Sequence record: DRR723986_21710
DNA length: 64,000 nucleotides
Reading direction: 5' to 3' (one strand)
Part shown: positions 1 to 64,000 of the stretch, piece after piece
Layout of the letters: every line of letters starts with the position of its first letter
Numbering within the stretch: the first letter of the stretch is position 1
Notes under the pieces: generated by a model
What the model saw: only the letters and a program-made list of their open reading frames with translations
Told to the model about the DNA's origin: nothing
Databases searched by the model: none
Position numbers and translations under genes: made by a program

Positions 1-1
1 A

Positions 2-1045
2 TTGTATACAATCCAAAAAAATGATACGCTTACCTGGGAATTTGAACCTGTGGAAGGTGCGATTGAAGTAGGAGATCAGCACGCTGCTATTCCTGCTTTA
101 CGTAAGCGTCTCATGTTTTGGGACTTTTTGAAACCTTATGAAATGGAGGATCCTACGCTTTTTGATTCAACCATGTTTGCTGGACTTCAGAAATATCAGG
201 AGTCAAATGGTATGAATCCTGACGGAATAATTGGAGCATTAGTAGCCGAATCACTTAATAAATCCCCTCAAAACCTGATCGATATAGCTTCCATAAATAT
301 GGAAAGACTACGATGGATGCCCAAGATGGATTGGGATCAGGAGATGGTCCTGGTAAATATTGCCAATTATCAGTTAGACTATATGAAAAATCAGGATACG
401 GCTTTTACAGCAAAAGTGATTGTTGGTAAAGAATATAATGAGTCACCGACTTTCACAGCACCGATGAGTTACATTGTATTTAGCCCGTATTGGAATATCC
501 CGGAATCTATTACCAATGATGAGATTATACCTTCTGTAAAAAAGAATCCGAATTACCTCTCTCAGAAAAACATGGAAGTAGTAGACGGAAATGGAGCGGT
601 AGTAAAAGCTTCCCAAGTCAATTTGGCTAAAGAAACAGGCTACCGTGTTCGTCAAAAACCTGGAGGAGATAATTCCTTAGGGTTGGTAAAGTTCATGTTT
701 CCAAACGATTACAATATTTACATTCACGATACACCAGCGAGAAGCCTTTTTGAAAGAGAAACAAGAGCGCTAAGTCACGGATGCATCCGAATTCAGAATC
801 CAGATCAATTCGCTAAGATATTGATCAATGACAAGTCTTGGGATGATGAAAAAATCCAGGCAGCCATGCATCAGGAAACTGAGGAAGTGGTGAAATTGGA
901 AAGAGAAATCCCAGTCGTGCTAGTCTATATGACTTTTTGGGCGGGTGAAGATGGAAAAGCTAATTTTCGATCTGATGTATATGAAAGAGATGCGGCCCTA
1001 CTGAAAGCGCTTAGAAGTTCTAAATCAAGCCTTGATCAGGCTTGA
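2..1045 (+). CDS. Murein L,D-transpeptidase, YcbB/LdtD-like (PG-binding + YkuD domain); 5' end truncated by window edge
   Basis: PG-binding-1 motif (LQKYQESNGMNPDGIIG), LVNIANY, FSPYWNIP and catalytic IYIHDTP...SHGCIR. Confidence 0.9.
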   Translation: MYTIQKNDTLTWEFEPVEGAIEVGDQHAAIPALRKRLMFWDFLKPYEMEDPTLFDSTMFAGLQKYQESNGMNPDGIIGALVAESLNKSPQNLIDIASINMERLRWMPKMDWDQEMVLVNIANYQLDYMKNQDTAFTAKVIVGKEYNESPTFTAPMSYIVFSPYWNIPESITNDEIIPSVKKNPNYLSQKNMEVVDGNGAVVKASQVNLAKETGYRVRQKPGGDNSLGLVKFMFPNDYNIYIHDTPARSLFERETRALSHGCIRIQNPDQFAKILINDKSWDDEKIQAAMHQETEEVVKLEREIPVVLVYMTFWAGEDGKANFRSDVYERDAALLKALRSSKSSLDQA

Positions 1046-1050
1046 TTTAG
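1020..1050. terminator. 13-bp inverted repeat at the overlap of two convergent genes; contains both stop codons
   Basis: CTAAATCAAGCCT-TGATC-AGGCTTGATTTAG; no clear U-tract, so terminator activity is uncertain. Confidence 0.5.
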
Positions 1051-1720
1051 TTAAGTAATTTTGGTCCTTTCCAAAGATAAAAAGTAGTGAACCGTCTTTT
1101 ATCAGATCAATTGCTTGGGCAGAAAGTTCACTTGGAAGCGCTGGGCAACCTAAACTTCTACCTAATCTACCGACAGATTTAGCAAATTCTTCTTTGGCAT
1201 AGTCAGCTCCGTGAATTACAATTGCTCTATTTCTAGCTTGATCATTGAAGCCTTTTTCCAAACCATCTAGTCTTAAAGAATAGCCATGTTTGCCAGAGTA
1301 GGTTTCGGCAGTTTTATAAAAGCCAAGACTGCTTTTGAATGATTCAGGCACATTTGAGAAGGTTTTTGCCATCAGGTCTCCAGAATTTCTTCCGTGAGAA
1401 ACTACAGAGTTCAGTAGAATTTCTCCTTTTTCAGGATCAATAATCCACATGCGCTTTTCGGTGGATGGAAGGCTAAAATCAATAACTGTAAGGACTTTTG
1501 ACTTTAAATTGTCCTTCATTTTATTCCAACCTTGGATAGCTAAATTGAAAACTTCTTTGGAAGGTAAAACTCCATTTTTTGCCTGTAATGCATCGTAAGT
1601 CACAGAGACTGGATCGATGGGAGTTAGGATGTTTATTGAGTTTTCTTTGAATTCTGGGTTTGGGAAAATCCCTATGAACAATAGGAGGGTAATCGCAATG
1701 GTTTGATTAAGCATAAGCAT
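1025..1720 (-). CDS. Murein L,D-transpeptidase catalytic domain family protein (YkuD_2-type)
   Basis: Signal peptide; IDFSLPS, VSHGRNSG, SSLGFY, IVIHGA and GRSLGCPA motifs. Confidence 0.88.
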   Translation of the reverse strand: MLMLNQTIAITLLLFIGIFPNPEFKENSINILTPIDPVSVTYDALQAKNGVLPSKEVFNLAIQGWNKMKDNLKSKVLTVIDFSLPSTEKRMWIIDPEKGEILLNSVVSHGRNSGDLMAKTFSNVPESFKSSLGFYKTAETYSGKHGYSLRLDGLEKGFNDQARNRAIVIHGADYAKEEFAKSVGRLGRSLGCPALPSELSAQAIDLIKDGSLLFIFGKDQNYLTKSSLIKA

Positions 1721-1875
1721 TTGGGTGATTTTGCAAATTTAATAGGATATACCATGAGATCAAACGAGCTTGAAGTCAGTATCTTATGATTTTGGTTATT
1801 AAATATGTGAAATTTCTCAGGGAACCTTCTAAGTGACTTTCTCAGTTCTTCGGGTGGTGAAGGATAGCCTTAGAT

Positions 1876-1905
1876 TTTGGTACAAATTATTATTCTGTAA
1901 TTTTG
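1876..1905 (+). promoter_or_regulatory. Bacteroidota primary-sigma promoter (-33 TTTG / -7 TAATTTTG) for PTPS-folE
   Basis: TTTG 1876-1879, 18-nt spacer, TAATTTTG 1898-1905. Confidence 0.65.
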
Positions 1906-2011
1906 CCTTCCCAAAATTATTTCACTGTCATTCAGGACGCTCCAAGTATCCTAACAGATAAATAGGAAAATAATTCAAACAAAAACAGAAAAGCGGCTGT
2001 TTCAGCATTCA

Positions 2012-2422
2012 ATGAAAGTATCAGTTTATAGAAAAGAACATTTCAACGCAGCGCATCGTCTTCATAACCCTGAGTGGTCGGACGAGCAAAATCAAGCCGT
2101 TTTTGGAAAGTGTAATAATCCTCATTTTCATGGTCACAACTATGAATTGATAGTGAAATTGAGAGGAGAAGTGGATCCGCGAACTGGGTATGTTTACGAT
2201 ATGAAAGTGCTCAGTGATTTGATCAAAGAGCATGTATTAAGAAAATTAGATCATAAAAATTTAAACCTGGATACCGATGAATTCAAAGAACTTAACCCAA
2301 CCGCTGAGAATATTGCAGTGGTTATTTGGAATATTTTAAGGGAAAAAATTGATCGAAAATTCGAGTTAACAATTCGACTTTATGAAACAGAAAGAAACTT
2401 TGTTGAATACGATGGGAATTAA
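2012..2422 (+). CDS. 6-pyruvoyl-tetrahydropterin synthase family (PTPS/QueD superfamily), PTPS-II-type motif
   Basis: FNAAHRL, CNNPHFHGHNY (C-x5-HGH), LDHKNLN, PTAEN, LYET; coupled to folE. Confidence 0.9.
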   Translation: MKVSVYRKEHFNAAHRLHNPEWSDEQNQAVFGKCNNPHFHGHNYELIVKLRGEVDPRTGYVYDMKVLSDLIKEHVLRKLDHKNLNLDTDEFKELNPTAENIAVVIWNILREKIDRKFELTIRLYETERNFVEYDGN

Positions 2423-3086
2423 TATCGCAAGAGCATCTGCTGAGGATATTGGAGATGAGCATGTGGGAACTTCCCTAGAAACGCCACTTCGGGAGGACGC
2501 TTTCGAAATGGATGATGAACTGAAAGTCGAGTTAATTGAAAAGCATTTCAGAGAAATCATGCATATCATGGGATTGGATCTCACGGATGATAGCTTAAAA
2601 GGAACTCCACATCGCGTTGCAAAAATGTACGTGAAGGAAGTGTTTTCAGGTTTGAATCCGAAGAACAAGCCTGTGGCTAAGCTTTTTGAAAATAAATACA
2701 AATACAATGAGATGCTGGTGGAGAAAGATATCACTGTGCATTCTCACTGCGAACATCATTTCGTGCCGATTTACGGTAAAGCCCATGTGGCCTACATTTC
2801 CAATGGAAACGTAATTGGACTTTCTAAAATCAATAGAATCGTTCAGTATTTCGCTCAAAGGCCTCAGGTTCAGGAGCGATTGACCATGCAGATCGGTAAT
2901 GAACTGAAAGAAGCGCTCGGAACAGATGACGTGGCTGTCATTATCGATGCCTATCATATGTGCGTGAGCTCTAGAGGAGTGAAAGACACGCAAAGTTCCA
3001 CAGTTACCTCTTTCTATTCTGGGAAGTTTGAAAAAGACGAGCAATCGCGTACCGAGTTCATGCAATACATAAGTCTTGAGAAGTAA
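2382..3086 (+). CDS. folE: GTP cyclohydrolase I
   Basis: TPHRVAKMY, SHCEHHFVP, GLSKINR, RPQVQERLT, HMCVSSRGV; start could be 2382 or 2412. Confidence 0.96.
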   Translation: MKQKETLLNTMGINIARASAEDIGDEHVGTSLETPLREDAFEMDDELKVELIEKHFREIMHIMGLDLTDDSLKGTPHRVAKMYVKEVFSGLNPKNKPVAKLFENKYKYNEMLVEKDITVHSHCEHHFVPIYGKAHVAYISNGNVIGLSKINRIVQYFAQRPQVQERLTMQIGNELKEALGTDDVAVIIDAYHMCVSSRGVKDTQSSTVTSFYSGKFEKDEQSRTEFMQYISLEK

Positions 3087-3110
3087 TTAAGAAAACAAGA
3101 ACCAACATCT

Positions 3111-3138
3111 AAACCGGGCTGAGAAGCTCGGTTTTTTT
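3111..3138 (+). terminator. Rho-independent terminator after folE
   Basis: AAACCGGGCT-GAGA-AGCTCGGTTT followed by T-run. Confidence 0.8.
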
Positions 3139-3337
3139 GTTTAAGTTTTTAGCCACAAAGGGCTCGAAGAAAGCGTGAAGGAGCACTGGGTTTATTTTCT
3201 TGCCTAGCAAGGGGTGAACTAGTTTTGTCTCTAGATAGTAGTACCATACTTTCCCTTTCTAGTCAATAAGGTAGCGATTCACTTGGGGGAAGTTGAAATT
3301 TTAAGGTAGGTGCTCTATGCAGCTGTTGGACATTCGG

Positions 3338-5797
3338 TCATTTCACTATTTCATAGAATTTCTCCTGCCCCTCTTGACTAACAGCGAGTTGATCTAGTAC
3401 TATTCCAACCTGATTGACTGATATTTTCAGGCTGTGTTTCCCTGATTTATCAATGAGAATCGGGTAAGTCACTTTTACAAAATTCCTCAATACATTTTCC
3501 TTCCACTCTTCAGTTCTTCCACGAGTATTTAAAGAGAATTCTTTGGGCTCCTGATCATCGATTGATACCCATATCTTCTGATCAAAATTGTTTGAATGAG
3601 TAGGTAAGAATCGTAGTTCCACTACATGCTTTCCTGGATTTTGCAGGTCAAATTGATATTCCAAGTATGGTTTTTCTGATTCAAATAGCAGGTTTGCAAA
3701 AGGGAATAGCGTCATAGCGGCATTGCTGTAACCTAATCCTTCCACTGCTTTCCATTGGTAATTTGCTGCACCTTGGGCGTTAGAATATTCATTTCCCTGC
3801 ATAAAAATAGGCGGAGAAAGAGTGGGGCCTCCTGCTGGATTTTTGCTCTCAGGCAACTGGTCTGTCTGATGATAGTTTGGCATGGAGAAAACAGGTAGGT
3901 CTCGAGGATGCATAGACATCATTTTATTCCACTTACCATTGCTGATTTTAAGGTTATATTCTTCAGTAAGCACCACAATATTATCGTATGCTTGTTGCGA
4001 TTGCTTCGCGAGTTTATCCTTTAGATCACTAGTTGGATTTAGGTATGATTCCTGAGCAAGGATAAATTTCTCATTAATTAGCGCAGCACCTTTTATTGGG
4101 TATTCCACTAATTGGAAATAGGAGTCAAGACGCTCTTTGGATAGGGAAGACTTTATCGCATTTACTTTTTCTACCAGCTTAGCATAAGCTTCCAGTCTGC
4201 GGTTTGCTTCCTCGGAGTTAAACTCCGTGATCCTTGTTGTTGTGGTCGGCTCAGTTTGGCTCCATCCCATATATTCGGGTTTGCGTAGAAATGCCAAACG
4301 ATAATATTCCGCAAAGATCTTGGCGATCTCTTCCCCATGGACTTCCCCAAACTCTCGAGAACTCCAAGCCTCCAAATGGGAATTTATGGTAGTTTCAGAG
4401 ATGCTATTGATGTCCCAAGCTAGGTCTAGGAAAAACTCTATATCGTATTCAGCAGGCTTAATATCTCCTACATTGGCAATCCACAGTTTTTTGGCTCCGT
4501 TTTGATAGGCTCTGGTCATTTCATACCATATCAACCCAGGCTGTGTGGTAGAGAGCCAGAGGTGATCATGAGGTCTACCCCAATAGCTCAAATGATAATA
4601 TACTCCGCTGCCACCTTTTCTGGCCTTTTCCTGCTCATCGCTTAACCTGCGGATGTAGCCATAATTGTCATCGGTCCAAACCAGCGTGATGTCCTCTGGA
4701 ACTTGTAAGCCATCATTGTACAGATCCAATACTTCCTTGTAGATTGTAAATGCCTGAGGGATTTCTTCGATAGGTTTGTCGATTGTTTTTGACAAAATAC
4801 TCCGCTGATCCTGAAAAATTTGTTCTAATAGTTCAACTCGTTCTTTTTGAGTAGCATTTCCTTGCATTCCCGAATCATGGATTCCCCGCATGCCCATGCT
4901 AATAATGTTGTTCCCATTTTTGGCTTCTGTGATTCGCTCCTGCCAATACTGCTTGACGTTTTCACTGTTGGTGAAATAATTGAAATCACCATAGGCTTCC
5001 TCATCCCACTCATCCACATTGTTTCGGAGCATGGGTTCAGCATGTGAGGTACCTATGGAAATGTGATACTTCTCCGCCATTTCCCGATTTCCTGGAATGC
5101 TAAAAAAAGCCTTAGTGGAGGGATGCATCGCTGGCCAAATGGTGTTAGCCTTCAGGCGAAGCAGCAATTGAAAGATCTTCTCGTATGTTTTGGGGCCTAT
5201 ATCTCCAGTTTCTGGTTCGAAGGTATTAGCTGCCCAAGGTTGTAATCCCCAATCTTCATCATTCAAAAATATCCCTCTATATTGTACGGAAGGACCAGCT
5301 TCAATTCCTCCGACAGGCAATTTCAATTCGACCCCTTCACTTTTTTGAGGATGGACATCTGCCCACCATTTCCACGGTGATATACCGATTCGCTCTGCAA
5401 GTTCAAAAATCCCGTACACAGTACCTCTAATGTCGCTGCCCACAATGAAGAGATTTTCCTCATGCTTATTGATAAGGAATTTTTCCCATTCACCGTTTAA
5501 ATTTCTATTGAGCTTTTCGGGTAAGGATTCAATTAATGGATCATCAAATTTCCCTATATAAATTCCTTTGTCATCAGGATTGAATTTATCAGTATAACTA
5601 ATTGTAACTTCTGTTCCGAGTATGAACTCTAAGTCTTCTGCAAGGTCATTAGCTGCCCATTTCACCAAATCATCGGAATCTTCGCCGATGAAAATGGACC
5701 TGTTGGATGAATTTTTATCAATGACAAAATACTCGCTAGTATCTGAATTACATGAAAATGAAAATATTACTAACAGGTGAAAAATATACTTTTTCAT
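3338..5797 (-). CDS. Glycoside hydrolase family 115 (alpha-glucuronidase-like), predicted lipoprotein
   Basis: GSDIRGTVYG, PSVQYRGIFLNDE, LRLKANTIWPAMH, GTSHAEPM, GMRGIHD, WTDDNYGY, NVGDIKPAE; likely start ATG 5797 (MKKYIF...FSFSC lipobox). Confidence 0.9.
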   Translation of the reverse strand: MKKYIFHLLVIFSFSCNSDTSEYFVIDKNSSNRSIFIGEDSDDLVKWAANDLAEDLEFILGTEVTISYTDKFNPDDKGIYIGKFDDPLIESLPEKLNRNLNGEWEKFLINKHEENLFIVGSDIRGTVYGIFELAERIGISPWKWWADVHPQKSEGVELKLPVGGIEAGPSVQYRGIFLNDEDWGLQPWAANTFEPETGDIGPKTYEKIFQLLLRLKANTIWPAMHPSTKAFFSIPGNREMAEKYHISIGTSHAEPMLRNNVDEWDEEAYGDFNYFTNSENVKQYWQERITEAKNGNNIISMGMRGIHDSGMQGNATQKERVELLEQIFQDQRSILSKTIDKPIEEIPQAFTIYKEVLDLYNDGLQVPEDITLVWTDDNYGYIRRLSDEQEKARKGGSGVYYHLSYWGRPHDHLWLSTTQPGLIWYEMTRAYQNGAKKLWIANVGDIKPAEYDIEFFLDLAWDINSISETTINSHLEAWSSREFGEVHGEEIAKIFAEYYRLAFLRKPEYMGWSQTEPTTTTRITEFNSEEANRRLEAYAKLVEKVNAIKSSLSKERLDSYFQLVEYPIKGAALINEKFILAQESYLNPTSDLKDKLAKQSQQAYDNIVVLTEEYNLKISNGKWNKMMSMHPRDLPVFSMPNYHQTDQLPESKNPAGGPTLSPPIFMQGNEYSNAQGAANYQWKAVEGLGYSNAAMTLFPFANLLFESEKPYLEYQFDLQNPGKHVVELRFLPTHSNNFDQKIWVSIDDQEPKEFSLNTRGRTEEWKENVLRNFVKVTYPILIDKSGKHSLKISVNQVGIVLDQLAVSQEGQEKFYEIVK

Positions 5798-6166
5798 AGC
5801 TATAAGCTTAATTTTATTAGGTAGTTTTTTAACGCAGAGATTTATCATGAGACACAAGTAGCCCTCATATTGAAGTTTAAATCTAGTGAATCAATTATCG
5901 GACACAAAGATTTAGTCTAAATCAGCAAATTTGTGAACATTCTAATTTCGTCAAAATGGCCTAAGGAATAGGGTGCATTTATTTGATGATTATTAGGGAA
6001 TCTTGACTGAGCTTTTTTCAACTTTGGGGGAATCTCAGTGTGCTTTGGACTCGGTGATAACTCATTGAATTGCTATGAAAGAGGTAATAAACTAGTTTTT
6101 CAAAAATTTGACTACTTTACCTACTGCGAATTATCAAAAAATCTATATTGTTAGTAAATCACACCT

Positions 6167-7300
6167 ATGAAGAAATTTTTACTGCTCCTACTTTTTACTG
6201 CTTCCCTCGCTTGCAGCGAAAAGACCGATGAAAAACAATCTGAGGCCTATATTCCCGAGCTGTTGATTACCGATAGTTTGGTGATAGATCGATTGACCGA
6301 ATTGGGAATGATAGATGTTAAAGAAGATCATTCTGAATATTTGTTTTTTGATTGGAAGAAAGATGAACTTTTAAGAATTAGTGAACATGGAGAAGTCCTC
6401 GCAAGCGCGAATCGGAGTGAAGATGGAAGGGATAGTTTTAAAGCAAGGTATTTTACCACTGCTGATTATTATGGGGAAGATGAGATTTTAATTACAACGC
6501 ATGCTGGCATATTCATTTATGATCTTGATTTCATTTTGAAAGAAGAAAAGCCTCTTGATTTTTCCCTTGTGACTCATAGGATTGGAGGAAGTAATGCTGC
6601 TGAGGTTTATAAAAATTACCTCTATACTTTTTCTGTTGATAATGATTCAGGAGAAAAAGTCTATAATTCAGAAGAGTTTAGTACATCTTATCCCTTTATG
6701 ACGCTTAGAGATATTAATTCCTTGGATATTATAAAATCACAATATATTCCTGAGCAGTCACTTATGGCTATAACCCCTGGGCAATACAATAGTTTAGATC
6801 CAATTGTGCGTTTTATAGGTGATGAGATTTTTGCTTTATTTCCCAACTCCCCAGAGCTATATGTTTATGACCTTCCATCTTTTGAGTTTAAATCATTTCA
6901 AGCTTTAAATCCTGGAGATCAATTCAAAAAGATACAACCAGTAAATAGGGATATCAATTTTGATGGTTTTTTTAAGTCATTAGCCAGTTCACAATATACT
7001 AATTATGCATTTTCAAATGGTTACTTGTTGACCCAGTATGAAGGGGCGGCTCCTCAGGATGAAGTAGATGCTTTGCCAAAAAATGTAGTTGGAGGTTCTG
7101 ATTTTGAGGCTTTAGTAAAAAAATATAAAGAGAAACAGTTTTACCAAATTTTCAAGGGAGAAGAAAAACTATGGGAAGGAACATGGAATGTCAATTTATG
7201 GTCAGTTCGTGATGTGATTTTTTCCAATGCCAAACCTGGCGAAGATCCAGAGGCCATCGAGAAAGATGTACAGACCATTTATTTTTATGAGTTGAAATAG
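6167..7300 (+). CDS. Hypothetical lipoprotein, probably beta-propeller
   Basis: Lipobox (SLAC), acidic beta-rich body; no catalytic motif recognised. Confidence 0.6.
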   Translation: MKKFLLLLLFTASLACSEKTDEKQSEAYIPELLITDSLVIDRLTELGMIDVKEDHSEYLFFDWKKDELLRISEHGEVLASANRSEDGRDSFKARYFTTADYYGEDEILITTHAGIFIYDLDFILKEEKPLDFSLVTHRIGGSNAAEVYKNYLYTFSVDNDSGEKVYNSEEFSTSYPFMTLRDINSLDIIKSQYIPEQSLMAITPGQYNSLDPIVRFIGDEIFALFPNSPELYVYDLPSFEFKSFQALNPGDQFKKIQPVNRDINFDGFFKSLASSQYTNYAFSNGYLLTQYEGAAPQDEVDALPKNVVGGSDFEALVKKYKEKQFYQIFKGEEKLWEGTWNVNLWSVRDVIFSNAKPGEDPEAIEKDVQTIYFYELK

Positions 7301-7357
7301 GACAAAATTCAAACAATCCCCCTCTCAAAATGCTTTAACCTAAAAGCATTTAAACAC

Positions 7358-8038
7358 ATGAAAGGAAAGAATATTGTCATCATAGGAGGGAATTCAGGAA
7401 TAGGAAAAGCTGTCGCTGCATTAGCCAAGGAAGGCGGAGCAAATTTGTTTCTCTATTCCCGAACTGGTGAAGGAAATTATCAAATCGATATTACAGAAGA
7501 CTCTTCAGAATTGCAGGATTTGCCTGAGGTAATCGATGGCGTAGTTTATTGTCCGGGTTCAATCAATCTCAAACCATTCCATAGGATTTCGATGGAGGAT
7601 TTTAAAACTGAGATGGAGGTTAATTTTTTTGGTGCAGTCAAAACGCTTCAGGCATGTATGAAAGGTCTTAAAAAATCGGAAGCGGCTTCGGTTGTACTTT
7701 ACAGCACTGTAGCTGTGCAAACGGGAATGGGGTTTCATGCTGGAATAGCATCTGCAAAAGGTGCTGTGGAAGGATTAGTAAGATCCTTGGCAGCAGAATG
7801 GGCACCTAATCAGATAAGAGTTAATGCCATTGCCCCATCTTTAACGGACACACCGCTAGCAAAGCAATTGGTAAGCACAGACGAAAAGCGCGCAGCCTCA
7901 GATAAAAGACATCCCTTGGGTCGAATAGGCACGCCAGACGATATAGCTGAAGCAACCTTATTTCTCTTAGATGATAAATCTTCTTGGGTCACAGGTCAAA
8001 TATTACACATAGACGGAGGAATGTCATCTTTGAAATAG
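7358..8038 (+). CDS. Short-chain dehydrogenase/reductase (SDR)
   Basis: GGNSGIG, RVNAIAPS, HPLGRIG, TGQILHIDGG; catalytic Tyr position replaced (IASAK). Confidence 0.9.
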   Translation: MKGKNIVIIGGNSGIGKAVAALAKEGGANLFLYSRTGEGNYQIDITEDSSELQDLPEVIDGVVYCPGSINLKPFHRISMEDFKTEMEVNFFGAVKTLQACMKGLKKSEAASVVLYSTVAVQTGMGFHAGIASAKGAVEGLVRSLAAEWAPNQIRVNAIAPSLTDTPLAKQLVSTDEKRAASDKRHPLGRIGTPDDIAEATLFLLDDKSSWVTGQILHIDGGMSSLK

Positions 8039-8092
8039 TAAGATATGATTATCCTCAATGTTACCAGCACCTATAATTTCTTTGCTCACCCT

Positions 8093-8121
8093 GACCGAAG
8101 ACCGAAGACAGGTGACCGAAG
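8093..8121. repeat. Heptamer tandem repeat (GACCGAA)x4, degenerate
   Basis: GACCGAA GACCGAA GACAGGT GACCGAA G. Confidence 0.75.
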
Positions 8122-8259
8122 CAGCCTAAGTGTTAGTGTTTACCAAAGCCTAAAATATCATTGTCTTATTACTGTTTGAAAAGCGGATATATATTTGATA
8201 AGAAGTAAATCAATTAAAATTCAGTTGACTTAATCTGGAGCAGTTGCTTAGCTTTATAT

Positions 8260-9261
8260 ATGAAGCATTCTCTAGTAGTTGGACTAAGTCTATTGATCTT
8301 TTCTTTTTCCTGCTCCAAGCCTGAGGCTGAAAACAGTTACATTAATACTGTATCTGGTTCGATTTCTACAGATTCAATGGGGCTAACATTGATTCATGAA
8401 CACATGCTGGTGGATTTTATCGGGGCAGATTCTATTTCGCCAAATAGCTATTCTCACGAAGATGTAATAGATAAAGTATTGCCTTATTTACTCGAAGTGA
8501 AGAAATATGGAGTAAAGACCATTTTTGATTGTACTCCTTCCTATTTGGCAAAGGATCCAGTTTTGCTTAAAAAACTGAGTGAGCAATCCGGAATTCAACT
8601 CATCACAAATACTGGACTTTATGGAACTCAAAAGGGAAAGTTTTTGCCTGATTATGCTTTCTCAGAAACAGCTGAGGAGTTGTCAGAGAGATGGATTGCT
8701 GAATACGAGGATGGGATAGAAGGAACTGGCATCAAGCCGGGGTTTATCAAAATCTCGGTCAACGAAGATAATCCTTTGGGGGAAATGGACTCTAAATTGG
8801 TCAGAGCAGCTGGTCTGACATATGAGAAAACCGGTTTAAAAATCTACTCCCACACTGGAACATGGAATACAGCCAAACAAGAAGTTGAGATTCTTCAGCA
8901 AATGGGAGTGGATCCTTCAGCTTTTGTTTGGGTACATTCGCAGGCAGAGCAGGATTTTCAGAATTACCTAGAGGCAGCTCAAATTGGAGTTTGGATCAGT
9001 TTGGATGGAATAGGATGGAGTCTGGATGAATATGTGGATCGTTTATTTTTCGCAAAGGAAAATGGTTTTTTGGGAAATGTCCTGATTTCCCATGATGCAG
9101 GATGGTACGATCCCGCCAAGCCAAATGGAGGAGAATTTGTTCCTTTCACCAATATTTTTGAAAAGCTTATGCCAGCATTAAATGCCAAAGGATTTGAAGA
9201 AGCTGATTGGAAATTGCTTTTGGAAGAGAATCCGAAACGTGCTTTTGGAAATGGGCAATGA
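8260..9261 (+). CDS. Phosphotriesterase-family amidohydrolase, lipoprotein
   Basis: Lipobox FSFSC; metal motifs TLIHEH, GFIK, YSHT, WVH, ISHDAG. Confidence 0.9.
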   Translation: MKHSLVVGLSLLIFSFSCSKPEAENSYINTVSGSISTDSMGLTLIHEHMLVDFIGADSISPNSYSHEDVIDKVLPYLLEVKKYGVKTIFDCTPSYLAKDPVLLKKLSEQSGIQLITNTGLYGTQKGKFLPDYAFSETAEELSERWIAEYEDGIEGTGIKPGFIKISVNEDNPLGEMDSKLVRAAGLTYEKTGLKIYSHTGTWNTAKQEVEILQQMGVDPSAFVWVHSQAEQDFQNYLEAAQIGVWISLDGIGWSLDEYVDRLFFAKENGFLGNVLISHDAGWYDPAKPNGGEFVPFTNIFEKLMPALNAKGFEEADWKLLLEENPKRAFGNGQ

Positions 9262-9300
9262 ACAATAAGCAATGGACAATGATCAATGGTCAATTATCAA
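9250..9300. repeat. Heptamer tandem repeat (AATNNNC)x7 overlapping the PTE stop codon
   Basis: AATGGGC AATGAAC AATAAGC AATGGAC AATGATC AATGGTC AATTATC. Confidence 0.8.
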
Positions 9301-9419
9301 ATTCAATTTTTGCTGAAGATAACTTTTCGTTCTATCTAAAATAAAAGAGGTAATGAGGGTGGAAGTTTAGAAAATGAAGTACTTGCGCAGCGCCTTTGCT
9401 GGGCGTATTTCCATTGATT

Positions 9420-11129
9420 CTAAAGTTTAGGTACATGCGCCTTGATCGCCTCTTTCGCTAGTGCTATTCTCCTTAATATTTTTTCATCATCTGCAGGAGC
9501 CAAGTCCTTTATCGAATCCATAGCCTTCGCATAATAATCCGTCCAGGTGTCGAGGATTTTTTGTTCATCTTCTTTTGATCCACCGTCTGTAATAGCTTTT
9601 TTGCTAAGCTGAACTTCAGTCATTAATCGTATTTGCGCTTTTGCTGCGATCATGAGAATCAGGTGATCTACCGTCGTCTCATCTGCATTTAATAGCGTAT
9701 AAGCCGATACTAAAGCTCCTGTACCGACATTGACCATGGTTTTCTGAGAGACTTTATCTAGACGATCATTGTCCGTATGGTAAAACTGATCTGTAAAATG
9801 CCAAAGCAACAATCCTGGAATATCTGCCTGAAGGAATGGCGCATGATCCGAGCCTCCTTCGAAAGGATTGGTTTTCACTACCCAATCAGCATATTCTCCC
9901 TGAGCTTCGAAGTTGGTCAGGATAAAGTCATTCAAATAGTGAGGTTTCATGTCTTCGATTTTCAAAGGTCTGCCACCCCATTCGCTGTGTTTATCCTCTC
10001 CACGAGTCCAAATGGCACTTGGATCTGGCATTTTTTCGATTAGGAAAGTTCCGCCAGTGACGTCTGTATTTTCTCCCACCATATCCAAGGAAATTCCCCA
10101 GTTGATATCGGCTTCACGCTTATCTTTTTCTTCTATATATCTTCTCGTTGAAATGATCTCATCTCCCCATAGGAAAGTCAAAGTACGCTTCAGATCAAGT
10201 TTGCCTTGCTTCATCAACTCAGCAGTGATTTTCGCCATTTCCAATTGAGTACCCACGCCAGTAGCATTGTCATTTGCGCCAGGCTCTTGGATGTGAGCGG
10301 AGAAAACAAAGCTTTCCAAAGGCAATTCTGATCCTTTTACATTAGCCACAACGGTGAGTTCTTCCGATTCATAAATCTTCGTTTCTGCTTTCACAGTCAC
10401 TTCGACTTTGCCGTTTGCCAACTCAGCTTTCAGTTTTTCTTTTGCTTCAAAAGAAAGTGCAATCGCCCAAGCAGGGTTATTGGCATCATGTCTCAACCCG
10501 CGAAACTGTATAGAAGTAACGTTTTTTTCAGGCTGCAAATAGCTAGGCATATCATAAGTCAAGACACCCAGAGCGCCTTTGTCTTTCAAGGCTGACTGCA
10601 AAGTTCTGTAGCCAACCTGATCCGAAAAGAGAATTTTTCCCTTTAAATCAACAGAGGAAAGAGCTTCCTTGCTCTCTACATAAATTACTTCCCCGGTAAT
10701 TCCTTCAGCAGGAGTGGAGGAGGAGTACATATAAATCATGTTTCGATTGGTCTCCGAGGAAAGTAAGGTTTCGTTGGAACCAACTATTTTCAAGGAAGCA
10801 GAAACAGGCTCCCAAGTTGGCTGACGCATCTCCCTGGTTTCTATTCTGTAGGTGAACCGATCTGAGTCCTTCGCTTTTTCCTCCAAAACATATCCGGACG
10901 CTTCGAGCTTCTCAGCAATTCGATATACCGTATTATTAAAGCCGGTATTCCCGGCAAGTCTCCAGTATTGCTCCACAAAAGCCACGGTTTCATAGGCCAA
11001 ATCACCCTTGAATTCCGGTCTTACCAACTTAAAATAAGGATCAGTAACTTTCTGAAGTGGAGCGTTTTGAGCAAAAGAACTTATGCTTAGAACGAAGAGA
11101 AGAAGGGAAAAGGAAGTTTTTAAATACAT
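9420..11129 (-). CDS. M28-family metallopeptidase with PA-like insert, secreted
   Basis: FSAHIQ, GANDNATG, GDE, SLDMVG, GGSDH, YHTDND; likely start ATG 11129 with signal peptide. Confidence 0.88.
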   Translation of the reverse strand: MYLKTSFSLLLFVLSISSFAQNAPLQKVTDPYFKLVRPEFKGDLAYETVAFVEQYWRLAGNTGFNNTVYRIAEKLEASGYVLEEKAKDSDRFTYRIETREMRQPTWEPVSASLKIVGSNETLLSSETNRNMIYMYSSSTPAEGITGEVIYVESKEALSSVDLKGKILFSDQVGYRTLQSALKDKGALGVLTYDMPSYLQPEKNVTSIQFRGLRHDANNPAWAIALSFEAKEKLKAELANGKVEVTVKAETKIYESEELTVVANVKGSELPLESFVFSAHIQEPGANDNATGVGTQLEMAKITAELMKQGKLDLKRTLTFLWGDEIISTRRYIEEKDKREADINWGISLDMVGENTDVTGGTFLIEKMPDPSAIWTRGEDKHSEWGGRPLKIEDMKPHYLNDFILTNFEAQGEYADWVVKTNPFEGGSDHAPFLQADIPGLLLWHFTDQFYHTDNDRLDKVSQKTMVNVGTGALVSAYTLLNADETTVDHLILMIAAKAQIRLMTEVQLSKKAITDGGSKEDEQKILDTWTDYYAKAMDSIKDLAPADDEKILRRIALAKEAIKAHVPKL

Positions 11130-11180
11130 ATTGGAAAGTTGAATTCGATCGCTTGAAGGCCGCAAGATAGCCGTTTATGA

Positions 11181-11789
11181 TTATTTCTTCCCGACTTTAA
11201 ATCTCATTTTATATGTAGCATTGAGGTACCACGGCATGGCATTGTTTGCTCCGAAAGCAGAGAGGCTGACCGCATTTTTTCGATTAGGGTTCTTGGAGTT
11301 CCACTCAGCTTCTAATTCCATGAACAAGCCCACACGCTGATATTTGTTCGTAATGTAGGCGGTGGATGTTGTCTCCGAAGAAAAAGGATCGGAGCGAATA
11401 AATGTCTCTCCACCTAGCTGTAGTGATGGTCCAGCTGAAAATGCCAAATTGAATCCGGAAGGCCGCTGAATAATGTCGTACTTAAAAGATGGAGTGATAA
11501 AAATTCCAGAGGATTGTTCCTCATTTTTTCCGCTAGAATACGTAGGCAAGGGTTTTTCATTGTAGCTGCCTAGTGATTGGTAGAATGAGAGGCTTGTATT
11601 GAATGAGGTTCTTTTGCCAAGCCTTACATTGAGTTCATTGGAGAAATTGAGACCATAAAGATCATTCATGCCATCGATGGAAGAGCCTAAGCCTACTGTG
11701 TATTGTAGTTTAGGTTTTTCCTGCGCATTTGTAAAGATCGGATTGAATGCAAAAAAGAAAAGGATCAGAAGTAGTCGATGTGATTTCAT
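11181..11789 (-). CDS. Hypothetical secreted / small outer-membrane beta-barrel protein
   Basis: Likely start ATG 11789 (MKSHRLLLILFFFAF...AQ signal peptide); alternating amphipathic strands; the upstream ORF extension runs through a tandem repeat and is probably untranslated. Confidence 0.6.
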   Translation of the reverse strand: MKSHRLLLILFFFAFNPIFTNAQEKPKLQYTVGLGSSIDGMNDLYGLNFSNELNVRLGKRTSFNTSLSFYQSLGSYNEKPLPTYSSGKNEEQSSGIFITPSFKYDIIQRPSGFNLAFSAGPSLQLGGETFIRSDPFSSETTSTAYITNKYQRVGLFMELEAEWNSKNPNRKNAVSLSAFGANNAMPWYLNATYKMRFKVGKK

Positions 11790-11928
11790 ATACAGAAAGT
11801 TTAGAAGTTGATTTATCGAATTACTACTAATCTTCTTTAATACTAAACTTTCTTTAGGTTGTTTAACTAAAACATTGTTAATTAAATAGTTGTCAGTGAT
11901 TTTTGGGTGTTTTAACGAAGAGTAATCA

Positions 11929-12007
11929 CTTTCCAACCTTACCACTTTCCAACTTCTTACCCAAAAATTCCAATCTTCCAATCTTTCAATTTTCCAATCC
12001 GACAATC
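11929..12007. repeat. Octamer tandem repeats (TTCCAATC-like), degenerate
   Basis: CTTTCCAA CCTTACCA CTTTCCAA ... TTCCAATC TTCCAATC TTTCAATT TTCCAATC CGACAATC. Confidence 0.75.
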
Positions 12008-12071
12008 CGTTAAGACCAAACATTATTCTGTAAATTTTCCAAGATCACTTCCTCAATTTAATTGACCTGCT

Positions 12072-12079
12072 TACCTTTG
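12072..12079 (+). promoter_or_regulatory. -7 promoter element TACCTTTG, 3 nt before the guaA ATG
   Basis: Exact TAnnTTTG match followed by CGC-ATG. Confidence 0.6.
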
Positions 12080-12082
12080 CGC

Positions 12083-13612
12083 ATGGCAGAACAAATCTTG
12101 ATCCTCGATTTCGGTTCTCAGTACACACAACTCATCGCCCGAAGAGTTAGAGAGCTGAATGTTTATTGCGAAATCCACCCCTATAACAAAGTTCCAGAAA
12201 TCACCTCCGACATTAAAGGAGTGATACTTTCAGGTTCTCCTTGCTCGGTAAGAGATGAGGGGTCTCCTGATTTGGACTTGGATATTTTGAGAGGCAAACT
12301 TCCTCTTTTGGGCGTATGTTACGGTTCTCAACTTTTAGCACAGAAATATGGCGGAGAAGTGCTTCCATCTGAGATTAGAGAATACGGTCGCGCAAATCTT
12401 AGTCACCTTGACAATCATTACGATTTGCTCAAGGAAATGAGCCATGGTTCGCAAGTTTGGATGTCACATGGGGATACGATCAAGAATTTGCCTGAAAATT
12501 TTGAAGTGATAGCCAGCACAGACTCTGTTCGTGTGGCTGCATTCAAAATTCAAAATGAAGAAACTTACGGCATTCAATTCCACCCAGAGGTAACTCACTC
12601 TTCGGAGGGGAAAAACCTACTTAGAAATTTCGTGGTAGGAATCTGTGGCTGTTCCCAAGACTGGACTTCAGATGTGTTTATCGATGCGAGTATTGCAGAT
12701 TTAAAAGCTAAGATCGGTTCAGACAAGGTAGTAATGGGGCTTTCTGGAGGAGTTGATTCTTCTGTGGCTGCTACACTTATTCACCGTGCGATTGGCGATC
12801 AGCTGATCTGCGTTTTTGTGGATAATGGTTTGCTTCGCAAAAATGAATTCGAAGAAGTATTGGATTCATATAAGCACATGGGACTAAATGTGATTGGCGT
12901 AGATGCTAAGCAAAAGTTCTATGATGCACTTGCTGGTGTTACTGATCCAGAAGCAAAGAGAAAGGCGATTGGAAATGCTTTTATCGAGGTTTTCGACGAA
13001 GAATCAAATAAACTTGAAGGTGTGAAATGGCTTGGACAAGGCACGATCTACCCAGATGTTATTGAGTCTATTTCTGTGAAAGGACCTTCTGCTACGATCA
13101 AATCTCACCACAATGTGGGTGGTTTACCTGATTTCATGAAGCTTTCTGTAGTGGAGCCTTTGAATACCCTTTTCAAAGATGAGGTTCGTGAGGTGGGGAG
13201 AGCGTTGGACATTGTGGAAACTATCATCGGGCGTCATCCTTTCCCGGGACCGGGGCTTGGAATCCGTATTTTGGGAGATGTGACTGCTGAGAAAGTAAAA
13301 ACACTTCAGGAAGTTGATCATATTTTCATCAAAGGCTTAAAAGATTCAGGTCTTTATGATCAGGTATGGCAAGCAGGAGCGATGCTGCTTCCAATTCAGT
13401 CTGTTGGTGTGATGGGAGATGAGCGTACCTATGAGAAAGTTGTTGCCCTACGAGCCGTTGGTTCTGTGGATGGCATGACCGCAGATTGGATTCACTTGCC
13501 TTACGAGTTTTTAGGTAAGATTTCTAATGACATCATCAATAAGGTTAAAGGTGTAAACAGAGTTGTTTATGATATTTCTTCTAAGCCACCTGCAACCATT
13601 GAGTGGGAATAG
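12083..13612 (+). CDS. guaA: GMP synthase (glutamine-hydrolysing)
   Basis: [51 protein letters not shown]; start at ATG 12083. Confidence 0.98.
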
Positions 13613-13616
13613 AAAA

Positions 13617-13646
13617 ATTTGAGATTTGAAATTTCAAATTTGAAAT
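13617..13646. repeat. Heptamer tandem repeat (ATTTGAA)x4
   Basis: ATTTGAG ATTTGAA ATTTCAA ATTTGAA, between the guaA stop and its terminator. Confidence 0.65.
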
Positions 13647-13649
13647 AAT

Positions 13650-13679
13650 AAAAACCCGAAGTTATTTCTTCGGGTTTTT
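13650..13679 (+). terminator. Rho-independent terminator after guaA
   Basis: AAAAACCCGAAG-TTATTT-CTTCGGGTTTTT. Confidence 0.85.
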
Positions 13680-13705
13680 ACTTTTCATGGCTTTTCGGCC
13701 TGAAC

Positions 13706-13735
13706 TTTGGGTTTGAAAATAATGGGTTAAATTTG
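13706..13735 (+). promoter_or_regulatory. Bacteroidota -33/-7 promoter for the TPR-protein/hemL unit
   Basis: TTTG 13706-13709, 18-nt spacer, TAAATTTG 13728-13735. Confidence 0.65.
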
Positions 13736-13771
13736 CAAACCCTGTTTTGATGTTTGATTCACCTCAATAAA

Positions 13772-15421
13772 ATGAAAAAAAATCTTTTAATAATTCCGGT
13801 ATTTTTCATCCTGAGCTTAGCATTTGCTCAAATCCCTACACCGGATGCTTATCGCAAGGCACAATCCGAACTTGCAGCCAAAAATTATTGGGAAGCTATC
13901 CCTCTTTTTAAGCAATTTACAGATCCAAAAGAATATGGAAACCTAGCTAATTACGCAGCCTTTCATTTAGGAGAAGCTGCATTAGGTGCAAATCAACCTG
14001 CCCAGGCAATAGCAGCTTTGGAACCAATTATAAATGGAAATTGGGCTAAGGCTGATGAGGCTAAATATCTTTTAGCGATAGCTTATTTCAAAAATCAACA
14101 GAATGTAGAAGCTCTGCAGACGATTAAAAAGATAAAGGACGATAAGATTATGTCAATGGCTGAAAATGCCACTTTTGAAAACCTGAAGCAGGTTAGTGCA
14201 AGTTTTATGATTGCAAATCTTTCTGAATTCAAAGAAAATAAGGGCTATGGAGAAGCTCTGAAAAGAGTCTTGGAAAGTCAAACCATTCTCTCAGCCACAG
14301 AACGTGCAGCTTATTATGAGTTGCAAGGCAAGGCGAATGAAAACAAAAATGTAGTAAAAGATCAGGTGTTGGACATCGTAGTGATTTTACCATTCACTAA
14401 TTCCTCACGATCTAATTTGTCCAGCATTCCTCAAAATGATTTTGTCTTTGAACTGTATCAAGGGTTAGAATTTGGTGTAGAGCAATTGAAGATAAAGGGA
14501 ACACAAGTGAACATGTTGACCTGTGACTCAAAGAGAGATGCTGCGCATTTGCAAAATTTGCTTTCTGATCCCGCAATTGCTTCAGCTGATGTAATAATTG
14601 GGCCAATCTATCCAGAAGAGTCTGATTTGGTCAGTAGTTTTGCTGAAACAGCAAAGATTCCATTTGTTCATCCCCTGTCTAATCTCGGGGAAAGATTTGA
14701 AGAGTTAAATTATAGCTATTTGTTTAGACCTTCTGTGAGTTCTATTGCCAATGGGATTGTTGAAGGTTTGAGGAAGCAGAATTGGGGTAAAAGAGTTGCA
14801 GTAGGATATAGCGGAAGTTCCCGTGATGAGATGCTGGCGAAGATGCTTCAAACTCAGTTGGGAGAAGCTGGATTTCAGTTAACTGAATTCGAACAAATAA
14901 ATGCTCGAAACGTCAGTGCCTTTATGCAGGGACTGGGTGTGAAAAGTGGAGAAGGAGCTGTTTCTGTAGATCAGGTTGTTTTATTATCAGATGACCCTTC
15001 CATAGCTCAACCGGTGTTTTCCTTGATGGAATCTATCACTACCTCCATTCCAACCGTAGTAATGGATTCTTGGTTAAGCTTCAATTTTGCTAATTATGAG
15101 ATGCTGGAGTTTCCAAATTTCTATTTCATTGGCAACAATACCTTGAATTTCTACGGAGCGCCAATGCAGCAATTCCGAAATAGATTTTACAATAAGTACC
15201 TGAATTTACCTAGCATTAATTCCACACTTGGAGCGGAGCTGATCAACTGGGTGTCTTCCAATATGTCTGCTACAAAGGGCTTTGATTTGAGAAGAAACCT
15301 AGATCAAAAAGCATTTGAAGCGGGTAGATTAACTTGGGGATTTAATTTTCAAGGAGGTCACAACAATCAATATGTGCCGCTGTTTGAATTAGAAGCAGGC
15401 GAATTGAAACCTTTAGATTAA
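13772..15421 (+). CDS. Secreted TPR + type-1 periplasmic-binding-fold protein (LpoA/LivK-like architecture)
   Basis: Signal peptide from ATG 13772, TPR-like helices, IVVILPF...ELYQG...DVIIGP. Confidence 0.7.
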   Translation: MKKNLLIIPVFFILSLAFAQIPTPDAYRKAQSELAAKNYWEAIPLFKQFTDPKEYGNLANYAAFHLGEAALGANQPAQAIAALEPIINGNWAKADEAKYLLAIAYFKNQQNVEALQTIKKIKDDKIMSMAENATFENLKQVSASFMIANLSEFKENKGYGEALKRVLESQTILSATERAAYYELQGKANENKNVVKDQVLDIVVILPFTNSSRSNLSSIPQNDFVFELYQGLEFGVEQLKIKGTQVNMLTCDSKRDAAHLQNLLSDPAIASADVIIGPIYPEESDLVSSFAETAKIPFVHPLSNLGERFEELNYSYLFRPSVSSIANGIVEGLRKQNWGKRVAVGYSGSSRDEMLAKMLQTQLGEAGFQLTEFEQINARNVSAFMQGLGVKSGEGAVSVDQVVLLSDDPSIAQPVFSLMESITTSIPTVVMDSWLSFNFANYEMLEFPNFYFIGNNTLNFYGAPMQQFRNRFYNKYLNLPSINSTLGAELINWVSSNMSATKGFDLRRNLDQKAFEAGRLTWGFNFQGGHNNQYVPLFELEAGELKPLD

Positions 15422-15424
15422 ACC

Positions 15425-16720
15425 ATGAATATTTCTAAGAGTAAAGAGCTTTTTGCAAAAGCCCAAAATTTCATTCCAGGTGGTGTGAACTCGCCTGTTC
15501 GTGCCTTTAGAGCTGTAGGTGGAGATCCACTTTTTATCAAAAAAGCTGATGGAGCTTACTTGTACGATGAGGATGGGAATAAATTTATAGAACTGATCAA
15601 TAGCTGGGGGCCTATGCTTCTGGGGCATAATCATCCAAAAGTTAAAGATGCTGTAATCAAAGCAATGGAAGATGGTACCTCTTTCGGTGCTCCCACAGCG
15701 CGTGAAGTGGAGATTGCTGAGTTGATCGTAAACATGGTTCCCTCTATCGAGAAAGTTCGTATGGTGAACTCAGGTACCGAAGCGACCATGTCTGCGATCC
15801 GAGTGGCTAGAGGTTTTACAGGTCGGGATAAGTTTATCAAAATGGAAGGGCACTACCATGGTCATGGGGATTCATTTTTGATCGCTGCCGGCTCAGGGGC
15901 GATGACTATGGGCGATCCGGATTCTCCAGGAGTGACCAAAGGAACGGCCAAGGATACCTTGATCGCTCCTTATAATAATCTAGAAGCAATTGAAGAATTG
16001 GTAGCAGCTAACCCAGGGGAAATCGCTGCCTTAATACTAGAACCTGTTCCAGGAAATATGGGGCTGTGTCTTCCGAAGGAAGGTTACCTTCAAGGTCTTC
16101 GAGATATCTGTACTAGAGAAGGAATTGTGTTGATTTTCGATGAGGTGATGACTGGATTTCGCTTAGCAAAAGGTGGGGCACAGGAAGTATTTGGAGTAAC
16201 TCCAGATATGACGACCTTGGGTAAAATCATTGGTGGTGGTATGCCAGTTGGAGCTTACGGAGGGAAGAGAGAAATCATGGAATTTGTTTCTCCTGCTGGA
16301 CCTGTTTATCAAGCGGGGACACTTTCAGGCAACCCAATTGCCATGGCAGCAGGTTTGACGATGCTAAATCATCTGAATACAGATCCAACTGTCTATACGG
16401 AGTTAACTCACATCGGAGAGAGATTGACCGCAGGCATTAAAAGTATCAATAAGGATTTAGGGTTGAATTACACGGTGAACAGCTTTGGAAGTATGTATAG
16501 CTTGTTTTTCACAGATTCTCCAGTGTTTGACTTTGAAACGGCAAAGGCTTCTGATACGGCTCTGTTTGGCAAATATTTTCAGGCTATGCTTAAGCGTGGA
16601 GTATATTTGGCGCCGAGCCAATTTGAGAGTTTGTTCTTATCTACTGCTTTGAAAGATGATGTGATCGACCAGATCTTGAGTGCTCATAAGGAAGCAATGG
16701 TGGAGATATTGGGGTTGTAG
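15425..16720 (+). CDS. hemL: Glutamate-1-semialdehyde 2,1-aminomutase
   Basis: IPGGVNSPVRAF, NSGTEATM, FDEVMTGFR, GKIIGGG, YQAGTLSGNP. Confidence 0.98.
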   Translation: MNISKSKELFAKAQNFIPGGVNSPVRAFRAVGGDPLFIKKADGAYLYDEDGNKFIELINSWGPMLLGHNHPKVKDAVIKAMEDGTSFGAPTAREVEIAELIVNMVPSIEKVRMVNSGTEATMSAIRVARGFTGRDKFIKMEGHYHGHGDSFLIAAGSGAMTMGDPDSPGVTKGTAKDTLIAPYNNLEAIEELVAANPGEIAALILEPVPGNMGLCLPKEGYLQGLRDICTREGIVLIFDEVMTGFRLAKGGAQEVFGVTPDMTTLGKIIGGGMPVGAYGGKREIMEFVSPAGPVYQAGTLSGNPIAMAAGLTMLNHLNTDPTVYTELTHIGERLTAGIKSINKDLGLNYTVNSFGSMYSLFFTDSPVFDFETAKASDTALFGKYFQAMLKRGVYLAPSQFESLFLSTALKDDVIDQILSAHKEAMVEILGL

Positions 16721-16751
16721 ATTTTGTATTTATTCAGAGCAAAAGGGCAAG

Positions 16752-16961
16752 CTAAGCATATTGTAGCTTACCTTTTGGTTCTGGTATTTTCATCCCATCC
16801 TCTTTGGCAATTTTTAGCCAAAGTTCTATTGCTTGCTGAGCATTTTCCAATGCCTCTGTTTGATTGTCACCATGTGCTTTGATAGAGGGTAATTCTGGTA
16901 CTTCTGATACAAAGCACTCGTCTTGATCACTCCAGTAAACGAAGATTCCGTATTTGCTCAT
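16752..16961 (-). CDS. hicB: HicB-family antitoxin (short)
   Basis: YWSDQDECFVSEVPELPSIKAHGD...EALENAQQAIELWL...IPEP; start overlaps the hicA stop (ATGA). Confidence 0.88.
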   Translation of the reverse strand: MSKYGIFVYWSDQDECFVSEVPELPSIKAHGDNQTEALENAQQAIELWLKIAKEDGMKIPEPKGKLQYA

Positions 16962-17214
16962 TGTTTTGAAAGTTTAAATTGGATGATGATTTCTCTGATT
17001 TGTTTTACTTGATAGGGTTTTGCTTGGCCATCTTTGGTTGTTTGAATATTTATTATTTCAGGAATATCCTCTATTTATAAATCGTATGACTACCTGCACC
17101 GCCTCTTTCTTTAAAGCCTAGCTGAATAATTAACGTTTTCAAATCCGATATGGATAGATTTTTATCCGATTTACCAGAGAGAACCTTTAATAAAAGCTTT
17201 TCAAATTTACTCAT
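16958..17214 (-). pseudogene. hicA: HicA-family mRNA-interferase toxin with a 1-nt frameshift (not in ORF track)
   Basis: First frame MSKFEKLLLKVLSGKSDKNLSISDLKTLIIQLGFKERGGAGSHTIYK* (TAG 17073-17071); shifted frame IEDIPEIINIQTTKDGQAKPYQVKQIREIIIQFKLSKQ*; GSH and AKPYQVKQ are HicA motifs; one extra A restores an 85-aa ORF. Confidence 0.85.
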
Positions 17215-17393
17215 TAGGTAGGATTGTATTGAAATAACCTTCTAATTCCCATTTCATAATTAAGGATCTCCATCCAATATAATCACTAAGCTTTAAATTT
17301 CTTGATTGGATTGACGGCTATTTTTTAAAGGTTAAAAGTTGATTTTCGGACTATTTTGGATCAAATTCGTTTTAATAAAAGAACAAATAAAAT

Positions 17394-17747
17394 ATGTCCA
17401 TCAAAGTTTACGGAATTAAGAATTGCAATACAATGAAGAAGACCTTCGATTTCCTGGCGGAAAAAGGAGTGCAGTATGACTTTATCGATTATAAAAAGCA
17501 GAAGCCAGATGCTGCACTTTTAGAAGGTTTTTTGGAGAAAACAGATCTTTCTTCTTTAGTGAATAAGAAAGGAACAACCTACCGAAAAATGAGTGATGAG
17601 CAGAAATCAGCCCTTGAAAACGAGGAAACTGCGATCCCGATACTTGAAGAAAACTCAAGTATGATCAAGCGTCCAGTGATTATTTACAAAGACGGAAGTT
17701 TGAGTTTAGGCTTTGATGCAGAGGTGATTGAGGGGCATTTGAAATAA
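17394..17747 (+). CDS. ArsC/Spx/YffB-family thioredoxin-fold protein
   Basis: VYGIKNCNTMKK, NKKGTTYR, IKRPVI. Confidence 0.9.
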   Translation: MSIKVYGIKNCNTMKKTFDFLAEKGVQYDFIDYKKQKPDAALLEGFLEKTDLSSLVNKKGTTYRKMSDEQKSALENEETAIPILEENSSMIKRPVIIYKDGSLSLGFDAEVIEGHLK

Positions 17748-17748
17748 A

Positions 17749-17918
17749 GTCTCCCGCGAAGGCGCAACGGCGCAAAGTAATTGAGTTAACCAGCCCCATT
17801 TTTTTTGGATTCATTATTTAGCTTTTAACATATATTGAATTAGTCCAAGTGAAAAGAGCTAAAGATTCCTTGAATGTCAAGAATAAAAGCTTTGCGCCAT
17901 TGCGCCGTAGCGGGAGAC
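17749..17918. repeat. 170-bp element bounded by 29-bp imperfect inverted repeats containing GCGCAANG-type octamers (REP/MITE-like)
   Basis: Left GTCTCCCGCGAAGGCGCAACGGCGCAAAG (17749-17777); reverse complement of right arm (17890-17918) GTCTCCCGCTACGGCGCAATGGCGCAAAG; 26/29 identical. Confidence 0.85.
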
Positions 17919-17923
17919 GTTTT

Positions 17924-19306
17924 TCAATAAACAATGGTGTCCGTCGGCAAGGGCGGTAAGCTGAGATTGCCTGTTTCTAGGTGAAAACTGAATTGCGAAG
18001 TTTCCCCCGATCCTGCTGCCGGTGTATTGTAGACAAACACTTTTTCAAGCGCTGGATGACCCTGAAGTTTGTCAAGCTTGTCCATTGCTACCTTGGTTTC
18101 ATTAAGATAGAGCAGCTTTAGATTTTTGTTACTGCTTAGTTTATCTAATTGAGAGCCATCGATAGAAGTCTTATTTAGCTTCAAAACTGTCAAATTGGGC
18201 AGAGTGGAAATTGACTCAAAAATCGCATCAGTTATGGCTGTACCCGTAAGGTCTAGATATACAATCTGCTCTTGGGCTGAGATTAACAAATTCCAGTCTG
18301 AATTGGTAAAAGCAGGAAAATTAATGCAGCTGATGTTTAGAAAGGAAGACCCTTCTTTAATTACTTCCGCAAAAAAACCTCGGTCTTTTAGTTTGGAAAT
18401 GGAATCCTGAGGAACTTTTCCAACTTCCACCTCAGGATAGAAAGGCTTTTCAATTTTCTTGAAAAACGGTTCTACCATGTCTTCCGAAATGTTGGATTCA
18501 CCAAGTTTATTGCTTTCAGATGCTCCTGATTCAATCCAGGCTTTGATCAATTCGATTTCTTCCTTTCTTGGCTGACGCTTGTCCTTTGGAGGCATGTGGT
18601 CGTCATGGTCCTCAGGTAAAATCATTCGCATGAAAAGGGAACTCTCCTCAGCATCTTTTGAGGTAAGCACCGAACCATCTTCTCCACCTTTTTGAATTCC
18701 TTTGAAAGAACTGAGGTCTAATTCTCCCTTTAGTTTTTTAGGGTTATGGCAACTTTTACAATTTTGATCCAAAATCGGCTGAACGGCTCCCGTGTAAAAC
18801 GCTACTTCTTCCCAATTATCTGCGGGAAGTTCAAGAGGTTCATTAGTGCTTACTTCTCCTCCAAGTAAAGCTTGGAGTTCGGGAGGTAATACTTCTGTGA
18901 AATAATCATCCCCATGGGTAATGTTGCCTCCTAGATGGCCTGTAATGGTTATTATCATAATTAGACCTGCTCCTTTGATTTTCAACTGTGATGGAGTTGA
19001 AGCAGCTCTTTTCAAATGATACCAGAAGCCAAAAGAAAATATGGTTGTAAGTATACCTAAGATGAGGTGAAACTTCACTGTATCCCAGCCATACCCTTCA
19101 TTCTGGTATTGCAAAAACCCGCTGATACTAGCCAGACCAGCGGAAATACCACCCAGTAAAAATGTTAACTGGATGATTGGGGAATAGATCGAGTACTTCT
19201 TTCCAAACCAAAAAATCAGGATAACTCCAAACACCAAAAAGCCAATTGGTAAGTGAACTAAAATCGGGTGAAATCGCCCGAACAATGGCAAGATAAAATC
19301 AATCAT
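17924..19306 (-). CDS. Membrane protein with planctomycete-type cytochrome c domain and C-terminal leucine-rich repeats
   Basis: 4 TM N-terminus (GRFHPILVHLPIG...GHLGG), heme motif CKSCH, HMPP...WIESGA, LxxLxLxxTxI repeats. Confidence 0.85.
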   Translation of the reverse strand: MIDFILPLFGRFHPILVHLPIGFLVFGVILIFWFGKKYSIYSPIIQLTFLLGGISAGLASISGFLQYQNEGYGWDTVKFHLILGILTTIFSFGFWYHLKRAASTPSQLKIKGAGLIMIITITGHLGGNITHGDDYFTEVLPPELQALLGGEVSTNEPLELPADNWEEVAFYTGAVQPILDQNCKSCHNPKKLKGELDLSSFKGIQKGGEDGSVLTSKDAEESSLFMRMILPEDHDDHMPPKDKRQPRKEEIELIKAWIESGASESNKLGESNISEDMVEPFFKKIEKPFYPEVEVGKVPQDSISKLKDRGFFAEVIKEGSSFLNISCINFPAFTNSDWNLLISAQEQIVYLDLTGTAITDAIFESISTLPNLTVLKLNKTSIDGSQLDKLSSNKNLKLLYLNETKVAMDKLDKLQGHPALEKVFVYNTPAAGSGETSQFSFHLETGNLSLPPLPTDTIVY

Positions 19307-20171
19307 TTGCGAAGCGTTCTTTAATTGCTTTCATGATAAACACATTGGCTTCCCATTGATCCGCGATAGGGACGTTGGAAAAGGGTACTGTAGGTAAGTA
19401 AGGCGGAGGACCGAATTCTGTCGTGATCGTAAATACTTCCTGACCAGAATTACGGATGATATGCTCCCAAATATCCAAGTGGGTTTTAAGAGCAGACGCC
19501 CATTCTGGCGCGGCGGGATTGTTCACTTGCGGGCCTTCGGCAAAACCGACTCTAGCATGTATATGATCTACATTCGGAAGGATTTGCTGTAGCAATGGAT
19601 CATTCAAACCGATTAATCGCTCATGAACTACCATCCAATGAGATATGTCAAGGTTTAGTCGTAATTCCGGCGCTAGCTTGAGCATTTCCACGGTGAGTGG
19701 GACATTGAAAGAAAATCTACTGCGGTGAGTTTCATGAACAATGCTAATACCAGAGGCTTTGCTTGCTTTGGTGGTTACATCGATAAAGGCTTTGTTTTCC
19801 TCCAAAGTCCAATAATCCGATCCTGTATGGGAGTTGATTTTTACTGGGTTCCATGCAATTATCTTTTGGAGATTTTCTTCATAGACTTTCAACGATTCGG
19901 CAAAGGGAAGTCCCTTGCTTGTACCATGAAGGAAAATCACTTTCAAGTCATATTTTTCCAGTCCGGCTTTTAACTCTTTTTGTTTGGCTTCATCGTATGG
20001 AAACCATGTTTCAATCCCATCATATCCATCATTTTTTACACGTTGCAGAAACTCGTCAATGGAAAGTTGATTCCCCCAATCTGTCTGGAAGAATTGGATC
20101 TTTTGTTGGGAAAAAACTGGAGAAAGAAATAAGGTAAATAGTAAAGCAAGGAGGGTAATTCTTGTGAGCAT
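19299..20171 (-). CDS. Sugar-phosphate isomerase/epimerase (xylose isomerase-like TIM barrel), secreted
   Basis: GYDGIE, HETHR, LDISHW, HIHARVG, TTEFGP; signal peptide. Confidence 0.85.
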   Translation of the reverse strand: MLTRITLLALLFTLFLSPVFSQQKIQFFQTDWGNQLSIDEFLQRVKNDGYDGIETWFPYDEAKQKELKAGLEKYDLKVIFLHGTSKGLPFAESLKVYEENLQKIIAWNPVKINSHTGSDYWTLEENKAFIDVTTKASKASGISIVHETHRSRFSFNVPLTVEMLKLAPELRLNLDISHWMVVHERLIGLNDPLLQQILPNVDHIHARVGFAEGPQVNNPAAPEWASALKTHLDIWEHIIRNSGQEVFTITTEFGPPPYLPTVPFSNVPIADQWEANVFIMKAIKERFAND

Positions 20172-20177
20172 GCAGGA

Positions 20178-21683
20178 TTAAGCTAATATTTTATTAATTA
20201 ATTCACCTTCAACGTCCGTTAGTCGGAAAGGGCGGCCTTGGAAATCATAAGTGAATTTCTCATGATCAAAACCCATCAAATGAAGGATTGTAGCGTGAAT
20301 ATCATGAACAGATACTTTGTCTTCAACTCCTGAAAATCCAAAGTCGTCAGTCTTACCATAAGTTACGCCGGGTTTGATACCACCACCAGCCATCCACATG
20401 GTAAAGGCATCTACGTGATGATCTCTACCCAAAAATCCCTGAGTTTTTCCACCACGATTTTCCTGCATAGGAGTTCTTCCAAATTCACCTCCCCAGACTA
20501 CCAAGGTGTCTTCGAGCATCCCTCTTTGCTTCAAGTCAAGAAGTAAAGCTGAAATCGGTCTGTCTATTTCTCGGCATTTGTTGCGAAGCCCCATATCAAT
20601 AGAACCATCGTGGTCTGTTCCGTGAGTATCCCAACCCCAGTCATAAAGCTGTACAAAGCGAACACCTTTTTCTACCATTTTTCTAGCTAATAGGCAGTTG
20701 TTGGCGAAGGATTCAGCACCTGGTTTAGTCCCGTAAAGTTCATGTATGGACTCGGGTTCATCGTTGATATCCATTACCTCCGGAACTTCTATTTGCATTC
20801 TGTAGGCCATCTCATACTGATTGATTCTAGCTAGAATCTCAGGGTCACCATAGGTATTGAATTCCTCCTGATTTACCTTATTGATAGCGTCAATGACGTT
20901 ATTCTTCAGATTTCTACTCATTCCCTCAGGATCATCCAGATACAAAACAGGATCGCCTTTGGATCGACACTGCACACCCTGATAGACTGATGGTAAAAAT
21001 CCTGAGCCCCAAACGCTTTTGCCGGCATCAGGAGTTTTTCCCCCTGAAGTAAGCACGACAAACCCAGGTAGATTCTGGTTTTCTGTACCCAATCCATAAG
21101 TTACCCAGCTTCCCAAACTTGGTCTTCCAAGTCTAGCACTTCCTGTCTGCATGAAAAGCTGAGCAGGGCCATGGTTGAACTGATCGGTGTGTACTGCTTT
21201 TATGAATGAAACGTCATCAGCAAGTTTGGAAAAATGAGGCAGGTAATCTGAGATCCAGGCGCCTGATTGTCCATGCTGGGAGAAATTGGCTTGGGGTCCT
21301 AAGATGTTTGGCGTGCCTTGGATGAATGCGAATTTTCTACCTTCCAGCAGTGACTGAGGGCAAGGCTGGTTATGATATTTTACTAATTCAGGTTTGTAAT
21401 CAAATAGCTCCAATTGCGAAGGAGCGCCAGCCATATGAAGATAAATAATGGATTTTGCCTTGGCTCCAAAAGGTGGAGGCAGTGGAGAAAGGGGATTCAG
21501 GTCTCTTTCACTAAGATTTAATCCCTTAGAAGAAGCAGAAGAACTTGTGTCACAGCCAAACATTAATGGCGCCATTGCCAGCCCACCAACTTTGGAGACA
21601 CAGTCCATCAGGAAATGTCTTCTTGTTTGCTTTGCCAGCTTTTGCTGCGCAAACTCAACGAGCATTTTATCTAAGCTTTTCAT
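20178..21683 (-). CDS. DUF1501 family protein (alkaline phosphatase/sulfatase-like), Tat-exported
   Basis: TRRHFL Tat motif, GAPSQLELFDYKP, GSWVTYGLG, GWDTH, GGEFGRTP, GRDHH, HDIHATILH. Confidence 0.92.
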   Translation of the reverse strand: MKSLDKMLVEFAQQKLAKQTRRHFLMDCVSKVGGLAMAPLMFGCDTSSSASSKGLNLSERDLNPLSPLPPPFGAKAKSIIYLHMAGAPSQLELFDYKPELVKYHNQPCPQSLLEGRKFAFIQGTPNILGPQANFSQHGQSGAWISDYLPHFSKLADDVSFIKAVHTDQFNHGPAQLFMQTGSARLGRPSLGSWVTYGLGTENQNLPGFVVLTSGGKTPDAGKSVWGSGFLPSVYQGVQCRSKGDPVLYLDDPEGMSRNLKNNVIDAINKVNQEEFNTYGDPEILARINQYEMAYRMQIEVPEVMDINDEPESIHELYGTKPGAESFANNCLLARKMVEKGVRFVQLYDWGWDTHGTDHDGSIDMGLRNKCREIDRPISALLLDLKQRGMLEDTLVVWGGEFGRTPMQENRGGKTQGFLGRDHHVDAFTMWMAGGGIKPGVTYGKTDDFGFSGVEDKVSVHDIHATILHLMGFDHEKFTYDFQGRPFRLTDVEGELINKILA

Positions 21684-21684
21684 T

Positions 21685-24423
21685 TTAAGGTTTGGTTATA
21701 AATTCATCCAAATTCAGCATTGCATTCGCCACAACTGTCATGGCGGCTTGCTCAGCGTTTACTTTTTGGTCTTTCCAGCCAAAGAAGGAATCAAGTTCTG
21801 ATGGATTCTTAGAATACTGGGCTATTGCTTCTTCATGTAATATTTCCAAGGCAGTTAGTTTCTGTTCCGAAATAGGAGTCAAAATCATTTTCTCATAACC
21901 ATAGCTAATCGCTTTCCCAGGATCTGAATTGCCATGTGCTAGCATATCCTCAGAAAGATGGTAGGCTGCTTCCAAATAAACAGGGTCATTCAGCGTCACT
22001 AAGGCCTGCAATGGAGTGTTAGTTACTAATCGTCTACTCAAACATACTTCACGACTTCCTGCATCAAAGGACAGGAAAGACGGATAGGGACTTGTTCTTT
22101 TTAAGAAGGTATAAATGCCCCTTCGGTGGGCATCTTCTCCCTTACTTTCTGTCCAAGTCCCGCCATTATAAACTGTTTGCCAGATGCCATCGGGCTGGGC
22201 AGGCATTACCCCAGGTCCGTACATTTTTTCACTCAAAAGACCGGAGACTGCAAGTGCCTGATCGCGCACCTGTTCCGCACTTAACCGGAACCTTGGTCCT
22301 CGTGCGTAATATTTGTTTTGAGGATCTTTGGTGAAAAGTTCCGGAGAAACTACTGAAGATTGTTTATAGGTTTTGGAGGTGACTATTTCACGAATAAGAC
22401 TTTTAATACTCCATTGGTAATCATTCATGGTTTTCCAAGCCAGATAATCCAACAGCTCCGGATGTGAAGGTGGGTCTGATTGAGTTCCCATGTCTTCCAA
22501 AGTGCTGACGATTCCTCTTCCCATGATTTGATCCCACACGCGGTTTACTAAGGTTCTAGAGGTTAATGGATTTTCTTTATCCATCAGCCAATAGGCAAAT
22601 CCAAGTCGATTTGCAGGCCATTCTTCCTTCCAAGGATTTAACTCTTTTGGTGTTTCTGGTTTTACCTTGTCACCTAAAATCATCCAATTTCCCCTTTCAA
22701 ATACTCGAGTGTCCCTGGCCATGTAGTCTGGGTTTTCGATCATAATCGGGAGCTTGGTTCCATTGAAATTGAGAATATCTTCCCAACTTTTCTGCATAGT
22801 AGCATAGCCAGGTTTTTCTTCACCTTTCAATTTTGGAACAAAAGCAAACCAGATAAATCTAGCCGCAGTTTGATCAGGTTTTGAATTAGGGTTTTTGATT
22901 TCTAAAAATAAATCAATAGTTCCTTCAACTGATTTGAATGGAATAGGACGGATAATTTGCCCGGTTTTATTGATAGGGAATGAGGCTAAAAGCTCGCCCT
23001 CAGGTCCATCTTTTCTAATGCTCATCGTACTACCATCCAGCCCTGCAGAATATTCCATCAGAAGTTGGTCTGATCCCTGCGTATTGATGTTTTTTAAATA
23101 TGCGGAACCGTTACCCTCAATGCCTAACCACTTACTGTCCAGTAAAGTCGCATTTACAAAGTCAACTGCACTATGGGATGGGTATTTCGGCTCAAGATAA
23201 GTGAGGAACTCTTTCTTGGCTTCTGCAGCTTTTACGCCTTCGTTTTCCTTAACCCATTGGGTAATGCTTTCTATTTTAGTTTTTTCCTCAGGTGAATAGA
23301 ACCTGAGTCTTGGTTCCTCGTCATGCGTGTCCTCATCACGGGTGTTATTGAAAAATGCAGCAGACTGATAGAATTCTTCATGCCTAATCGGGTCGTACGT
23401 ATGGCTGTGACATTGCACACATGCCATCGTGGTGCTTTGCCATACTTCGTAGGTGGTACTCACTCTATCCAGCACGGCGGCAACCCTAAATTCCTCATCC
23501 TGTGTGCCACCCTCATCGTTATTCATGGTATTTCGGTGGAAAGCCGTGGCTGTCAGTTGATCTTCTGTTGGATTTGGAAGTAAATCTCCTGCTAATTGAT
23601 TAATGGTGAATTCATCGTAAGGCATATCGGCATTGAATGCCCGGATTACCCAATCGCGATAAGGCCACATCGTTCTGTTTACATCGCGCTCATAGCCCTT
23701 AGTATCTGCGTATCTTGCCATATCCAGCCACCAGGTAGCCCATTTTTCCCCATAGCTTGTGCTAGCCAGCATTTGATCTACAGCCTCCTCATAGGTGATT
23801 TTTTCAGAAGAAAAGGCTTCCTTGATCTCTTTGGTAGGAGGGAGCCCAGTAATATCCAATGCAGCTCTTCGGAGTAATTTCAAGCGGTTTTCCTGTGGAG
23901 AAAATTCAAGTTCCTGCTCCTTCAGCTTTTTGGCTATATAAAAATCTATGGAATTGGAAGATTCAGAGTTCTCGCCGGCGTAAAGGCCGGCTGCAAGTTT
24001 GGTGTCTATTTCTTTAGGTTTTTGCACTGTTTGATATGCCCAGTGCTTTCCCCATTTCGCTCCCTGCTTAATCCAGGTTTTGAGTAGTTCTATTTCATCT
24101 TTGGAAAGAGGTTCTTTCTCATAGGGCATTCTCAATTCAGGATCAGAAGAAGTAAGTCGTTTGATCAATTCACTCCCATTGGGATCTCCCGGAATAATTG
24201 CAGCGTGCCCAGATTCCGTGATGGCGAAGGCTTCCTCTTCAAAAAGTACTGAGAAACCACCACTTTTCTTTACGCCTCCATGGCAGGTAATGCAATTTTT
24301 ATTCAGGATGGGTTTGATCTCTGTGCTGTAGTCTATTTCTCTTTCCGTTCCAAAAAAGAAAAAGCCAGTAATTGCTACCAACACAGCAATAGTAAGGAAT
24401 AGTGTGATTTTGAGCTTATTCAT
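21685..24423 (-). CDS. Planctomycete cytochrome c + DUF1549 + DUF1553 (PSD1) protein with a CBM-like insert
   Basis: CITCH and CVQCH heme motifs, HWAY, WLDMARYADT, QLAGDLLP, PSHPELLD, NTPLQAL; beta-sandwich insert near aa 430-530. Confidence 0.92.
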   Translation of the reverse strand: MNKLKITLFLTIAVLVAITGFFFFGTEREIDYSTEIKPILNKNCITCHGGVKKSGGFSVLFEEEAFAITESGHAAIIPGDPNGSELIKRLTSSDPELRMPYEKEPLSKDEIELLKTWIKQGAKWGKHWAYQTVQKPKEIDTKLAAGLYAGENSESSNSIDFYIAKKLKEQELEFSPQENRLKLLRRAALDITGLPPTKEIKEAFSSEKITYEEAVDQMLASTSYGEKWATWWLDMARYADTKGYERDVNRTMWPYRDWVIRAFNADMPYDEFTINQLAGDLLPNPTEDQLTATAFHRNTMNNDEGGTQDEEFRVAAVLDRVSTTYEVWQSTTMACVQCHSHTYDPIRHEEFYQSAAFFNNTRDEDTHDEEPRLRFYSPEEKTKIESITQWVKENEGVKAAEAKKEFLTYLEPKYPSHSAVDFVNATLLDSKWLGIEGNGSAYLKNINTQGSDQLLMEYSAGLDGSTMSIRKDGPEGELLASFPINKTGQIIRPIPFKSVEGTIDLFLEIKNPNSKPDQTAARFIWFAFVPKLKGEEKPGYATMQKSWEDILNFNGTKLPIMIENPDYMARDTRVFERGNWMILGDKVKPETPKELNPWKEEWPANRLGFAYWLMDKENPLTSRTLVNRVWDQIMGRGIVSTLEDMGTQSDPPSHPELLDYLAWKTMNDYQWSIKSLIREIVTSKTYKQSSVVSPELFTKDPQNKYYARGPRFRLSAEQVRDQALAVSGLLSEKMYGPGVMPAQPDGIWQTVYNGGTWTESKGEDAHRRGIYTFLKRTSPYPSFLSFDAGSREVCLSRRLVTNTPLQALVTLNDPVYLEAAYHLSEDMLAHGNSDPGKAISYGYEKMILTPISEQKLTALEILHEEAIAQYSKNPSELDSFFGWKDQKVNAEQAAMTVVANAMLNLDEFITKP

Positions 24424-24641
24424 CTAGATAGTAATGAAACCTTAAAGTAAGGAATAATTGATTGTTTAAAAAGATATCTACAGATTGTTAGTGCGCAAGG
24501 ACTAATACTTACCAAATAGGTGTGTGGTAATGAATTTAAAAAAGTGTTTTTCAGTTTTTGTTATGATCTTTCCGTGGTAGAAGGGGAGACGGCATTGAAG
24601 CTTATCCTCTGAATCATCTATACTCTTCGCACAAAGTGATT

Positions 24642-24674
24642 AAAAAAAACACCCTGCTTTTAAGGAGCAGGGTG
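24642..24674 (-). terminator. Rho-independent terminator after tdh
   Basis: A8 followed by CACCCTGCT-TTTAAGG-AGCAGGGTG (U-tract on minus strand). Confidence 0.85.
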
Positions 24675-24680
24675 ATGATA

Positions 24681-25628
24681 TTAGAATCTAAAGTTTGGAA
24701 GATTTTCCAAAATATCCTTGGTCATAGCGTCCAAGTCATAGTCGTGTTGCCAGCCCCAATCTTTCCGGGCGCAGGAATCGTCAATGCTATCCGGCCAGCT
24801 ATCAGCAATTGCCTGACGGAAATCAGGGTTATATTCGATTTTAAAATCGGGCATGTATTTCAAAATACTCTCATAACTTTCTTTTGGTGTAAAGTTCATA
24901 GCAGCCAAGTTATAGCTAGATCGGATCTTTACAGATTCCCGGGGAGCATTCATCAAGTCCAAGGTGGCTTTAATCGCATCGGGCATGTACATCATGGGAA
25001 GAGAACTATCTTCACGCAGGAAGCAATCGAATTTCTCACCTGCCAAAGCTTTGTGGTAAATATCCACGGCATAATCGGTTGTGCCACCACCAGGAAGTGA
25101 CTTGTAGCCGATCAAACCTGGATAGCGAAGACTGCGAACGTCCACATTAAACTTCTGAAAGTAGTATTCGCACCATCTTTCCCCAGCTTGCTTAGAAATA
25201 CCATACACAGTGTTTGGCTCTTTTACGCAGTATTGAGGCGTGTTGATTTTTGGAGTATTCGGTCCAAAGACTGCAATAGACGATGGCCAATAAACTTTAT
25301 TAAGCTTGAATTCTTTGGCAAGTTCAAGAACATGTAGCAAACTTTCCATGTTCAGTTCCCAGGCAAAAAGAGGTTTTTTCTCACCAACGGCAGAAAGGAC
25401 GGCTGCTAAATGATAAATCTGGGTGATATTTTCCTCTTTGACCAGGTTTCTCAAGCCATCCTTGTCCATCACATCGAGAACCTGAAAACGGCAAAAGTCA
25501 AATTTAACTTTTGCGGATTCATTGAGGTCTGTAGCAATTACTTGTTCTGCACCAAACTGATCTGCCAGAGAACGAGTAAGTTCTGAACCCAACTGTCCTG
25601 CAGCGCCTATTACAAGGATTTTTTCCAT
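24681..25628 (-). CDS. tdh: SDR-type L-threonine 3-dehydrogenase (NAD-dependent epimerase family)
   Basis: GAAGQLG, HLAAVLSA, SSIAVFG, YGISK, PGGGTTDYAV, LPMMYMPD; divergent from kbl. Confidence 0.88.
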   Translation of the reverse strand: MEKILVIGAAGQLGSELTRSLADQFGAEQVIATDLNESAKVKFDFCRFQVLDVMDKDGLRNLVKEENITQIYHLAAVLSAVGEKKPLFAWELNMESLLHVLELAKEFKLNKVYWPSSIAVFGPNTPKINTPQYCVKEPNTVYGISKQAGERWCEYYFQKFNVDVRSLRYPGLIGYKSLPGGGTTDYAVDIYHKALAGEKFDCFLREDSSLPMMYMPDAIKATLDLMNAPRESVKIRSSYNLAAMNFTPKESYESILKYMPDFKIEYNPDFRQAIADSWPDSIDDSCARKDWGWQHDYDLDAMTKDILENLPNFRF

Positions 25629-25675
25629 TAATCTTTCTTTGAAAATCAACCTAAGAGGAGCTCTAGGTTTTTGTT

Positions 25676-25703
25676 TATATTTGGGTTTGCGACTGCAAAA
25701 CTA
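25676..25703. promoter_or_regulatory. Face-to-face -7 boxes for kbl (+) and tdh (-)
   Basis: TATATTTG (+, 25676-25683) and TAGTTTTG (-, 25703-25696). Confidence 0.55.
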
Positions 25704-25782
25704 AGAAAAAACTGCTTCCTGAGCAGGATTTTTGATCAAAGGAATCAGACGTTTTTGAATAACATAAAATCAACTAGCTATC

Positions 25783-26979
25783 ATGTACGATCAGTTCAGA
25801 CCCAAATTGCAAGAGGAACTTAAGGGAATAGAGGAAGCAGGTCTTTTCAAAAAAGAGCGTGTCATCACCTCTCCACAATCTGCAGAAATCACTATCGCCG
25901 GAGGTCAGAAAGTTTTGAACTTCTGTGCTAACAATTATCTGGGACTTTCTTCTCATCCCAAAGTGATCGAAGCAGCAAAGGCTGCGATAGATTCACACGG
26001 TTTTGGAATGTCATCTGTGCGATTCATTTGCGGTACGCAGGATATTCACAAGGAGCTGGAAAGGAAGATTTCAGAATTCTTGGGCACCGAGGATACGATT
26101 CTTTATGCCGCTGCTTTTGATGCAAATGGAGGAGTATTCGAGCCGATATTGGGCCCTGAAGATGCGATAATTTCTGATGCATTGAATCACGCATCTATCA
26201 TTGATGGGGTTCGTCTTTGCAAGGCCATGCGATTTCGATACCAGCATAACGATATGGCGGATCTGGAAGCTCAGCTGAAGGATGCTGTTGCAAAGGGAGC
26301 TAAGCAGAAGATCATAGTTACTGATGGAGTTTTCTCTATGGATGGCACGATTGCCCAGTTGGACAAGATCGTGGAGTTGGCTGAAAAGTATGAAGCGCTA
26401 GTGATGACGGATGAGTGTCATTCTACCGGTTTCATGGGCAAAACTGGCCGTGGGGTACATGAGCATTGTGGAGTGATGGGCAAAATTGATATCATCACAG
26501 GTACGTTAGGAAAAGCATTGGGTGGAGCTTCAGGAGGATTTACTTCAGGAAGGAAGGAAATAGTGGAACTCCTACGTCAGCGCTCCAGACCATATTTGTT
26601 TTCCAATACCTTGGCGCCATCTATCACAGGTGCTTCAATAGCAGTTTTTGACCTACTTTCTGAGACCACTGAATTGAGGGATAAATTGGAAGAAAATACC
26701 AAGTACTTCCGTGAGAAAATGACTGCTGCTGGATTTGATATCAAACCAGGTGAGCATGCTATCGTGCCGATTATGCTTTACGATGCTGTTCTTTCGCAAA
26801 AAATGGCCGAAAAAGTCTTGGAAAAAGGGATTTATGTCATTGGTTTTTACTACCCGGTAGTTCCTAAAGGACAGGCTAGAATCCGTGTCCAAATATCTGC
26901 AGGACATGACAAAGCGCATTTGGATCAGGCGATTGCAGCTTTCACGGAGGTTGGAAAAGAATTAGGTGTAATAGAGTAA
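25783..26979 (+). CDS. kbl: Glycine C-acetyltransferase (2-amino-3-ketobutyrate CoA ligase)
   Basis: [57 protein letters not shown]. Confidence 0.97.
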
Positions 26980-27028
26980 GTTTTTGCCTGATAATGCAGG
27001 TAGGAGGTAAGTATACCTCAGAAATATC

Positions 27029-27063
27029 AAAGCCGGGATTCTATAGAGATTCCCGGCTTTTTT
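27029..27063. terminator. Terminator between convergent kbl and DUF5715 genes
   Basis: AAAGCCGGGA...TCCCGGCTTTTTT. Confidence 0.8.
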
Positions 27064-27126
27064 GATGAATTTTTCTGACCAAAAGTAAAATTGGGTTTTG
27101 CCACTCCTTCTTTAGTCCAGAATCAG

Positions 27127-27849
27127 TTATCTCACGGTCACGTGATAACAACTCTGTTTCCGCTCTTTTATAAAAAGAATTTTTCCTTCGTCCTGAAACT
27201 CATTAAGGATCTTCTCAAGCTTTTTCTGTTTGCTTCTATTCCAATTTTTCTTTCCGTTAAATCGTATATAGGAGATGTCAAAAGAGACTCCATAAGAATG
27301 AGAGCTTTCTCCAGAAGTTGCATTTGAATTTCTTCTTCTGAGGCTTTTTTGCTGTTCTGGAGTACGCGTTACTGATGTGAGCGTGAAGGTACTTTCCTTT
27401 TCTGTCAATGTTTGAAAAGCTATCCCGAGTTCTTCCAGCACTACCTTTGAATAGGGGGTGATGTAAGGATGGCTATGGGTAAGTTTCATTACTTCGTATC
27501 CATTCCCTTCATTTATTAGTATGAGTTGTCCCTCTTCGATGAGTTTATTGAAGTGACTTTCATTTTCTATTACACCAAAGCCATTGTTTTCTCCAGCGAA
27601 GAGATGTTTGTCATATTCCTTGGTGATAATGCCTTCTGGTATGGGAGGAATAATCCTTGGTAGAGGCAATTCCACTTCTATTGGTTGGGGATTTTCAGCT
27701 GATTTTTTTGGTTTAGAAGTGCTAGTTAAGGTTGAATAGGTTTCTTTAAGTTGCTGTTTTAATTCTGGCATATAGGCTTGCGTTGCCCAAGCGCCTGCTG
27801 AAAAAAGTATAAATAAGGATGCAATTTGTAAGAATGGAATTTTTTTCAT
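27127..27849 (-). CDS. DUF5715-like protein, M15/Hedgehog-DD-peptidase-like Zn motif
   Basis: N-terminal TM; TSVTRTPEQQ, SSHSYGVSFDI (H-x6-D), CYHVTVR. Confidence 0.7.
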   Translation of the reverse strand: MKKIPFLQIASLFILFSAGAWATQAYMPELKQQLKETYSTLTSTSKPKKSAENPQPIEVELPLPRIIPPIPEGIITKEYDKHLFAGENNGFGVIENESHFNKLIEEGQLILINEGNGYEVMKLTHSHPYITPYSKVVLEELGIAFQTLTEKESTFTLTSVTRTPEQQKSLRRRNSNATSGESSHSYGVSFDISYIRFNGKKNWNRSKQKKLEKILNEFQDEGKILFIKERKQSCYHVTVR

Positions 27850-28083
27850 TTGTAAACGGGTACTTGATAATTCGGGTCTTGCTTATGAATTTAGTCTGAA
27901 GCAAAGATTAATCCATAGTTATTTCAAGGTGAAAACTTATTTTGATTTAGTTTTGAGAAAGGTGATTTTGACTCTCATTACTTAGAAACGATAACTTGAC
28001 TTTTTTATGAAATAAATCCCAGAATTAATTTTTTTGAGGGCTTTTGGATTTATGAACGGTAGCTTAAGAAGCTTCTAATCGGT

Positions 28084-28151
28084 ATGACACAAATGACGTA
28101 AGAATGACGTATCCTAGTCGCTAGTATTGTGAAGCCACAAAACTACATTTG
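28084..28151 (+). promoter_or_regulatory. Direct repeats (AATGACGTA x2 plus ATGAC) and -7 box upstream of the XRE regulator
   Basis: AATGACGTA at 28092 and 28103 (11-bp period), ATGAC at 28084, TACATTTG 28144-28151. Confidence 0.55.
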
Positions 28152-28162
28152 AATTCTACTAA

Positions 28163-28780
28163 ATGAACAAGAAAATGGATAGTAAAGCTCTTGGCGTAAA
28201 ATTGAAAACTCTTCGGTTAAAGAATGGATATTCACAAGAGGAACTGGCAGAATCTGCCGGAGTTAGTTTGCGAACAGTTCAAAGAATGGAGAATGCTGAG
28301 GCAGTACCTAGGTTGGACACTGTGAAACGATTATTTCAAATTTTTGGATTGAGTCCTGATGAGGTAATGGATTGGACTCAGACAGAGGATAAGGGATATC
28401 TGCTAGGAATGAATTTGTCAGGTTTGATTTTCATAGTCCTACCACTTCTTGGTGTTGTTTTGCCACTAATACTGTGGATGAGTCGGAAGGATAAAATTGC
28501 TGGTGTGAGTGAATTAGGACGAAGCTTAGTGAATTTCCAGCTTACTTGGGCTTTAGTCTATTACTTATGGAGTACCTTTTGTGGTTGGTTAATGGGGTTT
28601 TTTAACTTTTCTGGAAATGGTGATGTAAGCCCTGCTCTAGTCTATAATTATTTATATGTCAGAGTTGGCGGCATCTTTTTTATATACTTACTTGAAATCT
28701 TTATGATCTCTCTGAATACATACAGAATCAACAAGGGTTTAAAAGTAAAGTATCTTCCCAAAATCAACTTCTTAAAATGA
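28163..28780 (+). CDS. XRE-family HTH regulator fused to a DUF4870-like membrane domain
   Basis: GYSQEELAESAGVSLRTVQRMEN; 3 TM with PLILWM...NFQLTW...Y.P. Confidence 0.85.
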   Translation: MNKKMDSKALGVKLKTLRLKNGYSQEELAESAGVSLRTVQRMENAEAVPRLDTVKRLFQIFGLSPDEVMDWTQTEDKGYLLGMNLSGLIFIVLPLLGVVLPLILWMSRKDKIAGVSELGRSLVNFQLTWALVYYLWSTFCGWLMGFFNFSGNGDVSPALVYNYLYVRVGGIFFIYLLEIFMISLNTYRINKGLKVKYLPKINFLK

Positions 28781-28794
28781 GAAGTTAGTTTTTC

Positions 28795-29676
28795 TTATGA
28801 TGCTGATTTGCTAGTCATGGCAAGCTTTCTTCGCTTTTTCAACTCATATTCCTCGATATCTTCAAAGCGGGAATCTACATCCAGATTATTCAGATAGTCG
28901 TTGATAGTTTCCCGGATTTCCTGAAAAGACATATTATGCAGGATTTTTCCATTTTTTGACATGGATAACTGACCAGTTTCTTCTGAGACAATTAAAACAA
29001 TCGCATCAGTGGTCTCGGACATGCCTATAGCCGCGCGGTGCCGAAGCCCAAATTGTGCTGGAACTTCACGCTCTGTAACGGGCAGGATGCAGCGAGCGGC
29101 TTTGATTTTGCCGTTGTGTATGATTACAGCCCCATCATGAAGAGGGCTATATTTATTGAAAATAGAAATGAGAAGTCTTTTGGATAATTCTGCGTCCAGA
29201 ATATCGCCGCTTTCAGCATAGAATTTCAATTCAGTACTTTTGGAGATGACCATCAATGCACCAGTATTACTACCCGCAAGAGTTTTGGAAGCATCTATGA
29301 TTGGACTGATATTGAAAAGTGAATTGTCTTTTTTCCGCCAGAAGAACAGCATGTCTTTCCATACATTATCGTCGGAAAGGAGTGAGGATCTACCTATTAA
29401 TAGCAGGAATTTTCTGATTTCTGGTGCAAAAATAATAATAGCAGCGATTACACCAACTCCCATGAACTGACCCAAGATGGCAGAAAGAAGCTCCATCCTC
29501 AGTGCTCTCACCAATAAATAAATCAGATAAATGGAGAGGAAGCCAAGAAATATTTTGATTGCAACGCTTCCCTTAAGAAGTTTATAAACTTGATATAATA
29601 AGGCGGCCACCAATGCAATATCAATGATATTAACGATGGAGATATCTAAAAATCCTATTTTGAAAAGTAAGGTCAA
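28795..29676 (-). CDS. cdaA: Diadenylate cyclase (c-di-AMP synthase), 3 TM + DAC domain
   Basis: SPLHDGA, GLRHRAA, VSEETG; start overlaps the folP stop. Confidence 0.93.
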   Translation of the reverse strand: MTLLFKIGFLDISIVNIIDIALVAALLYQVYKLLKGSVAIKIFLGFLSIYLIYLLVRALRMELLSAILGQFMGVGVIAAIIIFAPEIRKFLLLIGRSSLLSDDNVWKDMLFFWRKKDNSLFNISPIIDASKTLAGSNTGALMVISKSTELKFYAESGDILDAELSKRLLISIFNKYSPLHDGAVIIHNGKIKAARCILPVTEREVPAQFGLRHRAAIGMSETTDAIVLIVSEETGQLSMSKNGKILHNMSFQEIRETINDYLNNLDVDSRFEDIEEYELKKRRKLAMTSKSAS

Positions 29677-30557
29677 GGGTATAAAGTGTTGAATAATTTT
29701 ACTGTTTCGTTAGCTTCTTTAACGTCATGTACTCTTAGTATGTTTGCACCATGACATAAAGCAAACATATTTAAAGCAGTGGTGCCATTTAATGCTTCAC
29801 TAGCTTCTACATTTAATGCTTTTGATATCATCGATTTTCTCGAAACACCTACCATTAAAGGTGATGAAAGCGATTGAAACTGGTGAAGATTTTGGAGCAG
29901 ATAATAATTTTGTTCTAGGGTTTTAGCAAATCCAAATCCAGGATCAATTATTACATCTTTGATGCCAAACTTTTTGAATTGTTCCAGTTTTTCAGCGAAA
30001 TAATACAATATTTCTCCTAAAATATCTGAATAATTCGTTTTTTTCTGCATGTTTTGAGGATTTCCTCGCATATGCATGGCGATGTATGGTACTTGAAGCT
30101 TCGCAACGGTCTGGATCATATCTTTATCTAGTTCTCCCGCAGAAATATCGTTTATGATATGAGCTCCTGAGTATTTTGACTCCTCCGCCACTTTTGCCCG
30201 AAAGGTATCAACTGATATTAAAATATCAGGATAATTGAATGAAATCCATTTCACAGCTGGAATCACTCTGTCAAGTTCTTCTTGGAGACTTACTTCTGCA
30301 GCACCTGGTCTCGAGCTATAACCCCCTAGGTCCAGAATACTAGCACCATATGAGATATGAGATTTAACTAATTTGGCTACCTTCTCCAGAGATTTTTCTG
30401 CTCTGCTTCCTTCGAAAAACGAATCTGGGGTTAGATTGACTATGCCCATCAGCTGTGGCCTATCCCAACTGATTAGCCGTCCCTCTATTTGAAGGGTGTT
30501 TTTTTGGGGAAATGATTTATCTTCGATTTTAGAAGACTTGCCCGGTAGAGGAAACAT
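29673..30557 (-). CDS. folP: Dihydropteroate synthase
   Basis: MGIVNLTPDSF, SSRPGA, ISVDT, INDIS, IDPGFGFAK, GVSRKS, LRVHDV; exact start uncertain. Confidence 0.96.
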   Translation of the reverse strand: MFPLPGKSSKIEDKSFPQKNTLQIEGRLISWDRPQLMGIVNLTPDSFFEGSRAEKSLEKVAKLVKSHISYGASILDLGGYSSRPGAAEVSLQEELDRVIPAVKWISFNYPDILISVDTFRAKVAEESKYSGAHIINDISAGELDKDMIQTVAKLQVPYIAMHMRGNPQNMQKKTNYSDILGEILYYFAEKLEQFKKFGIKDVIIDPGFGFAKTLEQNYYLLQNLHQFQSLSSPLMVGVSRKSMISKALNVEASEALNGTTALNMFALCHGANILRVHDVKEANETVKLFNTLYP

Positions 30558-30571
30558 TAAATTAAAAGACT

Positions 30572-31117
30572 TTGGAGACGCAAACGAGTAACGAATATAC
30601 GGAAGTTATCAGCCGTTGTAAAGAACTATTTCGTAAGAAGACTATAGATTATGGTACAGCTTGGAGGATTTTTCGCTTACCTTCTATTACAGATCAGATT
30701 TTTATAAAAGCACAAAGAATTCGCTCGATTCAAGAAAAAGGAAATCAAAAGGTGAATGATCCGATTGAAGATGATTTTGTCGGAATTATAAATTATTGTC
30801 TGATTGCTTTGCTTCAGATAAGTTATCTAAAAGACGAGCGAATGGAGATTCCTTTCGAGGAATTAGAGCCTGCTTATGATCACTGGGTAAGTCAAACACG
30901 CGGTCTTTTGGAGAATAAGAACCATGATTACGGGGAGGCTTGGCGTGATATGCGGATTAGCTCAATTACAGATATTATATTAATGAAATTACTTCGAACC
31001 AAACAGATAGAGGATAATCAAGGTCAAACTTTGGTGTCTGAAGGTATTGAAGCTAACTATCAGGATATGATCAATTATGCAGTGTTTTGTTTGATTAAAT
31101 TAAATTACCATGGTTAA
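30572..31117 (+). CDS. DUF1599 (nucleotide modification associated domain 1) tandem-domain protein
   Basis: Internal duplication: KKTIDYGTAWR...IINY and KNHDYGEAWR...DMINY; TTG start. Confidence 0.85.
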   Translation: METQTSNEYTEVISRCKELFRKKTIDYGTAWRIFRLPSITDQIFIKAQRIRSIQEKGNQKVNDPIEDDFVGIINYCLIALLQISYLKDERMEIPFEELEPAYDHWVSQTRGLLENKNHDYGEAWRDMRISSITDIILMKLLRTKQIEDNQGQTLVSEGIEANYQDMINYAVFCLIKLNYHG

Positions 31118-32210
31118 GCAAGGGTTTTTATGGGTTATTCGATTTATTGTAGGAGGCCTTTTTATTTTTTCCGGGCTGATTAAAGTCAATGATCCGGTTG
31201 GAACTTCTATTAAACTCGAAGAGTATTTTGATGTTTTCTCCAATGATATAGCTGTTTTTTTTGAATACCTAAAACCTATTGCTTTGGAGTTGGGGATTTT
31301 TTTAGTGGTGTTAGAAGTGGTGTTAGGAATTATGCTGATCCTTGGAGTTCGAACAAAATTCACCGTCTGGGCGCTGTCACTGATGATTTTGTTTTTCACT
31401 TTTCTCACCTTTTACTCCGCCTATTTTAATAAAGTGACAGACTGTGGATGCTTTGGTGATGCTATTAAACTCACTCCCTGGGAATCTTTTTATAAGGACT
31501 TAATACTAGTTGTACTGATCGGGATTTTATTTTTGTTCAAGGATGATTTACCAAAAAGTTCTCCAAAGTGGGCAAAAGTTGTGACCATGTCTGCCTTAAT
31601 TTTATGCTTTGTACTTGCAATTACAGCTGTTAGAAATTTGCCTTTTATAGATTTTAGAGCTTATAAAGTGGGAGTAAATATCCCTCAAAATATGCAGCCT
31701 TCAGCTACGCTAGAATATTCATATGTTATGAAAAAAAATGGTGAGCTCGTTACATTCGACCAATATCCTTCAGATGAAAGCCTGGAATTTGTAGAGATGA
31801 ATTTGAAAAACCCAGATGCTTTACCAAAGATTTCAGACTTTGCAGTTTGGAACGATGAAGGTGATTTTTCTGAAGAAGTTTTCACTGGAAACAAAGTTTT
31901 GATCCTAGTAAGCAGCATGGCCAAAATGAGTGATGCGAATTTACCAGAGATTGATCAATTAGTGAAATCCCTCGCAGGATCACCCGTTCAGCTCGTTTTT
32001 GTAGCAGCAGCCTCTCAGGATGAAATTCAGAATTTCACTTCCTCTAGAGCTTGGGATGTACTTTCATTACAAGCTGATGCTACTGTAGTGAAAACCATGA
32101 TTAGATCCAATCCAGGGGTTATGGTTTTAAAAGATGGTGAAGTGTTGGCAAAATTTCATCATAATAATACTCCAGATGCCAGTGAGGTGCTAGATCTATT
32201 TATGAAGTGA
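31110..32210 (+). CDS. BT_3928-like DoxX/MauE membrane protein with periplasmic thioredoxin-like domain
   Basis: FIFSGLIKVNDP, DCGCFGDA, DFRAYKVG, IRSNPG. Confidence 0.85.
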   Translation: MVKQGFLWVIRFIVGGLFIFSGLIKVNDPVGTSIKLEEYFDVFSNDIAVFFEYLKPIALELGIFLVVLEVVLGIMLILGVRTKFTVWALSLMILFFTFLTFYSAYFNKVTDCGCFGDAIKLTPWESFYKDLILVVLIGILFLFKDDLPKSSPKWAKVVTMSALILCFVLAITAVRNLPFIDFRAYKVGVNIPQNMQPSATLEYSYVMKKNGELVTFDQYPSDESLEFVEMNLKNPDALPKISDFAVWNDEGDFSEEVFTGNKVLILVSSMAKMSDANLPEIDQLVKSLAGSPVQLVFVAAASQDEIQNFTSSRAWDVLSLQADATVVKTMIRSNPGVMVLKDGEVLAKFHHNNTPDASEVLDLFMK

Positions 32211-32743
32211 AAATGGGCAAAGATCTTAAAATAGTTTTAGTTGGACTTCCTGGATCGGGCAAAAGTACATTTGGAAAGCAACTTGCTTCTGTATTGAAAT
32301 TCCCTTATTATGATTTGGATACATTGATAGAAGCAAGGTCACAAATGAGTATTTCTGACATCTTCTCTAGGTTTGGAGAAGGAGAGTTTAGAAGACAGGA
32401 AACTGAAGTTTTAGGAAATTTTTTAAATAGAGAGGAATCCTATGTTCTAGCTTCCGGTGGTGGATGTCCTTGTTTTAATGATAACATGGATCTGATTAAT
32501 GAGAAATCAGTATCTGTATACCTTGATGTACCCTTAGAAGAAATATCTAAAAGATTAGGCTTAGCCAAAGCTCAAAATAGGCCAATGTTCTCTGGTATGG
32601 ATCAAAGTGAAATCACGTTGAAGCTGAAAAGTTTGCTAGTGGAAAGAGATTATTTCTATCGCCAATCAAAAATAAAGCTCAGCGGAGAAGATTTCTCCGC
32701 TGAGCTTTTGGTTTCAGAATTGATTCGATTGCTTAAAAGCTGA
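32207..32743 (+). CDS. aroK: Shikimate kinase
   Basis: GLPGSGKST, DLD, GEGEFR, ASGGGCP, RPM. Confidence 0.9.
   Translation: MKMGKDLKIVLVGLPGSGKSTFGKQLASVLKFPYYDLDTLIEARSQMSISDIFSRFGEGEFRRQETEVLGNFLNREESYVLASGGGCPCFNDNMDLINEKSVSVYLDVPLEEISKRLGLAKAQNRPMFSGMDQSEITLKLKSLLVERDYFYRQSKIKLSGEDFSAELLVSELIRLLKS
32674..32708. terminator. 16-bp perfect hairpin inside the aroK 3' coding region; probable terminator of the convergent fadL-like gene
   Basis: AAAGCTCAGCGGAGAA-GAT-TTCTCCGCTGAGCTTT. Confidence 0.75.
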
Positions 32744-34238
32744 GGCCAAGCGTTAGAACTCCATTAATGAGATTATTTTTGATTTCTGTAATTGGCCCGA
32801 TATTATTCCCTTGATTATCTAAGACCTGATAGCTCGAATAAAGAGTGTTGAATTTTTGATTCACTAAAGCAAAATCAAGATTCAATCTATTAATTTTCAT
32901 TCCTATTCCTCCACTAATCTGTTGGGTACTTCTATCGTAATCTGACCCTAGAATAGGATCACCATAATATCCATACCCTCCTCTAAATCTGAAATTACTT
33001 GCTTTGAACTCTGCTCCAAATCTGAAGTTGATTGTGCTGGTGTAGAGGTTTTGGATTTCTAAATTATCAGGCCCCTCGTCAAAATCTCTTGAATTGAGTC
33101 TGGCTGCACTGTAATCAACCCAATCAACATCAGCTGAAATAAATCCATTTTTCCCCAAGAAAACTGTAGCTCCACCACCTATTTTAAATGGAGTATTCAA
33201 GTTATAGGAACTGACAATTATATCGGTAAAATCCTCTACACGTCCAAGAACAATGTCTTCTGGCTCATAATTGTAATTATCATAATTAGCGACCATACTT
33301 GCGCTGTATTCATCATTTAAGGCATACCAGGTAGGGGTCTGTAAAGTAAAACCTAGGTTTAGATAATCGATTGGCTTATAAATGACACCTAAATTAATAT
33401 TTACGCCTCCACCATTGATGTAAAGATTTTCTTGAAGGTTGGTGTTAAGCAGAGGGCCTTCTGGAAATTCCTCATTATAGATCTTTCTGGAATTAAAATT
33501 TAATGTTCTTATCCCTACAGACCCGCCAATGAATAATTTATAGTTGAAATTGCCTCCATAAGCGAAGGTGATCTGACTGGAACTCCCTTCTTGAGTGATA
33601 TTTTCATCTTGAAAGGGAGCAATGAAACCATTAATTGGCTCATATTCTCCTACGATGGCATTTCCATTACTATCTAGCCTTGGATTAATTTGATAGGTGT
33701 TATAAGCCATACCTGTCACACCAAAATTGGCAACTTGATTTTCAGGAAATCCATTAGCATCCTGAAGATAGAAATCAATAATGGAGGTTTCGCCTGGCTG
33801 GTCAGAAAAAAAGCCGTACTCGGTATTAAAATTGGCTATTTTTTGAATGCTTATTCCAAATGACCCACCTTTGAATGCTCCTCTGTCAAATTCACTTTTA
33901 GGTTTTGCTATAACAAAACTTAAATTCGGCAAGGAAAAATTTGTTGTATTATAATTTCTGTTTTGACCTAAGTGAGTTGTCTCTACTCCCCAATCTGCGT
34001 AGCCTACGGAGAGACTACCTTCAGAAGATCTGAAGAAGCCGAGGCCTGCAGGATTACCTGCAATGTTGGAAACATCACCACCAAGTGACCATTGAGTTCC
34101 GCCAACTCCCATTATTCTGGCTGTACCAGCGGGTTTAACTAGACTAAATCTGTAAGCATCTTCATAGTATCCACTTTGAGCTACAGCTAAAGAGGACGAA
34201 ATAAGGCAAAAGGATAAAACCAGAATGGATATTCTCAT
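32733..34238 (-). CDS. OmpP1/FadL-family outer-membrane beta-barrel
   Basis: Signal peptide, GTARIMGVGG...LGGD...NPAGLG hatch motif, C-terminal LGLSF. Confidence 0.85.
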   Translation of the reverse strand: MRISILVLSFCLISSSLAVAQSGYYEDAYRFSLVKPAGTARIMGVGGTQWSLGGDVSNIAGNPAGLGFFRSSEGSLSVGYADWGVETTHLGQNRNYNTTNFSLPNLSFVIAKPKSEFDRGAFKGGSFGISIQKIANFNTEYGFFSDQPGETSIIDFYLQDANGFPENQVANFGVTGMAYNTYQINPRLDSNGNAIVGEYEPINGFIAPFQDENITQEGSSSQITFAYGGNFNYKLFIGGSVGIRTLNFNSRKIYNEEFPEGPLLNTNLQENLYINGGGVNINLGVIYKPIDYLNLGFTLQTPTWYALNDEYSASMVANYDNYNYEPEDIVLGRVEDFTDIIVSSYNLNTPFKIGGGATVFLGKNGFISADVDWVDYSAARLNSRDFDEGPDNLEIQNLYTSTINFRFGAEFKASNFRFRGGYGYYGDPILGSDYDRSTQQISGGIGMKINRLNLDFALVNQKFNTLYSSYQVLDNQGNNIGPITEIKNNLINGVLTLGLSF

Positions 34239-34362
34239 TTAGATTTGATTTGGGTGTAAGAAATAAACGTAATAAGTAGATGAAAATGTTACTATATCTT
34301 TATTCTTTCTTCAAAATTACTCATTAACACAAAGATTTTTGAGTAAGCCAATAATTGGTTAG

Positions 34363-34394
34363 AAAAAAATAAGGCAGTGATTACACTGCCCTAT
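34363..34394 (-). terminator. Terminator between the low-complexity lipoprotein and fadL-like gene
   Basis: A-run then GGCAGTG-ATTA-CACTGCC. Confidence 0.7.
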
Positions 34395-34417
34395 GATTGG
34401 TAAATACTTATAGTTTT

Positions 34418-35755
34418 TTAATTTCCTCTACCACCTCGGCTTGAACTTCCGCCGCTTGTACTTCTGGTAGTAGCACCTCCAGTTGAGCCAGAACTTCTAG
34501 TTGGTGAACTCATAGTAGGCATACTGCTTCTTGATGGTGTTACAGTTCTAGTAGGCGTAACGGTTCTAGTATTTGTAGTACCTCTATTAAAAGATGGAGA
34601 CGAGGTTCTTGACGGAACATTACTTCTATTATAAGAAGGACTAGTAGATCTTGTAGAAGAATTTGGATATGTAGTTCTTACAGATGATCCACTTCTGCCC
34701 GTGTTGATCGAACGTGAATTGCTCGTTCCAATACTTGGTCTTGCTGATGGCATAGCACTTCTCGTTCTAGAGACGGGTCTATTCATTGCGGCAGAATTAA
34801 CATTTCTAGTGCTTCCTTCACGTGCCGATGAATTATAGTAATCGTTTTGTGAGGAACTGAAATCCCGTGCAGAAACTCTTGAATTATCTGAATTAGAAAT
34901 TACTCTTCTTGAAGAAGCATTATTATTTAAAACATCTCTTCTAGCTTGTGCTCTTGCTGTGCTTGGTTGTAAAGCAGCGTTGGAAACTCCAGCAATTCTG
35001 GAAGATGCAGCTAGAGATGAACCACGGGTGCCTCGAGATCCTCTTACTACACGTCTATCTCCGTATTCTCCGCCAGGAAGCACATAGATTGGGTTTCCTG
35101 GATACATTGGAATTCCATAGATAGGATATCCAAAACCACCCATTCCGTACATTGGCATTCCCCATGGACTCCATGGATCATAAAACCCACCATAACCAAA
35201 TCCTGGTCTCATGTAAGGGTTACCAAATCCAAATCCGAAACCAATATTCATGCTAAAACCAGGTCTGAAACCAAAGCCCATATATGGATTATAGAAACTG
35301 CCCATGCTCCATGGATTCATTCCATACATCATACCCATTCCCATGTTCAATCCCATATTAAAAGCTGTATTGGAATTGAAATTTGAGCCAGTATTATTAA
35401 CTCGGTAATTATCGTAAGCATTAATATCTGCTTCTCCTGTTTCTTCACTTCCTTCGTCAAAATAGACTATATCATCATCTGAAGATAGATCTTCGGATTG
35501 ATACCTGGCAATGTAATCAGGATTAACATTTCTCGAACTAAAGCTTTCCTGAGGAACTGCTTCCGTAGATGAGAGTGTCTGGAATTGCTCGCGATTATTG
35601 TTTTGCACCGCATACTCAGTTGCTATTTTAGCATCAGAGGCCATGAAATACAAATTATCACCACCATCACTTGTAGCTAGTTTATTAGTGCTACAGGAGA
35701 CGAGTGAAAGCGATCCTAAGATTAATGATGTTGTAAGTATTACGGAATTCTTCAT
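34418..35755 (-). CDS. Lipoprotein with G/M/F/Y/P-rich and R/S/T-rich low-complexity regions
   Basis: Lipobox LVSC, DNLYF, acidic segment, GFGFGFGNPY-type segment, S/R-rich tail ending GGRGN. Confidence 0.75.
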   Translation of the reverse strand: MKNSVILTTSLILGSLSLVSCSTNKLATSDGGDNLYFMASDAKIATEYAVQNNNREQFQTLSSTEAVPQESFSSRNVNPDYIARYQSEDLSSDDDIVYFDEGSEETGEADINAYDNYRVNNTGSNFNSNTAFNMGLNMGMGMMYGMNPWSMGSFYNPYMGFGFRPGFSMNIGFGFGFGNPYMRPGFGYGGFYDPWSPWGMPMYGMGGFGYPIYGIPMYPGNPIYVLPGGEYGDRRVVRGSRGTRGSSLAASSRIAGVSNAALQPSTARAQARRDVLNNNASSRRVISNSDNSRVSARDFSSSQNDYYNSSAREGSTRNVNSAAMNRPVSRTRSAMPSARPSIGTSNSRSINTGRSGSSVRTTYPNSSTRSTSPSYNRSNVPSRTSSPSFNRGTTNTRTVTPTRTVTPSRSSMPTMSSPTRSSGSTGGATTRSTSGGSSSRGGRGN

Positions 35756-35818
35756 AGTAGAAGTTTAATTGTTACTTTCTTATACGGGCACCTGGGTGAA
35801 GGGTTATACTTTTTACTT

Positions 35819-35850
35819 TATATTTGCCCCGCATAAGTTAAGCAAATTTA
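35819..35850. promoter_or_regulatory. Face-to-face -7 boxes for proS (+) and the lipoprotein gene (-)
   Basis: TATATTTG (+, 35819-35826) and TAAATTTG (-, 35850-35843). Confidence 0.55.
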
Positions 35851-35878
35851 ACTATAATCTGTATCTCAACCAATCACA

Positions 35879-37360
35879 ATGAGTAAAGGACTACCTAAGA
35901 GAAGCGAGGATTATTCGCTTTGGTATAATGAATTAGTAAAAAAAGCCGATTTGGCAGAGAATTCAGCAGTACGTGGATGCATGGTCATCAAACCCTACGG
36001 CTATTCTATTTGGGAGAAAATGCAGGCTGAACTCGATCGCATGTTCAAGGAGACAGGTCATTTAAACGCTTATTTTCCCCTTTTCATACCAAAATCATTT
36101 TTAAGCAAAGAAGCAAGTCATGTTGAAGGCTTTGCAAAAGAATGTGCAGTAGTCACTCACTATAGACTAAAAAATGCTGAAGATGGTAGCGGTGTAATTG
36201 TTGATCCAGAAGCAAAACTGGACGAGGAATTAATTGTTCGTCCTACCTCAGAGACTGTTATTTGGAGTACATATAAGAATTGGGTTCAGTCTTACCGAGA
36301 CCTTCCATTATTAGTAAATCAATGGGCGAATGTTGTTCGTTGGGAAATGAGAACTAGACTATTCTTAAGGACTACTGAGTTCCTTTGGCAAGAAGGTCAT
36401 ACCGCGCACGCAACTAAAAAGGAAGCTGAAGCAGAAACTTTGCAAATGATGAATGTCTACGCTCAGTTCGCCGAAGACTTTATGGCTTTGCCAGTAGTAA
36501 GAGGAAGAAAAACAGAAACTGAACGTTTTGCAGGTGCAGATGATACTTTATGTATTGAAGCATTGATGCAGGATGGCAAAGCGCTTCAGGCAGGTACGTC
36601 ACATTTCTTAGGACAGAATTTCGCCAAAGCATTTGATGTCAAATTCGCTTCTAAAGAAGGTGGTCTGGAATATGTATGGGGTACTTCTTGGGGTGTCAGT
36701 ACACGATTGATGGGAGCATTGATCATGGCTCACTCAGATGATAATGGATTAGTATTGCCTCCGAAATTGGCTCCAATACAAGTCGTAATTATACCGATCT
36801 ACAGAAAAGAGGAAGAGTTTGATGCGATAACTGAAAAGGCAAATGAAATCATGGCAGAGCTTCGCAAAGCTGGGGTTTCTGTCAAATATGACAATCGTGA
36901 TACCCATAAGCCAGGATTCAAATTTGCAGAGCATGAATTGAAAGGTGTTCCGCTTAGAATTGCAATCGGCCCTAGAGATTTGGAAAATGGTACCATTGAA
37001 ATTGCCAGAAGAGATACGTTAACAAAGGAGCAATTTGAATTGGCATCTCAGCCAATCTCAGGGAAAATTTCTAGCATGCTTGAGGAAATTCAGGCTACGA
37101 TTTATTCTAAGGCTTTAAATTTCAGATCTGAAATGACTACAGAAGTTAATTCTTGGGATGAGTTTAAATCTGTATTAGAGGAGAAAACAGGATTCTTATC
37201 TGCTCATTGGGATGGTACTGCTGAGACAGAAGAGAAAATCAAGGATCTCACTAAAGCCACGATTAGATGTATTCCTTTGGACAGGAAAGAGGAGGAGGGA
37301 GTTTGTGTCTATTCAGGCAAGCCTTCTAAAGGAAGAGTCCTCTTTGCAAAAGCATATTGA
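35879..37360 (+). CDS. proS: Proline--tRNA ligase (archaeal/eukaryote-type)
   Basis: [43 protein letters not shown]-terminal AKAY. Confidence 0.98.
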
Positions 37361-37363
37361 TTT

Positions 37364-37392
37364 AAGAGCCCGGATTTATCCGGGCTTTTTTT
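37364..37392 (+). terminator. Rho-independent terminator after proS
   Basis: AGCCCGGAT-TT-ATCCGGGCT followed by T-run. Confidence 0.85.
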
Positions 37393-37458
37393 GTACTTCT
37401 TAATGAGTGGTAACTAGGAATCTTGTATTTTACACATCTATTCATTTATACCTAGTCA

Positions 37459-37917
37459 ATGACAGTCGTCGTTTTATCAAGCCTTTTATTCATTGGCCTT
37501 ATACTATTATTAGCTGAGGTGCTTTTTGTTCCTGGAACTACTGTAGTTGGGATTTTTGGCCTCGCGGTAAGTTTGGCTGGAGTTGCTTATGCATTCTTGA
37601 GTTTTGATCCGGCTATTGCATGGTGGATTACGGCTGTCGCCGTTATTTTAAATCTTGCAGCTATCGTCTATGGTTTCAGTTCAGGGGTTTGGGATCGCTT
37701 CTCTCTTAAGTCTGCAATCACAGGAGGAGCATTTGATGGGCGAACAGATAACTTACAGGTAGGAATGCAGGGTAAAACCACTTCAGATCTAAAACCAATC
37801 GGAAAAGCTAGTTTTGGGGACGAAGTGTATGAGGTGAAGTCAGAAAATGGTTTTATTCCAGTGGAATCAACCGTGACAATTATGAAAATCGAAAACAATA
37901 CAATTTTAGTTAAATAA
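37459..37917 (+). CDS. NfeD-family membrane protein (short form)
   Basis: [10 protein letters not shown] segments and C-terminal OB fold (SDLKPIGKA); adjacent to floA. Confidence 0.85.
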
Positions 37918-37918
37918 T

Positions 37919-38938
37919 ATGGAGGCACTAGACCCATCAAGTTCAATGTTTATTCTCGTGGCAGCAGTAGCGGGAATCGTCTTACTATTCATCTTCTTAT
38001 ATTTTGTGCCTGTAAATCTTTGGATTACAGCTCAATTTTCTAATGTAAGAGTAGGAATAGGTGAGTTAATAGGGATGAGAATCCGAAAAGTACCACCTAG
38101 TATTATCGTAAATTCCCTGATCACTGCCACTAAAGCGGGATTACAATTGACTACAAATGACCTGGAAACGCACTACATGGCTGGAGGTAATATACCAAAC
38201 GTAATTAGAGCCCTGATTTCAGCAGATAAAGCAAATATCAATTTGACCTTCAAGCAGGCGACTGCGATTGATCTGGCCGGTAGAGATGTTTTTGAAGCTG
38301 TTCAGATCTCGGTAAACCCAAAGGTGATCAATACTCCTAATGTAGCCGCAGTGGCTGCTGATGGGATTCAATTGATCGCAAAAGCCAGAGTAACTGTGCG
38401 TGCAAATATTGCTCAGTTGGTAGGTGGAGCCGGTGAAGAAACGATTCTTGCCAGAGTAGGAGAGGGTATTGTAACTTCTATCGGTTCGGCTGCTACACAC
38501 AAGAGTGTCCTGGAAAATCCCGACAAAATATCCAAGCTCGTTCTTCAGAGAGGATTGGACGCAGGAACAGCTTTCGAGATTCTTTCGATTGATATCGCTG
38601 ATATCGATGTAGGAACAAACATTGGTGCGAAATTACAAATAGATCAGGCATCAGCTGATTTGAAAGTAGCTGAGGCAAGAGCAGAAGAGAGACGTGCTAT
38701 GGCGGTAGCTCTAGAGCAGGAGATGAAAGCTAGAAACGTGGAAATGAGAGCGAAAGTGGTAGAAGCTGAAGCTGAAGTTCCAAAAGCTTTAGCAGAAGCT
38801 TTCCGAAGTGGGAGACTTGGTGTGATGGACTATTATAAAATGGAAAATATCCAGTCGGACACATCTATGAGGGAATCCATAGCCAACTCGGATTCTGAAT
38901 CGAAAGATTCTACCAAAGGCAAAAACGAGAAAAAATAA
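37919..38938 (+). CDS. floA: Flotillin-like protein FloA (YqfA)
   Basis: [60 protein letters not shown]. Confidence 0.93.
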
Positions 38939-38963
38939 AAAAAGGGGCTTAGGCCCCTTTTTT
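38938..38963. terminator. Bidirectional terminator between floA and the WG-repeat gene
   Basis: AAAAAAGGGGC-TTAG-GCCCCTTTTTT; right arm encodes KKGA* of the WG protein. Confidence 0.85.
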
Positions 38964-40514
38964 GTTTTTCTTACTAGTATCCTCAACGGTTTGAATCACC
39001 GTGGGAACAAATTTATTTTTTGTGAGAATCTGACCATTCGCAAAATCAATCAATATCTCTTCGTAGGCCAAAGGCAGAATGACTTCGCCAGCTTCATCAA
39101 TGATACCCGAAAGTCCATTTTTTTGAGCTACAATGAAATTCTTTCGCTCTCTTCGTAGTGCTTCAAATTCTGCAGGAATAACAACTGTACCTTCACTGTC
39201 CAGAAGACCAGTTTTGCCTGATTGCTCTATCATGAAATATCCATCGCTGGTTCGGTAAATATGGTCATAGCCATCTGTATTCACAGCTGAGCCGAACGTG
39301 TTCAAAAGGAAATATTTGCTGTTTGCTTTTGCTATCGCAAATCCTTTCTGAAAAGGCTTGATCTCTTCCCAAACAGCGTCGGATATCAGCTCGCCGGTAG
39401 AATTGATCAGTCCCCAGTTTAAGCTTGATTTATAAGCCGCAATATTCTCTGAGAATAATGTCGTTTCCACATACTGAGGTTTGATGACCCAAGTGCCTTT
39501 GGAATTAACGAAACCATACGCACCTTTAGATTTTGCAGGGAAAAGCCCTTCGCTGCCCCGTTTAATTTCTTCTACATCAAGCATAGGTTGTACCAACCAT
39601 CCTTTTTTACCTAGCAATCCTAATTTATCGTCACGAAAATAAACTGCATACAAGTCTTTACCAGTTTTTTCCACTTTAGTCATACCTACATCATCCAGCA
39701 AAATCCCGTCGTCTTCCATCACACGACGAAGTTTGCCGTGAATGTATTCCAGCATGATATCATTTTCGAAAGTGATCTTATGAAATGAATTGTATCGAAT
39801 GTTTGATTTGATGTCATTTCCTTCGATTAGTAAATACTGATCTTGGTTAAATCCATAAAAGAAATTACCGTGAGTGTGCTCTAATGTTTGAATGATAGGC
39901 TCCAAAACGTAGTTACCTTCTCTATTGATCAATCCAAAACCACTAGATTCTTTAGCCAAGACAAACTCGCCTTCATTATCTGAGAGTAAATCGAAAACCT
40001 TATCAGGATTGGAAGATAAGGGCATAGAATATTCACTTCCCTTTCGCACAATGATCAAACCTGTATTGGTGATTTTGGCTTCATCTAATTCCCCGAGATA
40101 GGTGGTTTTGTTTTTTCCTCGCTCAAACAACCAATACTCATTCCCTTTATTTGCCAAAAGCATATTGAAGTAGGTTTGGATTTTTTCGTATTCCAATGGC
40201 AAAACCTGCTGCCCATATTCATGAAATGCTCCGATTCCTTTTGGTCCTTTGACAAGAATCCATGGCTCCAGATATTGATACACTTCAGTTCCTACTAAGG
40301 AAACGGCCGGCCTCAAGTCAGTAGAGAGCAAAGAAAGTTCATTCCCTTTTTTACCAATTTTCACTGTTTCACTCAGCAGATCAATGTTATCATAAATCAG
40401 GCGTGACTGTAGCTGAATATTGGTGTTATATACCTCCCAGGATTGAGAATGAGCAACTTTAGATATAGAAAAAGTAAGAAAGAGGCTTACGATTAACGTA
40501 AAATTTTTATGCAT
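38949..40514 (-). CDS. WG-repeat-containing secreted protein
   Basis: Repeated (F/Y/W)G(L/F)IN.xG..VI.P.Y units; likely start ATG 40514 with signal peptide. Confidence 0.85.
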   Translation of the reverse strand: MHKNFTLIVSLFLTFSISKVAHSQSWEVYNTNIQLQSRLIYDNIDLLSETVKIGKKGNELSLLSTDLRPAVSLVGTEVYQYLEPWILVKGPKGIGAFHEYGQQVLPLEYEKIQTYFNMLLANKGNEYWLFERGKNKTTYLGELDEAKITNTGLIIVRKGSEYSMPLSSNPDKVFDLLSDNEGEFVLAKESSGFGLINREGNYVLEPIIQTLEHTHGNFFYGFNQDQYLLIEGNDIKSNIRYNSFHKITFENDIMLEYIHGKLRRVMEDDGILLDDVGMTKVEKTGKDLYAVYFRDDKLGLLGKKGWLVQPMLDVEEIKRGSEGLFPAKSKGAYGFVNSKGTWVIKPQYVETTLFSENIAAYKSSLNWGLINSTGELISDAVWEEIKPFQKGFAIAKANSKYFLLNTFGSAVNTDGYDHIYRTSDGYFMIEQSGKTGLLDSEGTVVIPAEFEALRRERKNFIVAQKNGLSGIIDEAGEVILPLAYEEILIDFANGQILTKNKFVPTVIQTVEDTSKKNKKGA

Positions 40515-40548
40515 TTGTATGTAGTTTTTTCGGAATGGTCCTAAAGGT

Positions 40549-40587
40549 AAAATGACCAAAGGTTTGATTCAATCCTTTGGTCATTTT
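40549..40587 (-). terminator. Terminator hairpin after hemA
   Basis: AAAATGACCAAAGG...CCTTTGGTCATTTT, 14-bp stem. Confidence 0.75.
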
Positions 40588-40608
40588 TATTAGATAAGTT
40601 AGCGATAA

Positions 40609-41877
40609 CTACTCTGTTTTTACTCTTTCTAGATCAAACAGATCGGATATGATTTGGATCATTTCCTCTGCTTGATCACGCTGGCATGCGGCCCGAAGTT
40701 GTACCACTGGTACTTTGAGGACTTTTTGCATCATGCTTTTGGTGATTTTGTCAATCACGGCATATTCTTTTTTATCCGCATTTTTCATAAATCTCGCCAT
40801 TTCCTCCTGACGGATTTGTTCCAAAGATTGCTTAAGCTTATTGATAGTAGGAGAAGCGATCATTTCCTTTTTCCAATCGAAAAACTCTTTGATGCTTTCT
40901 TCTATTATTTCTTCTACCCTTGGAACTGAAGCCAATCTTTTTTCCAGTGTCTCAGATGCCTTACTTCTGATGTTATCTACATTATATAGTATTACGCCTG
41001 GTACGTCTTCAACGGATGTTTCTATACTTCTCGGCACAGAGAGATCCACTAGTAATTTGTAGCTATTGATCTGAAATTTCTTCACCAATTCCTTAGTGAT
41101 AAATGGCTCAGAACGCTGAATAGACGATACGATTACGTCAGCTTCTTCCATTGCGTCCAAACAATTCTCAAAAGGCACGACTTCGAAGCCCATTTCTGCA
41201 GCAATTGGCTCTGCTTTGGATAAGGTTCTATTCGTGATTTTGACTTTTGCGGATGGGAGATGAACCATGTTTTTAGCCACATCCTCACCGATTTCGCCGA
41301 CACCGATTAATAGAATTCTTGGTTCGAAGGTGTTCGAAGTTAAGCTTTCAATCAATTCAATGGCTGCATAAGACAAAGATGCAGCTCCATCTCGGAATGC
41401 TGTTTCCTGCACTATGCGCTTATTGGTGAAAAAGACCGTGTGCATCAAACGATGAAGAAATGGTCCTGTCACATCCAGATCCGCAGATGCCTGATAGGCT
41501 CTTTTGATCTGATTTGATATTTGAATATCACCTACGACTTGAGCTTCCAGACCCATGGAAACACGAAACAAATGTCGAATTGCAGCGCGATCATCATTTA
41601 TGACCTCAAAATACTCCAGGTAATTAACGATATCAACCAGTCCTTTTTCAAGCCCTATTAGCTTGATAAGCTCCGTACTGATATCTTGATCATGACTGTA
41701 GTATACCTCCGTTCTGTTACAAGTGGAAAGTATTAATGTGTCATTTAAGTTAAAAAAGTCTTTGATTTTCAGCAAGATACCGTGTACGGCCTTTTCGTCT
41801 AGAGAAATGATTTCTCTGATTTGAACAGGTGCATTTTTGTGGGATAAACTGAGGGCTCTAAAATTGACTTGCATCAT
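40609..41877 (-). CDS. hemA: Glutamyl-tRNA reductase
   Basis: SHKNAPV, LSTCNRTEVY, HLFRVSMGL, GVGEIG, DLSVPR. Confidence 0.95.
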   Translation of the reverse strand: MMQVNFRALSLSHKNAPVQIREIISLDEKAVHGILLKIKDFFNLNDTLILSTCNRTEVYYSHDQDISTELIKLIGLEKGLVDIVNYLEYFEVINDDRAAIRHLFRVSMGLEAQVVGDIQISNQIKRAYQASADLDVTGPFLHRLMHTVFFTNKRIVQETAFRDGAASLSYAAIELIESLTSNTFEPRILLIGVGEIGEDVAKNMVHLPSAKVKITNRTLSKAEPIAAEMGFEVVPFENCLDAMEEADVIVSSIQRSEPFITKELVKKFQINSYKLLVDLSVPRSIETSVEDVPGVILYNVDNIRSKASETLEKRLASVPRVEEIIEESIKEFFDWKKEMIASPTINKLKQSLEQIRQEEMARFMKNADKKEYAVIDKITKSMMQKVLKVPVVQLRAACQRDQAEEMIQIISDLFDLERVKTE

Positions 41878-41947
41878 ACTTAAGCTTGGGCTACAAATTT
41901 AACAGACATACACACGGGAAGTGCCCATTTTGTGGAAGGATCTGTTA

Positions 41948-41966
41948 ATTTGGAATCTATCTAAAT
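41948..41966. promoter_or_regulatory. 7-5-7 palindrome upstream of the hemA promoter, candidate metal/iron-responsive repressor box
   Basis: ATTTGGA-ATCTA-TCTAAAT; hemA -7 box TAAATTTG on minus strand at 41901-41894. Confidence 0.45.
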
Positions 41967-42070
41967 AAGATAGTTCTCTTTTTTCAAATTTATTTGAGCT
42001 ATTGAAAACTTAATCTAAAACTAGTAACTTATATTTAGTTGAATAGTTCCATCATTTTTTTTCAAGTACT

Positions 42071-42754
42071 ATGAACGCTAGATTTTTTTATTGGCTTAAA
42101 ATTTACCTGGGGTTTTCGAGAAAGGAATCACGAGGATTTGTGATGCTTATTCCAGTTTTGTTACTCTTGGTTTTATCTACTAGGATTCTAAAAGAACTTA
42201 GAAATGGCGCTGCTGAGGATTTCCATCTTCAGTATTTGGCAACATTGGATAGTCTAGAAGCTTCGGGAGTAGTCCTCGTGAGTTCTCCATACCCAGTTTT
42301 CAATCCTGAGGACACAATTATCAAAAAGTCAAATGAGAAGCAGCTCGATAACCTAAAGCGTATCCCGTTTTCAGAAGCTGACTCGGTATTATTACAGATA
42401 GTACCAGGTATTGGGCAAAGCACAGCAAGCAGAATTGTTAAGTTTCGGGAGAGTTTGGGTGGTCTTCACAGCAAAAATCAACTCACTGAAGTTTATGGCT
42501 TGAAACCAGAAACAATCGATGCCATCTGGGAGTATTTTGATTTTTCACCTGCTATTTTTAAAAAAGTAAAAATCAATCAAGTTGAAGTCGATGAGCTTGG
42601 CAAGCATCCTTATTTCAGTTATTCAGAATCTAAGGTTTTGATAGCTTTTCGTAAGCAGCATGGAAATTTTCATTCTTCGGATGATTTGAAACGAATCAAG
42701 ATTTTTAAAGAGGAATGGATAGATAAAATTTCCCCTTATTTAGATTTTGACTAG
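42071..42754 (+). CDS. Membrane-anchored helix-hairpin-helix (ComEA-like) DNA-binding protein
   Basis: FSRKESRG + TM; VPGIG..ASRIVKFRESLGG; second HhH (HPYF...FRKQHG). Confidence 0.85.
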   Translation: MNARFFYWLKIYLGFSRKESRGFVMLIPVLLLLVLSTRILKELRNGAAEDFHLQYLATLDSLEASGVVLVSSPYPVFNPEDTIIKKSNEKQLDNLKRIPFSEADSVLLQIVPGIGQSTASRIVKFRESLGGLHSKNQLTEVYGLKPETIDAIWEYFDFSPAIFKKVKINQVEVDELGKHPYFSYSESKVLIAFRKQHGNFHSSDDLKRIKIFKEEWIDKISPYLDFD

Positions 42755-42804
42755 GTCAATAAATCTACTTTTCCCAACTGAGCGATTTTCGCCATCTTTG
42801 ACAC

Positions 42805-43278
42805 ATGGATTCTAATCTGGATCAAATACAGTTACCTAAACTTAATCTCCCTCATTTCGAGCCTCACCTTCAAGAGAAAGGTGGAAGAATGTGGGTCTTT
42901 GATGCGCTTCGCAAAAAGCAATTAGTGCTCACGCCTGAAGAATGGGTTCGTCAGCACTGGGTTAATTTTCTGATCACTCAGCTGAAATTCCCAAAAGGGC
43001 TCTTAGCGTTGGAAAAGGGCTTAGTCTATAACAAACTTTTGAAACGTACAGATCTGGTGGTTTGGGATACCAATGGCAAACCCTATTTGCTGATCGAATG
43101 CAAGGCGCCTAAGGTTAAACTATCGCAAAAAACAATAGAGCAAGCATGCATGTACCATAAGGAATTAAAGACTCCTTTTTTGGTCATTAGCAATGGACTC
43201 CAGCATATTTGCCTGAGCTTTAATACCTCTACAGAGAAGTTTACTCAAGAGAAAACTTTCCCTGAACCTCCAGTTTAA
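42805..43278 (+). CDS. Stand-alone HsdR N-terminal-like (HSDR_N_2) PD-(D/E)xK protein
   Basis: LTPEEWVRQH, RTDLVV, LIECKAP, Q...Y, SNGL. Confidence 0.88.
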   Translation: MDSNLDQIQLPKLNLPHFEPHLQEKGGRMWVFDALRKKQLVLTPEEWVRQHWVNFLITQLKFPKGLLALEKGLVYNKLLKRTDLVVWDTNGKPYLLIECKAPKVKLSQKTIEQACMYHKELKTPFLVISNGLQHICLSFNTSTEKFTQEKTFPEPPV

Positions 43279-43343
43279 ATGCATTGTTGTAAATTTACCT
43301 GCGAGAAGTATCCTCGCAGTATCTGAAATCATATTATTTGAGT

Positions 43344-44057
43344 ATGTCCAAGAATTCTTCAATTCACCCCTGTGATCTTTGTGCCAGCCGGAAATTCTCC
43401 ATGTTTTCCGACCTTACAGAAGAGCAAGCCTGCAATATCTCGGACAATAAAAATATGATTTCACATCGCAAAGGGCAGATGCTTTATTACGAAGGAGCAA
43501 AACCTTTGGGCGTGTATTGTGTGAATTCCGGTGTGGTAAAAGTTTATAAAACTGCATCTAATGGCAAGGAGCAGATTATTCATCTAACTAATAAAGGCGG
43601 ACTTCTAGGTTATTCGGCTTTACTTGGGGAGGAAAATTACAGTAACTCAGCTATGGTGATTGAGGATGCCAAAATCTGTTTTATACCCAAAGAGTCTTTC
43701 CTCAAAACCGTCATTAGCAACGGACCATTTTTCACCAAACTCACCAAAGCGCTCAGCCATGAAATCGGAGTGATGGAAGAAAAGCTCGTAGATGCTTCGC
43801 AAAAGAGTATTCGTGAGCGTTTGGCATATCTACTTTTGCAACTTGCCAGCACCTATGGACTGGATGGATCAGAACCACAGCAGATTAATTTGGTGCTGAG
43901 TCGTGAGGAATTGGCAAGTTTAATTGGTACTGCTACAGAATCAGTTATTAGACTATTATCTGAATTCAAAAAAGATAAGCTTATCGAACTCAAAGGCAAG
44001 AAGATCATCATTTTGGATAAAAATGGATTAGTAAAGCTTTCTGATTTTTATGGCTGA
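43344..44057 (+). CDS. Crp/Fnr-family transcriptional regulator with FNR-like cysteines
   Basis: N-terminal CDLC, cNMP-binding fold (SGVVK...GKEQI), KICFIP, HTH LSREELASLIGTATESVIRLLSEF. Confidence 0.92.
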   Translation: MSKNSSIHPCDLCASRKFSMFSDLTEEQACNISDNKNMISHRKGQMLYYEGAKPLGVYCVNSGVVKVYKTASNGKEQIIHLTNKGGLLGYSALLGEENYSNSAMVIEDAKICFIPKESFLKTVISNGPFFTKLTKALSHEIGVMEEKLVDASQKSIRERLAYLLLQLASTYGLDGSEPQQINLVLSREELASLIGTATESVIRLLSEFKKDKLIELKGKKIIILDKNGLVKLSDFYG

Positions 44058-44093
44058 AATGAACAGCCACAAGGTTTTTGGAGTTGATGCAGT

Positions 44094-44603
44094 ATGAAAG
44101 TACTTATCACTCCCTTCTTTCTTGCCCTGATTTTAGTTGTAAGTATGTGGGCTATTTCACCCAAGGCTCATGCGCAATCCATAGCATATAAAGTTTTACT
44201 TTCTACACTTTACGATCCCGGTTTTCCAGTTTTAAAACCGGATCAGATAGAAGATTTAAATAAGTATCAAGTCCTCGATACCCGTGAAAAAGAAGAATTT
44301 GCTGTCAGTCATCTTGAGGGTGCAAACTGGGTGGGTTACGAAACTTTTTCAATGCAGAAATTGGCTTCGTTAGATAAAAATAAGCCCGTTTTAGTCTATT
44401 GCACTGTGGGAGCCCGATCTCAAGAAATAGGTAAGAAACTGAAAGAAGCGGGGTTTAGCGAAGTATACAATTTATATGGAGGACTGATAGAATGGGCAAA
44501 CGAAGAAAGACCAATTTTCCACGAAGGATCTCCCACAAATCAAGTGCATACCTATTCCAAATCCTGGGGTATTTGGTTGAATAAGGGAGAAAAGGTTTAT
44601 TAA
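44094..44603 (+). CDS. Secreted rhodanese-like domain protein
   Basis: Signal peptide; LDTRE..EF..SHLEGA, YCTVGARS, NLYGGLIEW. Confidence 0.92.
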   Translation: MKVLITPFFLALILVVSMWAISPKAHAQSIAYKVLLSTLYDPGFPVLKPDQIEDLNKYQVLDTREKEEFAVSHLEGANWVGYETFSMQKLASLDKNKPVLVYCTVGARSQEIGKKLKEAGFSEVYNLYGGLIEWANEERPIFHEGSPTNQVHTYSKSWGIWLNKGEKVY

Positions 44604-44693
44604 TTGCCATTTTTGGTCTTGTCCGCGACCTATTTCTATTTCTCTACATCTTTACTTGGGCTCTGATCGTAAATCAGTTCAAAACAATATCAA

Positions 44694-45458
44694 ATGAAAA
44701 ATCTAAAATCACATATAGTCGCCCTGCTGAGTATTATACTTTTTAGCTGTCAAAGTTCAGTCCCAGGAATGGCTGGAACCACTCCACCAAGTCATAAAGC
44801 TTGGAATGAATTGCTTAAGGCGAACGTGAGCGCGGATGGAAAGGTGAACTACAAGGGATTTATCAAAGAAAAAGCGAAACTTGAATCCTATGTGAAAAGT
44901 CTGAGTGAAAATGCTCCAGATCGTAATAATTGGTCAAAAGAAGAGCAATTGGCCTATTGGATCAATGCATATAATGCCTTCACAGTGAAATTAATTGTGG
45001 ATAATTATCCAGTGGAAAGCATCAAGGATCTTGGGCCAAAATTGAAGATCCCGATGATCAAAGATGTGTGGCATTACAAGTTTTTCTCAATAGGAGGCCA
45101 AGAATCCAGTTTGGATGAAATTGAGCATTCTATTTTGAGAAAAGAATTTGAAGAACCTAGAATCCACTTTGCGATTAATTGCGCTTCTGTTTCCTGTCCA
45201 CCATTGCTGAATGAAGCGTTCGAAGCCCAAACAATCGATTCCCAATTGGATAAAGTAGCCAAAGGGTTTATCAACGACTCCACTAAAAATAAAATCACCC
45301 CAAATGCTATTCAGATTTCTTCAATTTTCTCCTGGTTCAAAGGTGATTTCACCAAGAATGGGAGCCTAATTGACTTTTTAAATAAGTATAGTAAAGTCAA
45401 AATTAAGCCAGATGCAAAAGTGTCTCATTTGGATTATGATTGGAATCTGAACGAATAG
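44694..45458 (+). CDS. DUF547 domain lipoprotein
   Basis: Lipobox LFSC; LAYWINAYNA, SLDEIEH, EPRIHFAINCASVSCPPL, YDWNLN. Confidence 0.92.
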   Translation: MKNLKSHIVALLSIILFSCQSSVPGMAGTTPPSHKAWNELLKANVSADGKVNYKGFIKEKAKLESYVKSLSENAPDRNNWSKEEQLAYWINAYNAFTVKLIVDNYPVESIKDLGPKLKIPMIKDVWHYKFFSIGGQESSLDEIEHSILRKEFEEPRIHFAINCASVSCPPLLNEAFEAQTIDSQLDKVAKGFINDSTKNKITPNAIQISSIFSWFKGDFTKNGSLIDFLNKYSKVKIKPDAKVSHLDYDWNLNE

Positions 45459-45509
45459 AACCAAGTTTTTGGTAAATTTCAAATTGAGTCTTATTTCAAC
45501 CCCCAACCA

Positions 45510-46865
45510 ATGAGTTCAAATCGCCATGTGGTCATCATAGGCAATGGAATAGCAGGAATTACCTGTGCTCGCCAGCTACGGAAGCTCGATGATTCGGTAA
45601 GGATTACTGTGATTTCAGGTGAATCGAAGTACTTTTTCTCAAGAACAGCCTTGATGTATGTATTCATGGGCCACATGAAATTTGAGCACACTCAGCCTTA
45701 CGAGAATTGGTTCTGGGAGAAAAACAGAATCGAATTGAAAGAGGCCTGGGTCAAGTCAATTGACTTTACTGCTAAGACTCTTCTTTTCAAATCAGGAGAA
45801 AATTTGAGTTACGATGAGCTTGTAATTGCCACAGGTTCTAAGCCTAATAAGTTTGGCTGGCCTGGTGAGGATCTGCAAGGAGTGCAAGGTTTGTATTCCA
45901 AGCAGGATTTAGAGCTGATGGAGAAAAACACCCAATCCGGTATGGAACGTGCGGTGATCGTAGGAGGAGGCTTGATCGGTATTGAAATGGCCGAAATGCT
46001 TGCTTACAAGAAGATCCCGGTGACCTTTCTAGTAAGAGAAGCTGGTTTTTGGAATAATATCTTGCCAAAAGAAGAGTCAGAATTGGTAAGTCGCCACATG
46101 CGAGAGCATCATATCGATCTCAGACTAAAGGAGGAATTAGACGAGATTATCTCTGATCCAAATGCCCGGGTAAAAGCAATCAGAACGAAATCAGGAGAAG
46201 AAATCCAGTGCCAGTTTGTTGGATTGACTGCCGGTGTGACTCCAAATATAGATTTTTTAAGAAACACTGAATTGGAAGTCAATCGGGGAGTAAAAGTAGA
46301 TTTCGGCTTTCAGACCAATATTCCAAATGTGTATTCCATCGGTGATTGCGCCGAGTTTCATGAGGCACCGGCTGCAGACCGTAAGCAGGTGGAACAAGTT
46401 TGGTATACAGGAAGAATGCATGGGGAAACTTTAGGCTATATCTTGGCAGGTGAAAAGGTCAAATACCAGCCTGGGGTTTGGTTTAACTCAGCTAAATTTC
46501 TGGATATTGAATACCAGACCTACGGCACAGTCCCTGCGCAATGGGATTCCGAAAATGTGAAATCTTTTTATTGGGAGCACGCAGGAGGCAAAGTGGCTTT
46601 CCGAATGCTCATGGATAAGCAGAATAAAATTATTGGGGTAAATAATTTCGGTTTAAGACTTAGACATGAGTTTTTTGATCAGGCTATTAAAGAAAAGTGG
46701 GATGGAGCTAAGGTGATTTCCCAACTTGATAAAGCCAATTTCGATCCTGAGTTTTTCGCGCCTTATTATATTGAAATTCAAAAGGCTTTTAAAGACCAAG
46801 TCGGAGGAAATGTCAAAGTTTCCAAAAAATCATTTATCCAAAAACTATTCGGAGCAAGCGTATGA
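45510..46865 (+). CDS. NAD(P)/FAD-dependent oxidoreductase (ferredoxin/rubredoxin reductase-like)
   Basis: GNGIAG, IATGS, GGGLIGIE, YSIGDCA. Confidence 0.9.
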   Translation: MSSNRHVVIIGNGIAGITCARQLRKLDDSVRITVISGESKYFFSRTALMYVFMGHMKFEHTQPYENWFWEKNRIELKEAWVKSIDFTAKTLLFKSGENLSYDELVIATGSKPNKFGWPGEDLQGVQGLYSKQDLELMEKNTQSGMERAVIVGGGLIGIEMAEMLAYKKIPVTFLVREAGFWNNILPKEESELVSRHMREHHIDLRLKEELDEIISDPNARVKAIRTKSGEEIQCQFVGLTAGVTPNIDFLRNTELEVNRGVKVDFGFQTNIPNVYSIGDCAEFHEAPAADRKQVEQVWYTGRMHGETLGYILAGEKVKYQPGVWFNSAKFLDIEYQTYGTVPAQWDSENVKSFYWEHAGGKVAFRMLMDKQNKIIGVNNFGLRLRHEFFDQAIKEKWDGAKVISQLDKANFDPEFFAPYYIEIQKAFKDQVGGNVKVSKKSFIQKLFGASV

Positions 46866-48406
46866 AGATTATCCAGACTGTCGGTATAGGATTGTTTTTG
46901 ATTGGTTTAGCGATCTTCACAGTGATGCCCTTTTTAGGGAATTATACACTTACTGAAGAACAAGTTTTAGCTAATACAAAGGATATTCATCAGGAGAAAA
47001 TGGCTGAGATTCTTACGCCAATGTATGGTGAAACTTACTCTTCTAATTTCTCATTTATTGCAACTTTCAAAGAGAATTTCAACTCATATAATGATGCGCT
47101 GAAAGAGGAATCAAAGTGGGATGAGGTGATCTGGGATGATTACAGTTTTCCGCTAGCGCAAAGTTCTTTGAGTAGCCCTGTGAGGGATAATCCATGGCTT
47201 TTCTTCGGTTTATCAATCGGACTTGCGGTTTTGGGTGGCTTGATGTACAATCTTCCGAAGTATCAAGATGAACCTGCAGGAGTCAAAAATAACGGGATTT
47301 TCCATTCCTCAATGAAAAACCGTGGATGGATGGGAATGATAACTGGAGCGTATTTGATTCTTTTCTACATCATTTTGTATTGGTTTCCAGCCTATATCGT
47401 GAATCAAGTCTGGATGGTAACTCCGCTGAGTATGATTCTAAGTGGTAATCCTGCTAGTCAGTGGTTCCTCTACGGTACGATTTACACACTTGCAATCATC
47501 GTGATGGGAGTGCGGATGTTTAGAAAGTATAGAGGCAATAAGTACCAGCAACTTCGCACGGCATCGGTGATGTTTTTCCAGACAGCTTTTGCTTTTTTGA
47601 TCCCGGAAATTCTCGTTTTACTCAATCAGCCCTATTTTGATTTCAAAAACATCTGGCCACTTGATTACGATTTCTTCTACGATTATCAGATCGATACCTT
47701 TTTGAGTTCGGGTGGAGTTGGGATGTTTATGTTGATTTGGGGGATTTTGCTCATTGTAATTGGCGTACCGACTTTCACATATTTCTTTGGCAAAAGATGG
47801 TATTGCTCGTGGGTTTGCGGCTGTGGAGGATTAGCTGAAACGCTTGGTGATCCCTATCGCCAACTTTCTGACAAATCCTTGAAGGCTTGGAAATATGAGC
47901 GGGTTATTATTCACAGTGTTTTGGTTTTGGCGGTGCTGATGACGGCTTTGACCATAGCTAATTACTTTTCTGGTTTTGCGCTTTTGGGGAATGTCACGAA
48001 CCAATTACATTCGTTCTATGGTTTTGCGATTGGTTCGGTATTCGCGGGCGTGGTCGGAACTGGTTTTTATCCATTCATGGGCAACCGTGTTTGGTGTAGA
48101 TTTGGTTGTCCTTTGGCTGCTTATTTAGGCTTAGTTCAGCGCTTCAAATCTAGATTCAGGATCACCACAAACGGCGGTCAGTGTATCTCCTGTGGCAATT
48201 GCTCCACGCATTGTGAGATGGGAATTGATGTGCGCTGGTATGCACAAAGAGGACAGGAAATCGTCAGATCTAGCTGTGTAGGATGTGGCGTTTGCTCATC
48301 AGTTTGCCCGCGTGGGGTGCTGAAATTGGAAAATGGCTCAACAGAAAATCGAATCAACGAAATGCCAATAATTATTGGAAATGATTCCATCAAGATAAAT
48401 GCGTAA
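46862..48406 (+). CDS. Polytopic membrane 4Fe-4S protein (NapH/RdxA/CcoG-like)
   Basis: Multiple TM, YCSWVCGC, WCRFGCP, CISCGNCSTHC and CVGCGVCSSVCP. Confidence 0.9.
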   Translation: MKIIQTVGIGLFLIGLAIFTVMPFLGNYTLTEEQVLANTKDIHQEKMAEILTPMYGETYSSNFSFIATFKENFNSYNDALKEESKWDEVIWDDYSFPLAQSSLSSPVRDNPWLFFGLSIGLAVLGGLMYNLPKYQDEPAGVKNNGIFHSSMKNRGWMGMITGAYLILFYIILYWFPAYIVNQVWMVTPLSMILSGNPASQWFLYGTIYTLAIIVMGVRMFRKYRGNKYQQLRTASVMFFQTAFAFLIPEILVLLNQPYFDFKNIWPLDYDFFYDYQIDTFLSSGGVGMFMLIWGILLIVIGVPTFTYFFGKRWYCSWVCGCGGLAETLGDPYRQLSDKSLKAWKYERVIIHSVLVLAVLMTALTIANYFSGFALLGNVTNQLHSFYGFAIGSVFAGVVGTGFYPFMGNRVWCRFGCPLAAYLGLVQRFKSRFRITTNGGQCISCGNCSTHCEMGIDVRWYAQRGQEIVRSSCVGCGVCSSVCPRGVLKLENGSTENRINEMPIIIGNDSIKINA

Positions 48407-49873
48407 ATGATCTTCTTATATATTTTGATTGGGATTTATGCCCTGGGAATGCTGTTTATTTTCCTTTACAGCCTTGCTCAAGGGCATTTGCTTTTGAGCT
48501 TTCTTCGCTCAAAAAAATACCTGGGAAAAGTGGCTCATCCGGTTCCGGAAACTTGGCCGAAAGTCACCATTCAACTCCCTGTTTTCAATGAGCTGTATGT
48601 GGTGGATCGCCTGATCTCGGCAGTCGCTAAAATGAATTATTCATCAGATTTGTTAGAAATCCAAGTGTTGGATGATAGTACTGATCAGACTGCTGAGCTT
48701 ATTCAGAGGAAAATTCAGGAGTTTCCAGACATCAATTTCAAATACATTCATCGGACAGATCGGACTGGATTTAAAGCCGGAGCTTTGAAGGAAGGTTTGG
48801 CAAAAGCAAGCGGAGAATTCATTGCGATTTTTGACGCGGATTTTGTTCCTGATCCTGAATTTCTGATCAAAACGATCCCTTATTTCTCTTCAGAAAAAGT
48901 CGGAATGGTGCAGACGCGCTGGACACATTTAAATAAAAATTATTCTCTATTGACCCGCTTGCAGGCCTTTGCTTTGGACGCACATTTTCTAATCGAGCAA
49001 ATCGGTAGAAATAGTCAACATGCCTTTATAAATTTCAATGGTACTGGCGGCATTTGGCGCAAGTCCTGCATTATAGATGCGGGAGACTGGCAAGACGATA
49101 CGCTTACAGAGGATTTGGATTTGAGTTATCGCGCACAGCGCAAAGGATGGGAATTTGTCTACAGACCAGAAATTGAATCCCCAGCCGAGCTTCCACCAAT
49201 TATGTCGGCAGTAAAGTCTCAGCAGTTTCGCTGGACTAAAGGCGGAGCAGAGTGTGCAGGGAAGCACGCAAAAGCAGTTTTGGGGGAAGATTTGCCTTTC
49301 GGGATCAAGATACATGCGATGGCTCATTTGTTCAATAGCAGCCTTTTTATCGCAATCTTTTTGGTGAGTTTAAGTAGTATTGGTGTGTGGTGGGCTGGAA
49401 TGCAGGGAATGATTTCCGCCAATCTATTTAGACTTGCTGGTATATTCATGATAGGTTTTGTAATCATTGCTGGAGTCTATTTGGTTGCGTATTTCTACGA
49501 AAAGAGAAGTTTCTTAAGAAGTCTCATTCAAGCGATCTATATGTTGCCTCTATTCCTTTCAGTTTCTATGGGCTTGGCTTTGCATAATGCACAGGCAGTT
49601 TGGGAAGGCCTTTCAGGTAAAAAATCACCTTTTATCCGTACTCCGAAATTCAATCTCGAAAGCGGATCTGGCTTAGAAAGCAATCACTACCTCAAGTTCA
49701 AAATTCCTGCAACTACCTGGATGGAAGGAATTTTGATGCTAGTTTTTTCAGGCATGGTTGGCCTTCATATTTATTGGGGCACGTACGAGTTGTTGCCTTT
49801 TCACCTCATGCTCGCGGTAGGGTATGGCCTAGTTTTCTTTTCCTCATTCAAAGCCTACAGTTTAGGTAAATAA
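48407..49873 (+). CDS. Processive-type GT2, cellulose-synthase-like (CslA-like)
   Basis: LDDS, GFKAGAL, IFDADF, FNGTGGIWR, TEDLD, QQFRW; N- and C-terminal TM helices. Confidence 0.9.
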   Translation: MIFLYILIGIYALGMLFIFLYSLAQGHLLLSFLRSKKYLGKVAHPVPETWPKVTIQLPVFNELYVVDRLISAVAKMNYSSDLLEIQVLDDSTDQTAELIQRKIQEFPDINFKYIHRTDRTGFKAGALKEGLAKASGEFIAIFDADFVPDPEFLIKTIPYFSSEKVGMVQTRWTHLNKNYSLLTRLQAFALDAHFLIEQIGRNSQHAFINFNGTGGIWRKSCIIDAGDWQDDTLTEDLDLSYRAQRKGWEFVYRPEIESPAELPPIMSAVKSQQFRWTKGGAECAGKHAKAVLGEDLPFGIKIHAMAHLFNSSLFIAIFLVSLSSIGVWWAGMQGMISANLFRLAGIFMIGFVIIAGVYLVAYFYEKRSFLRSLIQAIYMLPLFLSVSMGLALHNAQAVWEGLSGKKSPFIRTPKFNLESGSGLESNHYLKFKIPATTWMEGILMLVFSGMVGLHIYWGTYELLPFHLMLAVGYGLVFFSSFKAYSLGK

Positions 49874-49879
49874 TAGCTG

Positions 49880-50572
49880 ATGCATAATCCTCCAATTATT
49901 GATGTAATTATCCCCGCTTACAACGAGGAAAAATCCATTCCGAAGGTGATCGGAGACGTTCCGGCTATTGTGAGGAATATCGTTGTTGCGAATAATAACT
50001 CTACAGATTCTACTGGAAAAGTAGCGGAAGTTGCTGGTGCAAAGGTGGTTTTCGAGCCTCAGAAAGGCTATGGAAAAGCTTGTTTGACAGCAATGGATTG
50101 GATCAAAAAACAGGATATTCAACCAGATATTATCGTCTTTTTAGACGGAGATTATAGCGATTATCCTGAAGAGTTATTGGATTTGATTCAGCCGATTTTG
50201 GATGACAAAGCTGAGATGGTCATAGGATCAAGGGCAATGGGAGAGCGGGAATCTGGCTCAATGACTTTTCCGCAGGTATTTGGAAATTGGCTGGCAACTA
50301 CGATGATGAAATACATGCAAGGCGCCAAATTCTCTGATTTGGGACCATTTCGGGCGATTGTTTGGTCAAAGTTAATGGACTTAAATATGATTGATCAGAA
50401 CTTCGGTTGGACTATAGAGATGCAGATCAAAGCGCATAAAGCTGGACTTCGCTACACAGAAGTGCCAGTGAATTACCGTAAGCGGATAGGTGTATCGAAA
50501 GTGAGTGGAACGGTGAAAGGTGTGATTGGAGCTGGGTATAAGATTATTTATACGATTTTTAAGTATTGGTAA
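49880..50572 (+). CDS. GT2, polyprenyl-phosphate sugar synthase-like (DPM1-like)
   Basis: IIPAYNEE, GYGKAC, FLDGDYSD, IGSR, GWTIEMQ, EVPVNY..RIG.SK. Confidence 0.88.
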   Translation: MHNPPIIDVIIPAYNEEKSIPKVIGDVPAIVRNIVVANNNSTDSTGKVAEVAGAKVVFEPQKGYGKACLTAMDWIKKQDIQPDIIVFLDGDYSDYPEELLDLIQPILDDKAEMVIGSRAMGERESGSMTFPQVFGNWLATTMMKYMQGAKFSDLGPFRAIVWSKLMDLNMIDQNFGWTIEMQIKAHKAGLRYTEVPVNYRKRIGVSKVSGTVKGVIGAGYKIIYTIFKYW

Positions 50573-50578
50573 AGCTTT

Positions 50579-50612
50579 AGAAACAAGTATCAAGACATAA
50601 GTATCAAGACTT
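50579..50612. repeat. Heptamer-period tandem repeat (AGTATCA/AGACATA)
   Basis: AGAAACA AGTATCA AGACATA AGTATCA AGACTT, just after the GT2 stop. Confidence 0.7.
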
Positions 50613-50647
50613 GGTTATTAAGGCTTCAATTTGATTTTAGTAATTTT

Positions 50648-51532
50648 ATGAATATGAAAAATTTATTCAACCTCGGTCTAATTCTGTTCATATTCTCTTC
50701 CTGCAATTCCACCGGCAGAAAAGCCATTGATGAGGAGCAATTTGCTTCGCATTGGTATCAGAATAAAGCTGAGATCAATGTGTTTGCGCTTAAGCAAATG
50801 CGATACGGTGAAGAGCGGGATGGCAATGCGGTAATGATCTTTGTGACGGAGGACTTTTCCAAACGCAAGCAGGTGAAGGTGGATGATCCTTCTGCTGCAG
50901 GAAAGGGAGCTATAAAGGTGATGAAGCTGAATATGACCCGGGATTTTGTGACTGGAGTATATCCTTACCATACCATGTTGTCCGTTTTTACGCCAGTTTA
51001 TGATGATCTGAATTCCCCGAAAATCACAGCTTCAATGACTGAATGGTGTGGACAGTCATTTGCGCAGCTCAACTGGAAAAACAATAAGTACCAAGCCAAT
51101 CTGTTCTCCTATTTCGAGTCCGAAGGGGATCAAGAGTTATCCATCAGTGCGATGGCTGAAGATGAGATTTTCAACTTGATCCGATTAAATCCTGACCTCG
51201 TTCCTACAGGTCACAAGAAATTAATTCCTAGTTTGATTTTTAACCGCTTCTCCCACCTTCCTCTTGATGCTGAAAGCGCCGTGATCTCTAAGAGAAAGAT
51301 TGGCTCCAATCAGGCTGAGATTGAAGTGATCTATGAAGAAATTGGAAGAAAATTGCTGATTAAATACGTCGATGCCTTTCCATACGAAATCATGTCTTGG
51401 CAAGAAACCCAAACCAAATCAGACGGCACAGAAGAAGTGACTACAGCGGTGCGAAAAAGTGTGCAAATGATGGACTACTGGCGTAAAAATGGTCTTCAGG
51501 ATGAGTCGCTTCGCAAAAGCTTAGGGCTTTGA
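50648..51532 (+). CDS. Conserved hypothetical lipoprotein
   Basis: Lipobox FSSC; YW..KAE, RYGE, IFVTEDF, KLN...F.TGVYPY, EWCGQ, SYFESEGD. Confidence 0.7.
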   Translation: MNMKNLFNLGLILFIFSSCNSTGRKAIDEEQFASHWYQNKAEINVFALKQMRYGEERDGNAVMIFVTEDFSKRKQVKVDDPSAAGKGAIKVMKLNMTRDFVTGVYPYHTMLSVFTPVYDDLNSPKITASMTEWCGQSFAQLNWKNNKYQANLFSYFESEGDQELSISAMAEDEIFNLIRLNPDLVPTGHKKLIPSLIFNRFSHLPLDAESAVISKRKIGSNQAEIEVIYEEIGRKLLIKYVDAFPYEIMSWQETQTKSDGTEEVTTAVRKSVQMMDYWRKNGLQDESLRKSLGL

Positions 51533-52863
51533 CCAAATCGCCTAAGCGGCTTTTGATTCCTCTGATCTGCCTGTTGTTGGCAGTAGGATTCTTCTACTTG
51601 GCCTATTATATTCCAAGAGAAAATTTCTGGTTGACATTCTCGACTTACAGCTTCCTTTTCGGAGGAATGCTTGTTCTTTATTTTTTGAGCACACAGTTGA
51701 AGTGGCAATGGGTTTTTGTAGGGGGATTACTCATCCGCCTTTCTTTACTACTTGCTATTCCCAAGTGGTCGGATGATTATCCAAGATTTCTATGGGATGG
51801 GGAGATGGTGAAGATGAGTGAAAATCCCTATCTGGAAACTCCTAAAGATTGGCTTCAAAATAATCCAGATAGCTCAAATCTGTATTTGGAGAATCTATTT
51901 GAGCTGATGAATTCGCCGGAGTATTTCTCTGTTTATCCGCCTTTGAATCAAGCGATATTCTATGTCGCTGCTTGGGGTGCAAATCTTGACACAAAGGGCG
52001 GGATTCTGCTATTGCGAGCTTTACTGATTCTAGGAGAAATAGGTGTTTTCTTTCTTTTGCTAAAGCTGTTTGATCATTTTCAGCGTTCCTCAAATAAGCT
52101 TATTCTGTATTGGTTGAATCCACTGGTCATCATGGAAATTACCGGGAATCTTCATTTTGAAGGTTTGGTACTACTACTTTTACTGGCGTCTGTTTATGTG
52201 CTGAGTAAAAATATAATTGCACTTACTGGAGGATTTTGGGGCCTTTCGATTGGAATGAAGTTGCTGCCTTTGATGCTGGTTCCTTCATTCTTCTCTTTTG
52301 AAAAAACCAGAAAATCTAATGCTTTTTGGATAGGATCTACCATTGCTATCATTGCGAGTTTTGGTTGGCTTTTAATTGATAATTCCTGGGTTCATTTTCT
52401 CCAAAGCTTGAAGCTTTACCAAGGTAAATTTGAATTCAATGCCTCGATCTACTACCTGCTTCGGGAAGTTGGCTATTGGGTGAAAGGGTATAATGTCATC
52501 GGGGAACTGACACCGATTCTAAGTGGGGTTACCTTAGTTGGAATTCTATACTTTTCCTGGAAGAAGAGACCTCAAAACCTTTTTCAGCTTATAGACCTTT
52601 GGGTGTTGATCTATTTGTTTTATCTGGTTTTGCAACCCGTTGTTCATCCTTGGTATCTGATTCCAGCTTTTGGCTTGAGTTTGTTTACTGATAAAAAAGC
52701 CTTCCTAATTTGGACTTTCGCAGTGATATTTTCGTACCAAGCCTATAGCGATCCAAACTACCTAGAAAACCCAATTTTCCTTTTCTTAGAATACTCATTG
52801 CTAGCTCTAGCTATATACTGGGACTATTTTAGATCATCTACCAAATCTCTATTAGCCAAATGA
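51529..52863 (+). CDS. GT-C superfamily membrane glycosyltransferase (GT87/MptA-B-like)
   Basis: About 10-11 TM; SDDYPRFLWDG loop, YPP, WLNPL..E..GNLHFE, K..P, VHPWY. Confidence 0.8.
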   Translation: MTKSPKRLLIPLICLLLAVGFFYLAYYIPRENFWLTFSTYSFLFGGMLVLYFLSTQLKWQWVFVGGLLIRLSLLLAIPKWSDDYPRFLWDGEMVKMSENPYLETPKDWLQNNPDSSNLYLENLFELMNSPEYFSVYPPLNQAIFYVAAWGANLDTKGGILLLRALLILGEIGVFFLLLKLFDHFQRSSNKLILYWLNPLVIMEITGNLHFEGLVLLLLLASVYVLSKNIIALTGGFWGLSIGMKLLPLMLVPSFFSFEKTRKSNAFWIGSTIAIIASFGWLLIDNSWVHFLQSLKLYQGKFEFNASIYYLLREVGYWVKGYNVIGELTPILSGVTLVGILYFSWKKRPQNLFQLIDLWVLIYLFYLVLQPVVHPWYLIPAFGLSLFTDKKAFLIWTFAVIFSYQAYSDPNYLENPIFLFLEYSLLALAIYWDYFRSSTKSLLAK

Positions 52864-53588
52864 ACTTTAAATCTCTATTCTCTTTTCTCTTACCTCTCTT
52901 CATTTTTTCTTGCACGCCCAGCCCAGAAAAGCAGGCGCAGAAACTCCTTGAAAAGTCAATCGAAGCCCATCAACTTTCAAAGAATTGGGAGAATATTTCA
53001 AGCATTAAGTTTAAAAAAATGACTCGCTTGCTGGATGAATCTGGAATTGTTGAAAGCGAATCTGAGCAGTGGGTAGAATTTCGTCTGAAACCCTATTTCG
53101 AAGCAAAGTTGACCTGGACAAAGGACAGTATTCTTCATATCGTTAATTTCAACGGAAGTAGAACGAGCTATCAAATGGGTGAAAATACCATTGAGAATGA
53201 GGGGTTTCTGAAAGCGAAAAGAGCTGAAATAGATGCGGCTTACTTTGCTTTTGCGCAGCCATGGACGCTCCTAGATGAGAATTCTAACCTCAGCTATGAA
53301 GGCCGGAAGACGTTGAAAGGCGGCAATTCCGTAGAGTCAATTCGCATATCTCTTATGTCAGGATTAGATGAAAACTGGATTTACATAGATCCAATCTCTG
53401 AAAAAGTTGTTGCGTTAGAACAGCATAGTAACGGTAAAAAGAGGCTAATAGAAATTGTTACCTATGATGAGGCAACAGGCTTGCTATTGGCAAAGCAACA
53501 AAAAAACTATACGATTGATGAAGACGGAAAAACTCAGTTAGTACAAGCGGAGTATTTATTTTCAGACTATCAGTTAACTTTTGAATAA
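52860..53588 (+). CDS. DUF6503-like lipoprotein (LolA-like beta fold), paralog 1
   Basis: Lipobox IFSC; LLEKSIEAH, YFAFAQPWTL. Confidence 0.6.
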   Translation: MNFKSLFSFLLPLFIFSCTPSPEKQAQKLLEKSIEAHQLSKNWENISSIKFKKMTRLLDESGIVESESEQWVEFRLKPYFEAKLTWTKDSILHIVNFNGSRTSYQMGENTIENEGFLKAKRAEIDAAYFAFAQPWTLLDENSNLSYEGRKTLKGGNSVESIRISLMSGLDENWIYIDPISEKVVALEQHSNGKKRLIEIVTYDEATGLLLAKQQKNYTIDEDGKTQLVQAEYLFSDYQLTFE

Positions 53589-53619
53589 TTAAGTCGTGGC
53601 TTATACAAACTTTAGAAAT

Positions 53620-54369
53620 ATGAAATTGCAATACCTCTTTTTATTCCTGTGTGGTTTGACTCTTTTCTCCGCATGTGACTCCAGAACCGAAGCTGAGAAA
53701 ATCGTCGACAAGGCGATTGAAGCGCATGGGGGAGAGTCTTATAGGAATTCAAAAGTGGAATTTGACTTTCGGGACATTCATTACATTATCCTGAAAACCC
53801 CGGATCGATTTGAATACATCAGAGAATTTGCTGATTCTACGGGAAATGTAGTCGATCTCCTGAATAACGATGGTTTTGTTAGAACTGTGAATGGTATCAA
53901 AATAGATACGCTTTCTGAGGAATGGATTGGTAAATATTCCCGCTCCGTTAACTCGGTAGCTTATTTCGCTTTTCTCCCATATGGGCTCAACGATCCTTCG
54001 GTATTCAAGGAATCTTTAGGAGAAACAGCGCTCAACGGTGAGAAATATAACTTGATCAAAGTGACTTTTGCTGAGGAAGGTGGGGGAGAGGACTTTGATG
54101 ATGAGTTTTTGTATTGGATAGGTACAGAGGACTCTCTTATAGATTATATGGCCTACAGCTATCACACAGATGGTGGAGGAGTAAGAATGCGTGAGGTGAG
54201 CGCTGTCCAGGAAGTTGGTGGAATTCGCTTTCAAAACTACCTGAATCTCAAGCCTGCTGATGAATCGGTATCTGTAGAAAAGATGCAGGAGCTTTATGAA
54301 GCTGGAAAATTAGAGCTACTTTCAGAGATAAACCTGGAAAATATCAACGTGCATTCCTTGGATAAATAA
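53620..54369 (+). CDS. DUF6503-like lipoprotein, paralog 2
   Basis: Lipobox FSAC from ATG 53620; IVDKAIEAHGG, FDFR, SVNSVAYFAFLPYGLND, GGGEDFDD. Confidence 0.75.
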   Translation: MKLQYLFLFLCGLTLFSACDSRTEAEKIVDKAIEAHGGESYRNSKVEFDFRDIHYIILKTPDRFEYIREFADSTGNVVDLLNNDGFVRTVNGIKIDTLSEEWIGKYSRSVNSVAYFAFLPYGLNDPSVFKESLGETALNGEKYNLIKVTFAEEGGGEDFDDEFLYWIGTEDSLIDYMAYSYHTDGGGVRMREVSAVQEVGGIRFQNYLNLKPADESVSVEKMQELYEAGKLELLSEINLENINVHSLDK

Positions 54370-54376
54370 TCTGAAA

Positions 54377-55594
54377 ATGAACCCAAAACGACTGAAATTT
54401 AAAAACAGAAATGGTTTTGAGCTTGCGGCACATTTATATCTGCCAGCGGATCAGAAACCTCATTTTTTTGCACTTTTTGCACATTGCTTCACCTGTTCGA
54501 AGAATTTCTCAGCTGTGACGCGTGTTTGTGCGGCACTTTCCCAAAATGGGATAGCGACCCTAAGCTTCGATTTCACAGGATTGGGTATGAGTCAGGGAGA
54601 ATTTGAAGAATCAAGTTTCAGCGGAAATGTGAGTGATCTGATTGATGCAACCAATTTTTTGGCTGAGGAATACAAATCTCCGAAGATGTTGATTGGTCAT
54701 TCACTTGGTGGGGCTGCAGTATTGTATGCGGCTGCTGAGATGCCAGAAGTCAAAGCTGTGGTCACCATCGGCGCGCCGGCATATCCTGGGCATGTTCAAA
54801 ATCTTTTTTCCGAGAGTGTTGCTGAAATCGAGAAAAACGGAAAGGCAAAAGTGAATATAGGTGGTAGGCCGTTTACGATATCGAAGAGTTTTTTGGATGA
54901 TTTGGAACAAAAGCCTTTAGATACCTTTCTGAAAAAGCTTCGGAAATCCCTGTTGGTGATGCACTCTCCGCAGGATGAAATAGTAGAGGTATCCAATGCC
55001 GCTGAAATCTATAATGCGGCTTTACACCCGAAGAGTTTTATTTCTTTGGATGGCGCTGACCATTTGATTTCCAATCCAAAGGATTCCGAATATATCGCCG
55101 AGGTGATTGGAAGCTGGAGTCAGCGATATGTGATAGTTGAAGAAGAAAAAGAACCGAATGATACGCGAGGAAATCAGGTTTTCGTACGTCTTTCCGGTGA
55201 GAAATATACGACTGAGGTGATGACGCCAAACCATCATTTGATTGCTGATGAGCCAACAGATGTAGGTGGGGCAGATTTGGGGCCAAATCCATATGACCTG
55301 CTCATGGCATCGTTGGGAAGTTGTACCGCTATGACATTGAAAATGTATGCTGAGCGAAAAAAGTGGCCTTTGGAACAAGTTTCTGTTTTTCTCAACCATG
55401 AGAAAGTACACTTGGCGGATAGTGAAAATCCTGAGGAATCTTCCGCTAAAGTCAGTCAGTTTACCCGAATAATAGAAATCGAAGGAGAATTGGATTCAGT
55501 GCAAAGGCAGCGACTTTTGGAGATTTCCAACAAATGTCCTGTTCATAAAACCCTGCAGGAAGAAATCGTAATCCAAACCATGCTGGCAAAATGA
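54377..55594 (+). CDS. Bifunctional alpha/beta hydrolase + OsmC-family protein
   Basis: FAHCFTC, GHSLGG, HSPQD, DGADH; ADEP...GPNPYDLL..LGSCT...CPVH. Confidence 0.93.
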   Translation: MNPKRLKFKNRNGFELAAHLYLPADQKPHFFALFAHCFTCSKNFSAVTRVCAALSQNGIATLSFDFTGLGMSQGEFEESSFSGNVSDLIDATNFLAEEYKSPKMLIGHSLGGAAVLYAAAEMPEVKAVVTIGAPAYPGHVQNLFSESVAEIEKNGKAKVNIGGRPFTISKSFLDDLEQKPLDTFLKKLRKSLLVMHSPQDEIVEVSNAAEIYNAALHPKSFISLDGADHLISNPKDSEYIAEVIGSWSQRYVIVEEEKEPNDTRGNQVFVRLSGEKYTTEVMTPNHHLIADEPTDVGGADLGPNPYDLLMASLGSCTAMTLKMYAERKKWPLEQVSVFLNHEKVHLADSENPEESSAKVSQFTRIIEIEGELDSVQRQRLLEISNKCPVHKTLQEEIVIQTMLAK

Positions 55595-56631
55595 ACCTTT
55601 CGACCCAAAGAACATATCTTTTTAGTTCAGTAGGAGTCGTTCTGCTGTTAGGGTTGAGTTGGTGGTTTTTACCTGAAAATACTAGTGTAATAGCGCTTGA
55701 AAAATGGAAAGGGGTATGCTGGGTAGGAAGTAGGTCGCCACTCCAAGGCCCAGAATTAGAAGCATTGAAGACGACTGGTGCAGATGCGCTTTCGCAAACT
55801 CCATTCGGATGGCAAACTGAAAAGAATAAGCCTGAAATCCGCTGGGATACACACAATGAGAATAAATGGTGGGGTGAATCATCTCAAGGAATCAAAGCGA
55901 CTTTTGATTCTTCAGCTCGTCATGGTATTATGAATATGCTCAAGCCCCATCTTTGGGTAAGGGGAAGCTGGCCTGGAGAAATAGCCATGCAAAATGAGGC
56001 GGATTGGGAGGAATGGTTTGCAAACTACACAGGTTTCATTCTTGATTATGCGGTGATGGCAGAGGAACACCAAATCCCTATGCTGTGCGTTGGGACAGAA
56101 TTAGAAATGACTTCGGAGCGGGAAGCAGACTGGAGAAAAGTGATTGCTGAAATTCGCAAAGTCTATTCTGGTAAGCTTATTTATGCTGCCAATTTCACTG
56201 AATTTGAGCAGGTCAAATTTTGGGATGCGCTGGATTACATAGGGATTCAGGCCTATTTTCCACTTTCCACCAAAGCAGATCCTGATTTATCAGACCTAAA
56301 ATCAGGTTGGAAAAAGAGTATTGGAAGGATTGATAAAGTGGTTCGGAAATACCAAAAAACTGTTATGTTCACGGAGATTGGCTATTGCAATACTGTGGAT
56401 GCAGCAAAAGAGCCTTGGGTTTGGCCAAATGAACGCAGGGAAACCGAACTCTCAGAGGAAATGCAGGCGCTTTGCTATGAAGCATTTTTTGAAACCGCAT
56501 GGAAAGAATCCTGGATGGCTGGGGTGTTTTTTTGGAAGTGGTATCCTGAAGGGAAACATCGCGAGCCTGACTTTAGTCCTCAGGGCAAAATGGCTGAGCA
56601 GGTAATGCAAAAGTATTTTTTAGAGAATTGA
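55591..56631 (+). CDS. Glycoside hydrolase family 113 (beta-mannanase-like), membrane-anchored
   Basis: MLKPHLW, CVGTELE, YAAN, DYIGIQAYFPL, FTEIGY, GVFFWKW. Confidence 0.85.
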   Translation: MNLSTQRTYLFSSVGVVLLLGLSWWFLPENTSVIALEKWKGVCWVGSRSPLQGPELEALKTTGADALSQTPFGWQTEKNKPEIRWDTHNENKWWGESSQGIKATFDSSARHGIMNMLKPHLWVRGSWPGEIAMQNEADWEEWFANYTGFILDYAVMAEEHQIPMLCVGTELEMTSEREADWRKVIAEIRKVYSGKLIYAANFTEFEQVKFWDALDYIGIQAYFPLSTKADPDLSDLKSGWKKSIGRIDKVVRKYQKTVMFTEIGYCNTVDAAKEPWVWPNERRETELSEEMQALCYEAFFETAWKESWMAGVFFWKWYPEGKHREPDFSPQGKMAEQVMQKYFLEN

Positions 56632-56769
56632 AGTCTAATGGATGTAATCCATAAAATAAGCCTGCCAAAAGCAAAATTTTATCTATATTAAACTCAGCAT
56701 TAAAGAATAAATGTTGGTTTAGTTGAGAGGAGAGCTCTTTAAGGTGATACGGTACTAATTATTTAACTT

Positions 56770-58476
56770 ATGAAAACGATTCGAATTTTTATTGCCTCTT
56801 CGTCAGAATTGAAAGAGGACCGGGAAGAGTTTAGAGCTTTTATTTCCCGAGAAAATGATCGTTTACACACCAAAGGAATTTACTTAAAGTTAGAGCAATG
56901 GGAGTTTTTCAAAGATTCCATTTCGAGTACTCGGCTACAAGATGAATACAATGAAGCTATTCGCCAGAGTGATTTAGTTTTATGTCTTTTCTATACCAAG
57001 GTTGGAAAATACACTGCCGAAGAATTTTACACTGCATACGAAATTTTCAAAGCACAAGGTAAACCTAGGATTTGGACCTATTTTAAAAATGCTTCCATTA
57101 ATGTGGGCGCTATCACAGACGAAATTAATACCCTTTTAGATTTCAAAAAGAAATTAGGAGAGCTAGGCCATTTTCACACTGAATACACTTCAATCGACAA
57201 TCTCGTTAATAAATACAGAAGTCAGCTGGACATGATTTTGCAGGAATACGAATCTGGCTCACCTGCCAAGGAAGTTGAAAATGCTAGTCATTCCTCCTCT
57301 AAAAAGGAGGCGGGAGAGGTAGAGAATAGATTTAATGAGGTTCTGACTAAAAGTCTACTAGAAGCTATTAGTACTCATAATCGGAAAGCTGGTGATTTTT
57401 TATCCGCAAATGCGGACTGGGCAGCAAATGCGGATTTGGTAAAAACAGCTAAGAGAATTATCATAAGTGGATATGTTGGGGTGATAGGCAGCCAAATCCG
57501 AAAGTTAATGTCTATAGGCGCAGAGGGTTATTCTGATAGCAAAATGATGAGGTATTTGGAGAACTGCCAGATTACGGCTAAGCGAGGCTTACAACTTATT
57601 TGCTATGCTCTAATTTCGAGCTTATGGGATCATCAGTTAGCCGGTAAAATTGAGTTTTCTACATCCCAGAAGAATGCCCTAGTCAAGTTTTTCAGAAATG
57701 CTGCTGAAGAAGATATCCTTGCATTTGTAGAACTGCTAAGTCATTTGCTGGAAATATATACTGACAATAAATTGGATTTTCTCATTTCCGAATCACTAGA
57801 CTTGCTTCCTGGCCTTCAGGAAGGCGGAGATATATGGAACGCTTGCCAAAAACTAAATGAGTCATCGCAGCTTTTAAAAAATGCCTCTTACACCCTTGAA
57901 GATTGTAGGGAAACAGAAGAAAATCTGGCGGTGGTATTGGAGAGGCTAAGTTTCTTGTCAGAATACAGAATGATCTCTATTAATGAGATAGATTTTAATC
58001 AGCAGAGAAATGATCAGGAAGGGTTATATCTGCACAATTATACCTTGCTGATAGGAGAGAGTCTGGCAAATAATGAGAGTCAAAGTAATGTGCGAAGAGA
58101 GTCATCTCCGGTGATTTCTCATGCCGTGATTATTTTTAAGGATAATTATCGGAATAATATAAATCTCGATCCTTTTATCATTGATTTGAATGGATTGAAG
58201 TTAGAAGGTGGTTCAAAAATCTGCTTTTATTCTCATGCAAATACGTATGATGATCTAAGTCTCAACTATAGTTTTATCGAGGATAATAGCAAGGAAGTCA
58301 TCACTAAGTCAGATAATCCAAGACCTAGCGACTCTAGTTTGAATGTGCTTAATTCCTGGCTTTCCAAAAAGGGAAATAGAATAGATATGAACCTTGATAA
58401 GGTTTACAGTTTGTTTTTCGAAGCTAAAAAAGCCTTGACAGGTGTAGAAGAAGAATTTGCTGAAGACTCATTTTAA
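56770..58476 (+). CDS. TIR-like (DUF4062-type) N-terminal domain fused to a large uncharacterised domain; predicted conflict-system effector
   Basis: RIFIASSSELKEDR, WE, QDEYN..IRQSDLVLCLFYTKVGKYT.EEF..A, PRIWTYFK; low-complexity linker; ~385-aa C-terminal domain. Confidence 0.75.
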   Translation: MKTIRIFIASSSELKEDREEFRAFISRENDRLHTKGIYLKLEQWEFFKDSISSTRLQDEYNEAIRQSDLVLCLFYTKVGKYTAEEFYTAYEIFKAQGKPRIWTYFKNASINVGAITDEINTLLDFKKKLGELGHFHTEYTSIDNLVNKYRSQLDMILQEYESGSPAKEVENASHSSSKKEAGEVENRFNEVLTKSLLEAISTHNRKAGDFLSANADWAANADLVKTAKRIIISGYVGVIGSQIRKLMSIGAEGYSDSKMMRYLENCQITAKRGLQLICYALISSLWDHQLAGKIEFSTSQKNALVKFFRNAAEEDILAFVELLSHLLEIYTDNKLDFLISESLDLLPGLQEGGDIWNACQKLNESSQLLKNASYTLEDCRETEENLAVVLERLSFLSEYRMISINEIDFNQQRNDQEGLYLHNYTLLIGESLANNESQSNVRRESSPVISHAVIIFKDNYRNNINLDPFIIDLNGLKLEGGSKICFYSHANTYDDLSLNYSFIEDNSKEVITKSDNPRPSDSSLNVLNSWLSKKGNRIDMNLDKVYSLFFEAKKALTGVEEEFAEDSF

Positions 58477-58506
58477 TTTTTTATAACCCACAAACTTGGA
58501 ATCCCC

Positions 58507-60489
58507 ATGAAAAAGTATCCTTTCAAATTTCTTGACTCCTATCAAAGAGAAGATAGAAATGTGTTTTTTGGAAGGGATGAGGAGATCAAAGCTTTGTACG
58601 AGATGGTTTTTCAATCGGCAACAGTTCTTGTGTATGGAGCGTCTGGAACAGGCAAAACGAGTTTGATCAATTGTGGCTTGGCTGGCAAGTTTCAGCCTCA
58701 TGATTGGCTGGATCTGATGATCCGACGCGGATCTGATATCAATAAATCTTTGAAATCAGCTTTGGAAAAGGCTGGAGGAAAGGTGGATTTGGATTTTGAT
58801 GAAACTAGCTATCTAGACGAATGGGAAATAGATGCGGATAATTCGAGTCAGCAACTTACTCCAATCAGTAAATCAATTCGGGCAGTTTATCAAAAGAACT
58901 TCAGACCTGTGTATTTGATATTTGATCAGTTTGAGGAACTTTTCATCCTTGGCTCTCTTACCGAGCAGCAGATATTATTAGAAACAATACAAGGTATTCT
59001 CAAATCAGGTCAACCTGTAAAGTTGATATTCTCTATTCGAGAGGAGTATTTGGGGTATTTGTTTGATTTTGAGCGGGCTATTCCTCAGCTGTTTCGCAAG
59101 AAATTGCGTGTGGAACCAATGAATTTGGACAAGGTCAAGCAAGTGATTATTGGAGCTACGGCATATGAAGGATCAAATATATCTATCAAGGAAGGAGAAG
59201 AAGATGCAGTTGCTGAAGCTATTTTTCACAAAATCAAAGGCGACAAAAAATCCCTGACCATTCAATTGCCATTTTTGCAGGTATTTTTGGATAAGCTATA
59301 CCTGAATATAACTGGAGACAAAAGGAGAGAAAAACCGGCTGAATTCACTTCTGAAAAAGTGAATGAAATGGGTAAGATCGGTGATATCTTGAGCAATTTT
59401 CTAGAGGAACAGGTAGCTGATATTTCTAAAGAATTGAACGGAAACTACCCGACCTTGAATTCTTCTATAATCTGGAAAATACTCTCTCCATTTGCCACAT
59501 TGGAAGGTACAAAAGACCCTATCACTAAAGATGAATTGTTTGACCGATTACCGGACTTAGACCAAAAAATGGTCAATGACGTGGTAGAGGTTTTTTCCAA
59601 TAGCCGACTCCTTCGCTACAATGAGAATACAGATACGTTTGAGATTTCCCATGATTCCCTAGCCAAGCCAATCGCAGAACGGAGAAGTGTTGAGGAAACT
59701 TCGCTCCTGGAAGTTAAACGCTTGATTAGAAGTCAGGTCGGAGTAAATGAAGATGCAAGGGAATATTTCACTGAGAAGCAGCTTATCTATATCGAGCCAT
59801 CTTTGAAAAAGTTAAAGCTAAGTGAAGAGGAGCTTAATTGGATAGAGAAAAGTCGAGATGCGCTCAAGAAGGAAAAGCAGAGGGAGGCCAAGCAGAAGTA
59901 TGATGACTTGGTGAAGAGTAAAAAGTCAATGTTTTTGAAAGTTGCAGTTGGAGTGTTTGTAGTGATCGCTGGGCTTTTTATTTTAATCGCATTTAAAGCT
60001 CAAAAAAGTGCAAATGATGCTTTAGAAGCGGGAAAAGCAGTGACTATAGAAAAGAATTACTCTGACGGATTGATTAGACTATTGCTTGAAGGTAAGGGAG
60101 ATCAATATGAAAATCTAAGTGAAGATGACTTGAAAGGTTTATTAGAAATGGAAAGAGTTGCTCCAATAGACAGTTTGGTGGAAATAAGAGCATCCGTTAG
60201 TCCCTCTAACACCTTATCTGGAGGCAAGAAAAATTATAATTTCACATTTTGGCTTGAGCTTCCGTCATTTAGGAAAAATGAAATAAAGGAAGTTAGATAC
60301 AATTTTTGTAAAGGATTTTATGATAGTATTCGGACTTCTAGAGATCAGACTTCTTCTTTTTCAATTGGCTATTTGGGCTGGGGTGTTTGTGATACAATTC
60401 GAGTTGATATTGTTTTAGAAAATGGAATTACTATTCGTGAAAAATTCCCTTTTAAAGAATATATTTCAAAAAGACTTCCGATAGAATAA
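58507..60489 (+). CDS. STAND NTPase (nSTAND1-type) + coiled coil + TM + C-terminal YEATS-like domain
   Basis: YPFKFLDSY...FFGRD.E, Walker A GASGTGKT, Walker B LIFDQFEELF, SIREEY, LPFLQV, EISHDSL; TM VAVGVFVVIAGLFILIAF; YNFTFWL...IKEVRY.F...F...FSIGYLGWG. Confidence 0.85.
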   Translation: MKKYPFKFLDSYQREDRNVFFGRDEEIKALYEMVFQSATVLVYGASGTGKTSLINCGLAGKFQPHDWLDLMIRRGSDINKSLKSALEKAGGKVDLDFDETSYLDEWEIDADNSSQQLTPISKSIRAVYQKNFRPVYLIFDQFEELFILGSLTEQQILLETIQGILKSGQPVKLIFSIREEYLGYLFDFERAIPQLFRKKLRVEPMNLDKVKQVIIGATAYEGSNISIKEGEEDAVAEAIFHKIKGDKKSLTIQLPFLQVFLDKLYLNITGDKRREKPAEFTSEKVNEMGKIGDILSNFLEEQVADISKELNGNYPTLNSSIIWKILSPFATLEGTKDPITKDELFDRLPDLDQKMVNDVVEVFSNSRLLRYNENTDTFEISHDSLAKPIAERRSVEETSLLEVKRLIRSQVGVNEDAREYFTEKQLIYIEPSLKKLKLSEEELNWIEKSRDALKKEKQREAKQKYDDLVKSKKSMFLKVAVGVFVVIAGLFILIAFKAQKSANDALEAGKAVTIEKNYSDGLIRLLLEGKGDQYENLSEDDLKGLLEMERVAPIDSLVEIRASVSPSNTLSGGKKNYNFTFWLELPSFRKNEIKEVRYNFCKGFYDSIRTSRDQTSSFSIGYLGWGVCDTIRVDIVLENGITIREKFPFKEYISKRLPIE

Positions 60490-60492
60490 CTT

Positions 60493-62085
60493 TCACTGAA
60501 CAATATTTAATAGTCCTGCAGTTTTTAGATGATCTTGCACAGTAAGCTTTCCGCTAAGATCAAGTTCAGGCACTTCTCCTATATCATTTTGGTGAAAATG
60601 ATAAACAAATATCGAGAGAACTTTATTTGGCAGACTTGTCTTTTTCAGGTCATCTGGGAGGGTGTCATAACTGTTTTTTAACAATTGCTGTGAAACCCCT
60701 GGCGTCATAGCAACATTGCTCATTGTGGCAGGGTTTGATGCGACGATAAATGCAAACATCCTAAACTCAGACTCTACCTTAAAAAACATGGACTTAAAAA
60801 TCTCGAAGTAGGTGAACTTTCCATCACCGCCTAGATTTTGAGTAAATCGCTGTTCTGTTGGTACTGAAGAACCATCGATGCGGAATTTTTCCAAACTGGT
60901 GGTCAATGCAAAGCCATCCATATCATAATAGTAATGGAGCTGATTTTTGTATCCTGCCTCTACTAGATCTTTTCTGAGAAATGAATCTACCTGGCCAAGA
61001 GTAGATAAGGATGGCTTAAAGTCTGCTTTTATGAAATTTGCAGATGCAAGTGGAGCTGGGTTAGGGAAAAAATAGTATTGTAAACTGTTAGAAGGCATTT
61101 GCACCATCGCAGAGCCTCCGTTACTTAATTCCTCACCTAAGTTGTCCTTATCCAAAGGGAACTTGTTGCATAGCTCCCGATAAAGGGCTTCGAGGACTTT
61201 AGGGTTCAATTCTTCTTTAATAAATTTATCCCGTTCACTTGTGACGCTACTTTTGAAATCATAGAATTGATCATATAAAAGTCTTTTATTGAAATTCCGC
61301 CCAACTCGAGTTCTTTTAGATACTACATATTTTAGTTGAACATACCTTGATAACAAATCCAATCTTGAAGCAGCTGTATAATCCGGGTTAATAAAATTAG
61401 GATCCCCAAAAGAAAATGGTTGAAAATCAGGCTTATTAGTTATGATTTCCCTACTAAGTGGCATAGAATAGATGCCAGCATAGAATTCTAGAGAATCAAT
61501 ATGGAACTGGTTTTTATTTTTTGCAGCTAGAAAAATGCGCTGAAAGTCAGGATAAAGATCCTCGTTAAACAAGGTGTTTAATTCATTTTTCAAGCTTCTG
61601 ATTTCTGATTTCAAAAGCAGGTTTGATTCCTGATCAAATTTGATCAATTCAAAAAGGCTATTTTCTTTTTTATCGAATGTTTGGAAATCTTCAATTTTGG
61701 CAGAGTTGTAATAATTAATTCCTCGATCAAGTAAACTTTTCAATCTACGTAATAAGCCACGACTTACTTCATCACTGCTACGGTGCAGAAGCTTTGTTTG
61801 ATTTTGATAAAAAAGTGCATTTGTGAAATTATAAAGGGAAGAATTTGCTCTAATAAAAGTGCTGTTTGTTATAGCCTTGATTTGGTCATTTTCATATGCA
61901 ATAATCTTTTTTAAACGTTCTTCAGGAATGGTGTCAAAATAAATTTCTACCAGATACAAGTTCATATATGCTTGTGCAAGAGTAATTGTATCGTTTTTAT
62001 TTGCGGTAGAGATATCCTGAGCACTAGCAGTATATATACCCAAAAGTATCAGAAGGCAGGGAAGAAGGAATCTGAAAAACTTCAT
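60493..62085 (-). CDS. Secreted hypothetical protein: helical N-terminal region plus a distinct C-terminal alpha/beta domain
   Basis: Signal peptide (ASAQ); C-terminal FPNPAP.AS...TLGQV...AGY...YY...GFALTT.LE...DG...RF...HLKTAGL. Confidence 0.7.
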   Translation of the reverse strand: MKFFRFLLPCLLILLGIYTASAQDISTANKNDTITLAQAYMNLYLVEIYFDTIPEERLKKIIAYENDQIKAITNSTFIRANSSLYNFTNALFYQNQTKLLHRSSDEVSRGLLRRLKSLLDRGINYYNSAKIEDFQTFDKKENSLFELIKFDQESNLLLKSEIRSLKNELNTLFNEDLYPDFQRIFLAAKNKNQFHIDSLEFYAGIYSMPLSREIITNKPDFQPFSFGDPNFINPDYTAASRLDLLSRYVQLKYVVSKRTRVGRNFNKRLLYDQFYDFKSSVTSERDKFIKEELNPKVLEALYRELCNKFPLDKDNLGEELSNGGSAMVQMPSNSLQYYFFPNPAPLASANFIKADFKPSLSTLGQVDSFLRKDLVEAGYKNQLHYYYDMDGFALTTSLEKFRIDGSSVPTEQRFTQNLGGDGKFTYFEIFKSMFFKVESEFRMFAFIVASNPATMSNVAMTPGVSQQLLKNSYDTLPDDLKKTSLPNKVLSIFVYHFHQNDIGEVPELDLSGKLTVQDHLKTAGLLNIVQ

Positions 62086-62266
62086 TTTTCGAAATGAATA
62101 ATTTGAAACCTAGCTAATAATTAGAATTGCTGGAGTCTTGTAAAAACCAATTTTCTTCTTTCAATATAACTTTTATTATCAGTAATGTCCTTTTGATCTT
62201 AAATTTTGCAGCCTTAAAGCCGTTAGTTTTTTGATTTATGTCATTTTTTACCAGGTAGTTAACATT

Positions 62267-62274
62267 TACTTTTG
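62267..62274 (+). promoter_or_regulatory. -7 promoter element TACTTTTG with no ORF before the next terminator
   Basis: Exact TAnnTTTG match. Confidence 0.5.
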
Positions 62275-62279
62275 CATCG

Positions 62280-62449
62280 AAGAATCCAAACAGTCCTTCG
62301 TTTAAAAGTTGTTGAAAAGTGAATAAACGCCCCTAGTTTTTTGTCTATTATCTAATTTCTGGAATGTAATCCTTGCTAAGAAAATTTGATTTAATAGTCC
62401 CAAATTATAATTGGAGATAACCGAAAGCCACTGGCTTTCGGTTTTTTTT
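62280..62449 (+). ncRNA. Candidate small RNA (~170 nt), family unknown
   Basis: Bounded by a -7 box and a strong terminator; only a 5-codon GTG frame and an ATG-TAA seen inside. Confidence 0.4.
62419..62449 (+). terminator. Strong Rho-independent terminator
   Basis: AACCGAAAGCC-ACT-GGCTTTCGGTT followed by further T-run. Confidence 0.85.
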
Positions 62450-62618
62450 ATTTGTAAGGTGCCCATACTTCCTTAATTTTTTTATTAATTAGCCAAGTCA
62501 ATAAAAAAACGCATCCTGAAATTGAGCATTTCAAAATCACGCCAAATGGCCTGTTTTTGAAATTGTGAGATTCCTCTGGATTCTTTATGGGATGACCATT
62601 ATAATTAATAATAATAAG

Positions 62619-64000
62619 ATGAAAAATAACCAGAGAAGAGAGTTTCTGAAATCAACCGGCTTGGTAGGTTTGGGGCTTTTCGGGGCGGGATCTACCCTCG
62701 CCAATGAATTTGAGAATCTTCCTTTACAAGCTAAGCAAGGTGTTAATCGCATTCAATCTTTCAATATGAGTGGTTTTGCTGCTCCTAAAATTGATACAGT
62801 TCGCATCGGAATAGTGGGACTTGGAATGAGAGGGCCTGGTGCTGTTGATCGATTGAGTAAAATAGAAAATGTAGAAATCAAAGCGCTTTGTGATTTGCTG
62901 CCTGAGCGAGTTGAAAAAGCAAAAGCTCAATTAAAAGATACTCCGCATAAGCCTGATGGTTACTCTGGGAATGCCTATTCCTGGAAAGAAATGATGGATC
63001 GAGATGATCTGGATTTGATCTATATCGCTACTCCATGGGAATGGCATACTCCTATGTCTGTGTATGCCATGGAAGCTGGCAAGCATGCAGCCTGTGAAGT
63101 GCCTATAGCGCGAACACTTGATGAGTGCTGGCAATTGGTGGAGACTTCTGAGCGTACCAAGAAGCATTGCATGCAGTTGGAAAATTGCTGCTATGATTTC
63201 TTTGAGTTGATGACTTTGAAAATGAAGCGTGAGGGATATTTTGGAGAGGTTCTTCATGTGGAAGGAGCATACATTCATGATTTACTTTCATTGAATTTCA
63301 AAAAAGATGGTGGTTATCAGGACATGTGGAGGTTGAAAGAGAATTACCGTAATGGTAATCTGTATGCTACTCATGGTCTTGGTCCAATTTGCCAAATATT
63401 GGATATCAATAGGGGAGATCAAATGGAATTTTTGACCTCAACATCTTCCAATGATTTCTCTATGCATGCTGAGGCTGTGAAATTGGCTGAACAGGATAAT
63501 TTCTTTGCTTCCTATGCTGAGAAAAAATTCCGTGGAAATATGAATACAACCATGGTAAAAACTAAGCATGGAAAGACGATTATGATTCAGCATGATGTCT
63601 CTTCACCGCGTCCTTATTCACGACTTCATGTGGTGAGCGGGACAGAGGGCTACGCTCAAAAGTATCCTCAACCAAGAGTAGCTAAAGGTCATGGCTGGTT
63701 GAAAGAGGAGGAATTCAAAGATTTGGAAACCAAATACACCCCTGAGATTATCCAAAAAGTAGGGGAGTTGGCAAAAAAAGTAGGGGGCCACGGAGGTATG
63801 GACTTTATGATGGACTGGAGATTGATTGACTGCTTGAGAAATGGCCTTCCTTTAGATCAAGATGTCTATGATGCAGCACTTTGGAGTAGTATATCTCCTC
63901 TAAGTGAGTGGTCTGTTGCAAACAGGTCCAATTCCATTGATGTGCCCGACTTTACAGGTGGGAACTGGAAAACAAATGCCCCTGTAAATATCACCTTATC
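62619..64000 (+). CDS. Gfo/Idh/MocA-fold GH109 glycosidase (alpha-N-acetylgalactosaminidase-like), Tat-exported; runs off the window end (not in ORF track)
   Basis: Translated by hand: MKNNQRRKFLKS (Tat), RIGIVGLGMRG, IATPWEWH, GKHAACEVP, LENCCY, YATHGLGP, GGHGGMDF. Confidence 0.9.
   Translation, partial: MKNNQRREFLKSTGLVGLGLFGAGSTLANEFENLPLQAKQGVNRIQSFNMSGFAAPKIDTVRIGIVGLGMRGPGAVDRLSKIENVEIKALCDLLPERVEKAKAQLKDTPHKPDGYSGNAYSWKEMMDRDDLDLIYIATPWEWHTPMSVYAMEAGKHAACEVPIARTLDECWQLVETSERTKKHCMQLENCCYDFFELMTLKMKREGYFGEVLHVEGAYIHDLLSLNFKKDGGYQDMWRLKENYRNGNLYATHGLGPICQILDINRGDQMEFLTSTSSNDFSMHAEAVKLAEQDNFFASYAEKKFRGNMNTTMVKTKHGKTIMIQHDVSSPRPYSRLHVVSGTEGYAQKYPQPRVAKGHGWLKEEEFKDLETKYTPEIIQKVGELAKKVGGHGGMDFMMDWRLIDCLRNGLPLDQDVYDAALWSSISPLSEWSVANRSNSIDVPDFTGGNWKTNAPVNITL

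Follow-up and report, generated by a model that had tools for sequence, protein, structure and literature searches.

Within a window of 64,000 nucleotides (the whole stretch of DNA analyzed, from sequence record DRR723986_21710), a marine Bacteroidota genome carries a cassette of three genes, g1, g2, and g3, and this locus raises the question of whether a STAND NTPase can serve as a receptor for events outside the inner membrane and which effector it would control. ORF calls and translations showed all three reading frames to be intact, and sequence inspection confirmed exactly the coordinates of an earlier note made from the DNA alone, i.e., two co-oriented genes with a spacer of 30 bp and a third gene convergent with g2 at a stop-to-stop distance of 3 bp (Table 1). 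The insertion between two glycosidase genes described therein was recovered as well, both flanks being matched by Pfam profiles: a GH113 gene upstream (PF22612, E 2.1e-52) and a GH109 gene downstream (Glyco_hydro_109_C, E 1.2e-40; GFO_IDH_MocA, E 2.7e-14). The dN/dS values of g1, g2, and g3 were 0.02-0.17 in six pairs with informative divergence (0.02-0.10 for g1), indicating purifying selection; therefore, these are real genes and not chance ORFs. The promoter scan relied on the sigma-70 consensus, which is not designed for Bacteroidota promoters.

Table 1. Features of the cassette, with positions counted from the first nucleotide of the window.
Feature	Residues	Position	Strand	Basis
Intergenic region of 138 bp 5' of g1, presumed promoter		56632..56769	+	Sequence
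g1, predicted effector: TIR-like domain and auxiliary region	568 aa	56770..58476	+	ORF
TIR-like/DUF4062-like domain, five-strand beta-alpha fold	g1 1-161	56770..57252	+	Structure model
Candidate catalytic glutamate(s), codons	g1 E84-E85	57019..57024	+	Invariant in 25 homologues
All-helical auxiliary domain	g1 190-398	57337..57963	+	Model
Beta-rich region, terminal helices, and acidic tail	g1 399-568	57964..58473	+	Model, conservation
g2, nSTAND1 NTPase, single TM helix, and pYEATS ectodomain	660 aa	58507..60489	+	ORF
nSTAND1 STAND NTPase module, cytoplasmic	g2 5-386	58519..59664	+	PF20703, E 1.3e-40, 140.7 bits vs cut-off 27.1
Walker A, GASGTGKTS	g2 44-52	58636..58662	+	Invariant, 23 sequences
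Walker B, LIFDQFEE	g2 137-144	58915..58938	+	Invariant, 23 sequences
Exchangeable 3' module: pre-TM helix, TM helix, and ectodomain	g2 about 421 to stop	59770..60489	+	Allele comparison
Single TM helix, predicted N-in/C-out	g2 474-496	59926..59994	+	Hydropathy, conservation, K/R bias
pYEATS domain, predicted periplasmic	g2 577-643	60235..60435	+	PF20305, E 1.4e-13, 50.9 bits vs cut-off 26.9
g3, secreted partner candidate, convergent with g2	530 aa	60493..62085	-	ORF
Alpha/beta domain of a large extracytoplasmic family, motifs FPxPPPxAS ... GYYR ...	g3 335-530	60496..61083	-	Profile search
TPR-like helical domain	g3 32-308	61162..61992	-	
Putative signal peptide MKFFRFLLPCLLILLGIYTASAQ	g3 1-23	62017..62085	-	Hydrophobic segment

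The g2 product unites an NTPase with a membrane helix. Its nSTAND1-type Walker motifs, regarded as intact in the earlier note, are invariant in 23 g2 homologues, and the nSTAND1 profile likewise scored above cut-off in 10 variant g2 proteins. The NTPase already begins at residue 5, in agreement with the proposed lack of a fused N-terminal effector. The stretch preceding the TM helix, previously listed as a coiled coil, is E/K-rich. The TM segment itself (19-residue mean hydropathy 2.8) is kept in all 34 g2 proteins examined, comprising 19-24 uncharged residues with a mean hydropathy of 1.9-3.25 and staying at a constant position despite sequence turnover, and lysine and arginine are richer on its N-terminal side in 32 of them (mean 6.3 vs 3.3). 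Invariant cysteine pairs follow the helix in the ectodomains of the family (C601 and C628 in g2). In split WD40 forms, g2 carries a short stub and the sensor is a separate downstream gene, its product starting with its own signal peptide (L035, L050, L056, and L044). These observations support the view that a single helix places the sensor outside the inner membrane. That the hydrophobic segment does not span the membrane, leaving g2 wholly cytoplasmic like classical Avs and NLR proteins, would find a parallel in the cytoplasmic WD40 and LRR sensors of known NLRs; considering the conserved uncharged segment with its positive-inside bias, the signal peptides of the partners, and the cysteine pairs past the helix, we regard it as extremely improbable.

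The domain located C-terminally of this common helix varies, being pYEATS, WD40, LRR (LRR+WG; L049 and L052), or unannotated. For the window, the YEATS-like domain suspected before was assigned as pYEATS above the Pfam cut-off, and all 41 of the 41 proteins found with a pYEATS ectodomain like that of g2 combine it with nSTAND1 (precomputed PF20305 matches). The ectodomains are diverse, those of 23 loci falling into 14 clusters at >75% identity. Comparison of alleles within A. yeomjeoni (L019 vs L020) and within A. aquimarinus (L023 vs L024) revealed 41-66% DNA identity in the equivalent TM-ectodomain block, flanked by sequences of 97-100% and 75-100% identity, respectively. Between the window and L020, dS amounted to 0.19 in the 3' module of g2 compared with 0.65-0.81 elsewhere. 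As judged from these alignments, the TM-plus-ectodomain block is precisely replaced within species by cassette-like recombination and ectodomain alleles have recently moved between species. Replacement and diversity of this kind suggest a conflict-like evolution and may point to an evolving antagonist.

The predicted effector g1, with 389 homologues, was expected to start with a TIR/DUF4062-like fold. The structure model supports this expectation, as the N-domain adopts a TIR-like five-strand beta-alpha fold with TIR domains as best structural match, at middling confidence (block pLDDT 52-86); generic folds of the flavodoxin-like, GTPase, and receiver types score less than about 2 Z units away from TIR. 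Foldseek returned no PDB match for this domain at E<=0.001. Pfam scores of the g1 N-terminus were sub-threshold for both TIR_2 (PF13676; E 7.6e-4, 20.4 bits vs cut-off 28) and DUF4062/NIR (PF13271; E 8.3e-3, 16.7 bits vs cut-off 24.7); at E<=0.01, DUF4062 was recorded in 16 (best 1.1e-4) and TIR_2 in 6 out of 25 family members. A comparison with one canonical DUF4062 sequence in hhalign gave no match. Some g1 homologues bear the label "DUF4062" in UniRef and homologues are likewise labeled as the PADLOC candidate PDC-S60. The match to the latter is limited to profile positions 3-203 of 906, aligned with g1 residues 2-195; therefore, only the N-domain is common to g1 and PDC-S60. LRR-Roc-COR, NB-ARC-TPR, and RCC1 proteins carry this domain as well, a modular spread typical of effector domains.

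Six residues of the N-domain (W44, E45, E84, E85, F86, and Y90) are invariant in 25 homologues, and E84, E85, F86, and Y90 are placed by the model at the start of the helix following the third strand. They resemble the "E-Y" and "Q/W/E" motifs by description, without alignment, as given in the accessible text of the Evangelion preprint. The catalytic glutamates of characterized DUF4062/NIR members are E97/E98/E103/E108. According to the accessible parts of two further preprints, DUF4062/NIR domains are NADases that serve Avs2, Swarozyc, Vulcan, and Vesta as effectors (10.64898/2026.05.01.722283; 10.64898/2026.09.04.749371). Based on sequence and model, the TIR-like domain of g1 is probably an NADase. 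It might instead be another member of the TIR or nucleoside 2-deoxyribosyltransferase-like group, e.g., a nucleotide N-glycosidase, a signal-producing TIR, or a non-catalytic scaffold. We consider this quite improbable in view of the invariant acidic residues at the expected position, the PDC-S60 and "DUF4062" labels of the homologues, and the NADase activity which the accessible preprint text assigns to the nearest characterized relatives.

The effector was further proposed to be provided in trans by the gene upstream of the NTPase, and the linkage of both genes is in line with this. In a comparison set of 80 related loci, 46 carry the g1 auxiliary region; g2 lies directly downstream in 44 of them, and the remaining two contigs stop within or just past g1. 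Thus, g1 never appears without g2 where the contig permits the check, which argues against a stand-alone action of g1. The linkage spans Cyclobacteriaceae, Flavobacteriaceae, Chitinophagaceae, Sphingobacteriaceae, and Prolixibacteraceae. The auxiliary domain, modeled with block-mean pLDDT values of mostly 83-95 (one block 74) and unmatched by Pfam, shows pairwise distances that track the g2 NTPase most strongly (r 0.88), and the C-terminal end of g1, EEExxEDxF, is conserved.

In respect to the secreted partner postulated in the earlier note, the hydrophobic, signal-peptide-like N-terminus of g3 is retained in 26 homologues. The gene co-occurs with the pYEATS form, being present in 24 of 25 pYEATS loci and in none of the 10 non-pYEATS loci; it adjoins g2 down to 36% identity in three families, and the g1+g2 tree requires at least three joint gains or losses of pYEATS and g3. 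Within the family, g3 was recorded in 2 of 151 genomes. At E<=1e-3, a profile search recovered 2347 cluster representatives, the majority matching its C-domain alone; elsewhere, the domain family is partnered with pilin N_methyl, CarboxypepD_reg, caspase, and CsgG/FlgO, and no Pfam model covering it was found. We assume g3 to be likely a periplasmic co-sensor or regulator in the pYEATS form, which is the weakest link of our reading. Several observations would also fit a system consisting of g1 and g2 alone, with g3 as an unrelated periplasmic protein hitchhiking with the pYEATS 3' module 3 bp away: a g3 homologue of 35% identity is present in G185 with neither g1 nor g2, one locus combines a pYEATS-like ectodomain with the lack of g3 (L055), the ectodomain allele differs in a case where g3 stays 97% identical, ectodomain and g3 show no covariation with the NTPase controlled (partial Mantel r -0.02), and the C-domain is widespread in other contexts. 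Against the background of the joint changes, the retention of g3 in nearly all pYEATS loci, and its lack in the non-pYEATS loci, together with an in-place duplication of g3 (L028), its dN/dS of 0.09-0.17, and the non-pYEATS split forms that also couple g2 with a signal-peptide protein, such a passenger role appears rather doubtful.

On balance, we favor the interpretation that the locus is a Bacteroidota conflict module, most likely anti-phage, in which a periplasm-sensing NLR-like NTPase would release a TIR-like NADase in trans. Its core would be a conserved pair, the cytoplasmic enzyme g1 and g2 as a type-II single-pass inner-membrane NTPase, with its NTPase facing the cytoplasm and the exchangeable sensor held on a short stalk in the periplasm. 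The ectodomain and/or g3 may detect a change in the envelope, for which a phage-derived protein or enzyme product and cell-wall damage are candidates, and the signal would pass the membrane via the single helix. The NTPase modules would then oligomerize like other STAND/NLR proteins and recruit or cluster g1 via its auxiliary region, allowing the clustered TIR-like domains to hydrolyze NAD+ and the infected cell to be stopped.

The same machinery could serve another end, namely as a sensor of envelope damage or competitors leading to dormancy, death, or another output, with cell-wall attack by lysins, T6SS effectors, predators, or antibiotics as candidate triggers. The periplasm is where cell-wall fragments and foreign enzymes turn up, and the C-domain family of g3 is frequent in ordinary lipoproteins and secreted proteins. 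The genomic context is also compatible with such a role, as no defense-island setting emerged: PADLOC analysis of 127 flanking ORFs from 17 loci gave scattered matches with at most two members per family, and 10 large flank proteins gave a single weak match, TPR. The GH113/GH109 site holds the cassette in 15 of 24 complete loci, which therefore points to long vertical inheritance in part of Algoriphagus, and neither plasmids nor phages were found to carry the cassette. However, its distribution is patchy rather than core, as anticipated for accessory immunity: of 25 genomes from the same genus, 5 contain orthologues, and in four out of five congeners without the cassette the two glycosidase genes GH113 and GH109 are direct neighbors. 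In addition, the replacement and diversity of the ectodomain would indicate an evolving antagonist, and the DUF4062 systems characterized so far are, in the accessible literature, all anti-phage. We therefore judge a non-phage role unlikely and retain the anti-phage interpretation. The broader proposal, to which we assign slightly less than even weight, is that Bacteroidota harbor transmembrane NLR-like receptors with swappable ectodomains and secreted co-receptors, surveying the periplasm and assembling a TIR-like NADase in trans, with a specificity kept polymorphic by allelic replacement.

To our knowledge, the known bacterial NLR-like and Avs proteins survey the cytoplasm. With a STAND switch that reads the periplasm, this receptor class would prove able to guard the envelope as well, the first compartment breached by a phage or competitor. 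Such a switch would represent a prokaryotic parallel to the layout of Toll-like receptors and a tractable bacterial model of how an NLR-type oligomer is activated across a membrane. Natural experiments are available within the family, with one cytoplasmic core carrying pYEATS, WD40, or LRR ectodomains, fused and secreted sensors, and at least two ectodomain alleles inside one species. It would moreover give a first context for pYEATS placed outside the cell and for the very large periplasmic domain family of g3.

Several known systems share parts of this design. Zorya, with its MotAB-like motor, and Kiwa (KwaA/KwaB) are membrane-anchored anti-phage systems sensing envelope events. The cassette would resemble them in concept, with infection detected at the envelope and signaled to a cytoplasmic effector, but their proteins are unrelated and comprise neither a STAND NTPase nor an NADase. 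In Toll-like receptors and plant receptor-like proteins, an extracellular ectodomain, of the LRR type or another, is joined by one TM helix to TIR-family signaling in the cytoplasm. The two LRR-type g2 variants come closest to this layout by analogy; in contrast to it, a STAND NTPase separates the TM helix from the TIR-like protein, whose TIR-like domain belongs to a polypeptide of its own.

The nSTAND1 conflict systems of multicellular bacteria (Kaur et al. 2020, 2021, eLife) have the NTPase clade and variable C-terminal sensors in common with g2, and the accessible text of a study on DGR-diversified STAND proteins predicts periplasmic sensor domains in some STAND targets (10.1101/2023.09.22.558884). 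As far as described in the accessible portions of these works, effector-associated adaptor domains or fused effectors and retroelement-diversified C-type-lectin/FGS sensors are used there, whereas the ectodomain diversity of g2 appears to arise by cassette-like recombination and its effector is DUF4062-like. Swarozyc, Evangelion, and Vulcan share the plan of g1, an N-terminal TIR-like/DUF4062-like domain with conserved glutamate followed by a large auxiliary region, and g1 is likened to them by this overall plan, not by homology of the auxiliary region, its Pfam DUF4062 score being sub-threshold. In the available descriptions, they are single-gene systems sensing phage proteins via their own auxiliary region, unlike g1, which is paired with a membrane STAND NTPase.

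Avs, especially PsAvs2 with its NIR (DUF4062) effector as presented in the accessible part of the preprint (10.64898/2026.09.04.749371), likewise consists of a STAND NTPase, a TIR-like NADase-type effector, and a variable sensor, and the expected logic of sensing, oligomerization, and effector activation would be common to both. The difference in layout claimed in the earlier note holds, since Avs unites effector, NTPase, and TPR-like sensor in one cytoplasmic polypeptide, whereas the cassette encodes the effector in a gene of its own, its NTPase belongs to the nSTAND1 clade, a TM helix ahead of the sensor is predicted to put it outside the cytoplasm, and a secreted partner gene is attached. 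Membership in Avs was rejected on the grounds of the separate effector gene, the TM helix ahead of the sensor, and the lack of an Avs model among the PADLOC matches.

The description of the locus as undescribed stands in part: no full match of the cassette to any PADLOC system was found, but DUF4062/NIR defense NADases and receptor-like single-TM TIR-ParA dyads appear in the accessible text of 2026 preprints. The TIR-ParA dyads, including pYEATS and type-II single-TM receptor-like NTPases (Li, Burroughs & Aravind, 10.64898/2026.10.19.760177), resemble the g1-g2 pair in that the NTPase gene comes after a TIR-type gene and its product has either pYEATS or a type-II single TM helix with a variable extracellular sensor; as far as that text goes, they are prediction only, which equally applies to the g1-g2 locus. 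Their NTPase is a ParA of the SIMIBI class and their TIR conventional, compared with the nSTAND1 STAND NTPase of g2. Membership was rejected, g2 being nSTAND1 and giving no ParA/CbiA-type match in Pfam. The accessible portion of that work mentions neither a secreted partner gene nor allelic ectodomain exchange, both of which occur in the present family, and it treats pYEATS and the TM receptor as separate subtypes, which g2 combines in one protein.

The three open reading frames proposed in the earlier note were recovered with exactly matching boundaries by ORF calling and translation, all of them intact. A spacer of 30 bp lies between g1, encoding the predicted effector with a TIR-like N-domain and an auxiliary region, and g2, encoding the nSTAND1 NTPase, and 3 bp separate the stop codons of g2 and the convergent g3, the gene of the candidate secreted partner. 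This cassette is bordered by a GH113 gene (E 2.1e-52) and a GH109 gene (E 1.2e-40), and the closest public genome is that of Algoriphagus winogradskyi DSM 15360, sharing 99% protein identity over the cassette. Comparison with other genomes bore out the proposed layout; the locus is a real, conserved and patchily distributed three-gene module.

Genes of the cassette, parts of the g1 protein in its AlphaFold2 model, and an intergenic hairpin (nucleotide positions refer to the window)
Feature	Position	Strand	Description
g1	56770-58476	+	intact ORF, 568 aa
g1 part 1	residues 1-161		five-strand beta-alpha domain (AlphaFold2 model)
g1 part 2	between parts 1 and 3		disordered linker (AlphaFold2 model)
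g1 part 3	residues 190-398		all-helical domain, modelled confidently (AlphaFold2 model)
g1 part 4	C-terminal		beta-rich, conserved acidic tail at the end (AlphaFold2 model)
g2	58507-60489	+	intact ORF, 660 aa
g3	60493-62085	-	intact ORF, 530 aa
Hairpin	62405-62457	+	strong hairpin followed by a T-run, between g3 and the GH109 gene

The hairpin between g3 and the GH109 gene (MFE -24.2 kcal/mol, z -5.9; equalled by 0 of 200 shuffles) has no plus-strand gene upstream and no Rfam match; it may represent a bidirectional terminator or the end of a small RNA. At the cassette borders, a search for tRNAs, flanking direct (att-like) repeats and Rfam elements found none, and the consensus used in the sigma-70 promoter scan is not informative for Bacteroidota.

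Related loci (L-numbers) were obtained by a motif-seeded scan of GTDB species genomes, and the gene content of the best 80 of 112 confirmed loci was scored by a tblastn table. The auxiliary region of g1 is present in 46 of these 80 loci, with the g2 NTPase directly downstream in 44; in the remaining two (L051, L068) the contig stops within or just past g1. The claimed pairing of g1 and g2 recurs in other genomes. In the complete genome of Algoriphagus halophilus SOCE003 (L029, 9732-11694), g2 is spread over three frames by two frameshifts with g1 and g3 intact, possibly a pseudogene or an assembly error.

Within the same GTDB genus, full-length g2 orthologues occur in 5 of 25 genomes. GH113 directly adjoins GH109 in four of the five complete congeners devoid of the cassette, the fifth carrying an unrelated 6.9-kb insert at this junction, so that the locus is not core and syntenic in all relatives. 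This insert (L104, G003:C5, 2849-9727) encodes metallophosphoesterase, glyoxalase, TfoX-N, pirin-like and GAF proteins, and its presence marks the GH113/GH109 junction as a variable spot in Algoriphagus. Of 24 complete loci, 15 hold the cassette at this site, and the context is different in the others. PADLOC analysis gave only scattered matches among 127 flank ORFs from 17 loci (at most two members per family) and one weak TPR match among 10 large flank proteins, so that a defence-island context is not established. The cassette genes were not found in plasmid and phage collections; the former held only nSTAND1 relatives of 23-25% identity on four plasmid records, and the latter gave no match at all.

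The N-terminus of g1 remains below the Pfam thresholds for both TIR_2 (20.4 bits, cut-off 28) and DUF4062 (16.7 bits, cut-off 24.7). Among 25 family members, matches at E<=0.01 were obtained to DUF4062 in 16 and to TIR_2 in six, and the N-domain is common to the PADLOC candidate PDC-S60 (E 2.4e-14). According to the available text of three 2026 preprints (including 10.64898/2026.05.01.722283 and 10.64898/2026.09.04.749371), DUF4062, renamed NIR, is a TIR-like NADase found in Swarozyc, Evangelion, Avs2, Vulcan and Vesta. The AlphaFold2 model of g1 (mean pLDDT 75.4) consists of four parts. Foldseek matched it to no PDB entry at E<=0.001; after re-scoring of Foldseek's own candidates by VIA-align, the fold spectrum agreed with that given for DUF4062 in the available text of the NIR preprint. 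Invariant in the family are W44-E45 and E84-E85-F86...Y90, fitting, by description rather than by alignment, the "Q/W/E" and "E-Y" motifs as worded in the Evangelion preprint. Alignment of the g1 family to one canonical DUF4062 sequence by hhalign returned nothing, and a PDB sequence search with g1 nothing meaningful. For residues 186-568, the ESM Atlas yielded only unnamed Bacteroidota clusters and a sub-0.9 lead to EAD11 (0.83).

In 34 of the 80 loci the N-domain appears without the auxiliary region, and g2 accompanies none of these. Its settings include the C-terminus of LRR-Roc-COR proteins, the N-terminus of NB-ARC-TPR or RCC1 proteins, and a small protein adjoining a kinase-TPR gene; given these varied architectures, the domain behaves as a portable effector module. 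The LRR-Roc-COR (ROCO) fusions of Flavobacterium, Zoogloea and Parabacteroides (L069, L070, L082; 935-1169 aa), carrying the domain C-terminally at 55-58% identity, constitute a GTPase-based counterpart of the STAND pairing. A single 709-aa protein of a Crocosphaera MAG (L075, 7230-9356) combines a canonical DUF4062 (E 1.3e-35, residues 9-91) with a second, g1-type TIR-like domain (residues ~258-411) and a GUN4-like C-terminus.

The g2 protein matches nSTAND1 (E 1.3e-40, residues 5-386), a class defined by Kaur et al. 2021, and pYEATS (E 1.4e-13, residues 577-643), both far over the Pfam cut-offs. Neither Walker A nor Walker B varies among 23 homologues, and a PDB sequence search returned nothing meaningful. 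All 41 retrieved proteins bearing its ectodomain are nSTAND1-pYEATS proteins. One single strongly hydrophobic helix spans residues 474-496, and a lone hydrophobic segment of 19-24 uncharged residues occupies the same position in all 34 g2 proteins compared (23 pYEATS forms and 11 others). In 32 of them, the 15 residues before this segment are richer in K/R than those after it (mean 6.3 vs 3.3), a bias that favours a cytoplasmic NTPase with an external C-terminus. At the level of sequence, this sustains the earlier claim of a membrane-spanning NTPase with its sensor outside.

The part following the helix varies by locus. Besides pYEATS, it comprises a fused WD40 domain (L043), fused LRR and WG repeats (L049, L052), unrecognised domains (L040, L046), and a stub of ~90 aa in which a Cys pair is conserved. 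Where the stub occurs (L035, L050, L056, L044), the product of the next co-directional gene starts with a classical signal peptide. In the first three, this gene encodes a WD40 protein 919-1035 aa long (Pfam-confirmed for L035 and L050, inferred for L056 from 30% identity to L050), and in L044 just a 224-aa fragment precedes the contig end. With these signal-peptide partners, the combination of a membrane NTPase and a predicted secreted periplasmic partner is a recurring design. In a Flavobacteriaceae MAG (L060, 9732-13551), a fused WD40 ectodomain is split into two ORFs, the second lacking a signal peptide; unlike the true split forms, this is likely a frameshift or an assembly error. Downstream of the WD40 partner, L035 (14363-17019) and L060 (13765-16544) share a conserved gene pair (628/675 aa and 256/250 aa), the 628-aa protein giving a TPR-type PADLOC match; the pair may provide further components of the WD40 variant.

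Exchange of the ectodomain is visible even between close relatives. Along 9 kb, the DNA of two A. yeomjeoni strains agrees to 97-100%, apart from a single block with sharp boundaries and 41-66% identity, which starts near g2 codon 421, ends at the g2 stop and covers the pre-TM helix, the TM helix and the ectodomain; the same block diverges between two A. aquimarinus strains. Comparing L019 with L020, protein identity amounts to 98-99% for g1, 93% for the g2 NTPase, 49% for the g2 ectodomain and 97% for g3. At >75% identity, the ectodomains of 23 loci group into 14 clusters. When the window is compared with A. yeomjeoni DSM 23446, the ectodomain shows a synonymous divergence of 0.19 vs 0.65-0.81 elsewhere, which indicates that this allele moved between species recently. 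Purifying selection acts on all segments when allele classes are considered separately (dN/dS 0.02-0.17). Replacement and diversity of the ectodomain can be taken as signs of conflict-type evolution.

The g3 protein has no match in Pfam, NCBIfam or PADLOC. Its model (pLDDT 79.6) shows a signal-peptide-like N-terminus and an alpha/beta domain at residues 344-529. Foldseek gave no PDB match at E<=0.001, PDB sequence searches with g3 and its C-domain family nothing meaningful, and the ESM Atlas no usable match; in the wide VIA-align search the helical N-domain filled the match list, so that the C-domain fold was barely probed. A profile search assigned 2347 cluster representatives (E<=1e-3) to the very large, unannotated C-domain family, most matching only profile positions ~325-528. 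Many begin with lipoprotein-like signal sequences, as read from alignment A4. Ten scanned members carry as partner domains a pilin N-methylation motif, CarboxypepD_reg (2), caspase and CsgG/FlgO, with no Pfam model over the shared C-domain. The signature FPWPPPxAS ... GYYR ... marks this secreted or lipoprotein-type family, one member being caspase-fused (proteins P0255-P0348). Algoriphagus sp. SE2 (L028, 4125-16008) possesses two g3 paralogues, an 841-aa long form adjoining g2 and a 527-aa short form; two genes are inserted between its GH113 and g1, encoding an MG2/macroglobulin-like protein of 892 aa and a GH19-like one of 186 aa.

The proposal that g3 supplies a secreted partner held, its role being the least secure element of the reading. 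Of 25 loci with a detectable pYEATS-type ectodomain, 24 have g3 convergent and adjacent (in the exception, L055, pYEATS matches weakly and g3 is absent within 5.8 kb), and g3 occurs in none of the 10 non-pYEATS loci with downstream sequence; nine further loci, truncated or frameshifted, are outside this tally. On a tree of concatenated g1 and g2 NTPase (37 rows, omitting the truncated or broken L029, L031, L053, L054, L058 and L083 and loci without both genes), well-supported branches force at least three changes of the pYEATS-g3 state. The best argument for g3 as a genuine partner in the pYEATS form is the recurrence of signal-peptide partners of the membrane NTPase. However, four results weaken this case. 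As g3 physically adjoins pYEATS, co-transfer alone could explain part of the co-occurrence. Ectodomain and g3 distances do not covary after control for the NTPase (partial Mantel r -0.02), and a family-wide sample of 151 genomes yielded g3 in only two. In one of these two, G185, the homologue is 35% identical and lacks g1 and g2 in its vicinity; the same query found neither gene in the rest of that genome. The g3 profile has no similarity to the WD40 partners and other ectodomains. A predicted complex of mature g3 (24-530) with the g2 ectodomain (498-660) reached an ipSAE of 0.00 in two runs without alignments or controls, giving no evidence either way.

The comparative data widen the single locus of the earlier note into a family with a swappable outer part on a fixed core and TM helix. 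Its invariant, predicted cytoplasmic core is a TIR-like protein with an nSTAND1 NTPase, joined by an invariant TM helix and an exchangeable, presumably periplasmic sensor or secreted partner. Based on established STAND, TIR and DUF4062 biology, sensing in the periplasm would be followed by oligomerisation of the NTPase, which in turn would activate the NADase in trans.

In the texts covered by the literature search this architecture is undescribed; DUF4062-STAND operons may already be depicted in figures and supplements, for example in Fig. S1G of the Swarozyc preprint or Fig. 2 of the NIR one. The words "transmembrane" and "periplasm" are absent from the main texts of the three DUF4062/NIR preprints. 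Periplasmic sensor domains are predicted for some STAND proteins in the available text of a DGR study (10.1101/2023.09.22.558884). The closest published concept, as far as outlined in the available text of an October 2026 preprint from the Aravind group (10.64898/2026.10.19.760177), is that of TIR-ParA gene dyads, in which ParA either bears pYEATS or forms a type-II receptor with one TM helix and sensors outside the cell; the NTPase class differs, being ParA there and nSTAND1 in g2.
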